Below the pieces are notes generated by a model. It was not told the origin of the DNA. It searched no databases and saw only the letters and a program-made list of their open reading frames with translations. 53,974 nt of DNA from Thermoanaerobaculia bacterium (GTDB taxonomy: Bacteria; Acidobacteriota; Thermoanaerobaculia; UBA5066). This document shows positions 1 to 53,974 of the stretch, one piece after another (position 1 is the first letter of the stretch; every line of letters starts with the position of its first letter). The stretch is taken from positions 1 through 53,974 of the forward strand of contig JBBRRY010000027.1 in NCBI GenBank assembly GCA_038245905.1, given 5' to 3'. The position numbers and the translations under genes are program-made.

Positions 1-1086
1 CACGGCGACCAGGGTGACACGCCAGTTTCGGAGGAACACGAAGAGAACGAGGCCGGCCAGCAAGACGCCGATGACGATCGCGTCACGGACTCCGTTGACC
101 GAGTGCCTTACGTACTCCGCCTGATCGTAGAACGTCTGCCAGTGAATGTCTTTGGGGATCAGGTCGGGCTTGCGCTGGAAGAGGTCGTCCATGCCGCGCG
201 CGATCGCCAGCGTGCTCGCGTCGGGCTGGCGGATGATGTTCACGAGGACGGCGGCGTGGCCGTTCGCCGTCGTTCGGATGTAAGAGACCGCGTCTTCGGC
301 CGACACCGTCCCGAGGTCGGAGAGCCGCGCCGGGACCCCGCCGCCGGCCACGGGCACCGTGATGCCGGACAGCGCCGCCGTCGTGTCGGTGCGCCCGTTG
401 ACGAGCGACAGGTAGAGCTCGTGATTCGATTCGATCAGGCCGGCGGAGGAGATCAGGTTGTTCTTTCGCACGGCGGAGACGATGTCCGCGGCAGAGAGGC
501 GCCGCGCGGCGATGGTGCCCGGGTTCAGGCGAACCTGGAACTCGCGCTTGCGACCTCCCTGGATCTGCACCTGGGCGACGCCGGGGATTCGAATCAGCTC
601 CGGTTTCAGCGTGTATTGCGCCAGGTCCCAGAGGTCGGCCTCGGAGCGGGTGTCGGAGACGAGCGCATAGCCCAGGATCGGGAAGATCGCGGTGTTCATC
701 CACTCGATGTCCACGCGCGTCTGGGGGGGCAGGTCCGGGCGGATTCGCTGGACTTCCGCCTGCGCCCTCTGGAGGGCGACCTGCATATCCGTACCCCAGA
801 AGAACTCGGCGCTGATCTCGCTCGAGCCGCGCGAGGTCGTCGAGAGGACCCGCTGGATGCCCGGCACCCGGAGCAGAGCCTCCTCGAGCGGTCGCGTAGC
901 CGTCGGCATCATGCGGGCCGCGGGCTCGTTGCCCACGTCGGCGATGACTTTGATGCGGGGGAAAGTAACCGAAGGGAAGATCGAGGAGGGCAGCCGCAGG
1001 GCGAGAAACACGCCCGCCGCCGCGAGGACACCCACGAGGACGAATATCGCCGCGGCACGTTCGTGCGAGAGGTGAATCAGCTTCAC
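1..1086 (-). CDS. RND efflux permease (AcrB/CusA family), 5' part; runs off the left edge
   Basis: Not in the ORF track. Read by hand from GTG at 1086 (GTGA overlap with the upstream stop): MKLIHLSHERAAAIFVLVG...LPSSIFPSVTFPRIKVIA...TRPLEEALLRVPGIQRVLSTTSRGSSEI...YDQAEYVRHSVNGVRDAIVIGVLLAGLVLFVFLRNWR, typical AcrB/CusA motifs. Confidence 0.92.
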   Translation of the reverse strand, partial: MKLIHLSHERAAAIFVLVGVLAAAGVFLALRLPSSIFPSVTFPRIKVIADVGNEPAARMMPTATRPLEEALLRVPGIQRVLSTTSRGSSEISAEFFWGTDMQVALQRAQAEVQRIRPDLPPQTRVDIEWMNTAIFPILGYALVSDTRSEADLWDLAQYTLKPELIRIPGVAQVQIQGGRKREFQVRLNPGTIAARRLSAADIVSAVRKNNLISSAGLIESNHELYLSLVNGRTDTTAALSGITVPVAGGGVPARLSDLGTVSAEDAVSYIRTTANGHAAVLVNIIRQPDASTLAIARGMDDLFQRKPDLIPKDIHWQTFYDQAEYVRHSVNGVRDAIVIGVLLAGLVLFVFLRNWRVTLVAV

Positions 1087-2060
1087 GGTTGAATGACGAC
1101 CGGCGATCCTTCGGGCAGTCCCACCTGGCCCGAGACGATGGCCTTTCGGCCCTCGCTCAGGCTGCCCGACGTGATCTCCGTCTTCCCTTTCTCCGTGAGA
1201 CCAGTCGTCACGACGATCCAGTGGGCGCGCCCCTTTTCGACGACCGCGACGCGCGACACTCCCGTCACATCGTCGCGCAGGATCGCGGCATCCGGAACCG
1301 CGAGAGCCCCGGAACGCTGTCCGACGGTGATCCGCGCCGTGCCGGAGAGACCGGCCGGAAGCCGGGCGGAGGCCCCGCGCAGGTCGATGCGCACGGGCGC
1401 GGTGAAATCTGCTGCGTTGGCGGCCGGGAGCGTCGCGTACACGACACCGGGAATCGCCTGAGGCCGCCCCCCTAGCTCGATGACGGCGCCCTGACCGGGC
1501 CGGATTGCAGGAAGGTCCGACTGCGGGAAATCGGCGAGAAAGACGATCGAGCCCCAGTCGGAGACCGTCAGAATCTCCTGACCCTCGGTGAGACGGTCTC
1601 CTCGATTCGCCGCATGCGATACGACGGTGCCGGCGGCCGAAGCGTGCAGGGCCGCGCGGACGAGGTTCATCTGCGCGAGCTCGAACGAGCGCTCTGCATC
1701 CCGCTTCTCCGATGGGCTCTTCGCTTCCCGGACCATCTCCCGGGAACCCGACAGCGCGGCTTCGCTGTCTCGGGAGACGATCGTCCCGAGCACCTGCCCG
1801 CGCGACACGGTGTCCCCGTCCGCGACGAGCAGCTCCGTCAGCGTCCCCGCGAAAGGGGTACGCACTTTTTGCTCCGTGAGCGCCGAGGTGCGCCCGGGCG
1901 CGGAGACGACCACCGAGAGCGTCGTGCGGGTCACGGGGGCGATCCGGACCGGGGTGGCGGCCGCTGGATCCTGCGCAGCCGGACCCGAAACGGTCCCGGG
2001 CTCTTTGCCGCAGCCGGCCGTCAGGACCGCCGCGAGAATCAGCAAACCGAGCTTCCTCAT
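1083..2060 (-). CDS. RND membrane fusion protein (periplasmic adaptor), lipoprotein
   Basis: Start MRKLGLLILAAVLTAGC (lipobox) with ATGA overlap on the TolC stop. Lipoyl-like VRTPFAGTLTELLVADGDTVSRGQVL and C-terminal VTTGL...GSLSEG..IVSG. Confidence 0.9.
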   Translation of the reverse strand: MRKLGLLILAAVLTAGCGKEPGTVSGPAAQDPAAATPVRIAPVTRTTLSVVVSAPGRTSALTEQKVRTPFAGTLTELLVADGDTVSRGQVLGTIVSRDSEAALSGSREMVREAKSPSEKRDAERSFELAQMNLVRAALHASAAGTVVSHAANRGDRLTEGQEILTVSDWGSIVFLADFPQSDLPAIRPGQGAVIELGGRPQAIPGVVYATLPAANAADFTAPVRIDLRGASARLPAGLSGTARITVGQRSGALAVPDAAILRDDVTGVSRVAVVEKGRAHWIVVTTGLTEKGKTEITSGSLSEGRKAIVSGQVGLPEGSPVVIQP

Positions 2061-3481
2061 GGCGTCCCCCAACGTGCTTCGAGCGCCCGAGCGATCCGAT
2101 ATCGCGCCGTGGCTTCCGTGAGCCGCACAGAGGCGTCCACCGCGGCCGCGTAGGAATCGAACACCTCGAGTGCGCTGGCCGATCCGCCTCTGTAACGACT
2201 CTCGGCGTCGAGATAGGCGTCGCGGGCTTCGGGAGCGGAGCGGGACAGGATCTCGATCTGGCGCGCGAGGTTGCGCAGGGTGGAGCGCGCCTGTTCCCAC
2301 TGGAGGCGGGCTCCGCGCGTCTGGAGATCGAGGTTGCGCTTTGCGCGCTCGAGTCCCAGCTCGGCCTGCGCCACGCGCGCCCGGGCGGCGCCGTGATCCC
2401 ACAGGGGCCAGGAGAACACGAGGCCGAAGGAGTAGCCCGCGTCTCTCAGGACTCGATCGGCGAATGTCGCGTCGGGCTTGTCCGCCTTCACGTCCAGCGG
2501 CACGAGGCGCGACGTGTCCGAGCCCCAGAAACCTATGTCGGCGCTGAGAAACAGGTGGGGCTTTTGCTCGGACCTCGCGAGTGCGACCGCGGCGCCGGCA
2601 GAACGGATCTCCACCTCGGCGGCAGCGACGTCGGGCCCGCTCGCCCATCCGTCTTCGGGGTCAGGCAGCCGGGGCTGCGGAGGCGGCGTGGGAACCACCG
2701 ACAGCGGCGCCGCCGGGTCGCGGCCCATCAGCTCGTTCAAGAGGAGACGCGCCTGATCGAGCCGCCTCTCCCCTTCGAGCAGGTTCGACTCTTCCAGGGC
2801 GATCCGCACGCCTGTCTTCAAGATGTCCGCTCCGATGCCCTGGCCCGCCGCCTGGCGGCTCTTCAGGGAAGTCTGGTATGTCCGGAGCCTCTCGAGCCCC
2901 TCGCGGCGCACCTCGATCTCGCCTCGAGCTTGAAGCAGCTCGGCGAAGCGGCTCCGCACTTCGAGATCGAGGTCCCGCTCTACGATTCGATAGCGCGCGC
3001 CCGCAAGGTCGAGATCGGCCTCCGCCCGCGAGACGGCGGCGCGTCGTGCGCCGCCATCGAACAGCGGCTGCCGGGCGCCCAGCTGGAGGCGAGAGTCCCC
3101 CAGGTTCGTCACGATCGGGTCGTAGCTGCCAGGTGGAGCGTAGACAAAGTCCCCGTCGGCGGCGACCTTGAGCCAGCGCTCCGCCCTTGCTTCCGTCCTC
3201 TTCTCGCGGGCGATCGAGATGTCCAGGGCCGGTAGCGGCAGCCGCGCGTTGGCCGTGCGCGCCTCGCGAAGCGCTTCCTCGAGCGACACTGCCCTGTCGG
3301 CGGCGCTCGCCCCGTTAGGCATCGCGAGGAAAATCAGCAATAGGAACAAAACGCTGCGGCGGAGCGCGCCTACGATTTCACATGCGACCTTGGGCCCCCG
3401 GATGTCCTCGGCCGGGTCGCGGGTCGTGTGAGCCCGCGATGCAGATCCTTCGCTGGCGACGCGAGGCGTGGCGTTTCCCAT
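2057..3481 (-). CDS. TolC-family outer membrane efflux protein (true start probably downstream of 3481)
   Basis: SLEEALREA..AN, QPLFDGG and WPLWDHGA OEP repeats, YRGGSASALEV; first gene of the tripartite operon. Confidence 0.87.
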   Translation of the reverse strand: MGNATPRVASEGSASRAHTTRDPAEDIRGPKVACEIVGALRRSVLFLLLIFLAMPNGASAADRAVSLEEALREARTANARLPLPALDISIAREKRTEARAERWLKVAADGDFVYAPPGSYDPIVTNLGDSRLQLGARQPLFDGGARRAAVSRAEADLDLAGARYRIVERDLDLEVRSRFAELLQARGEIEVRREGLERLRTYQTSLKSRQAAGQGIGADILKTGVRIALEESNLLEGERRLDQARLLLNELMGRDPAAPLSVVPTPPPQPRLPDPEDGWASGPDVAAAEVEIRSAGAAVALARSEQKPHLFLSADIGFWGSDTSRLVPLDVKADKPDATFADRVLRDAGYSFGLVFSWPLWDHGAARARVAQAELGLERAKRNLDLQTRGARLQWEQARSTLRNLARQIEILSRSAPEARDAYLDAESRYRGGSASALEVFDSYAAAVDASVRLTEATARYRIARALEARWGTP

Positions 3482-3586
3482 CTCGAGAACGGATTAAAGC
3501 AGAATGGGTGACATCGATGCGCATCGGCCACAGCCGGGCCGAGCGCCCGCGCCTCGCATGCCGTTGTTCACCCGGGCTAGAGCTTG

Positions 3587-3727
3587 GCGGGCCTGCACGA
3601 CCGTGCGAACCGGCCGCGGAGCTCGCCGAGGCGCACCTCGGAAATTCTCCGTGGAAGGGTGCTCGAGCTTCGCCAGAAGCGCCTCGTGGAGCGCCAGATC
3701 TCCGAGACGATCGGGTGGCTCACATAG
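3587..3727 (+). mobile_element. IS481-family transposase fragment (remnant)
   Basis: Hand translation [43 protein letters not shown] resembles the IS481 GL.DRS.RP..SP.RT...I..LR...IA..LG segment; no start and no DDE domain. Confidence 0.6.
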
Positions 3728-3990
3728 ACGAGTCGCCGGACTCTGTCGCCGAAGGCCTCCACGCGATGCAACGCGGCCTGAGGAGCCTGCTCGAGGCCGA
3801 GGGTGTGACGCCCTTTGAGAGCGTCGGCGAGCCCTTCGATCCGACACGCCACGAGGCCATCGCGACCGTCCGGGACGCCGGGAGCGTCCCGGACACCGTC
3901 GTCGACGAACAGGGCCGCGGCTACCTCTGGAACGGCGAGATCCTCCGTGTGGCTCGGGTGCGGGTCGCGGAACGGGACGCGCGGACCTGA
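3715..3990 (+). pseudogene. grpE: GrpE nucleotide exchange factor, C-terminal fragment
   Basis: [37 protein letters not shown]...[24 protein letters not shown]; the N-terminal helix is missing. Confidence 0.82.
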
Positions 3991-3993
3991 CGG

Positions 3994-5114
3994 GTAGAGC
4001 GTCGCCGAGCCGATCCGGAGCTGGTCGGCCGTGCGCGTTTGGTTCCCGTCGTTCAGGTCCAGAGCCGCGAGGATGTACTCCTTCTCGATCTCGTCGAGAG
4101 GTTGCACCACCCCGGCCGCGGAAACGGGCGTTCGGAAGGCCTGGCGCACCTCCTCGGGGAGGTCCTCGAGCTCGACGCGGCTTCCGCGCGCAAGCGCGAC
4201 CGCGCGTTCCATCGCGTTCTCGAGCTCCCGGACGTTGCCCGGCCACTCGTAGCGCAGGAGCTGGTCTGCGGCGCCCAGGGCGAGACCCTCGATCTTGCGC
4301 TTCATCCGGAGCGCCGCGTCCGCGAGGAGGACGCGGGCGAGCGGCAGGACGTCGTCCCGGCGCTCGCGAAGAGGCGGCACGTGCAGCTCGACGACCTTCA
4401 GCCGGTAATAGAGGTCCTGGCGGAAGGCGCCGCCCGCGACGCCGTGGGCGAGGTCGCGGTTCGTGGCGGCCAGGACGCGGACGTCGATCTTGCGGCTCTT
4501 GTTCTCGCCGACCTCGTCCAGCAGAAGCGTTCCGCCGTTTGACGCCTCGAACAGCCCGGGCCGGTCATAGCTTGCGCCGGTGAACGCGCCCCGCGTGTGG
4601 CCGAAAAGCTCGCTCTCGAGGAGCGTCTCCGTGATGGCGCCGCAGTTCACCGCGATGAACGGCCCCGCCGCGCGGGCGGACTCGTCGTGGACGAGTCGCG
4701 CGCGACGCGGACAATCGCCCGGCGGTGTTCGTGGAGCTTCTCCTCGGCCGTCTTCAGCGTCGCGGTGACGCGGTCGAGCGAGACGTCGAGGCTCTCCTTG
4801 AGGCGGACCCTCTCGAAGAACTGCAGCTCCTCTGCTTTCGCGTCTCCCCACTCTTCGCGCGTGCGCCCCACGAGGTGGCACGCCGCATCGCCCTTACCCA
4901 CGCAGCGGTCCTCGAGGGCGTAGATCTCCTTGCCGTCGCTCCCCCCGCTGAGGTACCCGCTCGTCAGTCCGCAGATGGCCCAGCACGCGGGCACGTCCGA
5001 GCGGCCGAAGTGCAGGAGGTGCTGTTCCGCCTCGTACGAGGACTGGACCATCACCCCTTCCTTCGAAAGCGGGCCCGTGACTCCGGGCTCGATGTGGAAG
5101 AGGCCTTCGAGCGC
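3994..5114 (-). pseudogene. XylR/V4R-domain sigma-54 activator, truncated at both ends with two internal deletions
   Basis: V4R segment SYEAEQHL...PACWAICGLTSGYLS...[12 protein letters not shown]; AAA segment [31 protein letters not shown]; Fis HTH cut at IGSATLY. Walker A is absent and there is a frameshift at ~4700. Confidence 0.88.
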
Positions 5115-5867
5115 CGGATCGACTCGATCGCGCAGGCCTGGGCCGTGCTTTCGGGCGCGGGTCCCGCACGCTTCGCGGAGCGCGCGATGGATGCGGTGAG
5201 GACCCACCTCGTGAGGCGCGGACCGAGGGTCGTGCTCCTCCTCACGCCGCCCTTCGACCGGTCCGCGCAGGATCCCGGCTACATCAAGGGGTACCCGCCC
5301 GGCATCCGGGAGAACGGCGCCCAGTACACGCACGCGGCGCTGTGGGTCGTCATGGCGATGGCGAAGCTGGGCAGCGGCGACGAGGCGGTGGAGCTCTTCC
5401 ACATGCTCAATCCCGTCAACCACACGAGAACTCCCGCGGACGTCGAGCGCTACAAGGCCGAGCCGTATGTCATCGCCGGAGACGTTTACGGTGAGCCGCC
5501 GCACGCCGGACGCGGCGGCTGGACCTGGTACACGGGGTCCGCCGGCTGGATGTACCGTGCGGGTCTCGAAAGCATCCTCGGGCTGAGGCGGCGCGGCGCG
5601 ACGTTCGAGATGGATCCGTGTATCCCGTCGTCCTGGCCCGGTTTCGAGATCGCCTGGCGCTTCGGCCGGACGCGCTACGAGATCGCCGTCTCGAACCCGG
5701 AGGGCCGGTGCCGCGGGATCACGGAGGCGGATCTCGACGGCAAGTCCGTCGATTCCGGCACCATTCCGCTCGTCGACGACGGCGGCACCCACCAGGTGCG
5801 GCTGGTGCTGGGTAGCCGGAAGGGGATCGTCCGGCCGCTTGAAGCATCAGCAGGACGCGAGCGTTGA
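5115..5867 (+). pseudogene. GH94 phosphorylase / cyclic beta-1,2-glucan synthase (NdvB-like), C-terminal fragment
   Basis: RIDSIAQAWAVLSG...PGYIKGYPPGIRENGAQYTHAA...EPYVIAGDVY...GRGGWTWYTGSAGWMYR; begins abruptly with no start codon. Confidence 0.88.
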
Positions 5868-5939
5868 CGCTGAGGCCGTGGGTGCCCTCTCGTGGGGAAT
5901 CAAGGGGCCGACGCTCTCGGTCTGGTCCAGTTCATGACG

Positions 5940-7088
5940 CTAAACGTCTCCGGCGCGATGCTCTTGCCAGTGGTGGAACGCGACCGAGCCGATGGCGGCG
6001 ACCGGAATCGAGAGAAAGATGCCCGGGATTCCGGCGAGCTCGGCCCCGCAGAGTATGGCGAGAATGATGGCGAGCGGGTGCAGGCGCAAGCCGCGCCCGA
6101 CGATGCGCGGGTAGATGACGTAGTCCTCCACGATCCGAAGACACACGAGAAACACGAAAGTCGCGCCCGCTTGACCCCCGGAATGAAATGCGGCAAAGGC
6201 GATCGCGAGCATTCCGATGGCGAGCGGCCCCGCCAGTGGAATGAACTCGAGCAGGCCTGCCAGGATTCCGAGAACGACGGCGTAAGGCACTCCGATGAGG
6301 GAGAAGCCGATCGCGCACGCTACGCCGATGATCAGACATGCGATGAGCTGCGACCGGACGTATGCGGCGAGCGTCGCGTTGACGTCCTGGAAGAAGTCGT
6401 CCCCGTGCCAGCGAAGCCGGGTGCGCGGCACCATTCGCAGCGCCGTCCTCCGAAAGGCCTCCGCATCCTTCAGGAGAAAGAGAGCGAGGATCGGCACCAG
6501 GACGAGCCACGGCAGGTAGCCGAGAGCCGTGCGGACGAATGGAAGGACCCCACCCTGAATGTCGGTGGCGACCTCCTTGAACGTCTGGTCGACCGCAACG
6601 TTGAAGGCTTCCCGCATTCCCCTGGGCAGGTGTGTCCGCCCGTAGCGCTGCCAGGACTGCATCTGCGTCTGAGCCTTTGCGAGATAGCCAGGGGCCTCGC
6701 CGACGAGCTCCTCGAACTGAGCGCTCACGACGGGGAGAAGGAACCACACCGCCAGCGCCACCGCACCGAAGATCAGCAGGTAAACAGTGCCGATTGCGAC
6801 CGGCAACGGCAGCGAACGGGAGCGGCCTCGCACGACGACGGGGCGTCTCAGAAGACCGACGAGCGGCGCGATCAGATAGGCGAAGAAGATCGACAGGACC
6901 ACGAGGAGAAGCACTCCCTCGAGACGGCGCAGAGCCCAGAGAAGGGCCGCCAGCACGAGGATGAGCCCGAGGACCTGCAGCGCAATGCGAGGGACGGACA
7001 GAACGCGCGCCACCGCTACGACGACCGGCGCGGATGGAGCGTCGGCCGGCGGATCGCCGCTGCCGGCCGGACCGTCGTTCCCGTTCAT
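5940..7088 (-). CDS. AI-2E (PerM) family transporter
   Basis: Multi-TM protein with AYLIAPLV, YVRSQL, LEFIPLAGP, YPRIVGRGLRLHPL, GAELAGIPGIFLSIP. Confidence 0.9.
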   Translation of the reverse strand: MNGNDGPAGSGDPPADAPSAPVVVAVARVLSVPRIALQVLGLILVLAALLWALRRLEGVLLLVVLSIFFAYLIAPLVGLLRRPVVVRGRSRSLPLPVAIGTVYLLIFGAVALAVWFLLPVVSAQFEELVGEAPGYLAKAQTQMQSWQRYGRTHLPRGMREAFNVAVDQTFKEVATDIQGGVLPFVRTALGYLPWLVLVPILALFLLKDAEAFRRTALRMVPRTRLRWHGDDFFQDVNATLAAYVRSQLIACLIIGVACAIGFSLIGVPYAVVLGILAGLLEFIPLAGPLAIGMLAIAFAAFHSGGQAGATFVFLVCLRIVEDYVIYPRIVGRGLRLHPLAIILAILCGAELAGIPGIFLSIPVAAIGSVAFHHWQEHRAGDV

Positions 7089-7111
7089 CGAGCCAGCTTA
7101 CAGCGGTTAGG

Positions 7112-7264
7112 GCGCACGAAGCGCTTCGGCGCCTCAAGCCCAGGCTCAACAAGCTGTATTCGGATCGAGGGCATCCGTCGATTCCACCGGAGATGCTTCC
7201 GAAGGCGCTGATCCTGATTGCGCTCAATAGCGTCAGGAGCGAGCAGCTCTTCTGCGAAAGATTT
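7112..7264 (+). mobile_element. IS5-family transposase N-terminal fragment (remnant)
   Basis: EALRRLKPRLNKLYSDRGHPSIPPEMLPKALILIALNSVRSEQLFCERF matches the IS5-type LY...GRPSIPPE.LL.A.LL..LYS.RSE motif. Confidence 0.78.
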
Positions 7265-7377
7265 ATTCACCAAGAAGAAGGAGGGAGCCGCGTCAGCCCC
7301 TCTCCTCCGGAGCAACTGCCGTGCCGATTCGTACTTCGGTAGGATGCATAACGAGAAGTCGAAAGAACAGGCGTGAC

Positions 7378-7393
7378 GGGCACCTGGTTTGCA
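7378..7393 (+). promoter_or_regulatory. Putative sigma-54 (-24/-12) promoter
   Basis: GGGCACCTGGTTTGCA (GG-N10-GC, close to TGGCAC-N5-TTGCA), upstream of GGAGG plus ATG at 7469. Confidence 0.5.
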
Positions 7394-7786
7394 TTGAGTA
7401 GGGTCGGACAAAAGCCTTGAGAATAAGGATCTTTGATCGGTGAAGGAACTGAGCGCACGGGAGGTCCCATGAACCCGTTTAACGATCTCGGCCGGCGTCG
7501 CGGCCCTCCTCCTCCCGCTGAAAGAGCGCCGATTCAGCCTTCCTCCGGCCCTGCGGAAGCGGCCGGAGGGCGCCCCGGAGTGGGCAAGGAGCGTCACGTC
7601 GCTTCTCTGCCCCGGTTCGTGCGTCTGCTCTCGCGAGGCGTCGAGCGCGTCCGCCATCCGCGAAATCCACGAACACCGGGCTGACACGCTGCTCATTCCT
7701 CATTCAAAGTGAATGGAATGAGACCTCATTCTGATCGGGTCGGCGATCCTGAACTCGACGACCTTGAAAGCTTCCGGCGTACGTTG

Positions 7787-8429
7787 CTACGGCGACGTCG
7801 GGACGTCGTGGAGCGGGGGGTATGGGAGCCGCGCGGCTGACTCGGCCAGGGTCTTGAAGATGTTCAGCGCGTGGAGTCGCCGGCTGGCCCCTCTCGTACG
7901 CGTCAACGGGAGACAGGAGCGCCGCGAACGGCGAATTCGAGTCGTAGTGCGAAACCCACGTGAGGTCCGTCGTGCCATCGGGCCGCGCCTCGACGAAGAA
8001 CGAGGCCGTGAGGCGCGCGACGGCCGCGTCGAGGAGCCTGGCCTCGTCGGATTTCACGAGAAACGAGAGCACCTCTCCGGGCTGGAGCGCGATGACCGCG
8101 AGGTCGACATGCCGGGAACCGCCGGGCGTCGCCGCCTGGAGAGAAAGGACGTCGCCCTTCGATGCCGTGAGGCCGTTTCTGTAATGGGCCCCGCGGGGAA
8201 TGGCCCCCGGCACACCGGCGAGCATCCACGTTGCAGCGGTCTCGGGCCCCACGAGGAGCCGCCACACGATCGCGCGCGGCGCGTTGATCGACACGCAGTC
8301 GACCCCCTGGAGGTCCGCGATTGGGGTGTCGGTGAAGGCCCCGAGGCGCGCCGCCCACGGGTCCGGCTGGGCGGGTCCGCCGATCGCGGCGGCGACCGCA
8401 AAGGCGAGAACGGGGGGCACGCGCCTCAT
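7787..8429 (-). pseudogene. Secreted SRPBCC/START-like protein with a probable frameshift near 7907
   Basis: Signal peptide, SINAPRAIVWRLL, FFVEARPDGTTDLTW. The expected terminal helix (RRLHALNIFKTLAES) is in another frame (ORF 7787..7978). Confidence 0.55.
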
Positions 8430-8528
8430 TCGCCGAGCATAACTGGAAAACAGGCGTCGACAGTTCCCGGTGCGCCGTCCGTTGGCGTCTGTCTGCGTAC
8501 GCCAGCCACGACGGGATACTGTCCCGGC

Positions 8529-9551
8529 GTGCCGACGACTCTGAGCTCCCGGTCCCCCGCGGCGGACTCCTTTATGGCTCCGGTGAAGCTCGGCTTTTTC
8601 GTCAACGTGGCGGCGGCGGCGGCGAAGCTGGCCGCTTTCGCCTTCAGCGGATCAGGCGCCATGCTTGCCGAGGGTTTGCACTCCGCCGCGGACGCGGTCA
8701 ACACTTCGTTCCTCCTCGTCGGCGTCACGCTGAGCCGCCGGCACGCGGATGCGCGCCATCCATATGGCTACGGCGCGGAAAGGTACTTCTGGTCGTTCGT
8801 CTCGGCGATGGGCGTTTTCCTGATGGGAGGCGGGGCCACGATCTACCACGGGATACTGGAGCTGTCTCGGCCGGAGCCGATCCGGGTGGGTGCGTTCACG
8901 TGGGCGGCGCTCGGAGCAGGGGGTCTGCTGGACGGTGGCGTCTTTTTCGTCTCGCTCCGTCAGGCCCGACGCCGCAGAGGCGAGCGCAGCTGGCTGGAGT
9001 ACGTGCGCCAGAGCACCGACTCGAGCCTGCTCGCAGTCCTCTTCGAGGACGGCGTCGCGATTCTCGGAGTGATCGTCGCGGCCGTCGGGATCGGCCTCAC
9101 CGTCTGGCGGAACAGTGTCGTCTGGGACGCGGCCGCCTCCATCGTGATCGGTGTCCTGATGTCGGCGTCGGCTCTCGTGCTCGCGCAGCGCAACCGGCTC
9201 CTGCTCGTCGGCGCGTCCGCGAGGCCGGACATCGAGGCACGGATCCGGCGCATCGTCGATTCGGACCCCGTGGTGGCCCGGCTCCTCTCGATTCGGACGC
9301 GCGTCCTTTCGGCCGACGAGTTCCGCGTGGACCTGCAAGTCGACCTCGACCCCGACGACGTCGTCGATCGCCTGAGACCCGAGATCCGCTCGGCCGCGGA
9401 GCGGATCCACGGCCCGGACGAGCTCGAGGCGTTTTCACGCGGCTTCGCCCGGCGAGTCGTGGACGAGATGGCGAAAGAAGTCGACCGCCTCGAGAAACGG
9501 ATCCGTGAGGAAGTCCCCGGCGCTCGGGTGATCGACGTGGAGGCGGATTGA
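8529..9551 (+). CDS. Cation diffusion facilitator (CDF) transporter
   Basis: SGSGAMLAEGLHSAAD, HPYGYGAERYFWS, VLFED, WDAAASIVIG. Start is GTG 8529 (alternative ATG 8574). Confidence 0.9.
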   Translation: MPTTLSSRSPAADSFMAPVKLGFFVNVAAAAAKLAAFAFSGSGAMLAEGLHSAADAVNTSFLLVGVTLSRRHADARHPYGYGAERYFWSFVSAMGVFLMGGGATIYHGILELSRPEPIRVGAFTWAALGAGGLLDGGVFFVSLRQARRRRGERSWLEYVRQSTDSSLLAVLFEDGVAILGVIVAAVGIGLTVWRNSVVWDAAASIVIGVLMSASALVLAQRNRLLLVGASARPDIEARIRRIVDSDPVVARLLSIRTRVLSADEFRVDLQVDLDPDDVVDRLRPEIRSAAERIHGPDELEAFSRGFARRVVDEMAKEVDRLEKRIREEVPGARVIDVEAD

Positions 9552-9679
9552 GCGCTTCGGCCTATGGGCGTGATCCGACGAGGTTGGCGACCGTCTCGAT
9601 TTGACAAACAGAGGCCATCGGGCCTCCCGTACTTCCTTGCCCGCCGATCCGAGGCCGTTCGAGTGGTAGGCTGGACGGC

Positions 9680-10588
9680 GTGAGCGGCATCCGCAGTATC
9701 CTCTGCGCGAGCGACCTGAGCGAAGGTGCCGACGAAGCGATCCGGCAGGCAGACAGTCTGGCCCAGAGTCACGGGGCCGCGCTCGAGGTCGTGTACGTCA
9801 TTCATGATCCGCTCGTCACGTACCCGGCTCTCGCTGAACTGGTCCATCACGACCGCGCCCGGGCGGCTCTCGAAGCAGCCCGCGAAAAGGCCCGCGGAAA
9901 GGCCCGCGAGAGCCTGATGTCGAGAGTGGCCTTGCTGACCGCGGGCGCTCCGAAGACTCCCGACGTGCAGGTCCTCGAGGGCGAGCCCTACGCCGCGATC
10001 GTCTCTCGGGCCGAGGCGTCGGGGGCGGACCTGATCGTGATTGGAAGCAATGGCGCCTCCGGGCTTCGGTCACAACGTCTCGGGGAAGTAGCGGAAAGGG
10101 TTGTCCTACAAGCGGCAGTTTCCGTCCTCGTAGCCCGGCGCGGACCGGGGAGCAGGAAAATCCTCGCGGCAACCGATCTCTCGGATCCGTCCCTGCCGGC
10201 GCTGACGGCGGCCGCAGAGGAGGCGCGCCTCCGCGGCGCGAAACTGACGGTCGCGCACATCGTCGACCCGGAGAAGTCGATGGGATCGGAGGTCTTTACG
10301 ACGGTGATGGGGCTCCTCTCGCAGGACTTCGTGGCCGATCTCGGCCGCGTCGCGCGGAGCCGGCTCGCGGACGCGCTCGAGCGGCTCGGCATAAAAGGTG
10401 AACCCGCGATCGAGAGCGGCCCGGCCGGCGCCTCCATCCTCCGTCTGGCCGAGGACCTGCCGGCGGGCCTCGTCGTGATCGGCAACATAGGGAGCACCGA
10501 TCTCGCGAGCGTCCTTCTCGGGAGCGTGGCCGCGACGATCGTCCGGTGGGCGCCTTGCTCCGTACTCGTCGTGAGACGCCGCGGCTGA
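9680..10588 (+). CDS. Tandem universal stress protein
   Basis: Two USP domains: ILCASDLS...DLIVIGS..G...LGEVAERV and ILAATDLS...LLGSVAATIVRWAPCSVLVVR. Confidence 0.93.
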   Translation: MSGIRSILCASDLSEGADEAIRQADSLAQSHGAALEVVYVIHDPLVTYPALAELVHHDRARAALEAAREKARGKARESLMSRVALLTAGAPKTPDVQVLEGEPYAAIVSRAEASGADLIVIGSNGASGLRSQRLGEVAERVVLQAAVSVLVARRGPGSRKILAATDLSDPSLPALTAAAEEARLRGAKLTVAHIVDPEKSMGSEVFTTVMGLLSQDFVADLGRVARSRLADALERLGIKGEPAIESGPAGASILRLAEDLPAGLVVIGNIGSTDLASVLLGSVAATIVRWAPCSVLVVRRRG

Positions 10589-10623
10589 GAGCGAGGGAAG
10601 TACCCCGTTCGAACAAATAAGAA

Positions 10624-10653
10624 GAGAGCCGGGAAGGAACCCTCCCGACTCTC
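10624..10653. terminator. Stem-loop between the USP gene and the tRNA-Asn 3' end
   Basis: GAGAGCCGGGA...TCCCGACTCTC imperfect inverted repeat, with a T-rich tail on the minus strand. Confidence 0.55.
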
Positions 10654-10666
10654 TGAGCCATTTAAG

Positions 10667-10741
10667 TGGCTCCGCAGGTAGGACTCGAACCTACAACATC
10701 CCGGTTAACAGCCGGGTGCTCTACCATTGAGCTACTGCGGA
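10667..10741 (-). tRNA. tRNA-Asn (GTT)
   Basis: TCCGCAGTAGCTCAATGGTAGAGCACCCGGCTGTTAACCGGGATGTTGTAGGTTCGAGTCCTACCTGCGGAGCCA: cloverleaf with encoded CCA. Confidence 0.97.
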
Positions 10742-10794
10742 ATGAGAAAGACCTGATCTCTCGGCCGCGCCAAAAGCGCGTCGAAGAGCGGTGG

Positions 10795-10823
10795 ATCGTA
10801 AGGAACGCGTGAGGCCGCGTCAA
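10795..10823 (-). promoter_or_regulatory. Sigma-70 promoter of tRNA-Asn
   Basis: TTGACG-N17-TACGAT on the minus strand. Confidence 0.7.
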
Positions 10824-10855
10824 GCGACTGCCTTTTAGCGGGTTAACCTCCGGGC

Positions 10856-11800
10856 GTGACCTCCGCGCCGGTCTCGCCGCCCATGGGCCGCTTCGCGCCC
10901 TCCCCCACCGGTCCCCTCCATCTCGGCAGCCTCGTCGCCGCAGTGGCGTCGTGGCTCTTCGCCCGCGCGAAGGGCGGGCGCTGGCTCGTGCGCATGGAGG
11001 ACCTCGACACGCCGCGCGTCGTGCCGGGCGCGGCCGACGACATCCTGCGGACGCTCGAGCGCTTCGGCCTGACTTGGGACGGAGACGTCGTTCATCAATC
11101 GCAGCGGCTCGCCCATTATGACGACGCGCTGAAGATTCTTCTGAAAGGGAAGATGGCCTACGCCTGCGCGTGCTCACGCGCGGACCTCGCGCGGGCGGCC
11201 TCCGCGCCCGCAGAGGGTGACGTCGCGGAAGCCCGCGCCGCGATCTACCCCGGCACCTGCCGCGACGGACTGTCGCCGGGACGGCTTGCGCGGGCATACC
11301 GCTTTCGAACGGCCGGCTGCCTCATCCATTTCAAAGAAGTTCTTCTTGGTCCTCTCTTCGAAGATGTCGAGAAATCCGTCGGCGACTTCGTCGTCAAGCG
11401 CGCGGACGGGCCGTACGCGTACCAGCTCGCGGTCGTCGTGGACGACGCCGCCCAGGGCGTCACCGAGGTCGTGCGTGGAGCGGACCTCCTCGACTCGACC
11501 GCGCGGCAGATCGCGCTTCAGCGGGCTCTCGATCTCCCGACACCGACGTACGCTCACCTTCCGCTCGTCTTCGGTCCGGACGGGAAGAAGCTCGGAAAGA
11601 GAGGCGGCGCGTTGCCGCTCGAGACGCTCGACGAGGCGCGGCTCCGCGCCGCTCTCGCCTTCGCGCTCACGGCGTTGGGACAGAATCCTGCGGAGGGCTC
11701 ACCGCGGGAGATGCTGGAAGAAGCGCGGGTAAGGTTCGATCCGTCACGCATTCCGAGAGAGCCTCTGCGAGCACCGGCAGGAGAAGAACCGTCGGAATGA
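10856..11800 (+). CDS. gluQ: Glutamyl-Q tRNA(Asp) synthetase
   Basis: GRFAPSPTGPLHLGSL, RMEDLD, YPGTCR, YQLAVVVDD, VVRGADLL, KLGKR; no anticodon-binding domain. Confidence 0.93.
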   Translation: MTSAPVSPPMGRFAPSPTGPLHLGSLVAAVASWLFARAKGGRWLVRMEDLDTPRVVPGAADDILRTLERFGLTWDGDVVHQSQRLAHYDDALKILLKGKMAYACACSRADLARAASAPAEGDVAEARAAIYPGTCRDGLSPGRLARAYRFRTAGCLIHFKEVLLGPLFEDVEKSVGDFVVKRADGPYAYQLAVVVDDAAQGVTEVVRGADLLDSTARQIALQRALDLPTPTYAHLPLVFGPDGKKLGKRGGALPLETLDEARLRAALAFALTALGQNPAEGSPREMLEEARVRFDPSRIPREPLRAPAGEEPSE

Positions 11801-12758
11801 AGGCGAGGCGGTCCCACGACCAGCGGACGTGCCACGCGGGATCGAGCCGGGTAAAGGCGAAGGAACCCGCGAGCGCGGCGGCGTAGACGCCGAGCGTGGA
11901 GAGAAAGCCTGCCCTGTTCCCGCGCGTCGCCGGCGCGAGAGCGAGCAGCAGCGCCGCGCCCGCGAGCCATCCGAGCGAGGACGCGCCTTCGGACGCGAGC
12001 GCCGACAGCGCGGCGACGAGCTTCGCGAGCGAGAACGCCGTGAAGGAGAAGTCCGTCGGAGGCTGATGCGAGGCGCGAAGAGCCAGGAAGAGCCGCCAGG
12101 GAGTCGCCTGGAAGAGAAGCGCCGAGAGGCCGACGAGAATTCCGGTGCGCGGGCGTCGCGTGACGACGAGCGCGCCCGCGGTCAAGAGCGCGGCGAGCAG
12201 GCCCTCCGACTTCGTCCAGGCGGCCAGCGTCAGGAAGAGAGCGAGGCGAAGGGGCGCGAAGCGCTCGGTGTCGAGGCGCGCGACCTCCGCGAGAGCCGCC
12301 AGAAGGAGCACGGCGAGAAGCGCCTCGGCGTAGCCGGGGTACCGCCTCCAGTACGGCAGGAGCGCAACGGCCGCCCCTGCGAGCAATCGGAACGGCAGCG
12401 CCGCGGCCGTCGCCCGCATGGCGAGAAGCGCCGCGAGGAGCGCGAGGAGAGGCCAGAGCGGAGCGACGACAAGATCGTCGTACCGACGTGCCGGACCCGC
12501 GGCACCGGCGAGCACGATGGGCCAGAGCGGCGGGTATTCCGGATGCGAGAAGGCGCCGTCAGGATCCACCCGCAGCAGCGAGTCGAACGAGCCGGAGCGA
12601 AACAGGGCGCGCGCCTTGAGGCCCCATACCGTGTGATAGTCGCCGCGCGCGAGCGGCTCGCGCAGCGACACGATCGCGGTCGAGAAAACGCCGAGGGCGA
12701 GGAGCGCCCCCGCCAGAACCGCAAGGATCGCGCGGCCGCGCGAGCTCAGGGTACTCAA
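11667..12758 (-). CDS. Multi-TM membrane protein, GT-C glycosyltransferase-like
   Basis: D...WGLKARALF, HPEYPPLWP, GYAE, AAWTKSEG motifs typical of ArnT/PMT-like proteins; coupled to the upstream gene. Confidence 0.6.
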   Translation of the reverse strand: MSTLSSRGRAILAVLAGALLALGVFSTAIVSLREPLARGDYHTVWGLKARALFRSGSFDSLLRVDPDGAFSHPEYPPLWPIVLAGAAGPARRYDDLVVAPLWPLLALLAALLAMRATAAALPFRLLAGAAVALLPYWRRYPGYAEALLAVLLLAALAEVARLDTERFAPLRLALFLTLAAWTKSEGLLAALLTAGALVVTRRPRTGILVGLSALLFQATPWRLFLALRASHQPPTDFSFTAFSLAKLVAALSALASEGASSLGWLAGAALLLALAPATRGNRAGFLSTLGVYAAALAGSFAFTRLDPAWHVRWSWDRLAFIPTVLLLPVLAEALSECVTDRTLPALLPASPAVSPPQDSVPTP

Positions 12759-13144
12759 GGTGCTCCGCGCGCGGCGAGGCGCAGCGCGAATCCGTCCGGA
12801 CCGGTTTCACCGCGCGCGAGCGTCACGCGCCGGGGCGCGAGGACGAAGGCCGCCTTGCGCCTTCTCTCCTCGGCGATGCCCTCGGAAACGCCGACGGCGA
12901 CGACGAGGACGACGTCGGCGTCGAGCGGCCACGCCCGATCGCGGCCGATGAGCGCGGCTCCCAGCGGGACGTCGTCGCGGAAGAGTCGCGCGTTCAGGAG
13001 GCGGGTCGGGGTCGCCGCCCGCCAGAATTTCCGGGCGAGGGACAGCGAAGCCGGAACCGGGCCGGCCTCGTCCACTGCGCGCCACGCGAGAACCGCGAAA
13101 GCCCCCGCGACGAGAAGAAGGGCTCCCGCACGGCGCGCCGTCAT
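12755..13144 (-). CDS. Hypothetical membrane-anchored protein
   Basis: 4-bp overlaps with both neighbours; N-terminal hydrophobic segment. Confidence 0.6.
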   Translation of the reverse strand: MTARRAGALLLVAGAFAVLAWRAVDEAGPVPASLSLARKFWRAATPTRLLNARLFRDDVPLGAALIGRDRAWPLDADVVLVVAVGVSEGIAEERRRKAAFVLAPRRVTLARGETGPDGFALRLAARGAP

Positions 13145-13926
13145 CGGAGCGACGCGCGAACGGACGCGAGGCGCTCCTCGAGGCGCTCGCCGCCGCCCTC
13201 GAAAAGCATGTGACGCAGCGCTTCCACTTGCTCGGCAAGATGCTCGAGGACGAGCGAAGCCTCGGGGTTCGCCCGCTGGATCGCGCGCGTGAGCGCCGCG
13301 TCCTGGCCGAGGATGGGCCCGACGAGAGCGAGAAGATGCCGGAACGACGTCGTCGAGCGGCCGTCCACGTCGTCGAGGGCGACCTCGAGGTCGGCGAGTG
13401 CGAAGGCGGAGACGAGGGCGACGAGGTGCGCGAGGCCCATCGTGCGTCCGACCCAGCGGTCGTGGTCCGCCGCGGGCATCGTGCGTATCTTCAGGCCTTC
13501 GCCGGCGAAGAGGCGCGCGACGCGGCGCGCTGCAGGCGCGTCCCCCGCGTCGCAGATCAGAAAGTCCCGGCCCGAAAAGCGCGCGTCGGGACCGAACATC
13601 GGATGCGTCGAGGCGATTGCGATGCCTTGCTTCCGCGCACGAGCGAAAAGCGGCAGGAGCGGCGCCTTGAGGCTCGCGATGTCGAAGACGAGCCCCTTCG
13701 GCTTCCTCTCGAGGACGGCCGCGAGCGCGGCGGCGGCGTGTTCGAGGGACGCGGCGATGACGACGACGTCCGCGCGCGCCGCGTCGTCGAGTGATCCCCG
13801 GGCGAACCCCCGGGGCGCTCCGGCGGGATCGTCGATGCGGACCGCATAGCCCTTGCGGCGAAAGAAGCGCGCGAAGAGGCGTCCCATGCGCCCGGCTCCA
13901 CCGACGAGGAGGACCGTGCGCGTCAT
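13141..13926 (-). CDS. tyrA: Prephenate dehydrogenase
   Basis: [25 protein letters not shown]...GLAH. Confidence 0.88.
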
Positions 13927-15173
13927 GGCGTGAGGCGGACGAATTTCTTACCCATTCGAAGAAAGATTCCTTCGGGGCCGACCTTCAGGACGTCGGCGGG
14001 CGACTCGGCCTTCGACCACGTCTGCCCGTTCGGAGATGTCGACACGGCGCCTTCGCGGATCTTCTGCCGCGCGATGTTCTTGCTCGCCACGAGTCCCGCC
14101 TGCATGAGCACGTCCGTCAATTGCCCTTCAAAGAAATTTGAAGACGACGACCCCTGCCCCAGCGAAACTTCTTCCGCCGAGACCGCACCTCCTCCGCCCG
14201 AAAACCTCTTGTCGAACTCTTCTCGGGCACGCCCGGCGGCGTCCTTGCCGTGGAAGTCCTCGACGATCCGGCCCGCGAGGTCCACCTTCAGGGCCTTGGG
14301 GTGGACGGTTCCCACCGCGGCCTCGGCCCGCATCATCTCGATCTCGGCGGGTGTCAGGTCGGTCAGCAGCGTGTAGTACGTCCACATCGACGTGTCCGAG
14401 ATCGACATGACCTTGCCGAAGATCTCGTCCGGGCTCTCGGCGATACCAATCGCGTTGTTCAGCGACTTCGACATCTTCTCGACGCCGTCCGTCCCGACGA
14501 GGAGCGGGAGCGTCATGACGACCTGCGGCTCCTGCCCCGACTCGCGCATGAGATCGCGGCCGACGAGGAGGTTGAAGAGCTGGTCCGTGCCGCCGAGCTC
14601 GACGTCGGCCGCGAGCGCGACGGAGTCGTACCCCTGGCACAACGGGTAGAGCAGCTCGTGGACGGCGATGGGCTTGCCTTCCTTGAAGCGCTTCGCGAAG
14701 TCGTCGCGCTCGAGGAGGCGCGCCACCGTGTACTTGGCGGCGAGTCGAATGAGGCCCTCGGCGCCGAGCGGGGAGAGCCACTCGGAATTGAAGGCGACGC
14801 GCGTCTTTTCGGGGTCGAGGATCTTGAAGACCTGTGCCTTGTATGTTTCCGCGTTCGCGAGGACCTCGTCCTTCGTGAGCTGCGGGCGCGTCACCTTCTT
14901 GCCGGTGGGATCGCCGATCATCCCGGTGAAGTCGCCGATCAAGAAAACGATCGAGTGTCCGAGGCGCTGAAAGTGGCGCATCTTGCGGAAGACGACCGTG
15001 TGCCCGAGGTGAAGATCGGGCGCGGACGGGTCGAACCCCACCTTGACGAGGAGAGGCTTGCCGGTCTTCAGCGAGCGGGCGAGCTTCTTCTCGAGCTCTT
15101 CCTTCTTCTCGCAGGCTTCGACGCCCTTGAGAAGAAGATCCATCTGTTCGGGGACCGGCGGAAACGTGCTCAC
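13923..15173 (-). CDS. tyrS: Tyrosine--tRNA ligase
   Basis: [33 protein letters not shown]-terminal S4-like domain. Confidence 0.97.
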
Positions 15174-15218
15174 AGGCGAGCGATTGTAGTCACTTCACGA
15201 CGCCGCGAGCCCGCGCGC

Positions 15219-15836
15219 TCAATCGCCCAGAATCTCGCGGAGGCGCGCGAAGAGGAAGTCGAGGGCCACGGTGTTCTCTCCGCCTTCGGGGATGATGAGG
15301 TCGGCGTAGCGCTTCGAGGGCTCCACGAATTCCATGTGCATGGGACGCACGGTGGACTCGTACTGCGTGACGACGCTCTCCACGGACCGGCCGCGCTCGG
15401 CGATGTCGCGCTTCAGCCGGCGAATGAGCCGGATATCGGCATCCGTGTCGACGTAGATCCTCACGTCGAAGAGCTTCCGAAGCTCGGGCTCGGCAAAGAT
15501 GAGGATGCCGTCCACGAGGATGACCTTTCGCGGCTCGACGCGCCGGGACTCGGCCGCGCGGCGGTGGACCTTGAAGTCGTAGATCGGCGTCTCGACGACC
15601 ATTCCCTGCTTGAGAGCCTTGAGATGGCGCACCAGGAGCTCGCTCTCGAGGGAGTCGGGGTGGTCGAAATTCTGCCGGTCGAGGACGTCCTTCGGCAGAT
15701 CCACGAAGTCCCGGTAGTACGAGTCGTGGGAGAGGATCGCGATGCGCTCCTCACCCACGCGTTTGGCGATCGCATTCGCGACCGTCGTCTTGCCGGAGCC
15801 CGTCCCGCCCGCGAGGCCGATGAGAAACGGCGTCAC
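15219..15836 (-). CDS. udk: Uridine kinase
   Basis: IGLAGGTGSGKTT, NFDHPDS, RRLKRD..ERGR, FVEPSKRYAD. Confidence 0.96.
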   Translation of the reverse strand: MTPFLIGLAGGTGSGKTTVANAIAKRVGEERIAILSHDSYYRDFVDLPKDVLDRQNFDHPDSLESELLVRHLKALKQGMVVETPIYDFKVHRRAAESRRVEPRKVILVDGILIFAEPELRKLFDVRIYVDTDADIRLIRRLKRDIAERGRSVESVVTQYESTVRPMHMEFVEPSKRYADLIIPEGGENTVALDFLFARLREILGD

Positions 15837-16777
15837 TTGAAGGCTTCGAGCATCTCTTTGGCGGTGCCGGCGTCCGAGCCCTTCGGCTCGAGCCTCAGGT
15901 ACTCGGAAAGGTGTTTCTTCATGTCGGGAATCTTGTTCAGGTTCACGTACGACATGCCGAGGAGGTAGTGCGCCTTCGCGTAGTCGGGCTTGCCCTCGAT
16001 GACCTTCTTGAGAAGCGGCTCGGCACCCTTGAAGTCATTTTTGTTGTAGAGGTCGACCGCCTGGTTGTAGACCAATTCCGGTTGATCCGGGTTCGCGGCG
16101 ATGTACTTCTTCTCGTACTCGGCCGCCTTCACTTTGTCGCCCTTGCCGCGATAGGCATTCATGAGCATGCCGATCAGCGGCGAGTTGTCGGCCTCCAGAG
16201 CGAAGGACTTCTCGCCCAGCGCGATCGTGTTGTCCCAGTCCTTCTTCTGGTGAGCGATCGTGGCGCCCAGGTTGTACGCGATCGCCTTGTCAGGGCCCAG
16301 CTTGATGGCGTCCTGAGCCTTCACGAACGCGGCGTCCAGATCACCGGCCTGATAGGCCTCGACTGCGGCGTTGTAGGTCGCCGTGAACGGGTCTACGACC
16401 ACCTTCACGACGCCCTTCTCGATCGCCTGCGCCTGCGTAAAGAGCTGGGCGTCGAGGATTTCCGAGGAGCCGATCGGGACTTTCTTGTCCGCGTCGACGG
16501 ACATGTAGCCCGTCTTCTCGAAATGGTAGTGGTAGGCAATCGTCGAGTCGTTGAGGATCGTCCCCCACTTGCCGTCCTTGTCGGTCTTGAGCTCCTGTTT
16601 GAAGTTCATGATGGCCTTCGTCGTGACGACGATCTTCACGTCGGCGAGGGCGACCCCTGCCCCGTCCGTGACCTTGCCCGTGATGCGCCCCTGCCCGGCG
16701 CCGAAAAGGCCCGAAGGCAGCAGGAGAAGCGCGAGAAACGTGAAGATGAGAGCACGTGAGGTGCGGGGAGCGTGCAT
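15833..16777 (-). CDS. Secreted carboxypeptidase-regulatory-like domain plus TPR protein
   Basis: SD GGAGG before MHAPR; signal peptide; GRITGKVTD...KTDKDGKW; TPRs (AYNLG, AHYLLG). Confidence 0.85.
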   Translation of the reverse strand: MHAPRTSRALIFTFLALLLLPSGLFGAGQGRITGKVTDGAGVALADVKIVVTTKAIMNFKQELKTDKDGKWGTILNDSTIAYHYHFEKTGYMSVDADKKVPIGSSEILDAQLFTQAQAIEKGVVKVVVDPFTATYNAAVEAYQAGDLDAAFVKAQDAIKLGPDKAIAYNLGATIAHQKKDWDNTIALGEKSFALEADNSPLIGMLMNAYRGKGDKVKAAEYEKKYIAANPDQPELVYNQAVDLYNKNDFKGAEPLLKKVIEGKPDYAKAHYLLGMSYVNLNKIPDMKKHLSEYLRLEPKGSDAGTAKEMLEAFK

Positions 16778-16810
16778 CGAAGCCTCCAAAGCCGTTGCAG
16801 ATCGCTTCCG

Positions 16811-16827
16811 TGCAGGAAGGATGCCAA
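16811..16827 (-). promoter_or_regulatory. Putative sigma-54 promoter of the TPR gene
   Basis: TTGGCATCCTTCCTGCA (GG-N10-GC), about 35 bp upstream of the ATG. Confidence 0.45.
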
Positions 16828-16921
16828 TTCTACTGCCCGGTCCGGGGCTCAGGCACGGATCTGAATGCATCATTCGGGGCCTAATCCCGCACGAAATGGG
16901 CGGTTCGTTTAGGCTGGGGCC

Positions 16922-17551
16922 GTGCAAAGGCGCCTTGTCCTCGGTTTCCTGGCGGCCTCGGCCGCCGTCCTGGCGTTCTTCACGGCCGGGTATTTGCTCG
17001 GACGCTGGCGGACGCGCCGCGAGGCAGTCTCTTCGGCTCCCGTCGTCCAGGCCGTGCGCCGCATCGCGCGGCTCGCGACGGTAGAAATGGAGATCGCCGA
17101 CGTCGTGCGTTACGAGGAGGTGAAAACGGTCCTCGTCTTCGACATCCCGAAAAACGCGACGCTCAGGCTGCGCGGGAAAGTGACGGGGGGATTCGACCTC
17201 GCGCACGGGTTCGACGTGGATGCGGATGCGGCCCGGCACCGCATCTCCGTGCGCCTCCCGGCGCCGCAAATCCTCTCCGTCGACGATCGGCTCGAGTGGT
17301 TCGACGAGCGGTCGGGATGGCTCAACCCGATCACGCCCGCTGACCGGACGCGCTGGACCCAGTGGGCGCGTGCCGCGCTCTCGCGCGCCGCGAAGGACGC
17401 CGGCCTCTACGAGAAGTCGACGGCGCACGCACGGGACCTCTTCACGGACGCGGCCGCGGCCTTCTCGTGGACTGCCGAGGTGTCCGTGGACGGGAAGCCG
17501 GTCCCGGCTGCACCGCCGGCTTCTCCCGCAACCGTCCCCTCGCGGCCCTGA
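16922..17551 (+). CDS. DUF4230-like membrane-anchored protein
   Basis: N-terminal TM; IARLATVE, GKVTGGFDL, VRLPAPQILS. Confidence 0.75.
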   Translation: MQRRLVLGFLAASAAVLAFFTAGYLLGRWRTRREAVSSAPVVQAVRRIARLATVEMEIADVVRYEEVKTVLVFDIPKNATLRLRGKVTGGFDLAHGFDVDADAARHRISVRLPAPQILSVDDRLEWFDERSGWLNPITPADRTRWTQWARAALSRAAKDAGLYEKSTAHARDLFTDAAAAFSWTAEVSVDGKPVPAAPPASPATVPSRP

Positions 17552-17554
17552 CCC

Positions 17555-18025
17555 TCAGGCCTTGAAGGGCAGGCGGCCCTGTGCGTCCTTGAGCGAGTTC
17601 GTCGCGATGAGGATCACGTCGATGAGCCACCAGATCCCGCAGCCGCCGAGCGTGAAGAGCTTGAGGACGCCGAGGCCCACGTGGCCGAGATAGAAGCGAT
17701 CGACACCAAACGTGCCCAGGAAGATCGAGAGAAGGAGCGCGACGAGCCATTCTTTCGCGTCGGCGGGACGCACCGGCGAAACCCCCATGGGCTGACCCGC
17801 CAGGGGCGGAGCCGTCCCGGCCGTGCCCGCCGCCGTCGAAGCCGCCGGCGCCGCCGCGAGCAGATCGCGGAACTCCTCGCGCGTCTGAAGAGGGACCCAG
17901 CCGGACTCGCCCGTCTTGAACGACAGGCTGGGCGCCGCGACGCGGCCCTCCGCGACCCACGCCCGGATCGTCGCCTCGTCGACCGGTCCGTACTGACTGC
18001 CGTTGGCTCCTATGACGTAATACAT
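17555..18025 (-). CDS. GYF_2 (DUF4339) plus TM2 domain protein
   Basis: YY...GSQYGPV...W..EGR...W.PL and [19 protein letters not shown]...[15 protein letters not shown]. Confidence 0.88.
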
Positions 18026-18102
18026 CGCCCTCTCCTACCCGCAAAGGAACGCATTCCGGCCCCGAAAGGTTCTCCCTTCGGGACCGGGCGCATCCTAACC
18101 CG

Positions 18103-20520
18103 CTATCGGGACCTCGGTTCGGGCGATTTTCCGTGCGGCGCCTGCTGCGGGGCGGGCCGCGCCTGCTGTGGAGCCGGTCGCGCCTGCTGTGGAGCCGGTC
18201 GCGCCTGCTGTGGGGCCGGCCGCGCCTGCTGTTGAGCCGGCCGCGACCAGCTCTGCGAACGCGCTTCGCCGCGCTGCCGCGCCTGGAAATCGCGGTTCAG
18301 CTCCTGCTTGGGCGGCGCTTGCCGCGTCATCGGGCGTGCGCTCGGCATCACGGGTTTCGCCGCGGGGCTCCTGTCCACGGGCCTTGCGGTGCCCTGGCTT
18401 CTCCAGGCGTCCTTGTCGCGCTGCTGCCAGCCCTCGTTCGTCTTCCGATAGACCTTGCCGTTCCTGCCCGCGTAGACGTTGTTCGGCCGGCCGATCGCGG
18501 GCCGGGACGCGTCGCGCGACGGGGCCTTCGGAATCTCCCGCGAGAGCTCGCCGCGACGGTCGTAGATGTTGTTCTGGATTCTCACCGGACGGATGTCCTT
18601 CACCGGCGGACGGAAGCCAATGAGAGGCCTGCCCGTCTGACCCCGCCGGCCCGGCACGACCACTCCCGGACGGTGCACGCCTCCTCCGACGAGCGTCCCT
18701 CCCCCGCTCCAGCCGGGCGGGCGAATTCCGCCGGGACGGCTTCCCCGGTAGTTGTTCACGATAACGGTCGGGGGGCGATATCCACCGGGACCGAACCAGC
18801 CGCGCCGTCCTCCCCACCCGCCTCCGATCCGGCCCGGGCGGCCCCAGCCGACCGGGCGGAACCAGCCGCCCCAGCCGAAGCTGGCGCTGAAGAACGGGTA
18901 GCTCCACGACGACCCAAAGCCCCAGCCCGACCACGGTGTGTAGTGCGCATGGAAGCCCCACGTGTATGGGCGCGGCCACCAGAAGAGCGGTCCGGCCCAC
19001 GGACGGTAGTTCCAGCCCGTCCCCCAGACGACCGTACCGCCCCACGGGTAACAGCCTTCGTAACCGGGCGTGTAGCCGTACCAGACCTCGTCGGGCGTCG
19101 AGTCGTATACGCGCACGTACTTCACGTTGTATACGGGCACGCTCGGCGGAATCTGGTCGATGTCGTCGCTCGGAACCGAATCGGCGAGCACCCACGGGCC
19201 CGTCGGTGAATCCGCGACGTACCAGACCGCGTTGGCGCAAGCGTAGTACCGGCCGCCGATCCTCAGGACCGAGGTGGGCGTGTTGACCGCGTACTCCGTC
19301 CTCGTGCCTTCGATCGGAATGAACTTCGGCTCGCCATCGTACTGGACCTCCAGCTGAGCCTCGGAACGCCTGACGGCTGCCGTCTGCGGGATCTGCGCGT
19401 CGAGGACGGCGTCCTCGGCCTCGTCCGTGCCGGGTACACTCGCGCGCATATCTCCGATGTCCGAGTCGGGCGGGATCTTCGCGAAGCTCGCGGGGATCTG
19501 ATCGGGCGCGACGTATGCGTACGACCCGCCATCGAGCGACTTGCTCCGAAACCAGCGGCCGGAAAGGAGTACGTAGTAGTTCTGCGTCGGGACGTCCATC
19601 AGAACGTCACTCTCGGTGTTCTCCATCGAGAGGAGGCCGGCGCTCACGCCAACGACGGGCTTGAAGGACGGCTTGCCTTCGGACACGACGAGCTCGGTGG
19701 GCTCCGTGGCCACGACGATCTTCGGCGGGTTCGCCGCCTCGGTCCCGTCCTCGTCCGGGACGTCCCTGTCGTCCTTTTTCTGGGCCTGCGCCGCCTGGGC
19801 CGCGAGGTCCGCGATGTCGGCGGGCGGGCCGCCGATGGGCCGCCACGGCCCCTTCGCGTCGGCTGCCTCGTACCACCACTTCTTGCCTCCGGAAAGGTAG
19901 TAGCGGTTGTTGCGCGTGTCGAGAACCATGAAGAGCGCGGTGTTCACGACGACCTTCAGGCCGGGGGCGGTCTCCACGGCGCGCAGCTGCGGCTCGCCGT
20001 CGAGCAGCACGAGAACCGTCGGCTCCTGCGCGAAGATCACCTTCGGCGGCTCGTTCTTCAGGCCCTGGGCGCTCTTCTTCTCGCGGTCCGCGACCTTCAC
20101 GGCCTCGAGCGCCCGGTCGTACGAGATGACGAGGTTCCACTTCGGGACCTCCGCCTCGACGATTCCCGCGAACATCTTTTCCTTTTCGGGTGTGATGTCG
20201 GGGAAGCGCACCCGGTTCACCTTCAGCCGCAGGATCTCGACGGACCGGTCGTCCCGGTCGACGGACACCCCGGCCGAGAAGAAGATGACGCCGAACTTCG
20301 CCGTCTTGTCGTCCTTCTTCGTGACCGACACGGCCGCGCGCCCGGTCAACGTATCCCCTTTGAAGGTCTCGATTTGCGGCTGGTACATGACCGCCGTGTT
20401 GCCCTTCGGCGTCGTGAATTCCCGCGGCCACGGGTCGGGCGTGATGTCGGCGCTCCGGACGCGGAACGCACCCGCCAGGAGAAGCATTCCCAGGGCGATT
20501 CTGATCAGGTTGAGTCTCAT
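18103..20520 (-). CDS. Large secreted protein with a Trp/Gly-rich region and low-complexity tail
   Basis: SD GAGGAG before MRLNLIR; signal peptide; DPWPR...YQPQ; VWYGYTPGY...VVWGTGW. Confidence 0.8.
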   Translation of the reverse strand: MRLNLIRIALGMLLLAGAFRVRSADITPDPWPREFTTPKGNTAVMYQPQIETFKGDTLTGRAAVSVTKKDDKTAKFGVIFFSAGVSVDRDDRSVEILRLKVNRVRFPDITPEKEKMFAGIVEAEVPKWNLVISYDRALEAVKVADREKKSAQGLKNEPPKVIFAQEPTVLVLLDGEPQLRAVETAPGLKVVVNTALFMVLDTRNNRYYLSGGKKWWYEAADAKGPWRPIGGPPADIADLAAQAAQAQKKDDRDVPDEDGTEAANPPKIVVATEPTELVVSEGKPSFKPVVGVSAGLLSMENTESDVLMDVPTQNYYVLLSGRWFRSKSLDGGSYAYVAPDQIPASFAKIPPDSDIGDMRASVPGTDEAEDAVLDAQIPQTAAVRRSEAQLEVQYDGEPKFIPIEGTRTEYAVNTPTSVLRIGGRYYACANAVWYVADSPTGPWVLADSVPSDDIDQIPPSVPVYNVKYVRVYDSTPDEVWYGYTPGYEGCYPWGGTVVWGTGWNYRPWAGPLFWWPRPYTWGFHAHYTPWSGWGFGSSWSYPFFSASFGWGGWFRPVGWGRPGRIGGGWGGRRGWFGPGGYRPPTVIVNNYRGSRPGGIRPPGWSGGGTLVGGGVHRPGVVVPGRRGQTGRPLIGFRPPVKDIRPVRIQNNIYDRRGELSREIPKAPSRDASRPAIGRPNNVYAGRNGKVYRKTNEGWQQRDKDAWRSQGTARPVDRSPAAKPVMPSARPMTRQAPPKQELNRDFQARQRGEARSQSWSRPAQQQARPAPQQARPAPQQARPAPQQARPAPQQAPHGKSPEPRSR
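18140..18244. repeat. 21-bp tandem repeat, 5 copies, encoding (ARPAPQQ)n
   Basis: Units resembling GCCTGCTGTGGAGCCGGTCGC start at 18140, 18161, 18182, 18203 and 18224. Confidence 0.92.
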
Positions 20521-20598
20521 GCGCGCTCCTCTCGATACAATATCGCGTCCCGGCGGCAGGACCCGCAATCTCCATGCCGCCGTGGGGGAGGACAAGGC

Positions 20599-21543
20599 GT
20601 GATCTACGACGACATTCTCGGAACCATCGGCAACACCCCCGTGGTGCGCATCAACCGACTCGCTCCGGCCGGCACGACAATCTACGTCAAGGTCGAGGCC
20701 TTCAACCCGATGAGCTCGGTGAAGGATCGCCTCGCGATCGCGCTGATCGAGGACGCCGAGCGCCGCGGGGTCCTCAAACCCGGACAGACCGTCATAGAGC
20801 CGACCTCGGGCAACACGGGAATCGCGCTCGCGATGGTCTGCGCCGTGAAGGGCTACCCGTTCGTCGCGGTCATGGCCGACTCATTCTCCGTCGAGCGCCG
20901 CAAGCTCATGAAGGGCCTCGGAGCCAGAGTCATCCTCAGCCCCGCCGCGAATCGCGCGTCGGGCATGGTCACGCAGGCGCGGGAGCTCGCGAAGAAACAC
21001 GGCTGGTACATGCCGGACCAGTTCGAGAACCCCGCGAACCCGGCGTACCACCGCCAGACGACGGGCCCCGAGATCCTCCGCGACTTCGCGGGCAGGCGCC
21101 TCGACTACTTCGTCTCGGGCATCGGGACGGGCGGGACGCTCACGGGCGCGGGCGAGATCATCAAGGCCGCGCGGCCCGAGGTCAAGATTGTGCTCACGGA
21201 GCCCGCCGCCGCCCCGATGGTGACGGAGGGGAAGTGGGCGCCGCACAAGGTCCAGGGCTGGACGGCCGACTTCGTGCCGGCCGTCTTCAACCGGAAGGTG
21301 TACGACGAGGCGGCCCTCGTGACCGATGTCGAGTCGCGCGACGCGGCGCGCGCCCTCGCGCAGAAGGAGGGAATCTTCTGCGGCATCTCCTCGGGAGCCA
21401 CGTTCGCGGCTGCCGCCAAGGTCGCCGAGAAAGCCCCGAAGGGTTCCGTCCTTCTCGCGATGCTCCCGGACACCGGAGAGCGCTACCTCTCGACAGTCCT
21501 GTTCGAGGGGATCACGGAGGACAGTGACGCCCTTCCGGCCTGA
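20599..21543 (+). CDS. cysK: Cysteine synthase A
   Basis: IGNTP, NPMSSVKDR (PLP lysine), EPTSGNTG, GIGTGGT, GISSGA, PDTGERYLST. Confidence 0.95.
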   Translation: MIYDDILGTIGNTPVVRINRLAPAGTTIYVKVEAFNPMSSVKDRLAIALIEDAERRGVLKPGQTVIEPTSGNTGIALAMVCAVKGYPFVAVMADSFSVERRKLMKGLGARVILSPAANRASGMVTQARELAKKHGWYMPDQFENPANPAYHRQTTGPEILRDFAGRRLDYFVSGIGTGGTLTGAGEIIKAARPEVKIVLTEPAAAPMVTEGKWAPHKVQGWTADFVPAVFNRKVYDEAALVTDVESRDAARALAQKEGIFCGISSGATFAAAAKVAEKAPKGSVLLAMLPDTGERYLSTVLFEGITEDSDALPA

Positions 21544-23149
21544 CCGGCGCCGCACGCTCCTCGCCGCCGAGCGGGCGACGGAGGAGCTTTCGCGCCACGG
21601 GCGGACGCGCGTCGCCCTGGGCTTCCCGAACTCCTACGAGATCGGGATGTCGAACCTCGGCTTCCAGTGGGTCTACCGCCTCCTGAACCGCGAGGAGGAC
21701 ATCGCCTGCGACCGGTTCTTCGCGGACGAGGACTCCGACCGGCGCGGACCGCGCACCCTCGAGACGGACACGCCGCTCAGCGACTTCCCGCTCGTCGCGT
21801 TCTCGATCTCGTGGGAGATGGACTACGTCAACTTCTTGAGGCTCCTGCCCGCGGCGCGCATCCCGCTCGAGCGGACCGCCCGCGGCGAAGGCGACCCGAT
21901 CGTCCTCGTGGGCGGCGACTGCGCCCGCATCAACCCCGCGCCCCTCGCCGCCTGGGTCGACGTCTTCGCGATGGGCGACGCGGAAAAGATCGTCCCGTCG
22001 CTCGCGAACGTGCTCCGGCGCGACCTGACGCGCGAGGCCACGCTCGCAGCCCTCGCAGAGCTCAAGGGCCTTTATGTACCGGCGGTCCACGGGGCGCGGG
22101 CCGAGGGCGCCGAGGACGGGAAGATCGTCGTCCAGCAGTTCAAGGCGGCCGAGGGCGCGTTCCGCGAGCCGCCCCACACGACGATCCTGACGCCCAACAC
22201 CGAGCTGTCGGACAAGCTCCTCATCGAAATTGCGCGGGGCTGCTCGGAGATGTGCCGCTTCTGCTGGGCCGCGTACGCGATGGCCCCGCAGGTGCGCGTC
22301 TCGGCCGACGCGGTCCTCGAGATCGCCCGCCGGAACCGCCCTCTCACATCCCGCGCCGGACTCATCGCGACCGCCGTCGCGGACCACCCGGAGATTCTCC
22401 CGATCCTGCGGGGCCTCCAGGCTCTCGACTATCACGTGGCCCTTTCCTCCGTGAAGATCGACGCGATCTCGGAGGAGATCCTCGCGATTCTCACGAAGCA
22501 GGGCGAACGTGCGCTCGCGATCGCGCCCGAGGCCGGCAACGAGCGCCTCCGCCGCGCGATCAACAAGAAAGTTTCCGACGAGATGCTGTTCGAGAAGGTG
22601 AGGCTCATCGCGCGCTCGGGCATCACGCAGCTCAAGCTCTACCTGCAGGTCGGCCTGCCGGGCGAGACCGACGGCGACGTGGACGACGTCGTCTCACTCG
22701 TCGACGCCCTCCGGCTCGTGTTCCTCGAAGAGGGCCGGAAGCGCGGACGCGTGGGCACGCTCGTTCCGACGGTGAACGCGTTCATCCCGAAGCCACACAC
22801 GCCCTTCGAGAACGAGCCGCTCGACGATCCCGCCGCGCTCGAGGAGAAGATGAATTGTCTCGATCGCGCGTTCAAGAAGATGCCGAACGTCACGTTCCGC
22901 GGCATGCCCGTCGTCGAGGCGATCTGGGAGGCGTATCTCGCGAAGATGGGCCCCGATTCAGCCCCGATCCTCCTCGAGGCCGCGGCCGGCGCACCCGTGC
23001 GCCGCCTCGTGAAGACGCACAAGGCGGCCCTGATGGCCGTCGTCAGGCCCGGCCGCGCGCTCGCGCTTCCCGAGCACGCTTCGCCCCGTGGCGTCTTCGA
23101 CCCCCACGCGCGCCAGGCGTCGCCGTGGGGGTTCATCGCGAAGTCGTAG
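21524..23149 (+). CDS. Radical SAM protein (TIGR03960-like)
   Basis: FPNSYEIGMSNLG, EIARGCSEMCRFC (CxxxCxxC), APEAGNERLRRAINK, FIPKPHTPF; SD and GTG lie inside the cysK 3' end. Confidence 0.87.
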   Translation: MTPFRPDRRRTLLAAERATEELSRHGRTRVALGFPNSYEIGMSNLGFQWVYRLLNREEDIACDRFFADEDSDRRGPRTLETDTPLSDFPLVAFSISWEMDYVNFLRLLPAARIPLERTARGEGDPIVLVGGDCARINPAPLAAWVDVFAMGDAEKIVPSLANVLRRDLTREATLAALAELKGLYVPAVHGARAEGAEDGKIVVQQFKAAEGAFREPPHTTILTPNTELSDKLLIEIARGCSEMCRFCWAAYAMAPQVRVSADAVLEIARRNRPLTSRAGLIATAVADHPEILPILRGLQALDYHVALSSVKIDAISEEILAILTKQGERALAIAPEAGNERLRRAINKKVSDEMLFEKVRLIARSGITQLKLYLQVGLPGETDGDVDDVVSLVDALRLVFLEEGRKRGRVGTLVPTVNAFIPKPHTPFENEPLDDPAALEEKMNCLDRAFKKMPNVTFRGMPVVEAIWEAYLAKMGPDSAPILLEAAAGAPVRRLVKTHKAALMAVVRPGRALALPEHASPRGVFDPHARQASPWGFIAKS

Positions 23150-23151
23150 CT

Positions 23152-23922
23152 TCAGCCCTTCGCCGCGCGGAAGTAGGCTTCCGCGCCCGTCTTCAAGAGC
23201 GCGGTGACGGAGTGGAGAATGATCGAGAGGCCACGCGCGGCGAGGTCTTTCGCGCGCGCACCGGTCGGCGCGACAGTGCCCACGACGAGCCCGCGCTTTT
23301 TCGCGACGAGAACGACGCGATCGATCGCGGCCTCCACCTCGGGGTGGCCCGGCCCGTCGGGGAATCCGAGCGCGAGCGCGAGATCGCGCGGGCCCACGAT
23401 GAAGCCGTCGATGCCGGGCACCGCCGCCAGCTCCTCGACGCGTTCGAGCGCCTCACGGGTTTCGATCTGCGGCAGGACCAACGTCTCGCGGTTCGCGCGA
23501 AGGACCCAGTCTTCCTGCTTCTCGGCCCCCAGGAGAAACCCGTTCGCGCGCATCGCCGCGAGGCCGCGGAGGCCGTCCGGCGGATATTTCACTGCCTCGA
23601 CGAGGCGCCGCACGTCGTCGGCGCTCTTGACGCCCGGCAGCATGACGCCGGTCATTCCCGCGTCGAGATACTGCAGGATCAGCTTCGCGTCGAGGCCGCG
23701 CGGCCTCACCAGCGGGGCGAGGCCCGCCCCTTCGCAGGCGCGCGCGACGGCCGCAGCCTCCGGGGGACCCGCCGTGCCGTGCTCGGTGTCGAGGAGGTAG
23801 AGATCGAAGCCGAGGCGCCCGAGCGTCTCGACGAGATCCGGCTCGATGTTCGGCGACAGGAGGCCGTGCACGACCTCGCCCGCCCGAAGCCTGTCCTTGA
23901 GTCCATTTGGAATGCCTGCCAT
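23152..23922 (-). CDS. HpcH/HpaI aldolase family protein
   Basis: GFDLYLLDTEHG, LDAG..GVMLP, KYPPDGLRG, QIET, GPRDL. Confidence 0.9.
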   Translation of the reverse strand: MAGIPNGLKDRLRAGEVVHGLLSPNIEPDLVETLGRLGFDLYLLDTEHGTAGPPEAAAVARACEGAGLAPLVRPRGLDAKLILQYLDAGMTGVMLPGVKSADDVRRLVEAVKYPPDGLRGLAAMRANGFLLGAEKQEDWVLRANRETLVLPQIETREALERVEELAAVPGIDGFIVGPRDLALALGFPDGPGHPEVEAAIDRVVLVAKKRGLVVGTVAPTGARAKDLAARGLSIILHSVTALLKTGAEAYFRAAKG

Positions 23923-23950
23923 CCCTCTCCTCTCGGGTGCCTCAGGCACC

Positions 23951-26125
23951 TCAAGCACCGATGCGCTGGAGCGCGCCGTAGAGGTCGTTCGCCGTGGGCG
24001 GGCGCTGTGCGGGCTCCTTCGCGAGACACGACATGAGGACGCGCTCGAGAAGGTCCGGGAGGTCGGGCCGGAGGGCCGTGATCGGCGCGGGTTCGAACGA
24101 AACGTGCTTGCGCATGACCTCGCCCGGCTCACGTCCCTCGATCGGCCGCTTTCCCGCGAACAGCTCGTAGAGTACGACGCCGACGGCGTAAATGTCGCTC
24201 CGAGCGTCGAGCTCCCGGCCCCGCGCCTGCTCGGGGCTCATGTAGTAGGGCGTGCCCACCGTCTCCCCGCCCTGCGTCGTCGGATCGGCGCCTTCGGCGG
24301 TGCGCGCGATGCCGAAGTCCATGAGTTTCACGACGCCGTTCGGAAGAACCATGATGTTCGGCGGCTTGATGTCGCGGTGGATGATGCCGGCTTCGTGGAC
24401 GGCCGCGAGACCGCGGCAGAGCTGCTTGGCGATCTGCAGGCCAGGCGCGAGCGCGAGAGCGCCCTTCTTGTCGAGGATGTCGCGCAGTGTGGTGCCGGGC
24501 ACGTATTCCATCGTGAGGAAACGAAGCCCGTCCGCCTCGCCGAGGTCGTGAGTGCGCACGACGTTGCGATGCGTGATCTTGCGGGCCAGCCGGATCTCCT
24601 GCTTGAGCGTCTGCCCGATCGTGACGCCCTCGTCGAACGCCTCCGGCTGAAGGACTTTCACGGCTACTTCGTCGTCGAGCTCGCGGTCCAGAGCGCGGTA
24701 CACCGTGCCCATGCCGCCCTTGCCGAGCGTGCCGAGGATCTCGTAGCGCCCGGCGAAGACCGTGCCCGTTCGCGGACCCGCGAACGCGCGCGCCGCGGCG
24801 TCGGGCGGGACGGGCGACGGCGACGCCGCGAGCGTCTGCGCCCGCGTGGCGCCGGCGGCGGGGCTGCGCAGCTCGGCGAGCATCTGCTCGAGGGCGGCCT
24901 TCTCCCTCAGCTCACGGACCATCGCCGAAAACGCGCGTGCCAGCACCCCAACTTCGTCTCCGCCCGCCTCCGGCAGCTTGACATCGAGGTTTCCTTCGCG
25001 GATCTCCGCCGCGCCCTTCGCGAGCTCGGCCAGGGGACGCGCGATGCCGCGGCCCATCGCGAAGGACACGGGCAAAGCGAGGAGGAGCGCGAGCGCGCCC
25101 ACGAGGAGAAGCGTGTCGCGGATGCTGCGAAACGCGGCCGTCTCCTCGTCGCGGGAGCGCGAGACGACGAACGCGCCGAGCGTCTCGTCCGTCGCGCTTT
25201 TGAGCGGCACGGCGGCGACGATGCGGCGGTCACCGGCCACGAGGAAATCGAGCGGGCCGACCGCCTGTCCTTGTCCAAACAGCGAGTCGACGGCGGCGCG
25301 GTCTTTCGCGAGCGCCGCCGCGAGGAGATCGCCCCGAAAGGCCTCCGTCGCCGCCGAGAGCTCCACGCGCGGCGCCTCTCCGCGTTTCGCCGTGTTCGCA
25401 AGAAACCCCGTCTGGCCATTCGTGATGCCCCGCAGCGTCCGCGCGCGTTTCTCGTCGAGCGGCGTCGCGACGGCGAGAACGCCCCTCAGCCGCCCCTCGC
25501 CGATCGCCATGTCGCCGGCGAGAACGGGCACGGAAGCCACCGTGGAAAGAACCTTGCCCTCCCGGATCACCGCGGTTCCGGGCACGCCGAGAAGCGCGTC
25601 CGCGACCCACTTCACCTTCGCGAAGGACGGGCGGCGCTCCTCGTCGATTTCCTGGTCGTTCCGGTCCAGGAGGACTCCGTTCGCGTCGAAGAGAAAGACC
25701 GTTCGCGCATTGAGCTTCGAGGCCTTGTCGAGGGTCCAGTCGTGAAGCGTCTTCGCATCCTTCGCGTCGAAGAGGCTCTTCGTGCCCGGCTCGTCCGCGA
25801 CGCTCGTGACCTGCCGGCGGAGCGAATCCTCGAGGCTTCCCTGGTAGGCGCGGAAAGTATCCGGCATGGCGCTCAGGCTCTCGCGGATGCTCTTCTCGGC
25901 CACCTCGTTCGCGCGCCAGGTCGCCACCGCGATGGCGCCGCCGAGAGTCAGGAGGACGAGGAGCGCGGCCGCGACGGAGAACTTCGTCGCGAGCCCCGTC
26001 CCGCCCATTGCAGCCGTCGGCACGACAGCGGGAGCCGGGGCAGGCGCGGACGCCTGGAGGTCCAACGTGACGACCCGGGTCGATTCGCCCGAAGTCGGGT
26101 GCGGAACGTCAGTACCGGTTCGCAT
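23951..26125 (-). CDS. Membrane sensor (Cache-like)-HAMP-Hanks Ser/Thr protein kinase
   Basis: Two TMs, HAMP (IARPL...GNL...DEVGVLARAF), LGKGGMG, VAVK, HRDIKPPN, DFG, GTPYYMSPE. Confidence 0.92.
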   Translation of the reverse strand: MRTGTDVPHPTSGESTRVVTLDLQASAPAPAPAVVPTAAMGGTGLATKFSVAAALLVLLTLGGAIAVATWRANEVAEKSIRESLSAMPDTFRAYQGSLEDSLRRQVTSVADEPGTKSLFDAKDAKTLHDWTLDKASKLNARTVFLFDANGVLLDRNDQEIDEERRPSFAKVKWVADALLGVPGTAVIREGKVLSTVASVPVLAGDMAIGEGRLRGVLAVATPLDEKRARTLRGITNGQTGFLANTAKRGEAPRVELSAATEAFRGDLLAAALAKDRAAVDSLFGQGQAVGPLDFLVAGDRRIVAAVPLKSATDETLGAFVVSRSRDEETAAFRSIRDTLLLVGALALLLALPVSFAMGRGIARPLAELAKGAAEIREGNLDVKLPEAGGDEVGVLARAFSAMVRELREKAALEQMLAELRSPAAGATRAQTLAASPSPVPPDAAARAFAGPRTGTVFAGRYEILGTLGKGGMGTVYRALDRELDDEVAVKVLQPEAFDEGVTIGQTLKQEIRLARKITHRNVVRTHDLGEADGLRFLTMEYVPGTTLRDILDKKGALALAPGLQIAKQLCRGLAAVHEAGIIHRDIKPPNIMVLPNGVVKLMDFGIARTAEGADPTTQGGETVGTPYYMSPEQARGRELDARSDIYAVGVVLYELFAGKRPIEGREPGEVMRKHVSFEPAPITALRPDLPDLLERVLMSCLAKEPAQRPPTANDLYGALQRIGA

Positions 26126-26870
26126 CGTCGTCCGGAGGAGGATATTTCTTTCCGTACTTGTTCGTGTGGGGCGCGTCGCGGAAGTTCGAGCCGTCGAGCA
26201 CGATCGCGAGCGTGACGGTTTTCCCCGCTGCCACGTCGACGGTGCCCTGATAGTCGCCGCCCTTCTCGTCCCACGCGCGGACCGAGGCACGCCCCGCGGG
26301 GACGCGGGACAGAACGGCGCTGCCGTCCGCGCCCGTCTGAGCCCAGGTCGTTCCGTCGATCACGAGGAGATAGGCCGCCATCTGAGGATGAATGTTGCAA
26401 TAGACGCGGACGAGCCCGGCCGTGTCGAACGTCATCGCGCGCGAGGCTCCGTTGCGGTAGAGCCCGAGATCGAACTTCGCGCCCGGCGACAGGCTGAAGA
26501 CGTTGTGGAAGATGCCGTCGAGATTCGGGAAGTCGACCGTCGTCCCTGCAGGCACCGCCGTGATACGCGGATCGAAGCGTTTGCTCTTCGACGCGATGCG
26601 CGGACGAACGGCAAGAGGAGCCGCGGGAGTGGAGGCAGAAGTCGGGGCAAGAGCCCCGCCGGGACGCACCTGCGAGGCGGCGGCGGGGATCCAGACGATC
26701 GCTTGCACGGCGGGCAGCGGCCGGCGGTCTGCTCCGAGAACCGTCACGGATACCCGGACGTCGCCGGTCGACGGGGCAGCCCCCTCGGGCGCACCCTGCG
26801 CCATGCGCGAGGCGAGAATCAGAGCCAGCGCCGCGGCGCGCGCTCCATGGGCGATCGATTCGTGCCGCAC
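26109..26870 (-). CDS. Secreted cupredoxin-like / carboxypeptidase-regulatory-like protein
   Basis: Signal peptide; FDP...VPAGTTVDFPNLD..FHNVFS...VYCNIHPQM. Confidence 0.82.
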   Translation of the reverse strand: MRHESIAHGARAAALALILASRMAQGAPEGAAPSTGDVRVSVTVLGADRRPLPAVQAIVWIPAAASQVRPGGALAPTSASTPAAPLAVRPRIASKSKRFDPRITAVPAGTTVDFPNLDGIFHNVFSLSPGAKFDLGLYRNGASRAMTFDTAGLVRVYCNIHPQMAAYLLVIDGTTWAQTGADGSAVLSRVPAGRASVRAWDEKGGDYQGTVDVAAGKTVTLAIVLDGSNFRDAPHTNKYGKKYPPPDDDANRY

Positions 26871-26897
26871 AGGTTCCTCTGATTCTAGACAACGGCC

Positions 26898-28061
26898 TCA
26901 GGCGCGCTCCGCGCGCACCTTCGCAACCGCGCGGGCAATCTCGTCGGCGGCCCGGTCGACTTCTTCCTCCGTCGTGAAGCGCCCGAGGCCGAAGCGGATC
27001 GACGCCTCGGCCTCGACGCGGGTGCGTCCGAGCGCGACGAGGACGTGGCTGGGTTCGGCCGACGCCGACGTGCAGGCGGACCCCGACGACACGGCGATGT
27101 CGCGCGCGTTCGACATGACGGCGTCCGCGGGCGCCCCCGCGATCGTCACGTTCAGGTTTCCCGGCAGGCAGAGGACCGGGTGGCCGTTCCGTGAGAGACC
27201 GTCCACGCGTTCCCGGAGCCGCTCCCAGAGCCGGTCGCGAAGGCCCGCGACCCTTTGCGATTCAGCCTGGCCCTCTGCACGCGCGATCTCGGCCGCGGCG
27301 CCGAATCCGACGATGCCCGGGACGTCGAGCGTTCCGGGCCGGAGGCCGCGCTCGTGGCCGCCGCCAAAGGACAGGGGCGCGAGCCGCACGCGCGGATTCA
27401 CGGCGCGCACGAAGAGCGCGCCCACGCCCTTCGGGCCGCACAGCTTGTGGGCCGAGAGCGACACGAGGTCGAGGCCGAGGCCGTGAACGTCCAGCGGGAC
27501 CTTCCCGAGCGCCTGGACGGCGTCCGTGTGGAAGACGATCCCGCGCTCCTTGCACACGCGCGCGATTTCACCGATGGGGTTCAGCGTGCCGATCTCGTTG
27601 TTCGCCGCCATGACGGACACGAGGACCGTCTCCTTCGTGAGGGCTTCCGCGACGGCTGCCGCGCTCGTCGTTCCCTCCGCGTCAGGCGGAAGGTACGTGA
27701 CCGAGAACCCCTCGGTCTCCAATCGGCGGCAGGGGTCGAGCACGGCGCGATGCTCGATCGCCGACGTGACGACGTGCGCCCCGGGGACCTGCCGCGCCCG
27801 CGCGGCGCCGAGGACGGCGAGGTTGTCCGCCTCGGTCGCGCCCGAGGTGAAGACGATCTCGCGCGGGTTCGCGCCGACGAGGCGCGCGACGGCCTCGCGC
27901 GCTGCGGTCACCGCGGCTTCCGCCCGCCAGCCGAAGGCGTGGCTCCTAGACGCGGCGTTCCCGAAATGCTCCGTGAAATACGGCCGCATCGCCTCGAAGA
28001 CGCGCGGATCGACCGGCGTCGTGGCGTGATAGTCGAGGTAGACGGGCGGTTTCGGTGTCAT
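26898..28061 (-). CDS. iscS: Cysteine desulfurase
   Basis: [34 protein letters not shown]. Confidence 0.93.
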
Positions 28062-28135
28062 GGGACGGCCGCGCGGCCATCCTCGGCCCCGCGCTCTGGG
28101 TTTGCAACCCGGGATGAGCGAAGATCGGAAGCGAA

Positions 28136-28420
28136 ATGCTCCACCTTCTCGTCGCGACCGTCGAACGGCATGACCTCCTCGACGAGCTCCGCGCGATCGC
28201 GCCGGCCACCACCACGTTCCTCGGCGAGCAGGGGCTGGAGAAGACCCTCGAGCGGCTCGGCCGGTCCGCGCGCATGGACGCGGTCGTCACGGATGCTCCG
28301 GAAGTCCTGATGGAGATCTACCACGAGATCCCGGGGGCGCTTCCCGTCTATCTCGCGCGGCCCGACGAGGACGCCGCGGCCGTCCTCGCGGGTCTCGACG
28401 CTCTCCTCGCGGCAGACTGA
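28136..28420 (+). CDS. Small hypothetical protein, possibly a degenerate receiver-like fold
   Basis: Fills the gap between iscS and thyX with GC3-rich codons; MDAVVTD segment. Confidence 0.55.
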
Positions 28421-28424
28421 CCCC

Positions 28425-30062
28425 TCAGGCGCCGCCCGCCCGCTTCCACTCCGTCCGCATCTCCGACTGGAGGCGGCCGAGGCGGTAGGCGTCCCGGTTC
28501 ACGAAGGCGCCCCACGCCGCGAGTCCGGGATGAACCTCCTCGATGCGGCGCCAGATTTCCTGCGCGACGAGCCGGTAGTCGGGATGGCCCTGGGGCATCG
28601 ACCGCAGCTCGCACAAATGCACGGCCTCGCGCAGGTTCAGCGTGACGTACCAACGCACGCGGTAGGCGAACGGAACAATGTATGCAGCCTCGGCAGGGTG
28701 ATCCTTCTTTACCGCTTCGTGGAGCTCGTGCGCGCGCGCCATGCATTCCTCGAAGATGGGTCCGTGCCCCGCCTCGACGATTTCCGGTGGCGTGTCGTAT
28801 CCGAGCGCCGTAGAGAACGGCTGGCGCTCCTGGGAAAGCAGCCGGTGGCGGTGGAGGTCGCGGTAGATCCCGAGGTTACCCACGAGGTCGAACGAGTAGG
28901 ACGCCTCCTCGAGGGCGCGTGGCGGCTTGTCGCGCCGGCTCTTCCGCCCGGAGGCGAGACCGGAGAGAAGGGCCGCCCGCGCGGCTGGTTCCAGGCCGCT
29001 CACGTGCGAGCGCACGTCGGCGAGCGGGCGGCCTCCATGCGGGTAGAGAAGCGCCGCGAGCACCTTCTCTTCGGCGTCGCGGTCGAAGTCCACGAGCGTG
29101 ACGGGCGAGACGGAGGGCGGGCCCGCCGGGACGACCCGGGCCGAGGCCGAGGCGGCGCGGGCGAGGAGATCCTCCTTCCAGAGGCTCGGCGCCGACCTTT
29201 TCACGAAGGACGGAATGAGCCGATCCAGCTCACGGCGCATGCCGAGGGCCAGCGCGCGGCACTCGTGCGACGGGTGCGTCAGGAGACGGTTCAAGAGGTG
29301 CTCGTACGCCTGCCCCGTCGCGAAAATCCCGAGGTTCGTCAGCGTCGACGCGGGAAGGTAGCTGCGCATGACGTCGCAGGCGTGCGCCCGCACGGTCGCG
29401 GCATACGCGCGCTTCGCAGCCTTCAGCAACCCTTCGTCGCGCTTCACGTCCGCGAAGTCGAGCGGCTCGCCGGTCTTCGGGTGGCGGACCGCGACGGACT
29501 CGATCGGGAGCACCTTCTCGATGTGGGCGATCATCGCGTCGATCTGGCCCGCGTAGGCCCCGAAGAGGCGGTCCATGAGCGCGACGTAGGCGTCCCGGTG
29601 GCGAGAAGCCATGAGCGACGGCTCGCGGAACCAAAGGAAGTCGCCGCGGGCGTCGCGCTGGTCGAAGCGGACATAGCGGGTGGATTTCTCGAGGAAGGCG
29701 ATGCCGATCCGCGAGTCTTCCAGCACCTGCGCCGTCACGTTCGAGACGCCCTCGATCGCGAGGTGCGCGCCGCCGAGCTGTGCGACCGAGTCGTCGCCGT
29801 ACCCCACGAGGACGCGGTCGTAGAACGCGCGCGCCTTCTTCAACGCGTTGTCGTCATGCCCCACGTCGACGCCCGGGAGGGCGCCCGCCTCGCCCTGAAA
29901 TTCGTCGAGGAACACGCGGCGCAGGCTCTTGCCCGACCGGCTGTAACGCGAGAAAAGCGCGCCAGCCACTTCCTGCGGGAGCTTGAGGCCGAAGACGTGC
30001 GCATCGACGTTCGTGAAGTACGGCGCGAGCTGACGCGCTTCGGCTTCGGAGAATTCAGTCAT
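28425..30062 (-). CDS. thyX: FAD-dependent thymidylate synthase, tandem-domain type
   Basis: GALFSRYSRS, GYGDDSVAQL, EKSTRY, YRDLHRHR..SQ, NLRE..H..ELRS..QGHPDYR. Confidence 0.88.
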   Translation of the reverse strand: MTEFSEAEARQLAPYFTNVDAHVFGLKLPQEVAGALFSRYSRSGKSLRRVFLDEFQGEAGALPGVDVGHDDNALKKARAFYDRVLVGYGDDSVAQLGGAHLAIEGVSNVTAQVLEDSRIGIAFLEKSTRYVRFDQRDARGDFLWFREPSLMASRHRDAYVALMDRLFGAYAGQIDAMIAHIEKVLPIESVAVRHPKTGEPLDFADVKRDEGLLKAAKRAYAATVRAHACDVMRSYLPASTLTNLGIFATGQAYEHLLNRLLTHPSHECRALALGMRRELDRLIPSFVKRSAPSLWKEDLLARAASASARVVPAGPPSVSPVTLVDFDRDAEEKVLAALLYPHGGRPLADVRSHVSGLEPAARAALLSGLASGRKSRRDKPPRALEEASYSFDLVGNLGIYRDLHRHRLLSQERQPFSTALGYDTPPEIVEAGHGPIFEECMARAHELHEAVKKDHPAEAAYIVPFAYRVRWYVTLNLREAVHLCELRSMPQGHPDYRLVAQEIWRRIEEVHPGLAAWGAFVNRDAYRLGRLQSEMRTEWKRAGGA

Positions 30063-31084
30063 TCTGTTTGAGAGTCTAGCCGGGGAAGACGATCCTCGTT
30101 TCCCCCGGACCCCCTTCGCGTCGCCTGGATGAGCGCCGCCGTGATTGGAGAAAGCGAGCGCCCCTCGAACGAGCCCGGCGCCGCGAAGACGAAGACGTAG
30201 TAGTTGCCCGGCCCCGAGAGCAACGGGATGTCGACGCGCGCCACACCGCGCACGAGTCCGACCTCGCCGCGTGAGCCGTCCGCGTATTGGGCGTTGGCGG
30301 GGGCGCGGGCGAGGAAACGCTGCGACGCGGCGGGATAGGCGTACGAGCGGCGGCGGCGGATTTCCTCGCGGGACATCGGGCGTGCCGCCGGCTCGTAGCC
30401 GACTTCGAGGGAGGCAAGCGTCCAGCCGTCGGGCAGCTTCACGGCAAACGGGGCGCGCGTGCCCGCCGGAACCGGCGCCCGCGGGACCTCGACCCACACC
30501 GCGACCCGCCGGCTGAATTCCTCCACCATCCGGAACTCGCCGCCCACCACGGCGGCGCCGATTCCGACGTGCGTCCACTCGGGATCGAGAACGGTGCGGC
30601 GATGCCCGTCGTCGGGGGGCCGCTCGGCCATCATCTGGCCGTGCGCATCGAGGAGCAGGCGGGAGGCTTCCGACTCGTCCACTTTGGCTCCGGTCCGTGT
30701 CAGGGAGCTGAAGTTCTCGCCGTGGTAATCCACGCCGCCCGCGATTGCCCATCTTAGGTAGGGCGGCCGGCCGGCGGTGTCCCAGTGGCCCGACGTGCGC
30801 GACGCGGCCGCGTCGAGACAGAAGGCGTCACCTACGCGCGCGCCGAGAAGATCGTACGCGACCGGCGCCGCACCCGCGGCTCGCCTCTCCCGGTTCAGGC
30901 GCTCGAAAAGACGCGCCTTGGCCTCGGGGAACCGCTCCGCATAGGTTCCGGCCGCCGCGTCCCCGCCGTGGCGCACGAGAGGAACGGGCGCCTCCGGGCG
31001 GCTCATGGGCAGAGAAATGCACGCCGCCGCGAGCAGGGCCGCGGCCGAGACGAAACTTCCCTGCCCAATCGGGAGCCGCGGCAC
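30059..31084 (-). CDS. CAP/SCP-domain lipoprotein
   Basis: LLAAAC lipobox, LNRERRAAG, GEN, M.E..P.DGHRRTVLDP.WTHVGIG; start approximate. Confidence 0.78.
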   Translation of the reverse strand: MPRLPIGQGSFVSAAALLAAACISLPMSRPEAPVPLVRHGGDAAAGTYAERFPEAKARLFERLNRERRAAGAAPVAYDLLGARVGDAFCLDAAASRTSGHWDTAGRPPYLRWAIAGGVDYHGENFSSLTRTGAKVDESEASRLLLDAHGQMMAERPPDDGHRRTVLDPEWTHVGIGAAVVGGEFRMVEEFSRRVAVWVEVPRAPVPAGTRAPFAVKLPDGWTLASLEVGYEPAARPMSREEIRRRRSYAYPAASQRFLARAPANAQYADGSRGEVGLVRGVARVDIPLLSGPGNYYVFVFAAPGSFEGRSLSPITAALIQATRRGSGGNEDRLPRLDSQTE

Positions 31085-31103
31085 CGTAGAATCGTACGGC
31101 CTG

Positions 31104-32504
31104 ATGATCCGTTTCGGTACTTCCGGCTGGCGCGCGGTTCTGGGAGAAGAGTTCACGTTCCCGAATGCGCGGCGCGTCGTCACGGCCATCGCGCGCGCAA
31201 CGCAGGTTTCCAGGGACGCGCCGGCCGGAGTCGTCCTCGCGTCGGACACACGATTTCTGAACGAGCGGTTCGTGGACGAGGCGGCCCGCGTCCTTGTCCG
31301 CGAGGGCGTCCGCCCTCTCCGCGCGGACCGCGACGTGCCGACGCCCGTCGTCGCCTTCACGATTAGGCGCCTCGGCGCAGCGGGCGGCATCAACTTCACG
31401 GCGTCGCACAACCCGCCCGAATACAACGGCATCAAGTTCTCGACGGCCGACGGCGCGCCCGCGCTTCCCAACGTCACGGCCCACATCGAGGCCGAGATCG
31501 CGAAGACGACGGAGGCGGACGCGGCGTCCGCTCCGGAGACGAAGCACGACACCATCGACCCTCGCGGCCCCTACCTCGAGAAGCTCGCGACCTTCGTCGA
31601 CACCGCCGTGCTCCGGGCGTCGAAGCTGCGCGTCGCTGTCGACCCGCGCTTCGGGACGTCCCGCGGCTACCTCGACGTCTTCCTGAAAGATGCGGGTGTG
31701 GACGTCGCGCTCATCAACGGGCACCGCGACCCGTACTTCGGGGGCCTTTCCCCCCAGTGTGACGAGAAGAACCTCGCCGCGTTGTCCGAGCTCGTCGTGT
31801 CCGGGAAACACCGCATCGGCCTCGCGACGGACGGCGACGCGGACCGCTTCGGCATCCTCGACGCCGACGGAACGTACGTCGACCCGAACCACTGCCTCAT
31901 GCTTCTCACCGACCTCCTCCTCGGCCGCCGACGCAAAGACGACACCCGCGGGGTCGCGCGTTCCGTCGCGACGACGCATGGGCTCGATGCGGTCGCGAAG
32001 GCGTATGGCGCCGAGGTCCTGACGACGCCCGTCGGTTTCAAGTACATCGGCGAGCTCCTCCTCGCGGACAAGATCACCCTCGGCGGAGAGGAGTCCGCCG
32101 GCTTCACGATGGCCGGCCACGTCCCCGAGAAGGACGGCCTCCTCGCGGGCCTTCTCCTCGCCGAACGCGTGGCGGCGACGGGCGAGACGCTCTCGGGCCT
32201 CCTCGCGGCGCTCTTCAGGCGCGTCGGCACCTTCTACCCGAAGCGCGCGGACGCGCGTCTCGATCCCGCGCTCGCCGCGTCGATCAAAAACCGCCTCGCC
32301 GAAAATCCCGACTCGCTCGCGGGGCTCAAAGTACAGTCGATCGACCGGATTGACGGGCAGAAGCTCGAGCTCGGCGACGGCCGCTGGATCCTCTTCCGCG
32401 CATCGGGCACCGAGCCCGTCGTGCGGATCTATGCGGAATCCCCCGACAGGGGCGAGACGGACCGGCTTCTGAACGCCGCAAGAGAATATGTTCTTAGAGG
32501 TTAA
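31104..32504 (+). CDS. Phosphoglucomutase/phosphomannomutase
   Basis: FGTSGWR, TASHNP, DGDADR, GGEESAG, RASGTEP. Confidence 0.95.
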   Translation: MIRFGTSGWRAVLGEEFTFPNARRVVTAIARATQVSRDAPAGVVLASDTRFLNERFVDEAARVLVREGVRPLRADRDVPTPVVAFTIRRLGAAGGINFTASHNPPEYNGIKFSTADGAPALPNVTAHIEAEIAKTTEADAASAPETKHDTIDPRGPYLEKLATFVDTAVLRASKLRVAVDPRFGTSRGYLDVFLKDAGVDVALINGHRDPYFGGLSPQCDEKNLAALSELVVSGKHRIGLATDGDADRFGILDADGTYVDPNHCLMLLTDLLLGRRRKDDTRGVARSVATTHGLDAVAKAYGAEVLTTPVGFKYIGELLLADKITLGGEESAGFTMAGHVPEKDGLLAGLLLAERVAATGETLSGLLAALFRRVGTFYPKRADARLDPALAASIKNRLAENPDSLAGLKVQSIDRIDGQKLELGDGRWILFRASGTEPVVRIYAESPDRGETDRLLNAAREYVLRG

Positions 32505-32508
32505 ATAA

Positions 32509-33780
<1,272 letters not shown>

Positions 33781-33811
33781 CGCCGCGCCCCGTTCTGCGT
33801 GAAAATGGTCC

Positions 33812-34303
33812 GTGCGCTTCGAACGGATCGTCGGCGGTGAGAGCCCGCCTCGCGTCACCAAGGTCAAGAAGCTGCCTTCGCAGGGCCGCCGCGAGGAGTC
33901 GCGTCCGCTGCCCGAGCTGATGCCCGACACGCCGGCGCCGGCCTCAGGCGCGCGCCCGGACGGCAGGCACGTGAGACCCGCCTCGTACGTCGCCATCTCG
34001 CTCGTCTTCTCTCTCCTCGTGTTCGGCTTCTTTCTCCTCAGCCCCAGCGGCCTCCTGAAGGTGAGGAAGCAGCGCATCCAGCTCGCCGCGATGCAGGCCG
34101 ACGTCGAGAAGCTGTATGCCGAAAACCAACGTCTCGAAGAAGAGGTCGTCGCGTTGAAGACCGATCCGAAAGCCGTCGAGAAGATCGCCCGGGAGACGCT
34201 GAACCTCGTGAGGCCGGGAGAGGTCGTTCTCCTGCTGCCCGACGGCTGGCAAGCCCGCGTGAAGCCACCGGCTGCGCCCACGCCCGCAGCGACGCCGCGC
34301 TGA
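33812..34303 (+). CDS. ftsB: Septum formation initiator FtsB/DivIC
   Basis: TM, coiled coil and EKIARETLNLVRPGE; conserved position after eno. Confidence 0.85.
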   Translation: MRFERIVGGESPPRVTKVKKLPSQGRREESRPLPELMPDTPAPASGARPDGRHVRPASYVAISLVFSLLVFGFFLLSPSGLLKVRKQRIQLAAMQADVEKLYAENQRLEEEVVALKTDPKAVEKIARETLNLVRPGEVVLLLPDGWQARVKPPAAPTPAATPR

Positions 34304-34313
34304 GATCGGCTCT

Positions 34314-37300
34314 TCAGGGCGCCGGTGTGAGCGCGTCCCAGAAATCGCAGGCGGCGGTGCGGATTCCGTCCCGTGCGGCGGCCGGGGCGTCCCAGACGAG
34401 CGTCGAATCGCGCGCCGCGTCGTAACGCGGCCACGCGGGAACGCCCGCGCCGTTCGGGTCCCCCGCGGCCGCGAGCCGGGCCCACGCCGCGTTCATCGCG
34501 TCCGAGAGGGCGCGCGCGGACGCGTCGGGCGTGTAGCCCGCAATCGCGGAGAAGCTGCCGAAGACGAACGGCAGCTCCACGCCGTGGATCGCACCATAGA
34601 GCCGGTTCGCCGGATACGAGAAGAAGTACCGGTAGACGGCGGGACTCCCGCCCGCGGCGGCGGCGCGCGCGATGCGCCGCGAGGGACAGACGAAGCGTGA
34701 GTCCGTCGTGAGCGCGACGTACGCCTTGCGCGGTGTCGCGTACGCGCTGGCCGGATACTGCGCGAGGACGAGCGGCGCGAGGATTCCGACCTGCGCCGTG
34801 ACGAGCGCGCGGTACTCGGACTCGGTCGTCAGGAGGGGCGCCGCCGCGCCCGTCTCGTCCGCGTTCGCGCCCACGGCGAAAGGAACCTTGTTGTGTGTCC
34901 CGTGCCCGAGCGCGGCCTCGGGCGACTCGGACAGCACGAAGCCGTCCACGGCGGGCCCCCAGAGCTGACCGGTCGACGAAACGACCGAGACGTCCGGCGG
35001 AAGCGCCTGGAGAAGCGCCTCGGGCGTCTTTCCGCGCATGCACGAGGCCGGATCTGCCGCGGCGGCACAGCCCGCGTTCGCCGTGAGCGTCCCGCCGAAC
35101 GTGACGAAGTCCGCGACGGGGCGCTGGTTACAACCGCCGCTCTCCATGAGCGCGGCCGAGAAGAGTCCCTTCGCGAGCGGCGAGGCGAGAAGGCTGCACG
35201 TGTTCACGGCGCCCGCGGACTCGCCGAAGATCGTCACGCGCGACGGATCGCCGCCGAACGCGGCCGCGTTGCGCTTCACCCAGCGGAGCGCGGCGAGGAG
35301 GTCGAAGAGCCCGTAGTTCCCCGCGCTGCCGCGGCGGTTCTCGGCCGCGAGGAACGGCTGCGCGAGCCAGCCGAACGAACTCAGCCGGTAGTTCGTCGTC
35401 ACGACGACCGCTCGGTTCTTGCCCGCGAAGACGCTACCGTCGTAGTAATCCCACGAGCCCGCGCCCTGCGCGTTTCCGCCGCCGTGGATGAAGAAGAGAA
35501 CGGGCAGCGGCGACGCGGGCGCGGCCGCTGGCGTGAAGACGTTGAGCGAGAGACAGCCCTCGGCTCCCGTAGTGGCGCCCGCGTCGTCGAGCTGCGGGCA
35601 GATTGGGCCGAACGCGGTCGCGTCCCGAACGCCGCTCCACGGCGCAGCCGGCGCGGGCGGGTGCCAGCGCAGGTCGCCCACGGGAGGCGCCGCGAACGGA
35701 ATCCCTCGATAAACGACGACTCCCGCCGCCGACGCGCCCCGCACGGCGCCCGACTCCGTGAGCACGGCGCCCGCGGGCGCTCCGACCTCGACCGTCGCGA
35801 ACGCCGACGGCGCACCCGCGCACGTGCCGGCCGGGAGCCAGCGATACGTCGTCGTGACGGCTGGAGTCACCGTAACGCTCCCGCCGGCGGCGACCGCTAG
35901 GTCGCCCGGCAGGATCCGTCCTCCGCCGGCCGACGATGTGTCCAGCCGCAGCACGACCGCGCTTCCGGCATCGACGCGCGCGGCGGAGGGCGTCAAGACC
36001 GGCGCGGCGGCGCAACCGGATGCGGGCGCCGTCCACGGCCTGAGGAGCACGGGATCGCCGGTCCCGTTGTCGATGACGCTCGCGTACGCGTCGAGCGAAC
36101 CGGAGACGACGGTGACCTCGGCCGCCGCGTCGGGCGGGATCGCGGCGCCGCCGAACCAGTCGGGCAGCGATCGCTGCACCCACCCTCCGGGCGCGACGTC
36201 GGTCGTGCTCCCGGCGAGGACCGCGCCGGCCGCCGAGCGGAGGCGCAGCGTCGCGCGCACGCCGCCGTCACCCGCGAGAATCGCGAGGTTCGTCCGGAAG
36301 CCGTTGGAGCCAGTGGCGTGCGTGAGGCCCGTGAACACGAGCGTGCGGCCCGGCCCCGAGAGCGCCTCGGCCGGCACGGGCTCCTGCGCGGCCGAGAACG
36401 TGCCGGCACGCCCGGCCGGGTCAACGTTGCGCGTCGAGGCGAGCGCGGCGAGACGCGCGCCGGACGACACGCGCACGGCGCCGGCGGATCCCTCCGGCAG
36501 GCCGAGGGCGCCGAGGACGTCGTCCACTTCGAGAACGCCGCGCGGCGGGACGAGTCGCGTCGCGCGGAGGACTGCGCCGATCCCGGCGCTCTCGAGCGTC
36601 GCCTCGACGGGCTCCGGCCCCGGGTTCACGAGGCGCAGCGCCGTTCGCCAGAGCGTTCCGTTCGCGCCGGGCGTTCGTGCGACACCGTCCGCGAGAAGGA
36701 TGAAAGGCGGGCCATCGGGATTCTCCGTCCGTCTTACGGGCGCGAGGATGCCGTCGCCCGTCACGTTGTCGACGACGGCTGCGTAGGCGGCCGCCGAGCC
36801 ACGGAGCACGGTCACCTCGACGCGGCCGAGCGGGATCTCCGGATTGGCCGCGATCTCGCTCACCGAGCGCTGCCAGAAGAGCGCGTCACCCGCGACGCGC
36901 TCCTCGCCGCGCACCAGGCCGCTGTCGTCGACGAGCGTCACGCGCGCTTCGCTGCCGGGCTCGAGGAGCGTGACCGCGACGTTCGTCCGGAAGCCCGTGC
37001 CCGCCGCCGCCGTGTGCGCGAGCCAGGCAGCGACACCCGATTCTCCCGCGCGCAGCGCGTCGCCTTGACGCATGGCCGTCAGCGCGAGGCCGAACGTCCC
37101 GCGCGGGTCCGCGACGTTCGCGGTCACGCCGCGGACGACGAGGGGCGATGCGGAGCGCACGGTGAGCGTGCCCGCTCCCGGTGCGGAGCTGAACAGGCTC
37201 GCAACGGCATCGTCGAAACGAAGCGTCGTGCGCGGCCCGACGGTCACGCGCGGGGTGGCGGACGACGGACCGGCCGGCGTGACGAGGCCGAGGTCCGCCG

Positions 37301-37484
37301 TGACCTCGACGTCCGAGGGGTTCGTGATCCAGACCGTCGAGACGAAGCGCGTCCCGGCGACACCGGCCGTGCTCGCGAGGCCCGGAAGGACGAGGCGCTC
37401 CTCCGCGCGCGCGGGGAAGGCGCGCACGAACGCGAGAGCGGCGAGAAGGACCGCGGTTCGGATCGAGCGGCGGCGCGCGGGCAT
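34314..37484 (-). CDS. Secreted type-B carboxylesterase with a duplicated N-terminal module
   Basis: YRGIPFAAPPVGDLRW, IHGGG, FGESAG, HGVEL; ~480-aa repeated N-terminal region. Confidence 0.9.
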   Translation of the reverse strand: MPARRRSIRTAVLLAALAFVRAFPARAEERLVLPGLASTAGVAGTRFVSTVWITNPSDVEVTADLGLVTPAGPSSATPRVTVGPRTTLRFDDAVASLFSSAPGAGTLTVRSASPLVVRGVTANVADPRGTFGLALTAMRQGDALRAGESGVAAWLAHTAAAGTGFRTNVAVTLLEPGSEARVTLVDDSGLVRGEERVAGDALFWQRSVSEIAANPEIPLGRVEVTVLRGSAAAYAAVVDNVTGDGILAPVRRTENPDGPPFILLADGVARTPGANGTLWRTALRLVNPGPEPVEATLESAGIGAVLRATRLVPPRGVLEVDDVLGALGLPEGSAGAVRVSSGARLAALASTRNVDPAGRAGTFSAAQEPVPAEALSGPGRTLVFTGLTHATGSNGFRTNLAILAGDGGVRATLRLRSAAGAVLAGSTTDVAPGGWVQRSLPDWFGGAAIPPDAAAEVTVVSGSLDAYASVIDNGTGDPVLLRPWTAPASGCAAAPVLTPSAARVDAGSAVVLRLDTSSAGGGRILPGDLAVAAGGSVTVTPAVTTTYRWLPAGTCAGAPSAFATVEVGAPAGAVLTESGAVRGASAAGVVVYRGIPFAAPPVGDLRWHPPAPAAPWSGVRDATAFGPICPQLDDAGATTGAEGCLSLNVFTPAAAPASPLPVLFFIHGGGNAQGAGSWDYYDGSVFAGKNRAVVVTTNYRLSSFGWLAQPFLAAENRRGSAGNYGLFDLLAALRWVKRNAAAFGGDPSRVTIFGESAGAVNTCSLLASPLAKGLFSAALMESGGCNQRPVADFVTFGGTLTANAGCAAAADPASCMRGKTPEALLQALPPDVSVVSSTGQLWGPAVDGFVLSESPEAALGHGTHNKVPFAVGANADETGAAAPLLTTESEYRALVTAQVGILAPLVLAQYPASAYATPRKAYVALTTDSRFVCPSRRIARAAAAGGSPAVYRYFFSYPANRLYGAIHGVELPFVFGSFSAIAGYTPDASARALSDAMNAAWARLAAAGDPNGAGVPAWPRYDAARDSTLVWDAPAAARDGIRTAACDFWDALTPAP

Positions 37485-37531
37485 CGTGCTTCTTCGACGT
37501 CTCCCCGAGATCTCCGGTTTACATCCCGCCG

Positions 37532-37993
37532 TCAGCGGACCGATGCGAGATCGGCCGCGACCTCTCCCGCGTGCTTTGCGGGCGAGACGGATTCGTAAAT
37601 TTTCGCGATCTTCCCCTTCGAGTCGATCAGGAACGACTTCCGCTTCGCGACGCCGAACGCCAGGCCGACGCCATAGAGCTCGATGACCTTCCCGTCCGCG
37701 TCCGCGAGGAGTCGGAACGTCAGCTTGTTCTTCTCGGCGAATTTCTTCTCGGCCTCGACGGTGTCTTTGGACACGCCGAGGACGACGACGTCCTTCGGGA
37801 GCTTCGGGCCTTCGTCACGGAAGGCCTGGGCTTCGACCGTTCAACCGGCGGTGTCGGCCTTCGGGAAGAAGTAGAGGACGACCCGTTTTCCGCGGAGACC
37901 CGCGAGGGAAACGGATTTTCCGTGCTGGTCCGGGAGCGTGAAAGCGGGGGCGGAAGCCCCGGGCTCGAGATGAGTTCCGGAAAAGAGTCCCAT
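37532..37993 (-). CDS. bcp: BCP/PrxQ peroxiredoxin with selenocysteine (UGA at codon 51)
   Basis: SD GGAGG and ATG 37993: MGLFSGTHLEPGASAPAFTLPDQHGKSVSLAGLRGKRVVLYFFPKADTAG-UGA-TVEAQAFRD...VLGVSKD...RKSFLID; continuous with ORF 37532..37774. Confidence 0.9.
37807..37826 (-). promoter_or_regulatory. Putative bacterial SECIS hairpin
   Basis: GGCCTTC-CGTGAC-GAAGGCC, a perfect 7-bp stem; the loop begins 21 nt after the UGA with G at loop position 2. Confidence 0.72.
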
Positions 37994-38025
37994 GGTGTCG
38001 CCTCCCCGCTCAGGGTAACGGAAAT

Positions 38026-40539
38026 CTACGACTTGGAGCTGCCGAGCACTTCGCGGACCTTGTTCGTCAACCCGAGGGGAGTGAAGGGCTTCTGGAGAAA
38101 CTCCACTCCGGCCTCGAGGAGCCCATGGTGCGCGATCGCATCGTCGGTGTAGCCCGACATATACAACACAAGGAGGTCGGGCCTCTGGCGGAGCAGCCGC
38201 TCCGCGAGCTCCGGACCCCTCACGCCCGGCATCACGACGTCGGTCAGGAGGAGGTGGATCGGTCCCGCGTGGCTGCCGGAAATCTGTTCGGCGTCGGCCG
38301 GGCCCTCCGCGAGAAGAACCGTATAGCCGGCCTTTTGCAGGATGAGATTCGTCAGCTGCCGGATCGCCGCCTCGTCCTCGACGACGAGGATGGTCTCGAA
38401 CCCCGCGCGCAGCGCCGGGCGGACCCCCGAGCTCGGGCGCCGGACGGCGGCATCGCCGGCGACGCGCGGGAGATAGATCTTGAACGTCGTGCCCCGCCCC
38501 GGCTCGCTGTACACGCCGATCTCGCCGCCGCTCTGGTGCACGATTCCGTGAACGGTCGAGAGGCCGAGGCCGGTCCCCTTCCCCGCCTCTTTCGTCGTGA
38601 AGAAGGGCTCGAAGATGCGCTTCTGCGTCTCCGCGTCCATCCCCGTCCCGGTGTCGGAAATTGCAAGGAGTACGTAGCTCCCGGCCTCGACTTCGGCGTG
38701 CGTGTACGCAAACGCGCCGTCGAGCTCCACATTTGCGAGCTCGAGGATCAGGCTGCCGCCCTTCGGCATGGCGTCCCGAGCGTTGACGGCGAGGTTCATG
38801 ACGACCTGCTCCATCTGACCGCGGTCCGCCTTCACCCGTCCGAGGTTCGGAGGCACGACGACCTTCACCTTGATTTCCTCGCCAATGAGGCGTTCCACCA
38901 GGTTCGACAATCCGTTGACCACCTCGCCCAGATCGAGGACCTCGGGGATCAGCGTCTGTCTGCGGCTGAAGGCGAGGAGCTGCCGGGTCAGCGTGGCGGC
39001 CCTCTCGCCCGCCCGCTGAACTTCCTCCGCCGCCTCGCGCAAGGGACCCGGCTCGAGCCCTTGAAGTAGAACCTCGCCGTAGCCGAACATGACCGTGAGG
39101 AGATTGTTGAAGTCGTGCGCCACGCCGCCCGCGAGTCGCCCGACCGCCTCCATCTTCTGGGACTGCCGGAATTGCTCCTCCAGGCGGCGCTTGTCGGTGA
39201 TGTCGATGGAAATGCCAACGGCGCGTGCAGCGCCATGCTCACCAAGGGAGACATGTCCGATGTTGTTCATCGTGTGCACGGTGCCGTCCGGGCGAATCGC
39301 CCGGTGTTCCACCGAGAAGTCGCCGCCGGACTTCAGCACATTCTCGACCGCCGCTCGGACCAGGCTCCGATCGTCGGGATGGATGCGCTCGACGAACGCC
39401 TCGAACGTCCCCGCAAAGGTCCCCGGCTGCAGACCGTATTGAGCCTCGAGGATTTCGGACCATTGGGCAGCGCCGGTGCCGAAGTCCATGTCCCAGATGC
39501 CGACGTTTGCGCTGCGCAGGGTGAATCCGATGCGCTCCTCGCTCTCCCGAAGGAGACCGACCGCGTCCCGCAGCTGCTGTTCCGTGCGCTTGCGGTCCGT
39601 GACGTCGATGAACATCAGGATGCGCACCGGCTCGCCGACGTCTCGCAAAGCGATCGACTCCATAGACAGGAGCACGTCCCGGGTTTCCCCGGACTTGCGG
39701 CGGAACGTGGCCTCGAAGCCGATCGCGCGCCCGTCGGCGCTCATGACGTCGACAAGGCGCTGCCGATCCGCGGGATCGGCCCACAATCCCAGGTCCTCCG
39801 CGTTGTGGCCGACAAGCTCCGCACGCGAATACCCGGAGAACTCGGTGGACCGCCCGTTCACCTCGAGGATGTCGCCGTTCGAAGTCGTGATCGCGATCGG
39901 GATGGGGCTGGCCTCGAACACGCGCGCAAACCGCTCTTCCGTGCTCCGGCGCGCTTCCTCCAGCCTGCGTTTTTCGGTGATGTCCGTCCCCATCACGAGA
40001 GAGCCGGCGAAGGTGCCGTCCGAGCCCATTACGGGACTTGCATTGACGCTCGCCCAGAGGGTCGTGCCGTCCTTCCTCAGGAGCTCCATCTCACGACGCT
40101 CCGCGACGCCCTGCCGGCGCCGCTCGAAACCCCGCCGGGCTTCGGCGCGCGCGGACGGGGCCAGGAAGTCCTCGGCGGAACGCCCGATCATCTCCGGTAC
40201 GGTGTAGTCGAGCATCGACGCCACCCGCTCGTTCGCGAAAGTGGTCACCATGTTCGCGTCGGCCGTCCAGATGCCCTCGTCGGTCGTCGTCACGATCGTC
40301 CGGTACCGCTCTTCGCTCTCGCGGAGCGCCGCCTGGGCCGCTCGGAGAAGAAGCGCCCCGCCTCCCGAGCGGTCGACGATGGCATCGACCTGGCCAGACC
40401 GAAGCGCTTCGCTCGCGGACTGCTCCTCGGAGAGGCGATGCCGCATCTCCTCGATCTCCCGCTCCAGCTCCACGATCCTCGCGCGGAGAGACTCGTTCTC
40501 TTTCTGAAAATCCGCGGGCGAGGAGCGCTGCGGCGTCAC
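38026..40539 (-). CDS. Hybrid histidine kinase (coiled coil, 3 PAS, HisKA, HATPase, receiver)
   Basis: [59 protein letters not shown]. Confidence 0.95.
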
Positions 40540-40853
40540 GGCACGACGCCCAGGGCGAGGAGCACCGCCCCATGGTTGCTCAGGTTTCCGACGACGCGCC
40601 GAACGGGAAGCGGAGCGAGGCGCACGAGCGTGGGCGAGAGGAGGACGCCGTCCGCAATCCCGCGCAGGGGCTCCTTGAGGAGATCGACGATCGTGATCTC
40701 CACCGATTGACCCGAGGCTTCACCGCCCGGAAACAGGATTTCGAGGTTGCGGATCGCGGCGAGGGAATTCGGAGCCTCGCCCACGATGTAGAGCCGGAGC
40801 AACAGACGCTCACGGGCTTCGGGCACCGGCTTCGCGGGATTCTGCCTGCTCAA
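40536..40853 (-). CDS. kaiB: KaiB-like circadian clock protein
   Basis: LRLYIVGEAPNSLAAIRNL...VDLLKEP...SPTLVR..PLPVRRVVGNLS. Confidence 0.9.
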   Translation of the reverse strand: MSRQNPAKPVPEARERLLLRLYIVGEAPNSLAAIRNLEILFPGGEASGQSVEITIVDLLKEPLRGIADGVLLSPTLVRLAPLPVRRVVGNLSNHGAVLLALGVVP

Positions 40854-42574
40854 GTCTTGCGCCGAGGCGGCCGCGCGGGGGCGCTTCCCTTCCCGGTCGA
40901 GCGCCCTCGCCGCATTCTGCGGATCTCACCCGCATGCATCGCTCGGGTTCCGACGTCGCCGGCCCTCTCCCCTCTCATCCGCTTCAGGTCCTGCTCCCTG
41001 TCGTCCCGTTCCTGGCGAAGCGCTTCCAGGCGGGACGTGAGATCGGCGACGGATTCCTCCGTGAGCCGCCGCTTCTCCTCGAGCGCGCGCGCGTCCTTCA
41101 GCCGGGCGGCCCGCTCCTGCTCCTCACGCTCCATGCGAAGCGTCCCCATGAGGACCGCGCCACCCGCCGTGTAGACGTCGGTCAGGTGGAGCCCACGCTT
41201 CGAGAGCAGCAGCTCGCGCACCTGGTTGGAGTGCGCCATTCCCCGCGACTTAATGATCGTGAGCCCGCGGTTCCGCTCCCCTCCCTGGATCGCGTAGGAC
41301 AAGTGGATCCACGAATCAGCGATCGTGGAGACGCTCGCGGACGAGGCCTCGCGAAGGCCGTCGAATCCCTCGAGAAGGCTCGTCAGCACGGTCGTGATGT
41401 TGAGTCTCCTCTCGAGCGCCATGAAGCGGTCGAGGTTGCCTCGAGGCTGGGTGCGGCCCCCGTTGTTCGTGAGCGCAGAGAGCGGGTCGATGACGAGGCA
41501 ACGGCTCCGGTGCGCATCGAGCAGCGACCGGATCTGCATGAGGTGCTCCTCGGCCGGTCGCGCGCCCGCGTGCGCCGAATACATCCGGAGCCGGCCGGAC
41601 TCGAGGTGGCGGTCGAGATGAATTCCGACGGAGTGGAGGTTTCGGACCACTTGGGCCGATCCCTCGTCGAAGCTCACGAAGAGAGTGTTCTCCTTGCGGC
41701 GGCAGGCGGCGTCGGCGAACGCTCCCGCGAGAATCGATTTCGCGGTGCCGGGGGCTCCCGAGATCAGCACGCACGTGCCCCGGAAATAGCCGCCCCCGAG
41801 CATCGCATCGAGGTCGGGGACACCGCTCGAAACGCGTTCCGGGGAGACCTTGTGATCGAGCGAGTCCGAGGCGAATCCCGCGACCTCGATGCCCCGGGAG
41901 GTCACCACGATGGGAACCTCGTTGCACGAGGCTTTCCCGCCCCGGTACTTGAGGATCTGGAGATACCGGCTCGCGACGGTATTCACGAGGCGGTGCTGGA
42001 GGAGAACCACGCAGTCCGCCAGATACTGGAGGAATCCGTAGCGCGGCGAGAGCGTGGGGTCGGCCTGTCCGATTTTCGATGTGATGATTCCCGTGAGGCC
42101 GCTTTCGTAAAGCCATTGGTGCAGCCGGAGAAGCTCGACGCGCTCGGCCGCGGGATCGTCGAGCTGCGCGAGCAGCATGTCGATGCCGTCGAACACGATC
42201 CGGCGCGCGCCAAGCTCCTTTGCCTTGGCCGAAAGGCCCGCGAGGAGGCCCGCGAGGTCGAACGCGCCCCCCTGAACGGTCGCGGTGTCGAGATGGGCAT
42301 CGAGGAGGAACAACCGATCCTTCTGAAGCCGGCGAAGATCCCAGCCGAAGGCGCTCGCGTTCGCGACGATCTCCCGAGAGCGCTCCTCGAAGGCCACGAA
42401 GATGCCTGGCTCATTCGCCCGCCGCGCGCCCTCCACGAGAATCTGAAGCGCCAGAATCGTCTTCCCGCAACCCGGTCCGCCGACGAAGAGCGTCGTGCGC
42501 CCGCGCGGCAGCCCGCCGTCGGTCAGCGTGTCGAGACCCGGCACGAAGGTCTGAAGGCGGTTTGAAACCTTCAT
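40850..42574 (-). CDS. kaiC: Circadian clock protein KaiC (double RecA domain)
   Basis: Walker A GGPGCGKT and GAPGTAKS, VAFEE, KYRG, VSTIADSW (ST phosphosite position), IKSRGMAHSNQVRE, C-terminal coiled coil. Confidence 0.95.
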   Translation of the reverse strand: MKVSNRLQTFVPGLDTLTDGGLPRGRTTLFVGGPGCGKTILALQILVEGARRANEPGIFVAFEERSREIVANASAFGWDLRRLQKDRLFLLDAHLDTATVQGGAFDLAGLLAGLSAKAKELGARRIVFDGIDMLLAQLDDPAAERVELLRLHQWLYESGLTGIITSKIGQADPTLSPRYGFLQYLADCVVLLQHRLVNTVASRYLQILKYRGGKASCNEVPIVVTSRGIEVAGFASDSLDHKVSPERVSSGVPDLDAMLGGGYFRGTCVLISGAPGTAKSILAGAFADAACRRKENTLFVSFDEGSAQVVRNLHSVGIHLDRHLESGRLRMYSAHAGARPAEEHLMQIRSLLDAHRSRCLVIDPLSALTNNGGRTQPRGNLDRFMALERRLNITTVLTSLLEGFDGLREASSASVSTIADSWIHLSYAIQGGERNRGLTIIKSRGMAHSNQVRELLLSKRGLHLTDVYTAGGAVLMGTLRMEREEQERAARLKDARALEEKRRLTEESVADLTSRLEALRQERDDREQDLKRMRGERAGDVGTRAMHAGEIRRMRRGRSTGKGSAPARPPRRKT

Positions 42575-42615
42575 AACCCAACGATACGCCTATCGTTCCA
42601 AAAGGAGTGTCGCGC

Positions 42616-42644
42616 TTGACTCGCGAAGCCCGAGCCGCTATGGT
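42616..42644 (+). promoter_or_regulatory. Sigma-70 promoter of tRNA-fMet
   Basis: TTGACT-N17-TATGGT, 12 bp upstream of the tRNA. Confidence 0.72.
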
Positions 42645-42656
42645 CCCCCTCCCTGA

Positions 42657-42733
<77 letters not shown>

Positions 42734-42741
42734 ATGAAATG

Positions 42742-42775
42742 AACGGGTTAGCTCATCCGGGCTAACCCGTTTTTC
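42742..42775 (+). terminator. Rho-independent terminator
   Basis: AACGGGTTAGC-loop-GCTAACCCGTT followed by a T tract. Confidence 0.85.
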
Positions 42776-42790
42776 TTTCCCGGACAGCCG

Positions 42791-43735
42791 TCACGGGACG
42801 ACGTGCGTACCCGCCTTCCCGGCGAGGGCGAGGCCGACGTGGGCCGGGTCCGTGATGATCGCCTCGCGGCCGCCTCCCTCGAGGAACGCGATCACGGCCT
42901 CGATCTTCGGACGCATGCTCCCCGGTTTGAAGTGGCCCTCGGCCAGATAGCGCCGCGCCTCGGCGACCGTCATCCGGTCGATGTCCTTCTGCTGCGGCGT
43001 CCCGAAGCCAAGACAGACCTTCTCGACACCGGTCGAAACGACGAATAGCTCGGCACCCAGCTCGCGCGCGAGGAGGCTCGACGCGTGGTCCTTGTCGATG
43101 ACCGCGGCCGCGCCGCGAATCTTTCCCTCGGCGTCTTCCACCACGGCGATCCCGCCTCCGCCCGCCGCGACGACGACGAAGCCGGCGTCGAGGAGGCTCT
43201 TCACCGCGCCGAGCTGGAGAATCGTCTTCGGCGCGGGCGAGGCGACGACGCGCCGCCAGCCGCGGCCCGCGTCCTCGACCATGTCCCACCCGTCCGCCGC
43301 GCGGTGGAGATCCGCCTGCTCCTTCGAGAAGAACGACCCGATGGGCTTGTCCGGCTTTGCGAATGCGGGATCGGCCCGGTCCACAAGACACAGCGTCACC
43401 ACCGTGGCCGCGGCCTTCTCGATGCCGAGGCGCCGGAACTCGTTGAAGAGCGCGAGCTGGATGTGGTACCCGAGCGCCCCCTGTGTGTCCGCCACGCAAG
43501 AGTCGAGCGGCACCTGGTGGAGCTCCTTCGCCGCGAGCTCGGACCGGCGCAGGATGAAGCCAACCTGCGGACCGTTTCCGTGCGTGATCACGAGCCGGAG
43601 GTCGGGGTCCCGGAGGAGCGGCGCGATGTGGCGGCACGTCTCGGAGCACGCCTGGTACTGGTCCGGGACGCGCTGGTGCTCCTTGTCCGTGATGAGCGAG
43701 TTCCCGCCGATGGCGATGACGGCCGTCCTTTTCAC
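42791..43735 (-). CDS. arcC: Carbamate kinase
   Basis: AIGGNSL, THGNGPQVG, KPIG, EDAGRGWRRVVASP, AVIDKD, GSMRPK; SD and GTG 43735. Confidence 0.94.
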   Translation of the reverse strand: MKRTAVIAIGGNSLITDKEHQRVPDQYQACSETCRHIAPLLRDPDLRLVITHGNGPQVGFILRRSELAAKELHQVPLDSCVADTQGALGYHIQLALFNEFRRLGIEKAAATVVTLCLVDRADPAFAKPDKPIGSFFSKEQADLHRAADGWDMVEDAGRGWRRVVASPAPKTILQLGAVKSLLDAGFVVVAAGGGGIAVVEDAEGKIRGAAAVIDKDHASSLLARELGAELFVVSTGVEKVCLGFGTPQQKDIDRMTVAEARRYLAEGHFKPGSMRPKIEAVIAFLEGGGREAIITDPAHVGLALAGKAGTHVVP

Positions 43736-43827
43736 GCGAGCCTCCCTCCGGTGGTGCACCCGAGGATGGCAGTCCGAAGCCCGGGCCGACAAGCGAAGAA
43801 ACGGCGATTCCGTATCCTCGGACAATC

Positions 43828-45021
43828 GTGAGCCCCGATCGCACCGTCTCCTCCGCTCCCGCGGAGCTCGCCCCGCAGGACGCCGTCCTCCGTTTCCTCG
43901 AGAGCACGGGACGCCCGTCCGAGGCGCGGCTTTACCTCGAGATGTTCCGCGCGCGGCCGCGGGAGCAGTTCGCGGCCATCGCGATCGACGCGAACGTCAT
44001 GGCCGGCGCGGCGGACGCCGTCGTGCAGGACCTGCGGTTTCTCGCCGCGCTCGACCTCTTCCCGACCGTCGTCCTCGGAATTTTCCAGCCTTCCGACGCG
44101 GCCGCGAACGCCCGCGTCCTCACCCGCCACCTCGAGGCCGAGGGAGTCGGCGTCGAGGTGCTGTCCGCGGCGGAATTCGGGCTGGCCGCGCGCGTGACGG
44201 CCGCAGCCGCGGCGGGCCGCGTGCCCGTGCACGTGTTCGAGCCGGCGGCGAACGAGCAGGCGGGCGACCGGCTCGAGCGGCTGGGCGGGCTCCTCGAGGA
44301 GCTTCAGACGCGGAAGCTCCTCTTTCTCCACCGCCCCGGCGGCCTCCGCCAGCAAGGCGTCCTTGTCCCGATCGTGAACCTCACGACCGACGTCCCCGCG
44401 CTCGTCGCGAGCAAGGAGATTTCGCGCAAGGAAGCTCTCATCCTCGAGCACGCGCGCCGGCTCTGCGAGAAGACGGCGTCGTCCTCCTTCACGGTCGCGG
44501 TCACGTCTCCGCTCAACGTCCTCCGCGAGCTGTTCACGGTGAAGGGCGCGGGAACCCTTCTCCGCCGCGGCGCTCGCATCGTGCGCCGGGAGGGCTGGGA
44601 CGGCGTCGACGTCGGGCGCCTGCGCGACCTCCTCGCGTCGAGCTTCGGACGCGCCCCGAGCGAGGCGTTCTTCCGGACGACGCCGAGCCGCGTGTACCTC
44701 GAGGAGAACTACCGCGGCTGCGCGATCCTCGTGGAGACGCCGCTCGGCGCGTATCTCACGAAGTTCGCGGTCTCGGCCGAGGCGCAGGGCGAAGGCATGG
44801 CGCGCGACCTGTGGGAGGCGCTCGCGGCGGACAACCCGGTCGTCTTCTGGCGCGCGCGGCGGGCGAACCCGATCAGCGAGTGGTACGTCAAGCTCTGCGA
44901 CGGGCTCGCGCGGCTGCCGGACTGGACCGTTTACTGGAAGGGCGTCGCAGTCGATGCGATCCCCAAGGCGATCGACTGGGCGGTGAAGCAGCCGGTCGAC
45001 ATCCCGCGCCCCGGGGACTGA
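43828..45021 (+). CDS. AAK-like plus DUF619/NAT protein (N-acetylglutamate synthase-like)
   Basis: ELFTVKGAGT, YLTKFAV..EAQGEG.ARDLW, FWRAR..NP...WY...CDG. Confidence 0.82.
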   Translation: MSPDRTVSSAPAELAPQDAVLRFLESTGRPSEARLYLEMFRARPREQFAAIAIDANVMAGAADAVVQDLRFLAALDLFPTVVLGIFQPSDAAANARVLTRHLEAEGVGVEVLSAAEFGLAARVTAAAAAGRVPVHVFEPAANEQAGDRLERLGGLLEELQTRKLLFLHRPGGLRQQGVLVPIVNLTTDVPALVASKEISRKEALILEHARRLCEKTASSSFTVAVTSPLNVLRELFTVKGAGTLLRRGARIVRREGWDGVDVGRLRDLLASSFGRAPSEAFFRTTPSRVYLEENYRGCAILVETPLGAYLTKFAVSAEAQGEGMARDLWEALAADNPVVFWRARRANPISEWYVKLCDGLARLPDWTVYWKGVAVDAIPKAIDWAVKQPVDIPRPGD

Positions 45022-45255
45022 CGCAACGGAACGTCGATCCCGGCCGCGTCAGTCGACGGGGAGGCACGCCACCGGAGCCGCGATCGCGACGTGCCACGTC
45101 TGGAGCGTGATCGGCGCGATGCCCGCACGGCCGACCGGTAGACGCCGCCGGACCCGCCCGCCCCCGCGCCGCCCGGCGGCTAACTCCGCCTGGTTCATCC
45201 GCATCAAAGCCCGTCTCCCAGCGGTCGGGTAACTTCCACACTGGAGGAAACTCCC

Positions 45256-46914
45256 ATGCCGGCGAAGAAGAAGACCGCCCCGAAATCTAGCGCGAAAAAC
45301 GCCTTCGTCTGGGCCGATCCGTTCCAGCACGGGAAGGACGAGACGAAATACCGCCTCGTCGCAGGGCCCAGGGGCTTCGTGAAGAAGGCGAAGTTCGCCG
45401 GCAAGCCCGTCCTTGTCGTGGACCCGAAGGCGCTCACCGTCCTCGCGCACGAGGCGATGCGGGACGTCTCGTTCCTCCTCCGCCCGAAGCACCAGCAGCA
45501 GGTCGCGTCCATTCTCCAGGATCCCGAGGCTTCTCCGAACGACAAGTTCATGGCGACAACGCTCCTGCGCAACGCGGTCGTCTCCTCGAAGTTCGAGCTG
45601 CCGTTCTGCCAGGACACGGGCACCGCAACCGTCGTCGCGTGGAAGGGCCAACGCGTGTGGACGGGCGACGACGATGCCGCGCGTATCTCGAAGGGCATCT
45701 GGCAGACGTACACCGAGGAGAACCTCCGCTACTCGCAGACGGCCGCGCTCACGATGTACGACGAGGTGAACACGGGGAACAACCTCCCCGCGCAGATCGA
45801 CCTGTACGCCACGAAGGGCGACGCGTACAAGTTCCTCTTCGTGGCGAAGGGAGGCGGCTCGGCGAACAAGAGCTACCTCTTCCAGGAGACGAAGGCGCTC
45901 CTGAACCCCGACACGCTCGTGCCCTGGCTCGTCGAGAAGATGAAGTCGCTTGGCACGGCCGCGTGCCCGCCGTACCACATCGTCTTCGTCGTCGGCGGGA
46001 CCTCGGCCGAGGCCTGCTTGAAGACGGTCAAGCTCGCCTCGACGGGCTACTACGACGCCCTCCCGAAGACGGGAGACAAGTTCGGCCGCGCGTTCCGCGA
46101 CTCCGCACTCGAAAAGACGCTCCTCGAAAGGGCGCAGGGTCTCGGCTTCGGCGCACAGTTCGGCGGAAAATACTTCGCGCACGACGTGCGCGTGATCCGC
46201 CTCCCGCGCCACGGTGCGTCCTGCCCGGTCGGAATGGGCGTCTCGTGCTCGGCCGACCGCAACGTCTTCGCGAAGATCGACGCGAAGGGCCTCTGGCTCG
46301 AGGAGCTCGAGCGCCACCCCGAAGCTCTCCTCCCCGTCCACACGGGCGCGAAGGAGCACACCGGGATCGTGAAGATCGACCTGAACAAGCCGATGAAGGA
46401 AATCCTCGCGGAGCTCTCGAAGCATCCGGTGTCGACGCCTCTCGCCCTCACGGGGCGCCTCGTCGTCGGGCGCGACATCGCGCACGCGAAACTCAAGGAG
46501 CGCCTCGACAAGGGTCAGGACCTCCCGCAGTACTTCAAGGACCACCCCGTCTACTACGCGGGGCCCGCGAAAACGCCGAAGGGAAAACCATCGGGCTCCT
46601 TCGGGCCGACGACGGCCGGACGCATGGACTCCTATGTCGACCTCTTCCAGTCGAAGGGCGGCTCGATGGTCATGATCGCGAAGGGCAACCGCAGCCCGAA
46701 GGTGACCGAGGCGTGCCAGAAGTGGGGCGGCTTCTACCTCGGCTCGCCGGGCGGCCCGGCCGCGCTCCTCGCCGAGGAGAACATCAGGAAGGTCGAAGTC
46801 ATCGAGTACCCCGAGCTCGGCATGGAAGCCGTCTTTGCGATAGACGTCGTGGACTTCCCGGCCTTCATCCTCGTGGACGACAAAGGAAACGACTTCTTCC
46901 AGCGGATCAAGTAG
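45256..46914 (+). CDS. Class I (Fe-S) fumarate hydratase
   Basis: [39 protein letters not shown]. Confidence 0.96.
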
Positions 46915-47785
46915 GCAGGTGGCCCATGCGCCCGTGGCGGTAGTCCTCGATCGCCTGCCGAATCTCGCGTTCGGTGTTCATGACGAACGGCCCGTAACCG
47001 ACGACGGGCTCGTCGATCGGAGTTCCCGAAAGCAAGAGAACGGTTGAGTCGGCTCCGGCCTCGATCGAGAGCGTCTCGCCGTCGCGATCCAGGACCGCCA
47101 ATCCTCCCTCGTCGACATTCTTCGATCCGTTCACGCGTCCGCCGCCGCGAAGGAAGAGCAGCGCGGTGGACTGACCGGCCGGCACGTTGAGGTTCGCGGT
47201 CTTCCCGCCCTGGAGCCTCATGTCCCACAGCTCGATCGGCGTGAAGGTGCGCGCCGGGCCCTTCGCGTTCTCGAACGCGCCCGCGATCACCCGGACCGTT
47301 CCAGCTGAACCGGGAAGCTCGACGACCGGAGTCTTGCCGCCGACGACGTCCTGATAGCCGGGCGGAGACTTCTTGAACTTTGCGGGCAGATTCACCCAGA
47401 GCTGCACCATCTCGAGCGTGCCGCCGTGCTTCGTGAACTCGCGTCCGTGCATCTCCTCGTGGACGATGCCCGAGGCGGCAGTCATCCACTGGACGTCGCC
47501 CGACCCGATCCGGCCCTTGTGCCCAGCCGAGTCTCGGTGCTCGATCTCACCCTGATAGGCGATCGTCACCGTTTCGAAGCCGCGATGCGGGTGCTCGCCC
47601 ACGCCGCGCGGGACCGGGGCCGGCGAAAACTCCGCGGGCGCGGCGTAGTCGAGAAGGAGGAAAGGACTGAGGGTCGGAGCGGAGTCGTACGAGAACATCG
47701 ACGAGACGGGGAAGCCGTCGCCGACCCAGTGCCGGGGCGGCGCCTGTTCGATCCTGAGGAGCTTCTTGGAACGATTCAGGTTCAT
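46907..47785 (-). CDS. Pirin family protein
   Basis: [43 protein letters not shown]. Confidence 0.95.
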
Positions 47786-47815
47786 GGGGCAGTCCTTTCC
47801 GTTGTGGCCGTCCGA

Positions 47816-48325
47816 TCACACCGCGACAGGTGCCGCGGCAGGTTGGCGCCGGAGTGCGAGGTTCAGGGCGCCGCCGAGAATTCCGGCGACGAGGGCGGCC
47901 CAGCTCACCGGAGACGTCCAGAGCGGGGTGAGGCCGAGGAGCGCGTCGAGGGAGTAGAGGCCTGGGCCCGAGAGGGTGAGCGCCGCGGCGCCGATGCCGT
48001 AGAGCAGCGGGACTTCGATGCCGTTTGACACTGCGAAGAGCCCGTGCGGGGCGTGCACGCTGACCGCGGCCACGACCATGACCGAGACCATCAGGGCGGG
48101 GCCGACGGGGCCCAGGAGGCCCGCGGCCATCAGGAGGCCGCTCAGGATCTCACCGGCTCCGGCGGCGGCCGCGAAGAGCCGGCCGGGGCGGAACCCGAGT
48201 GATTCGAAGAACCCGCCGGTGCCCGCGAGGCCGTGCCCCCCGAACCATCCGAAGAGCTTCTGTGCGCCGTGAGCGGCCATGAGGAGTCCCAGTCCGAGGC
48301 GAAGAATGAGAAGTGCCGTGTTCAT
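47816..48325 (-). CDS. DoxX family membrane protein
   Basis: LILRLGLG..MAAHGAQKLFGWFGG.GL, NGIE, GPG.YSLD. Confidence 0.92.
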   Translation of the reverse strand: MNTALLILRLGLGLLMAAHGAQKLFGWFGGHGLAGTGGFFESLGFRPGRLFAAAAGAGEILSGLLMAAGLLGPVGPALMVSVMVVAAVSVHAPHGLFAVSNGIEVPLLYGIGAAALTLSGPGLYSLDALLGLTPLWTSPVSWAALVAGILGGALNLALRRQPAAAPVAV

Positions 48326-48372
48326 GTTGCGGGCTTCCTTTCCGGAGTTTCAAGAGTTTCGTCCGAACAAGT

Positions 48373-48407
48373 ACTATATAAAACATAGCGACTATCTGTC
48401 AAATAGT
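48373..48407. promoter_or_regulatory. doxX promoter with two tandem inverted-repeat operator boxes
   Basis: Minus-strand TTGACA(48402-48397)-N18-TATAGT(48378-48373), overlapped by ACTAT-N7-ATAGC and ACTAT-N7-ATAGT. Confidence 0.72.
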
Positions 48408-48446
48408 TACTTGTCGATGAGATCGTTCTCCGCTATCCTTCGTCTG

Positions 48447-48851
48447 GTGAGCAAGATGACCGCCGCCTCCGCGCACGAGCTGGCCCTCTGCGGCCGTTTC
48501 CACCGTGCGATCGAGCTGATCGGCCGCCGTTGGACGGGCGCCATCGTCTTCTTGCTGCTTCGGTCGCGCTGCCGGTTCGCGACGCTCCGCGACGCCATCC
48601 CGGACATCACCGACCGCATGCTGAGCGAGCGCCTGCAGGAGCTGGAAGAGGAGGGAATCGTGGAGCGTACGGTCGTCCCGGCCACGCCCGTCCGCGTCGA
48701 ATACGCGCTCACGAAGAAAGGACGTGCCCTCGCCGCCGCGATCGACGCCATGGCCGCCTGGGCCGAGCGCTGGGTCGAGCCGGAGCGCGGCGTCAGAGCC
48801 CGACGTGCAAGATCCGCAGGATCGGGCCGTCGGGCGCGCTCGAATCCCTAA
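48447..48851 (+). CDS. HxlR (MarR/DUF24) family regulator
   Basis: LCGRFHRAIELIGRRW...RF..L...IPDITDRMLSERLQELE..GIV.R...PVRVEYALT.KG. Confidence 0.93.
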   Translation: MSKMTAASAHELALCGRFHRAIELIGRRWTGAIVFLLLRSRCRFATLRDAIPDITDRMLSERLQELEEEGIVERTVVPATPVRVEYALTKKGRALAAAIDAMAAWAERWVEPERGVRARRARSAGSGRRARSNP

Positions 48852-51357
48852 GGTCGACGCCCGCGAAGATCGCCCACGTGTGATCGCCCTTCGGGTCGAC
48901 GAGAGTCTGCGTGACCTCCCACTGGCGCGGGCCGATGGACTTCATCCGCGTCAGGTGATGGAGGCGCGCCTCGGACCCTGAAACGAGCTCGCCGTATTCG
49001 CCGAAGAACGACGCCATCGCGGCTTCGAAGCGCGCGGCGTCCCACGAGTCGCCAGCGTCCTGAAACACGCGTTCCGCCGCCTCCTCCCATTCCTTCTTCG
49101 CGAGCGCCCGAACGAGAAGCTGCGCCTCCGCGCGGACACGCGCGGCGAAGACCCGCGGGTTCGCAAGGAGCTCGGTGAACCACGAGGCTTCCTTCTTCTG
49201 CACCGACGCCGCCGGTGCGGTTCTCTCCGCGATGAGGAGCTCGGGATGGCGAAGCCTTTCCCACTCCTCGAGAAGACTCGCGTCCGTTTCCCCCACGAGC
49301 GAGCGGAAATAGCCGAGCACATCCCAGAGCTCGTCGGTCTTCGCGGCCTCGGGAACCGTCTGGTCGAGCGTCTTGTAGAGCTGCGAGAGGTACCTGAGAA
49401 GGACGCCCTCGCTCCGCTCGAGGCCGTAGCTCTTCACGTAGTCCGAGAAGCCGGCAAACGTCTCGAACATCTCGCGCCCGATCGACTTCGGGCTCACGTC
49501 CGAGCCCGCAGTCCACGGGTGCGCGGCGCGGAAGGCGTTGAAGGCGCCGTAGAGGAAGTCCGCGAGCGGCTTCGGGTGCGTCACCTCCTCGAGGCGCGCC
49601 ATGCGCTCCTCGTACGGGACGCCCTCTTCCTTCAGCTCCGCCACGAGCCGGCCTTTCGCCCGGTCCACCTGCCGCCGGAGGATCACGTCCGGGTTTTCGA
49701 GGATCGACTCGACGACGGTGAGCGCGTCCACGGCGTACGTCGAGGACGCGGGATCCAGCTCCTCGAGCGCCGACAGTGCGAAGAGCGAGAGCGCCTGGTG
49801 GAGCGAGAAGTCCCACTGGAGATCCTCGGCCACGACGACGCGATACAGCCGTTCGCCGGTGAGGCCGATGATTCCCGCCCGATACAGCGAGCGCACAAGG
49901 ACGGCCGACTGCTTCACGAGGCGGCGCTTGGCGCCGTCGTCCTCGTGGCAGCGCGCGATGAGATCGCGAAGCGACGCAAAGTTCCGGGCCGCCGTCTCTC
50001 CCTCATCCCGCTGGAGGAGAGACAGCAACATCCCGTGCGTGAGCCGGAACCGGGACGTCAGCGTCTCCGGCGGCCTCGAGATCAGTTTCTGGAACGTCTC
50101 GACCGACCATGACACTTCGCCCTTGGGAGGGCCCTTCACCGTCCTGGCCTTCTTTCCGGAGGCCTCGGACTTCTTCTCGGCCTGCCGCTTCTCGACGATG
50201 TGCTCGGGCGCCTGCACGACGACGCTGCCCTTCACATCGAACCCGCGGCGGCCCGCGCGCCCCGAGATCTGCTTGAACTCACGGACGGAGAGGAGCCCCA
50301 CTTTCGTCCCGTCGAACTTCGCGAGCTTCGTGAAGAGGACCGTCCGAATCGGGATGTTCACGCCGACACCCAGCGTGTCGGTCCCGCAGATGACGTGGAG
50401 GAGCCCCTTCTGCGCGAGCTTCTCCACGAGGAGGCGGTACTTCGGGAGGAGTCCGGCGTGGTGGACGCCGATCCCGAACGACAGGAATCTCCGGAACTCC
50501 TTGCCGTACGGGGTTGCGAGGCGGATTCCCTGGGCGACCTTCCGGATCTCCTCCCGCTCCTCGCGGGTCCCGATCTTCACGCTCGTGAGCGACTGCGCGA
50601 GCTCCGCGCACTCCCTCTGCGTGAAGTTCACGACGTAGATCGGACTCTTCTTCGCCCCGAGAAGCTCCTCGATCGTCTCGTGGAGCGGCGTCTCGCAATA
50701 CTCGTAGTCGAGCGGGACCGGCCGCTCGTCGGAGGTCACGTGCGCGACCGGGCGCCCCGTGTCGCGCTCGAGCCGCTCCGCGATCGCGCGCGTGTCGCCC
50801 AGCGTCGCCGACATGAGGAGAAACTGCGTCTCTTTGAGGACGAGGAGCGGCACCTGCCAGGCGACGCCGCGCTCCTTGTCTGAATAGTAGTGAAACTCGT
50901 CCATCACGACGTAGGGAGCCGCGAGCGCGAGGCCTCGGCGAAGCGCCATGTTCGAGAGGACTTCCGCCGTGCAGCAGACGACGCTGGCGTCCGCGTTGAT
51001 GCTCGCGTCGCCCGTGAGCATCCCGACGTTCTCGGGCCCGAGCTCGCCGCAGAGCGAGAAGAACTTCTCGCTCGCGAGAGCCTTGATCGGACTCGTGTAG
51101 AACGACACCTTCCTCTCGCAGGCCGCCTTGAAGTGGAGGCCTAGCGCGACAAGCGACTTGCCCGAGCCCGTGGGCGTCCCGAGGATGACGTGCTTCCCCG
51201 CCATGATCTCGAGGAGCGCCTCCTCCTGGGCCGGATAGAGCGTCAGGCCGGTGGAAGCCACCCACTCGAGGAAGAGGCCCAGGATCTCGTCCGCGTCGTT
51301 CGTCCCACGGGGCGGGATCCTGTCCGCAAGCGGAGCGAGGACCGGCATCCCGAGCAT
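48793..51357 (-). CDS. Ski2-like DEAD/DEAH helicase with DUF3516-type C-terminus
   Basis: TPTGSGKS, MDEFH, MSAT, HHAG, TDTLGVGVNIP, QISGRAGR; start may be 51348. Confidence 0.92.
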   Translation of the reverse strand: MLGMPVLAPLADRIPPRGTNDADEILGLFLEWVASTGLTLYPAQEEALLEIMAGKHVILGTPTGSGKSLVALGLHFKAACERKVSFYTSPIKALASEKFFSLCGELGPENVGMLTGDASINADASVVCCTAEVLSNMALRRGLALAAPYVVMDEFHYYSDKERGVAWQVPLLVLKETQFLLMSATLGDTRAIAERLERDTGRPVAHVTSDERPVPLDYEYCETPLHETIEELLGAKKSPIYVVNFTQRECAELAQSLTSVKIGTREEREEIRKVAQGIRLATPYGKEFRRFLSFGIGVHHAGLLPKYRLLVEKLAQKGLLHVICGTDTLGVGVNIPIRTVLFTKLAKFDGTKVGLLSVREFKQISGRAGRRGFDVKGSVVVQAPEHIVEKRQAEKKSEASGKKARTVKGPPKGEVSWSVETFQKLISRPPETLTSRFRLTHGMLLSLLQRDEGETAARNFASLRDLIARCHEDDGAKRRLVKQSAVLVRSLYRAGIIGLTGERLYRVVVAEDLQWDFSLHQALSLFALSALEELDPASSTYAVDALTVVESILENPDVILRRQVDRAKGRLVAELKEEGVPYEERMARLEEVTHPKPLADFLYGAFNAFRAAHPWTAGSDVSPKSIGREMFETFAGFSDYVKSYGLERSEGVLLRYLSQLYKTLDQTVPEAAKTDELWDVLGYFRSLVGETDASLLEEWERLRHPELLIAERTAPAASVQKKEASWFTELLANPRVFAARVRAEAQLLVRALAKKEWEEAAERVFQDAGDSWDAARFEAAMASFFGEYGELVSGSEARLHHLTRMKSIGPRQWEVTQTLVDPKGDHTWAIFAGVDLRDSSAPDGPILRILHVGL

Positions 51358-51409
51358 TGTTCCACGGCGAAGCGGTATCGTGTCCCTTGGACCCTTACGG
51401 AGGTTTCAG

Positions 51410-52423
51410 ATGAGTCTTCCCGTTCGCATCGGCATCAACGGCTTCGGCCGCATCGGCCGGTGTCTCTTAAAGAACGCCCTCGCGCGCGGCGCGACGGTGG
51501 CCGGCATCAACGACCTCGCCGATCTCGGCGACCTCGCCTATCTTCTGAAGTACGACTCCGTGCACGGCTGGTGGGACCGCAAGGTATCGCACACCGACAA
51601 GGAGCTGGTCGTCGACGGAGTCGCGATTCCGTTCTTCTCGTCGAAGGATCCCGCGGCCCTTCCCTGGAAGAACGTCGGCGCCGACGTCGTCTTCGAATGC
51701 TCCGGCGCCTTCCGCAAGCGTGCGGACGCCGCGAAGCACCTCGCGGCCGGAGCACGAAAAGTCGTCATCTCGGCGCCTGCCGACGACCCGGACGGCACGT
51801 TCGTCCTCGGCGTGAACGCCGATACCTACGACCCGGCGAAGCACCATGTCGTCTCGATGGCGTCCTGCACGACGAACTCTCTCGCGCCCGTCGCGAAGGT
51901 CCTCCACGAGTCCTTCGGCGTCGAGCACCTCATGATCACGACGGTTCACGCGTACACATCCAGCCAGTCCCTCATGGACGCCCCGACGAGGAAGCGCCGG
52001 AGAGGCCGCGCCGCCGCGCTCTCCATCATTCCGACGTCCACGGGCGCCGCGAAGGCGACGGCTCTCGTGCTCCCAGAGCTCAAGGGCCGCATGGACGGCA
52101 TGGCGCTCCGGGTGCCCGTGCCCGACGGCTCGATCACGGACATCGTCGCGACGCTCAAGAAGGACGTCACGCCGGACACGATCAACGCCGCCCTCGCCGC
52201 CGCCGCCGAGACGCCCGCGCTCAAGGGCATCCTCCGCGTGGCCGACGAAGCTCTCGTCTCGCGCGACATCCTCGGCGACTCGCATTCGGCCATCGTGGAC
52301 CGGGACAGCACGATGGTCCTCCGGGACCGCGTCGCGAAGATTCTCGTCTGGTACGACAACGAGTGGGGCTACTCCGCGCGGCTCGCGGACTTCGCCGTTC
52401 TCCTCGCAAACAAGGGCACCTGA
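51410..52423 (+). CDS. gap: Type I glyceraldehyde-3-phosphate dehydrogenase
   Basis: GINGFGRIG, ASCTTN, TSTGAAKA, RVP, WYDNEWGYS. Confidence 0.92.
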   Translation: MSLPVRIGINGFGRIGRCLLKNALARGATVAGINDLADLGDLAYLLKYDSVHGWWDRKVSHTDKELVVDGVAIPFFSSKDPAALPWKNVGADVVFECSGAFRKRADAAKHLAAGARKVVISAPADDPDGTFVLGVNADTYDPAKHHVVSMASCTTNSLAPVAKVLHESFGVEHLMITTVHAYTSSQSLMDAPTRKRRRGRAAALSIIPTSTGAAKATALVLPELKGRMDGMALRVPVPDGSITDIVATLKKDVTPDTINAALAAAAETPALKGILRVADEALVSRDILGDSHSAIVDRDSTMVLRDRVAKILVWYDNEWGYSARLADFAVLLANKGT

Positions 52424-52498
52424 CCGCCCCTCCGGTGCTAATCTTTCCGGCGACATGATGCCGCGCCTGCGCGACGCCGAGGCCCTTCGGACGAAGCC

Positions 52499-53911
52499 GT
52501 GAGGGGTGCGCGCGCCATGCTCGTCGCGGCGTTCGCGGCGGGCGTGGGGGCGCGGATCTACGCGGCCTTCCTTCGCCCGCTCTGGGCCGACGAGATCTTC
52601 ACGCTGACGCTGGCGAGAAAGAGCATCCCGGAAATTCTCGCGGCGCTGCGGGTCGATTCGGGCCCTCCGCTCCACTACCTCGCCGCACACCTCCTTCTCC
52701 TTCCCTTCCCCTCGCCAGGCGCCGGCGACGTCGCCGTGCGGCTCCTCTCCCTGGCCGCGTCGCTCCTTCACCTCCCGCTCCTCGTCAGGGTTGGCCGCCG
52801 CCTCGGGCGGCCCGAGGCCGGCCTCGCCGCCGCCGCGCTCTACGCGGTCTTCCCTCTTGCCGTCGACTACGGCGTCGAGGGACGCGGCTACGCGCTCGCA
52901 TCTCTCCTCGCGCTCCTTGCCTTCGAGCGCGCCCTCGCGCTCCGCGAGCGCCCGCTCTTCGGAACGGGCGCCGCGCTCGCCTTCTCAGCGGCCGGCGCCG
53001 CGCTCACGCACTACCTCGCCGTGTTTCCCGTCGCGGCCCTCGCGCTTCTCGCGATCGACGTGCGGCCTGCCGCGCGCCGCGCGCTCGCCCTCTCGGGCGC
53101 GGGAGCCGCCCTTCTCGTTGCGCCGTGGGTCCCCATCGCTCTGCGCCAGCCCACCGCGTCGATGGCGTGGGCGCACGCACCCGCGTTCGCGGGCGCTCTA
53201 CGCAACTTCCCCGCGAACCTCGCGTTCGGCGTCGAGCCTCCCGGCGCCCTCGCGCTCCCACTCTCGATTCTCGGCGGCGCGCTCGTCCTTGCGCTTCTCC
53301 TCAGGGAGCGACGCGGCGTCCTCTCGCCCGTCGCGGCCGTCCTCACCGGCTCCCTCGTCCTCCTCGCACTCGCCCAGCTCGGGACCGGCGCTCTCGTCCT
53401 CCCGGGCCGCACGGCGGTCGTGCTCCTCCCCTTCGTCGCGCTTCTCCTCGCATCCTCCCCGCCCGCGGTCCCGCTCGGCGCCGGGCTCCTCGCAGCGGCG
53501 ATCCTCGTGAGGCGGCTCCCAGAGCTCGCGGGACCTTCGCCGGGCGAGACGCTGGCGCGGATCCTCGAGGCCCCCGCGCGCGCCGGGAAGACGATCGCGG
53601 CGGCGGGTTACTGGGGGCCGGAGCTCGCGTACCGGCTCGAGCGCGCGGGTACGCCGGGACGCGTCGTCCTCTTTCCGTCAGCAGTCGCCGCGCACCCCGG
53701 CTGGTACCGAGAGGAGGAGATCGCAAACGAGACGCTCCTGCGGGAGGCCGACGCCCTCCTCGCGTCGCCCGCGCGTCCGTCCGTCTTCGTCCTGCCCCGC
53801 GGCTCGCGCGCGTCCGCGGCGATCGCCTCGCGTCTCGGTCCCTCGCGCCTTCTCCTCGCGAGCCCGCTCGTCGACGTGGTCGAGACGAAGCCCGCCGCCC
53901 CTGCGCGCTAA
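52499..53911 (+). CDS. GT-C (PMT/GT39-like) membrane glycosyltransferase
   Basis: LWADE, D.GPPLHY, VRLLS, E.RGYAL, THY; many TMs. Confidence 0.75.
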   Translation: MRGARAMLVAAFAAGVGARIYAAFLRPLWADEIFTLTLARKSIPEILAALRVDSGPPLHYLAAHLLLLPFPSPGAGDVAVRLLSLAASLLHLPLLVRVGRRLGRPEAGLAAAALYAVFPLAVDYGVEGRGYALASLLALLAFERALALRERPLFGTGAALAFSAAGAALTHYLAVFPVAALALLAIDVRPAARRALALSGAGAALLVAPWVPIALRQPTASMAWAHAPAFAGALRNFPANLAFGVEPPGALALPLSILGGALVLALLLRERRGVLSPVAAVLTGSLVLLALAQLGTGALVLPGRTAVVLLPFVALLLASSPPAVPLGAGLLAAAILVRRLPELAGPSPGETLARILEAPARAGKTIAAAGYWGPELAYRLERAGTPGRVVLFPSAVAAHPGWYREEEIANETLLREADALLASPARPSVFVLPRGSRASAAIASRLGPSRLLLASPLVDVVETKPAAPAR

Positions 53912-53974
53912 GGCGCGTTTGACGAATTCGCGCGCCCGTGAGACCCTGACGTCCGGCTGACGGGCGCCCGACGC

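Follow-up and report, generated by a model that had tools for sequence, protein, structure and literature searches.

A candidate selenocysteine-containing BCP/PrxQ peroxiredoxin in Thermoanaerobaculia with an in-frame UGA at the peroxidatic position

We analyzed a 53,974-nt stretch of DNA from a Thermoanaerobaculia bacterium, referred to here as the window, and found on its reverse strand a gene that very probably encodes a selenocysteine (Sec)-containing BCP/PrxQ peroxiredoxin in which UGA is decoded as Sec. The reading of this gene as a 1-Sec peroxiredoxin, put forward in a first-pass annotation of the same DNA, is supported at the sequence level by the conservation of the UGA and of a hairpin downstream of it, by the pairing of UGA with Cys codons among homologs, and by the absence of cysteine from the protein.

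Reading frame, protein family, and active site

Translation through the TGA at 37843-37841 gave 153 residues with no other stop codon. The window's list of open reading frames holds only two pieces of this frame, the 80-aa piece (37532-37774) that had been described earlier as all the ORF track gives and a 50-aa piece upstream of it (37841-37993). The complete 153-aa BCP that read-through had been said to yield was recovered as a single frame, with a Shine-Dalgarno sequence ahead of its ATG (Table 1).

Table 1. Features of the peroxiredoxin gene, in window coordinates
Feature	Position	Strand	Detail or basis
Complete BCP/PrxQ peroxiredoxin coding sequence	37532..37993	-	153 codons plus terminal TGA 37534-37532
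In-frame UGA, codon 51, proposed Sec codon at peroxidatic position	37841..37843	-	Alignment to solved BCPs
Shine-Dalgarno GGAGG	38001..38005	-	7 nt upstream of ATG 37993-37991, from sequence
Thr48 codon, T of PxxxTxxU	37850..37852	-	Alignment
Arg118 codon, conserved catalytic Arg of peroxiredoxins	37640..37642	-	Alignment
Gln56 codon at usual BCP resolving-Cys position (CP+5)	37826..37828	-	Alignment
SECIS-like hairpin	37807..37826	-	Arms GGCCUUC 37826-37820 and GAAGGCC 37813-37807; loop CGUGAC 37819-37814

The protein matched Pfam AhpC-TSA (PF00578) with an E value of 3.7e-35, and this domain match (residues 12-131) extends across the TGA. HMMER alignment to solved BCPs, with PDB matches down to E 1.2e-27, placed the TGA on the peroxidatic Cys within the motif P44-K-A-D-T48-A-G-U51, which confirmed the earlier claim that the stop falls exactly on the C of PxxxTxxC, and aligned Arg118 with the Arg of the solved proteins. 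In an alignment of 31 sequences (A2), P44, U51, and R118 were invariant (R118 in 31/31) and T48 was nearly so, at 90% or more; among 19 orthologs Thr48 was invariant. The AF2 model (pLDDT 91.5) contains a helix at residues 49-64, and its top fold matches in the PDB were BCP, PrxQ, and AhpE proteins with TM scores of 0.83-0.89. The protein therefore has the marks of BCP/PrxQ membership, namely, the AhpC/TSA thioredoxin fold, the PxxxTxxC motif with UGA for Cys, the position of this residue at the start of helix 2, and the catalytic Arg. The resolving Cys at CP+5, which is not required of 1-Cys BCPs, is replaced by Gln56. There is no Cys among the 153 residues, and Gln lies five residues past the UGA, both in agreement with the first-pass annotation; given these two properties, we grouped the protein with the 1-Cys-type members and not with the CxxxxC type.

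Compared to the Cys-type BCP/PrxQ proteins (E. coli Bcp, Sulfolobus Bcp1, Xanthomonas PrxQ, M. tuberculosis BcpB, and the 1-Cys AhpE), the window protein has the same fold, the same active-site Pro, Thr, and Arg, and a similar size (about 150-160 residues), but it carries a predicted Sec where they have the peroxidatic Cys. No NCBIfam profile scored above its curated cutoff when Cys was substituted for Sec. The best was PRK09437, the equivalog for thioredoxin-dependent thiol peroxidase Bcp, at 122.4 bits against a cutoff of 140; the window protein is related to E. coli Bcp but is not its equivalog.

Conservation of the UGA codon and purifying selection on both sides

Codon 51 could be compared across 80 related loci, where it was TGA in 24 (L001-L019, L053, L055, L063, L064, and L065) and TGC or TGT in 55, with the region lost from the remaining one (L020); alignment of homologs thus revealed the Cys/UGA pairing that had been sought. 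TGA is present in each of the 19 Acidobacteriota/Thermoanaerobaculia relatives in which the codon is kept, at amino acid identities of 68-93%, and the 55 TGC/TGT homologs are more distant from the window gene than these. The other five TGA loci belong to four further lineages (Chthonomonadaceae, Binatia, Terriglobales, and Gemmatimonadaceae). The UGA is thus shared by 19 related and five further loci, and the concern voiced earlier that it might occur in this strain only did not hold. Codon 51 was never TAA or TAG, and the terminal stop was TGA in 9/19 sequences (the window gene and 8 of the 18 intact orthologs) and TAG in 10/19.

Both sides of the UGA are under purifying selection. Across 19 sequences, pN/pS was 0.39 for codons 1-50 and 0.34 for codons 52-153, and variable columns at codon positions 1, 2, and 3 numbered 25, 20, and 41 of 50 upstream and 39, 35, and 86 of 102 downstream; the same sequences held no indels and no other stops. 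The ATG was conserved, and GGAGG preceded it in 19/19 relatives examined (GAGG in L002, where the locus is cut short). Cys/UGA pairing, together with conservation of the UGA and of two flanks under purifying selection, is what is looked for in a bacterial selenoprotein.

We considered whether the gene could instead be a pseudogene, in which a nonsense mutation turned the TGC or TGT of a Cys-type BCP into TGA and left the ORF pieces as decaying remnants. A single base change would suffice for this, the sequence searched (the window and the 80 loci) showed no Sec machinery, and two relatives are damaged, given that L020 has lost its N-terminal third (about 50 codons), including the UGA, and L018 carries a frameshift. 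However, such decay is hard to reconcile with a TGA that is kept in every codon-keeping relative down to 68% identity while the true stop alternates between TGA and TAG, with low pN/pS and third-position-biased, indel-free variation, or with the conserved Shine-Dalgarno sequence and ATG, and we regard a pseudogene as highly improbable.

Among the 120 best database matches, 35 were 99- to 102-aa ORFs starting two codons past the UGA, which confirms that gene callers truncate the gene; the earlier expectation that annotation pipelines would miss it was accurate, and public gene calls routinely truncate this Sec-BCP gene. Those 35 annotations are also what speaks for taking the downstream piece alone as the gene, a protein of roughly 101 aa for which the first 50 codons would be a leader. 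The start that this would use, codon 53, is GTG in only 9/19 orthologs and is GTC in the window, so that the first usable start there yields only 80 aa. Pro44, Thr48, and the peroxidatic residue would also be missing from the fragment, while codons 1-50 evolve as coding sequence behind their own conserved Shine-Dalgarno sequence and ATG. This makes a downstream-only gene extremely improbable.

A genome-wide reassignment of UGA to sense, as in genetic codes 4 and 25, would account for the open frame itself and for nothing more, and its probability is close to negligible. TGA is the stop codon of 22/30 high-GC3 ORFs in the window as well as the terminator of the window gene and its eight TGA-ending orthologs, and no other single TGA-interrupted gene was found in a GC3-based scan of the window. 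The scan returned three candidates, of which two were antisense artifacts and one consisted of adjacent DoxX and pirin genes sharing a frame; its threshold was strict enough to miss even the prx gene (upstream GC3 of about 0.72), and it is therefore not sensitive.

Candidate SECIS hairpin and Sec machinery

The perfect 7-bp hairpin described after the UGA in the first-pass annotation was found as stated; its stem closes a 6-nt loop and starts 14 nt past the UGA, with the last base of the Gln56 codon as its first base. In an exact-match scan of the window and the loci, the 20-nt hairpin occurred once in the window and once in each of L001-L020 and was absent from the other loci, and it is not a dispersed repeat. 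The sole variation among 19 sequences was at loop position 3 (U in 15, G in 4). The hairpin is otherwise identical base for base in the related loci, so a lack of conservation, which had been named as evidence against a SECIS element, was not what we saw.

In the published bSECIS model (bSECISearch), the loop has 3-9 nt with a G within its first two positions followed by G or U, the upper stem has 4-16 bp, the distance from UGA to loop is 16-37 nt, and the minimum free energy (MFE) is -7.5 kcal/mol or lower. The candidate falls within all of these limits, with a loop of 6 nt that begins CGU or CGG, a stem of 7 bp, 21 nt from UGA to loop, and -11.1 kcal/mol. The SECIS-like character claimed for it is therefore well founded, and the early loop G described for such elements lies at loop position 2. 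Binding of SelB to it is a prediction. It differs from the model in having a weak lower stem that lacks conservation. The lower stem that RNAfold sometimes adds (GAAGC/GCUUC) is imperfect in most sequences and shows no convincing covariation. Pairing of the 5' arm with an upstream GAAGGCC (codons 44-46) was also considered and was absent from the MFE and centroid folds.

Folding, which had been suggested as a check, supported the hairpin in one respect and not in another. Both the MFE and the centroid structures of longer contexts included the hairpin, but those contexts folded no better than shuffled sequence, with z scores of -1.02 for 71 nt (34/200 shuffles as good), -1.02 for 44 nt (32/200), and -0.67 for 106 nt (52/200). 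None of 200 shuffles equaled the 20-mer, a hand-picked segment. The fold alone is thus weak evidence, and it is conservation across species that lifts the hairpin above chance. All four stem codons were represented by a single codon in 19 sequences, compared to 17/76 columns overall (P = 0.002), and Glu61 was GAA in 19/19 even though GAG outnumbers GAA by 112 to 50 across these genes. The stem partly encodes a conserved A-F-R-D-E-G peptide, and with 7/7 stem pairs invariant in the clade, no compensatory changes are available as proof of pairing. The Chthonomonadaceae, Binatia, Terriglobales, and Gemmatimonadaceae Sec loci each have their own hairpin in the equivalent place, and the mean fold z score was -1.67 for 25 Sec-type sequences versus -0.22 for 56 others. 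A permissive Rfam scan of 37500-38050 returned no SECIS family and only a chance-level match to CcsR1 (11.5 bits against a gathering threshold of 65.3).

Genes for Sec incorporation were searched for in the same material. With E. coli K-12 SelA (partial), SelB, and SelD as tblastn queries, we obtained no convincing match to selA, selB, or selD in the window and 80 loci, which total 1.28 Mb and are small samples of their genomes; the single weak match was to a GTPase in a Cys-type locus. ARAGORN found no tRNA-Sec in the window or 25 loci, returning only tRNA-Asn and tRNA-Met, and Pfam identified no SelA, SelB, or SelD among 43 window ORFs. An Aminotran_5 protein at 26901-28286 is not diagnostic.

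These negative searches of the window and 80 loci are compatible with a UGA that is read through without Sec, by a near-cognate Trp- or Cys-tRNA or a suppressor tRNA, with the hairpin as a generic stimulator and Cys or Trp at position 51. One database entry (P0003) does have W at this site, which reflects only pipeline translation. A peroxiredoxin with Trp as its peroxidatic residue would be inactive, though, and for Cys the TGC and TGT codons used by 55 homologs would be cheaper. The loop content and spacing of the hairpin fit the SelB-type bSECIS model, and the same alternation of Cys and UGA is seen in several phyla reported as Sec users. We consider read-through without Sec improbable.

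Sec peroxiredoxins, catalysis, and loss of the resolving cysteine

Decoding of the UGA as Sec would make the window gene a further member of a known group and not a new kind of thing, given that a TxxU Sec-peroxiredoxin family is already established. The window protein has in common with that prokaryotic family (TxxU; PF00578; COG1225) its domain and the PxxxTxxU site with a predicted peroxidatic Sec. We take COG1225 to be the Bcp subfamily. This selenoprotein family has been known for about twenty years. PMC13188914 describes Sec-peroxiredoxin with TxxU as an established prokaryotic family, PMC1794560 reports selenoproteins in Acidobacteria and a Prx family with five Cys-to-Sec events, and Table 1 of PMC1088965, a Sargasso Sea survey, also lists a Prx selenoprotein family (COG1225). 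Cys homologs of the family are widespread and conversion from Cys to Sec is repeated, according to these three sources, and the tree of the present data set requires at least two to three Sec/Cys changes. What sets the window clade apart is its lineage, its absence of cysteine, and its own invariant 20-nt hairpin. Within the literature library searched, nothing linked Thermoanaerobaculia to selenocysteine, and a search combining peroxiredoxin Q with selenocysteine returned only unrelated, mainly plant, work. The label "hidden selenoprotein" overstated novelty.

Two other Sec-containing groups were also compared with the window protein. PrxU of Eubacterium acidaminophilum (NF040737), the biochemically characterized Sec-peroxiredoxin, also has a peroxidatic Sec (cited in PMC13188914 as its reference 83) but represents another subfamily; the window protein scored 45.6 bits against its cutoff of 270, and the profile has 233 positions compared to 153 residues. 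The thiol peroxidase Prx-SUH (NF045827), which PMC13188914 lists as a peroxiredoxin-superfamily protein with Sec, is Tpx-like and has CxxU, in contrast to the TxxU and lack of Cys of the window protein, which scored 31.8 bits against a cutoff of 298.

We propose that a ribosome reaching UGA51 would encounter the mRNA hairpin 14 nt downstream acting as a bacterial SECIS element, that SelB carrying Sec-tRNA(Sec) would bind its loop and deliver Sec, and that translation would then run to the stop at 37534-37532. Sec51, at the start of helix 49-64 and together with Pro44, Thr48, and Arg118, would attack the peroxide and become a selenenic acid. Without any cysteine in the protein, an internal resolving step is impossible, and recycling must take the 1-Cys-type route, as in AhpE. 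An outside thiol (thioredoxin, glutaredoxin, or a low-molecular-weight thiol) would have to reduce the selenenic acid directly, completing a 1-Sec cycle.

The residue at +5 differed between the two types of homolog. It was Q in 13, K in 6, R in 2, V in 1, and C in 2 of the Sec-type rows, and C in 54 and Q in 1 of the Cys-type rows. Cys at +5 was thus missing from 22/24 Sec-type versus 1/55 Cys-type rows, but these are raw counts that represent only two to three independent contrasts in the tree, too few for a sign test to reach significance. Cys at +5 was kept in 3/35 truncated database forms of the Thermoanaerobaculia clade, and CxxxxC forms with 60-72% identity occur as well. Conversely, Gln or Lys occupies +5 in some Cys-type forms (P0081, P0090, P0095, P0097, and L079), suggesting that loss of the resolving Cys may predate the Sec switch. 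We tentatively suggest, as a possibility that we hold to be somewhat less than even, that the Sec switch in BCPs is coupled to loss of the resolving Cys, with an internal disulfide giving way to a bare selenenic acid reduced by an outside thiol, and that each Sec lineage builds its own SECIS element from the A-x-F-R-D codons. Thermoanaerobaculia would then be the extreme case, with a vertically inherited, entirely cysteine-free 1-Sec enzyme whose gene lies in a fixed neighborhood of housekeeping genes (tRNA-Met ... DivIC-enolase).

General knowledge of selenoproteins is unchanged by this gene. Its importance lies in that public gene calls systematically cut short a conserved antioxidant enzyme in Thermoanaerobaculia (Acidobacteriota), a soil and sediment lineage that has been little studied, such that metabolic reconstructions miss both the peroxidase and the selenium requirement that it implies. 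The gene also marks these metagenome-assembled genomes as probable selenocysteine users. A natural 1-Sec BCP that lacks cysteine and whose SECIS element is a compact 20 nt would be a clean model for comparing Sec and Cys peroxidatic chemistry and for resistance to overoxidation.

A scan of 37300-38300 for promoter and terminator consensus sequences returned none.

A UGA codon at the peroxidatic site

The peroxiredoxin gene (prx, 37993-37532 on the minus strand) appeared in the mechanical ORF list as two pieces, a 50-codon ORF and, in the same frame, the 80-aa tail that the first-pass annotation had reported. When the TGA between them was taken as a residue, the frame ran for 153 codons without a further stop before the terminal TGA and began behind a GGAGG, which agrees with the complete ORF that had been proposed. 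The gene product matched the AhpC/TSA domain (Pfam PF00578, E 3.7e-35) over residues 12-131, on both sides of the TGA. In HMMER alignments with proteins of solved structure, of which Sulfolobus Bcp1 was the top match (E 1.2e-27), the TGA fell exactly at the peroxidatic cysteine of PxxxTxxC (P44-K-A-D-T48-A-G-U51), as claimed earlier, and R118 was paired with the catalytic arginine. An AlphaFold2 model made from a 31-sequence alignment had a mean pLDDT of 91.5 and a helix at residues 49-64, and its top PDB matches were BCP, PrxQ, and AhpE structures (TM 0.83-0.89). These analyses establish the frame, family, fold, and active-site residues of the product. The read-through translation also bore out the absence of any cysteine, with Gln at residue 56 where most BCPs have the resolving Cys. 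Genome-wide reassignment of UGA, as an explanation for the in-frame codon, is next to impossible, given that 22 of the 30 high-GC3 ORFs in the window terminate at TGA, as does prx itself.

Features of the prx locus and its surroundings
Feature	Position	Strand	Remark
1056-aa protein	34314-37484	-	N-terminal signal-like stretch; C-terminal carboxylesterase domain (E 1.5e-103)
Terminal TGA of prx	37534-37532	-	Read-through translation
80-aa ORF	37774-37532	-	Same frame, from first available GTG; mechanical ORF list
Hairpin GGCCUUC-CGUGAC-GAAGGCC	37826-37807	-	Begins 14 nt past UGA
Proposed Sec codon TGA (codon 51)	37843-37841	-	In-frame in prx
50-codon ORF ending at TGA	37993-37841	-	Mechanical ORF list
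prx start ATG	37993-37991	-	Sequence read
Shine-Dalgarno GGAGG	38005-38001	-	7-nt spacer to prx ATG
kaiC-kaiB-hybrid histidine kinase cluster	38026-42589	-	PAS, HisKA, HATPase, receiver
tRNA-Met	42657-42733	+	

Codon 51 and selection among relatives

One scan of species-representative genomes gave 80 related loci (L001 and onward), in each of which the codon aligned to position 51 was located. It was TGA in L001-L019, which all come from Acidobacteriota/Thermoanaerobaculia MAGs and are 68-93% identical, and also in L053 (Chthonomonadaceae), L055 (Binatia), L063 (Terriglobales), and L064/L065 (Gemmatimonadaceae); the remaining 55 loci had TGC or TGT, and L020 lacked ~50 N-terminal codons, codon 51 included. 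The UGA is thus found well beyond one strain, and the homologues show the Cys/Sec pairing by which selenoproteins are recognized (PMC13188914). Codon-level comparison used 19 sequences, the window and 18 loci, with L018 (frameshift near codon 36) and L020 (deletion) omitted. Codon 51 was TGA in all 19, versus a terminal stop that was TGA in 9 and TAG in 10. Mean pN/pS was 0.39 before the TGA (codons 1-50) and 0.34 after it (codons 52-153). Variable columns at codon positions 1/2/3 numbered 25/20/41 among the 50 codons on the 5' side and 39/35/86 among the 102 on the 3' side, and the set showed no indels or additional stops. Every relative had GGAGG ahead of the ATG, shortened to GAGG in L002, where the locus begins 11 nt before the gene. 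This selection, the unbroken frame, and the conserved Shine-Dalgarno sequence indicate that the 50 codons 5' of the TGA are translated in frame with the rest.

We conclude that prx is very probably a Sec-decoded peroxiredoxin, an interpretation that is well supported. That the gene is a pseudogene is very unlikely, being contradicted by these selection data and by the conservation of codon 51 and the hairpin. Reading of the UGA by a normal tRNA (Trp or Cys) is also unlikely, given that Trp would abolish enzyme activity and that TGC or TGT, used by 55 homologues, would be a cheaper way of encoding Cys. A stand-alone downstream fragment is exceedingly improbable because it would be missing the catalytic residues and its start codon is not conserved. 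Codon 53 was GTG in nine sequences, ATC in six, GTC in two (GTC in the window), and GCG and GCC in one each, and restart past the TGA is not a conserved option.

A few loci showed irregularities of their own. In L018, a long-read MAG, the orthologue (10001-10457) was frameshifted near codon 36 with the TGA and hairpin intact, making a sequencing indel the likely cause. The broken orthologue of L020 (~616-700, an Acidobacteriota MAG), whose ATG is not in frame with what is left of the gene, retained the hairpin 20-mer and synteny (kinase ... DivIC-enolase), and the break reflects either gene decay or assembly collapse. One MAG carried near-identical Sec-prx copies on two contigs, L005 and L006, with the same downstream genes; its bin may be redundant or contain more than one strain.

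In a quick maximum-likelihood tree built from 79 proteins (L018 and L020 omitted), the window fell in a clade of 19 that was entirely of Sec type (SH-aLRT 100). The tree required at least three Sec/Cys changes, two of them forced by well-supported branches, in agreement with the repeated Cys-to-Sec conversions of peroxiredoxins in Table 1 of PMC1794560. Of the 24 Sec-type rows, 22 had a residue other than Cys at the usual resolving position, five residues after the peroxidatic residue (+5), the full tally being 13 Q, 6 K, 2 R, 2 C, and 1 V; Cys was there in 54 of 55 Cys-type rows. Given that this association amounts to just 2-3 independent contrasts on the tree, the alignment is only suggestive of a link between the Sec type and loss of the +5 Cys. 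Cys was kept there in 3 of 35 shortened database forms of the same clade, and Gln or Lys at +5 was also seen in Cys-type forms (database matches P0081, P0090, P0095, and P0097; locus L079). A possible parallel exists in glutathione peroxidases, where the resolving Cys found in thioredoxin-dependent GPx homologues of the Cys type is missing from the Sec type.

The hairpin downstream of the UGA

The perfect 7-bp hairpin described in the first-pass annotation is present (GGCCUUC/GAAGGCC stem), as is every other detail of that observation. The bacterial SECIS model has a loop of 3-9 nt closing a stem of 4-16 bp, a G as first or second loop base, usually with a G or U after it, a UGA-to-loop distance of 16-37 nt, and an MFE of -7.5 kcal/mol or lower (PMC13188914). 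With a 6-nt loop beginning CGU or CGG, a 7-bp stem, a spacing of 21 nt, and -11.1 kcal/mol, the hairpin agrees with the model on all four points. Its stability in context was no better than that of shuffles: fold z was -1.02, -1.02, and -0.67 in 44-, 71-, and 106-nt contexts, with 32, 34, and 52 of 200 dinucleotide shuffles equally good. The sole exceptional fold was that of the 20-mer by itself, picked by eye (-11.1 kcal/mol, 0/200 shuffles as good). On its own the hairpin is unconvincing, and the case for it depends on the relatives.

L001-L020 each had a single exact copy of the 20-mer (loop position 3 being G or T) at the homologous place. The rest of the window and the 62 other loci gave no further copy, which means that the element is not dispersed as a repeat. 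In each of the four remaining Sec lineages, a different hairpin was centered ~18-20 nt past the UGA. Over the 48 nt after the codon, mean fold z was -1.67 for 25 Sec-type sequences (20 of them closely related) and -0.22 for the other 56, L020 among them. In the 19-sequence set, 76 columns had an amino acid that was both invariant and degenerate, and 17 of these used a single codon throughout; among columns picked after the hairpin had been seen, this held for all four stem codons (A57 GCC, F58 TTC, E61 GAA, G62 GGC; hypergeometric p 0.0019) and for five of six at codons 57-62 (p 0.0017). Glu61 was GAA in 19/19, yet these genes use GAG 112 times versus GAA 50. Loop position 3 was the sole variable hairpin base (U in 15, G in 4), and this one natural polymorphism is variation that the bacterial SECIS model allows. 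All seven stem pairs were invariant within this clade, with zero compensatory changes, and the stem partly doubles as code for the conserved A-F-R-D-E-G peptide; this invariance and overlap are a weakness of the hairpin case.

Synonymous invariance was also seen 5' of the UGA at codons 44-50 (37844-37862, minus strand), where codons 44, 46, 47, and 50 were single-codon in 19/19 and Gly50 was GGT throughout, the rarest Gly codon of these genes. Over codons 44-62, 9 of 14 invariant-residue columns were single-codon versus 17 of 76 overall (p 2e-4). A second GAAGGCC, matching the hairpin 3' arm, lies at codons 44-46 and was unused in predicted folds.

Decoding, family, and genomic setting

SelB with Sec-tRNA(Sec) would bind the hairpin loop with the ribosome at UGA51, leading to Sec insertion. 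Sec51 would reduce peroxide and become a selenenic acid, and given that the protein has zero cysteines, an external thiol partner would presumably reduce this acid directly, in the manner of the 1-Cys peroxiredoxin AhpE, which was among the best structural matches of the model. Sec genes were absent from the 43 window ORFs (Pfam), and tblastn with E. coli K-12 SelA (380/463 residues), SelB, and SelD returned nothing relevant in 1.28 Mb (window and 80 loci), a sample of no more than a few per cent of any one genome. ARAGORN found no tRNA-Sec (selC), giving tRNA-Asn and tRNA-Met in the window and only tRNA-Met in 25 related loci. Table 2 of PMC1794560 credits Acidobacteria with three selenoprotein families and four selenoproteins, and an Acidobacteriota isolate is listed among Sec-utilizing test genomes (PMC12013277).

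No curated NCBIfam model reached its cut-off for the prx product, the closest being PRK09437 (122 versus 140 bits). The characterized PrxU (45.6 bits, cut-off 270) and the newer Prx-SUH (31.8 bits, cut-off 298) are different subfamilies. COG1225 corresponds to the Bcp group. The TxxU peroxiredoxin (PF00578) is among the experimentally supported prokaryotic selenoprotein families tabulated in PMC13188914, and 12 Sec-peroxiredoxin genes were counted in 2006 genomes (PMC1794560). The family has been known for two decades, and what is new here is the lineage. Our literature searches found no paper joining Thermoanaerobaculia with selenocysteine, no bacterial case for PrxQ with selenocysteine or selenoprotein, and only unrelated, mainly plant papers for "peroxiredoxin Q" with selenocysteine, although supplementary tables might list such genes. 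"Bacterioferritin comigratory protein" was absent from the selenoproteome papers searched, its sole occurrence being in an Acanthamoeba thioredoxin paper. The interest of prx lies chiefly in annotation and ecology, with its cysteine-free 1-Sec design offering a modest biochemical angle. Among the best 120 database matches, 35 were ORFs of 99-102 aa, 34 of which start M/V-E-A-x-A-F-R-D-E-G-P two codons past the UGA, while the other (P0076, 99 aa) starts two residues further on with V-C-A-F-R-V-E-G-P; two more were 84-aa fragments. The full-length matches P0003 and P0002 had W and C, respectively, at the Sec site; P0002 has Gln at +5, and its C may be a U displayed as C.

The kai/kinase cluster, shared with L001, L016, and L020, lies between tRNA-Met and prx and ends 32 nt before the prx ATG. 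It looks like an insertion, given that tRNA-Met is ~80 nt from prx in most relatives. Co-transcription of kinase and prx is possible, as the stretch between them showed neither a terminator nor a promoter consensus. A GTTACAGTG motif, which may be a -10-like promoter element, is conserved ~13 nt before the GGAGG in L004-L009, L012, and L017, and the window has GTTACCCTG in its place. Only the window, L001, and L008 have the carboxylesterase-domain protein between prx and the DivIC-enolase pair; DivIC is close behind prx in most of the other relatives. Elsewhere in the window (3580-5864), a minus-strand sigma-54 activator ORF overlaps a plus-strand ORF. The Pfam match of the former starts at profile position 39, and the latter holds just the final third of a GH94 catalytic domain (profile 257-420); these may be truncated genes or mark a junction.
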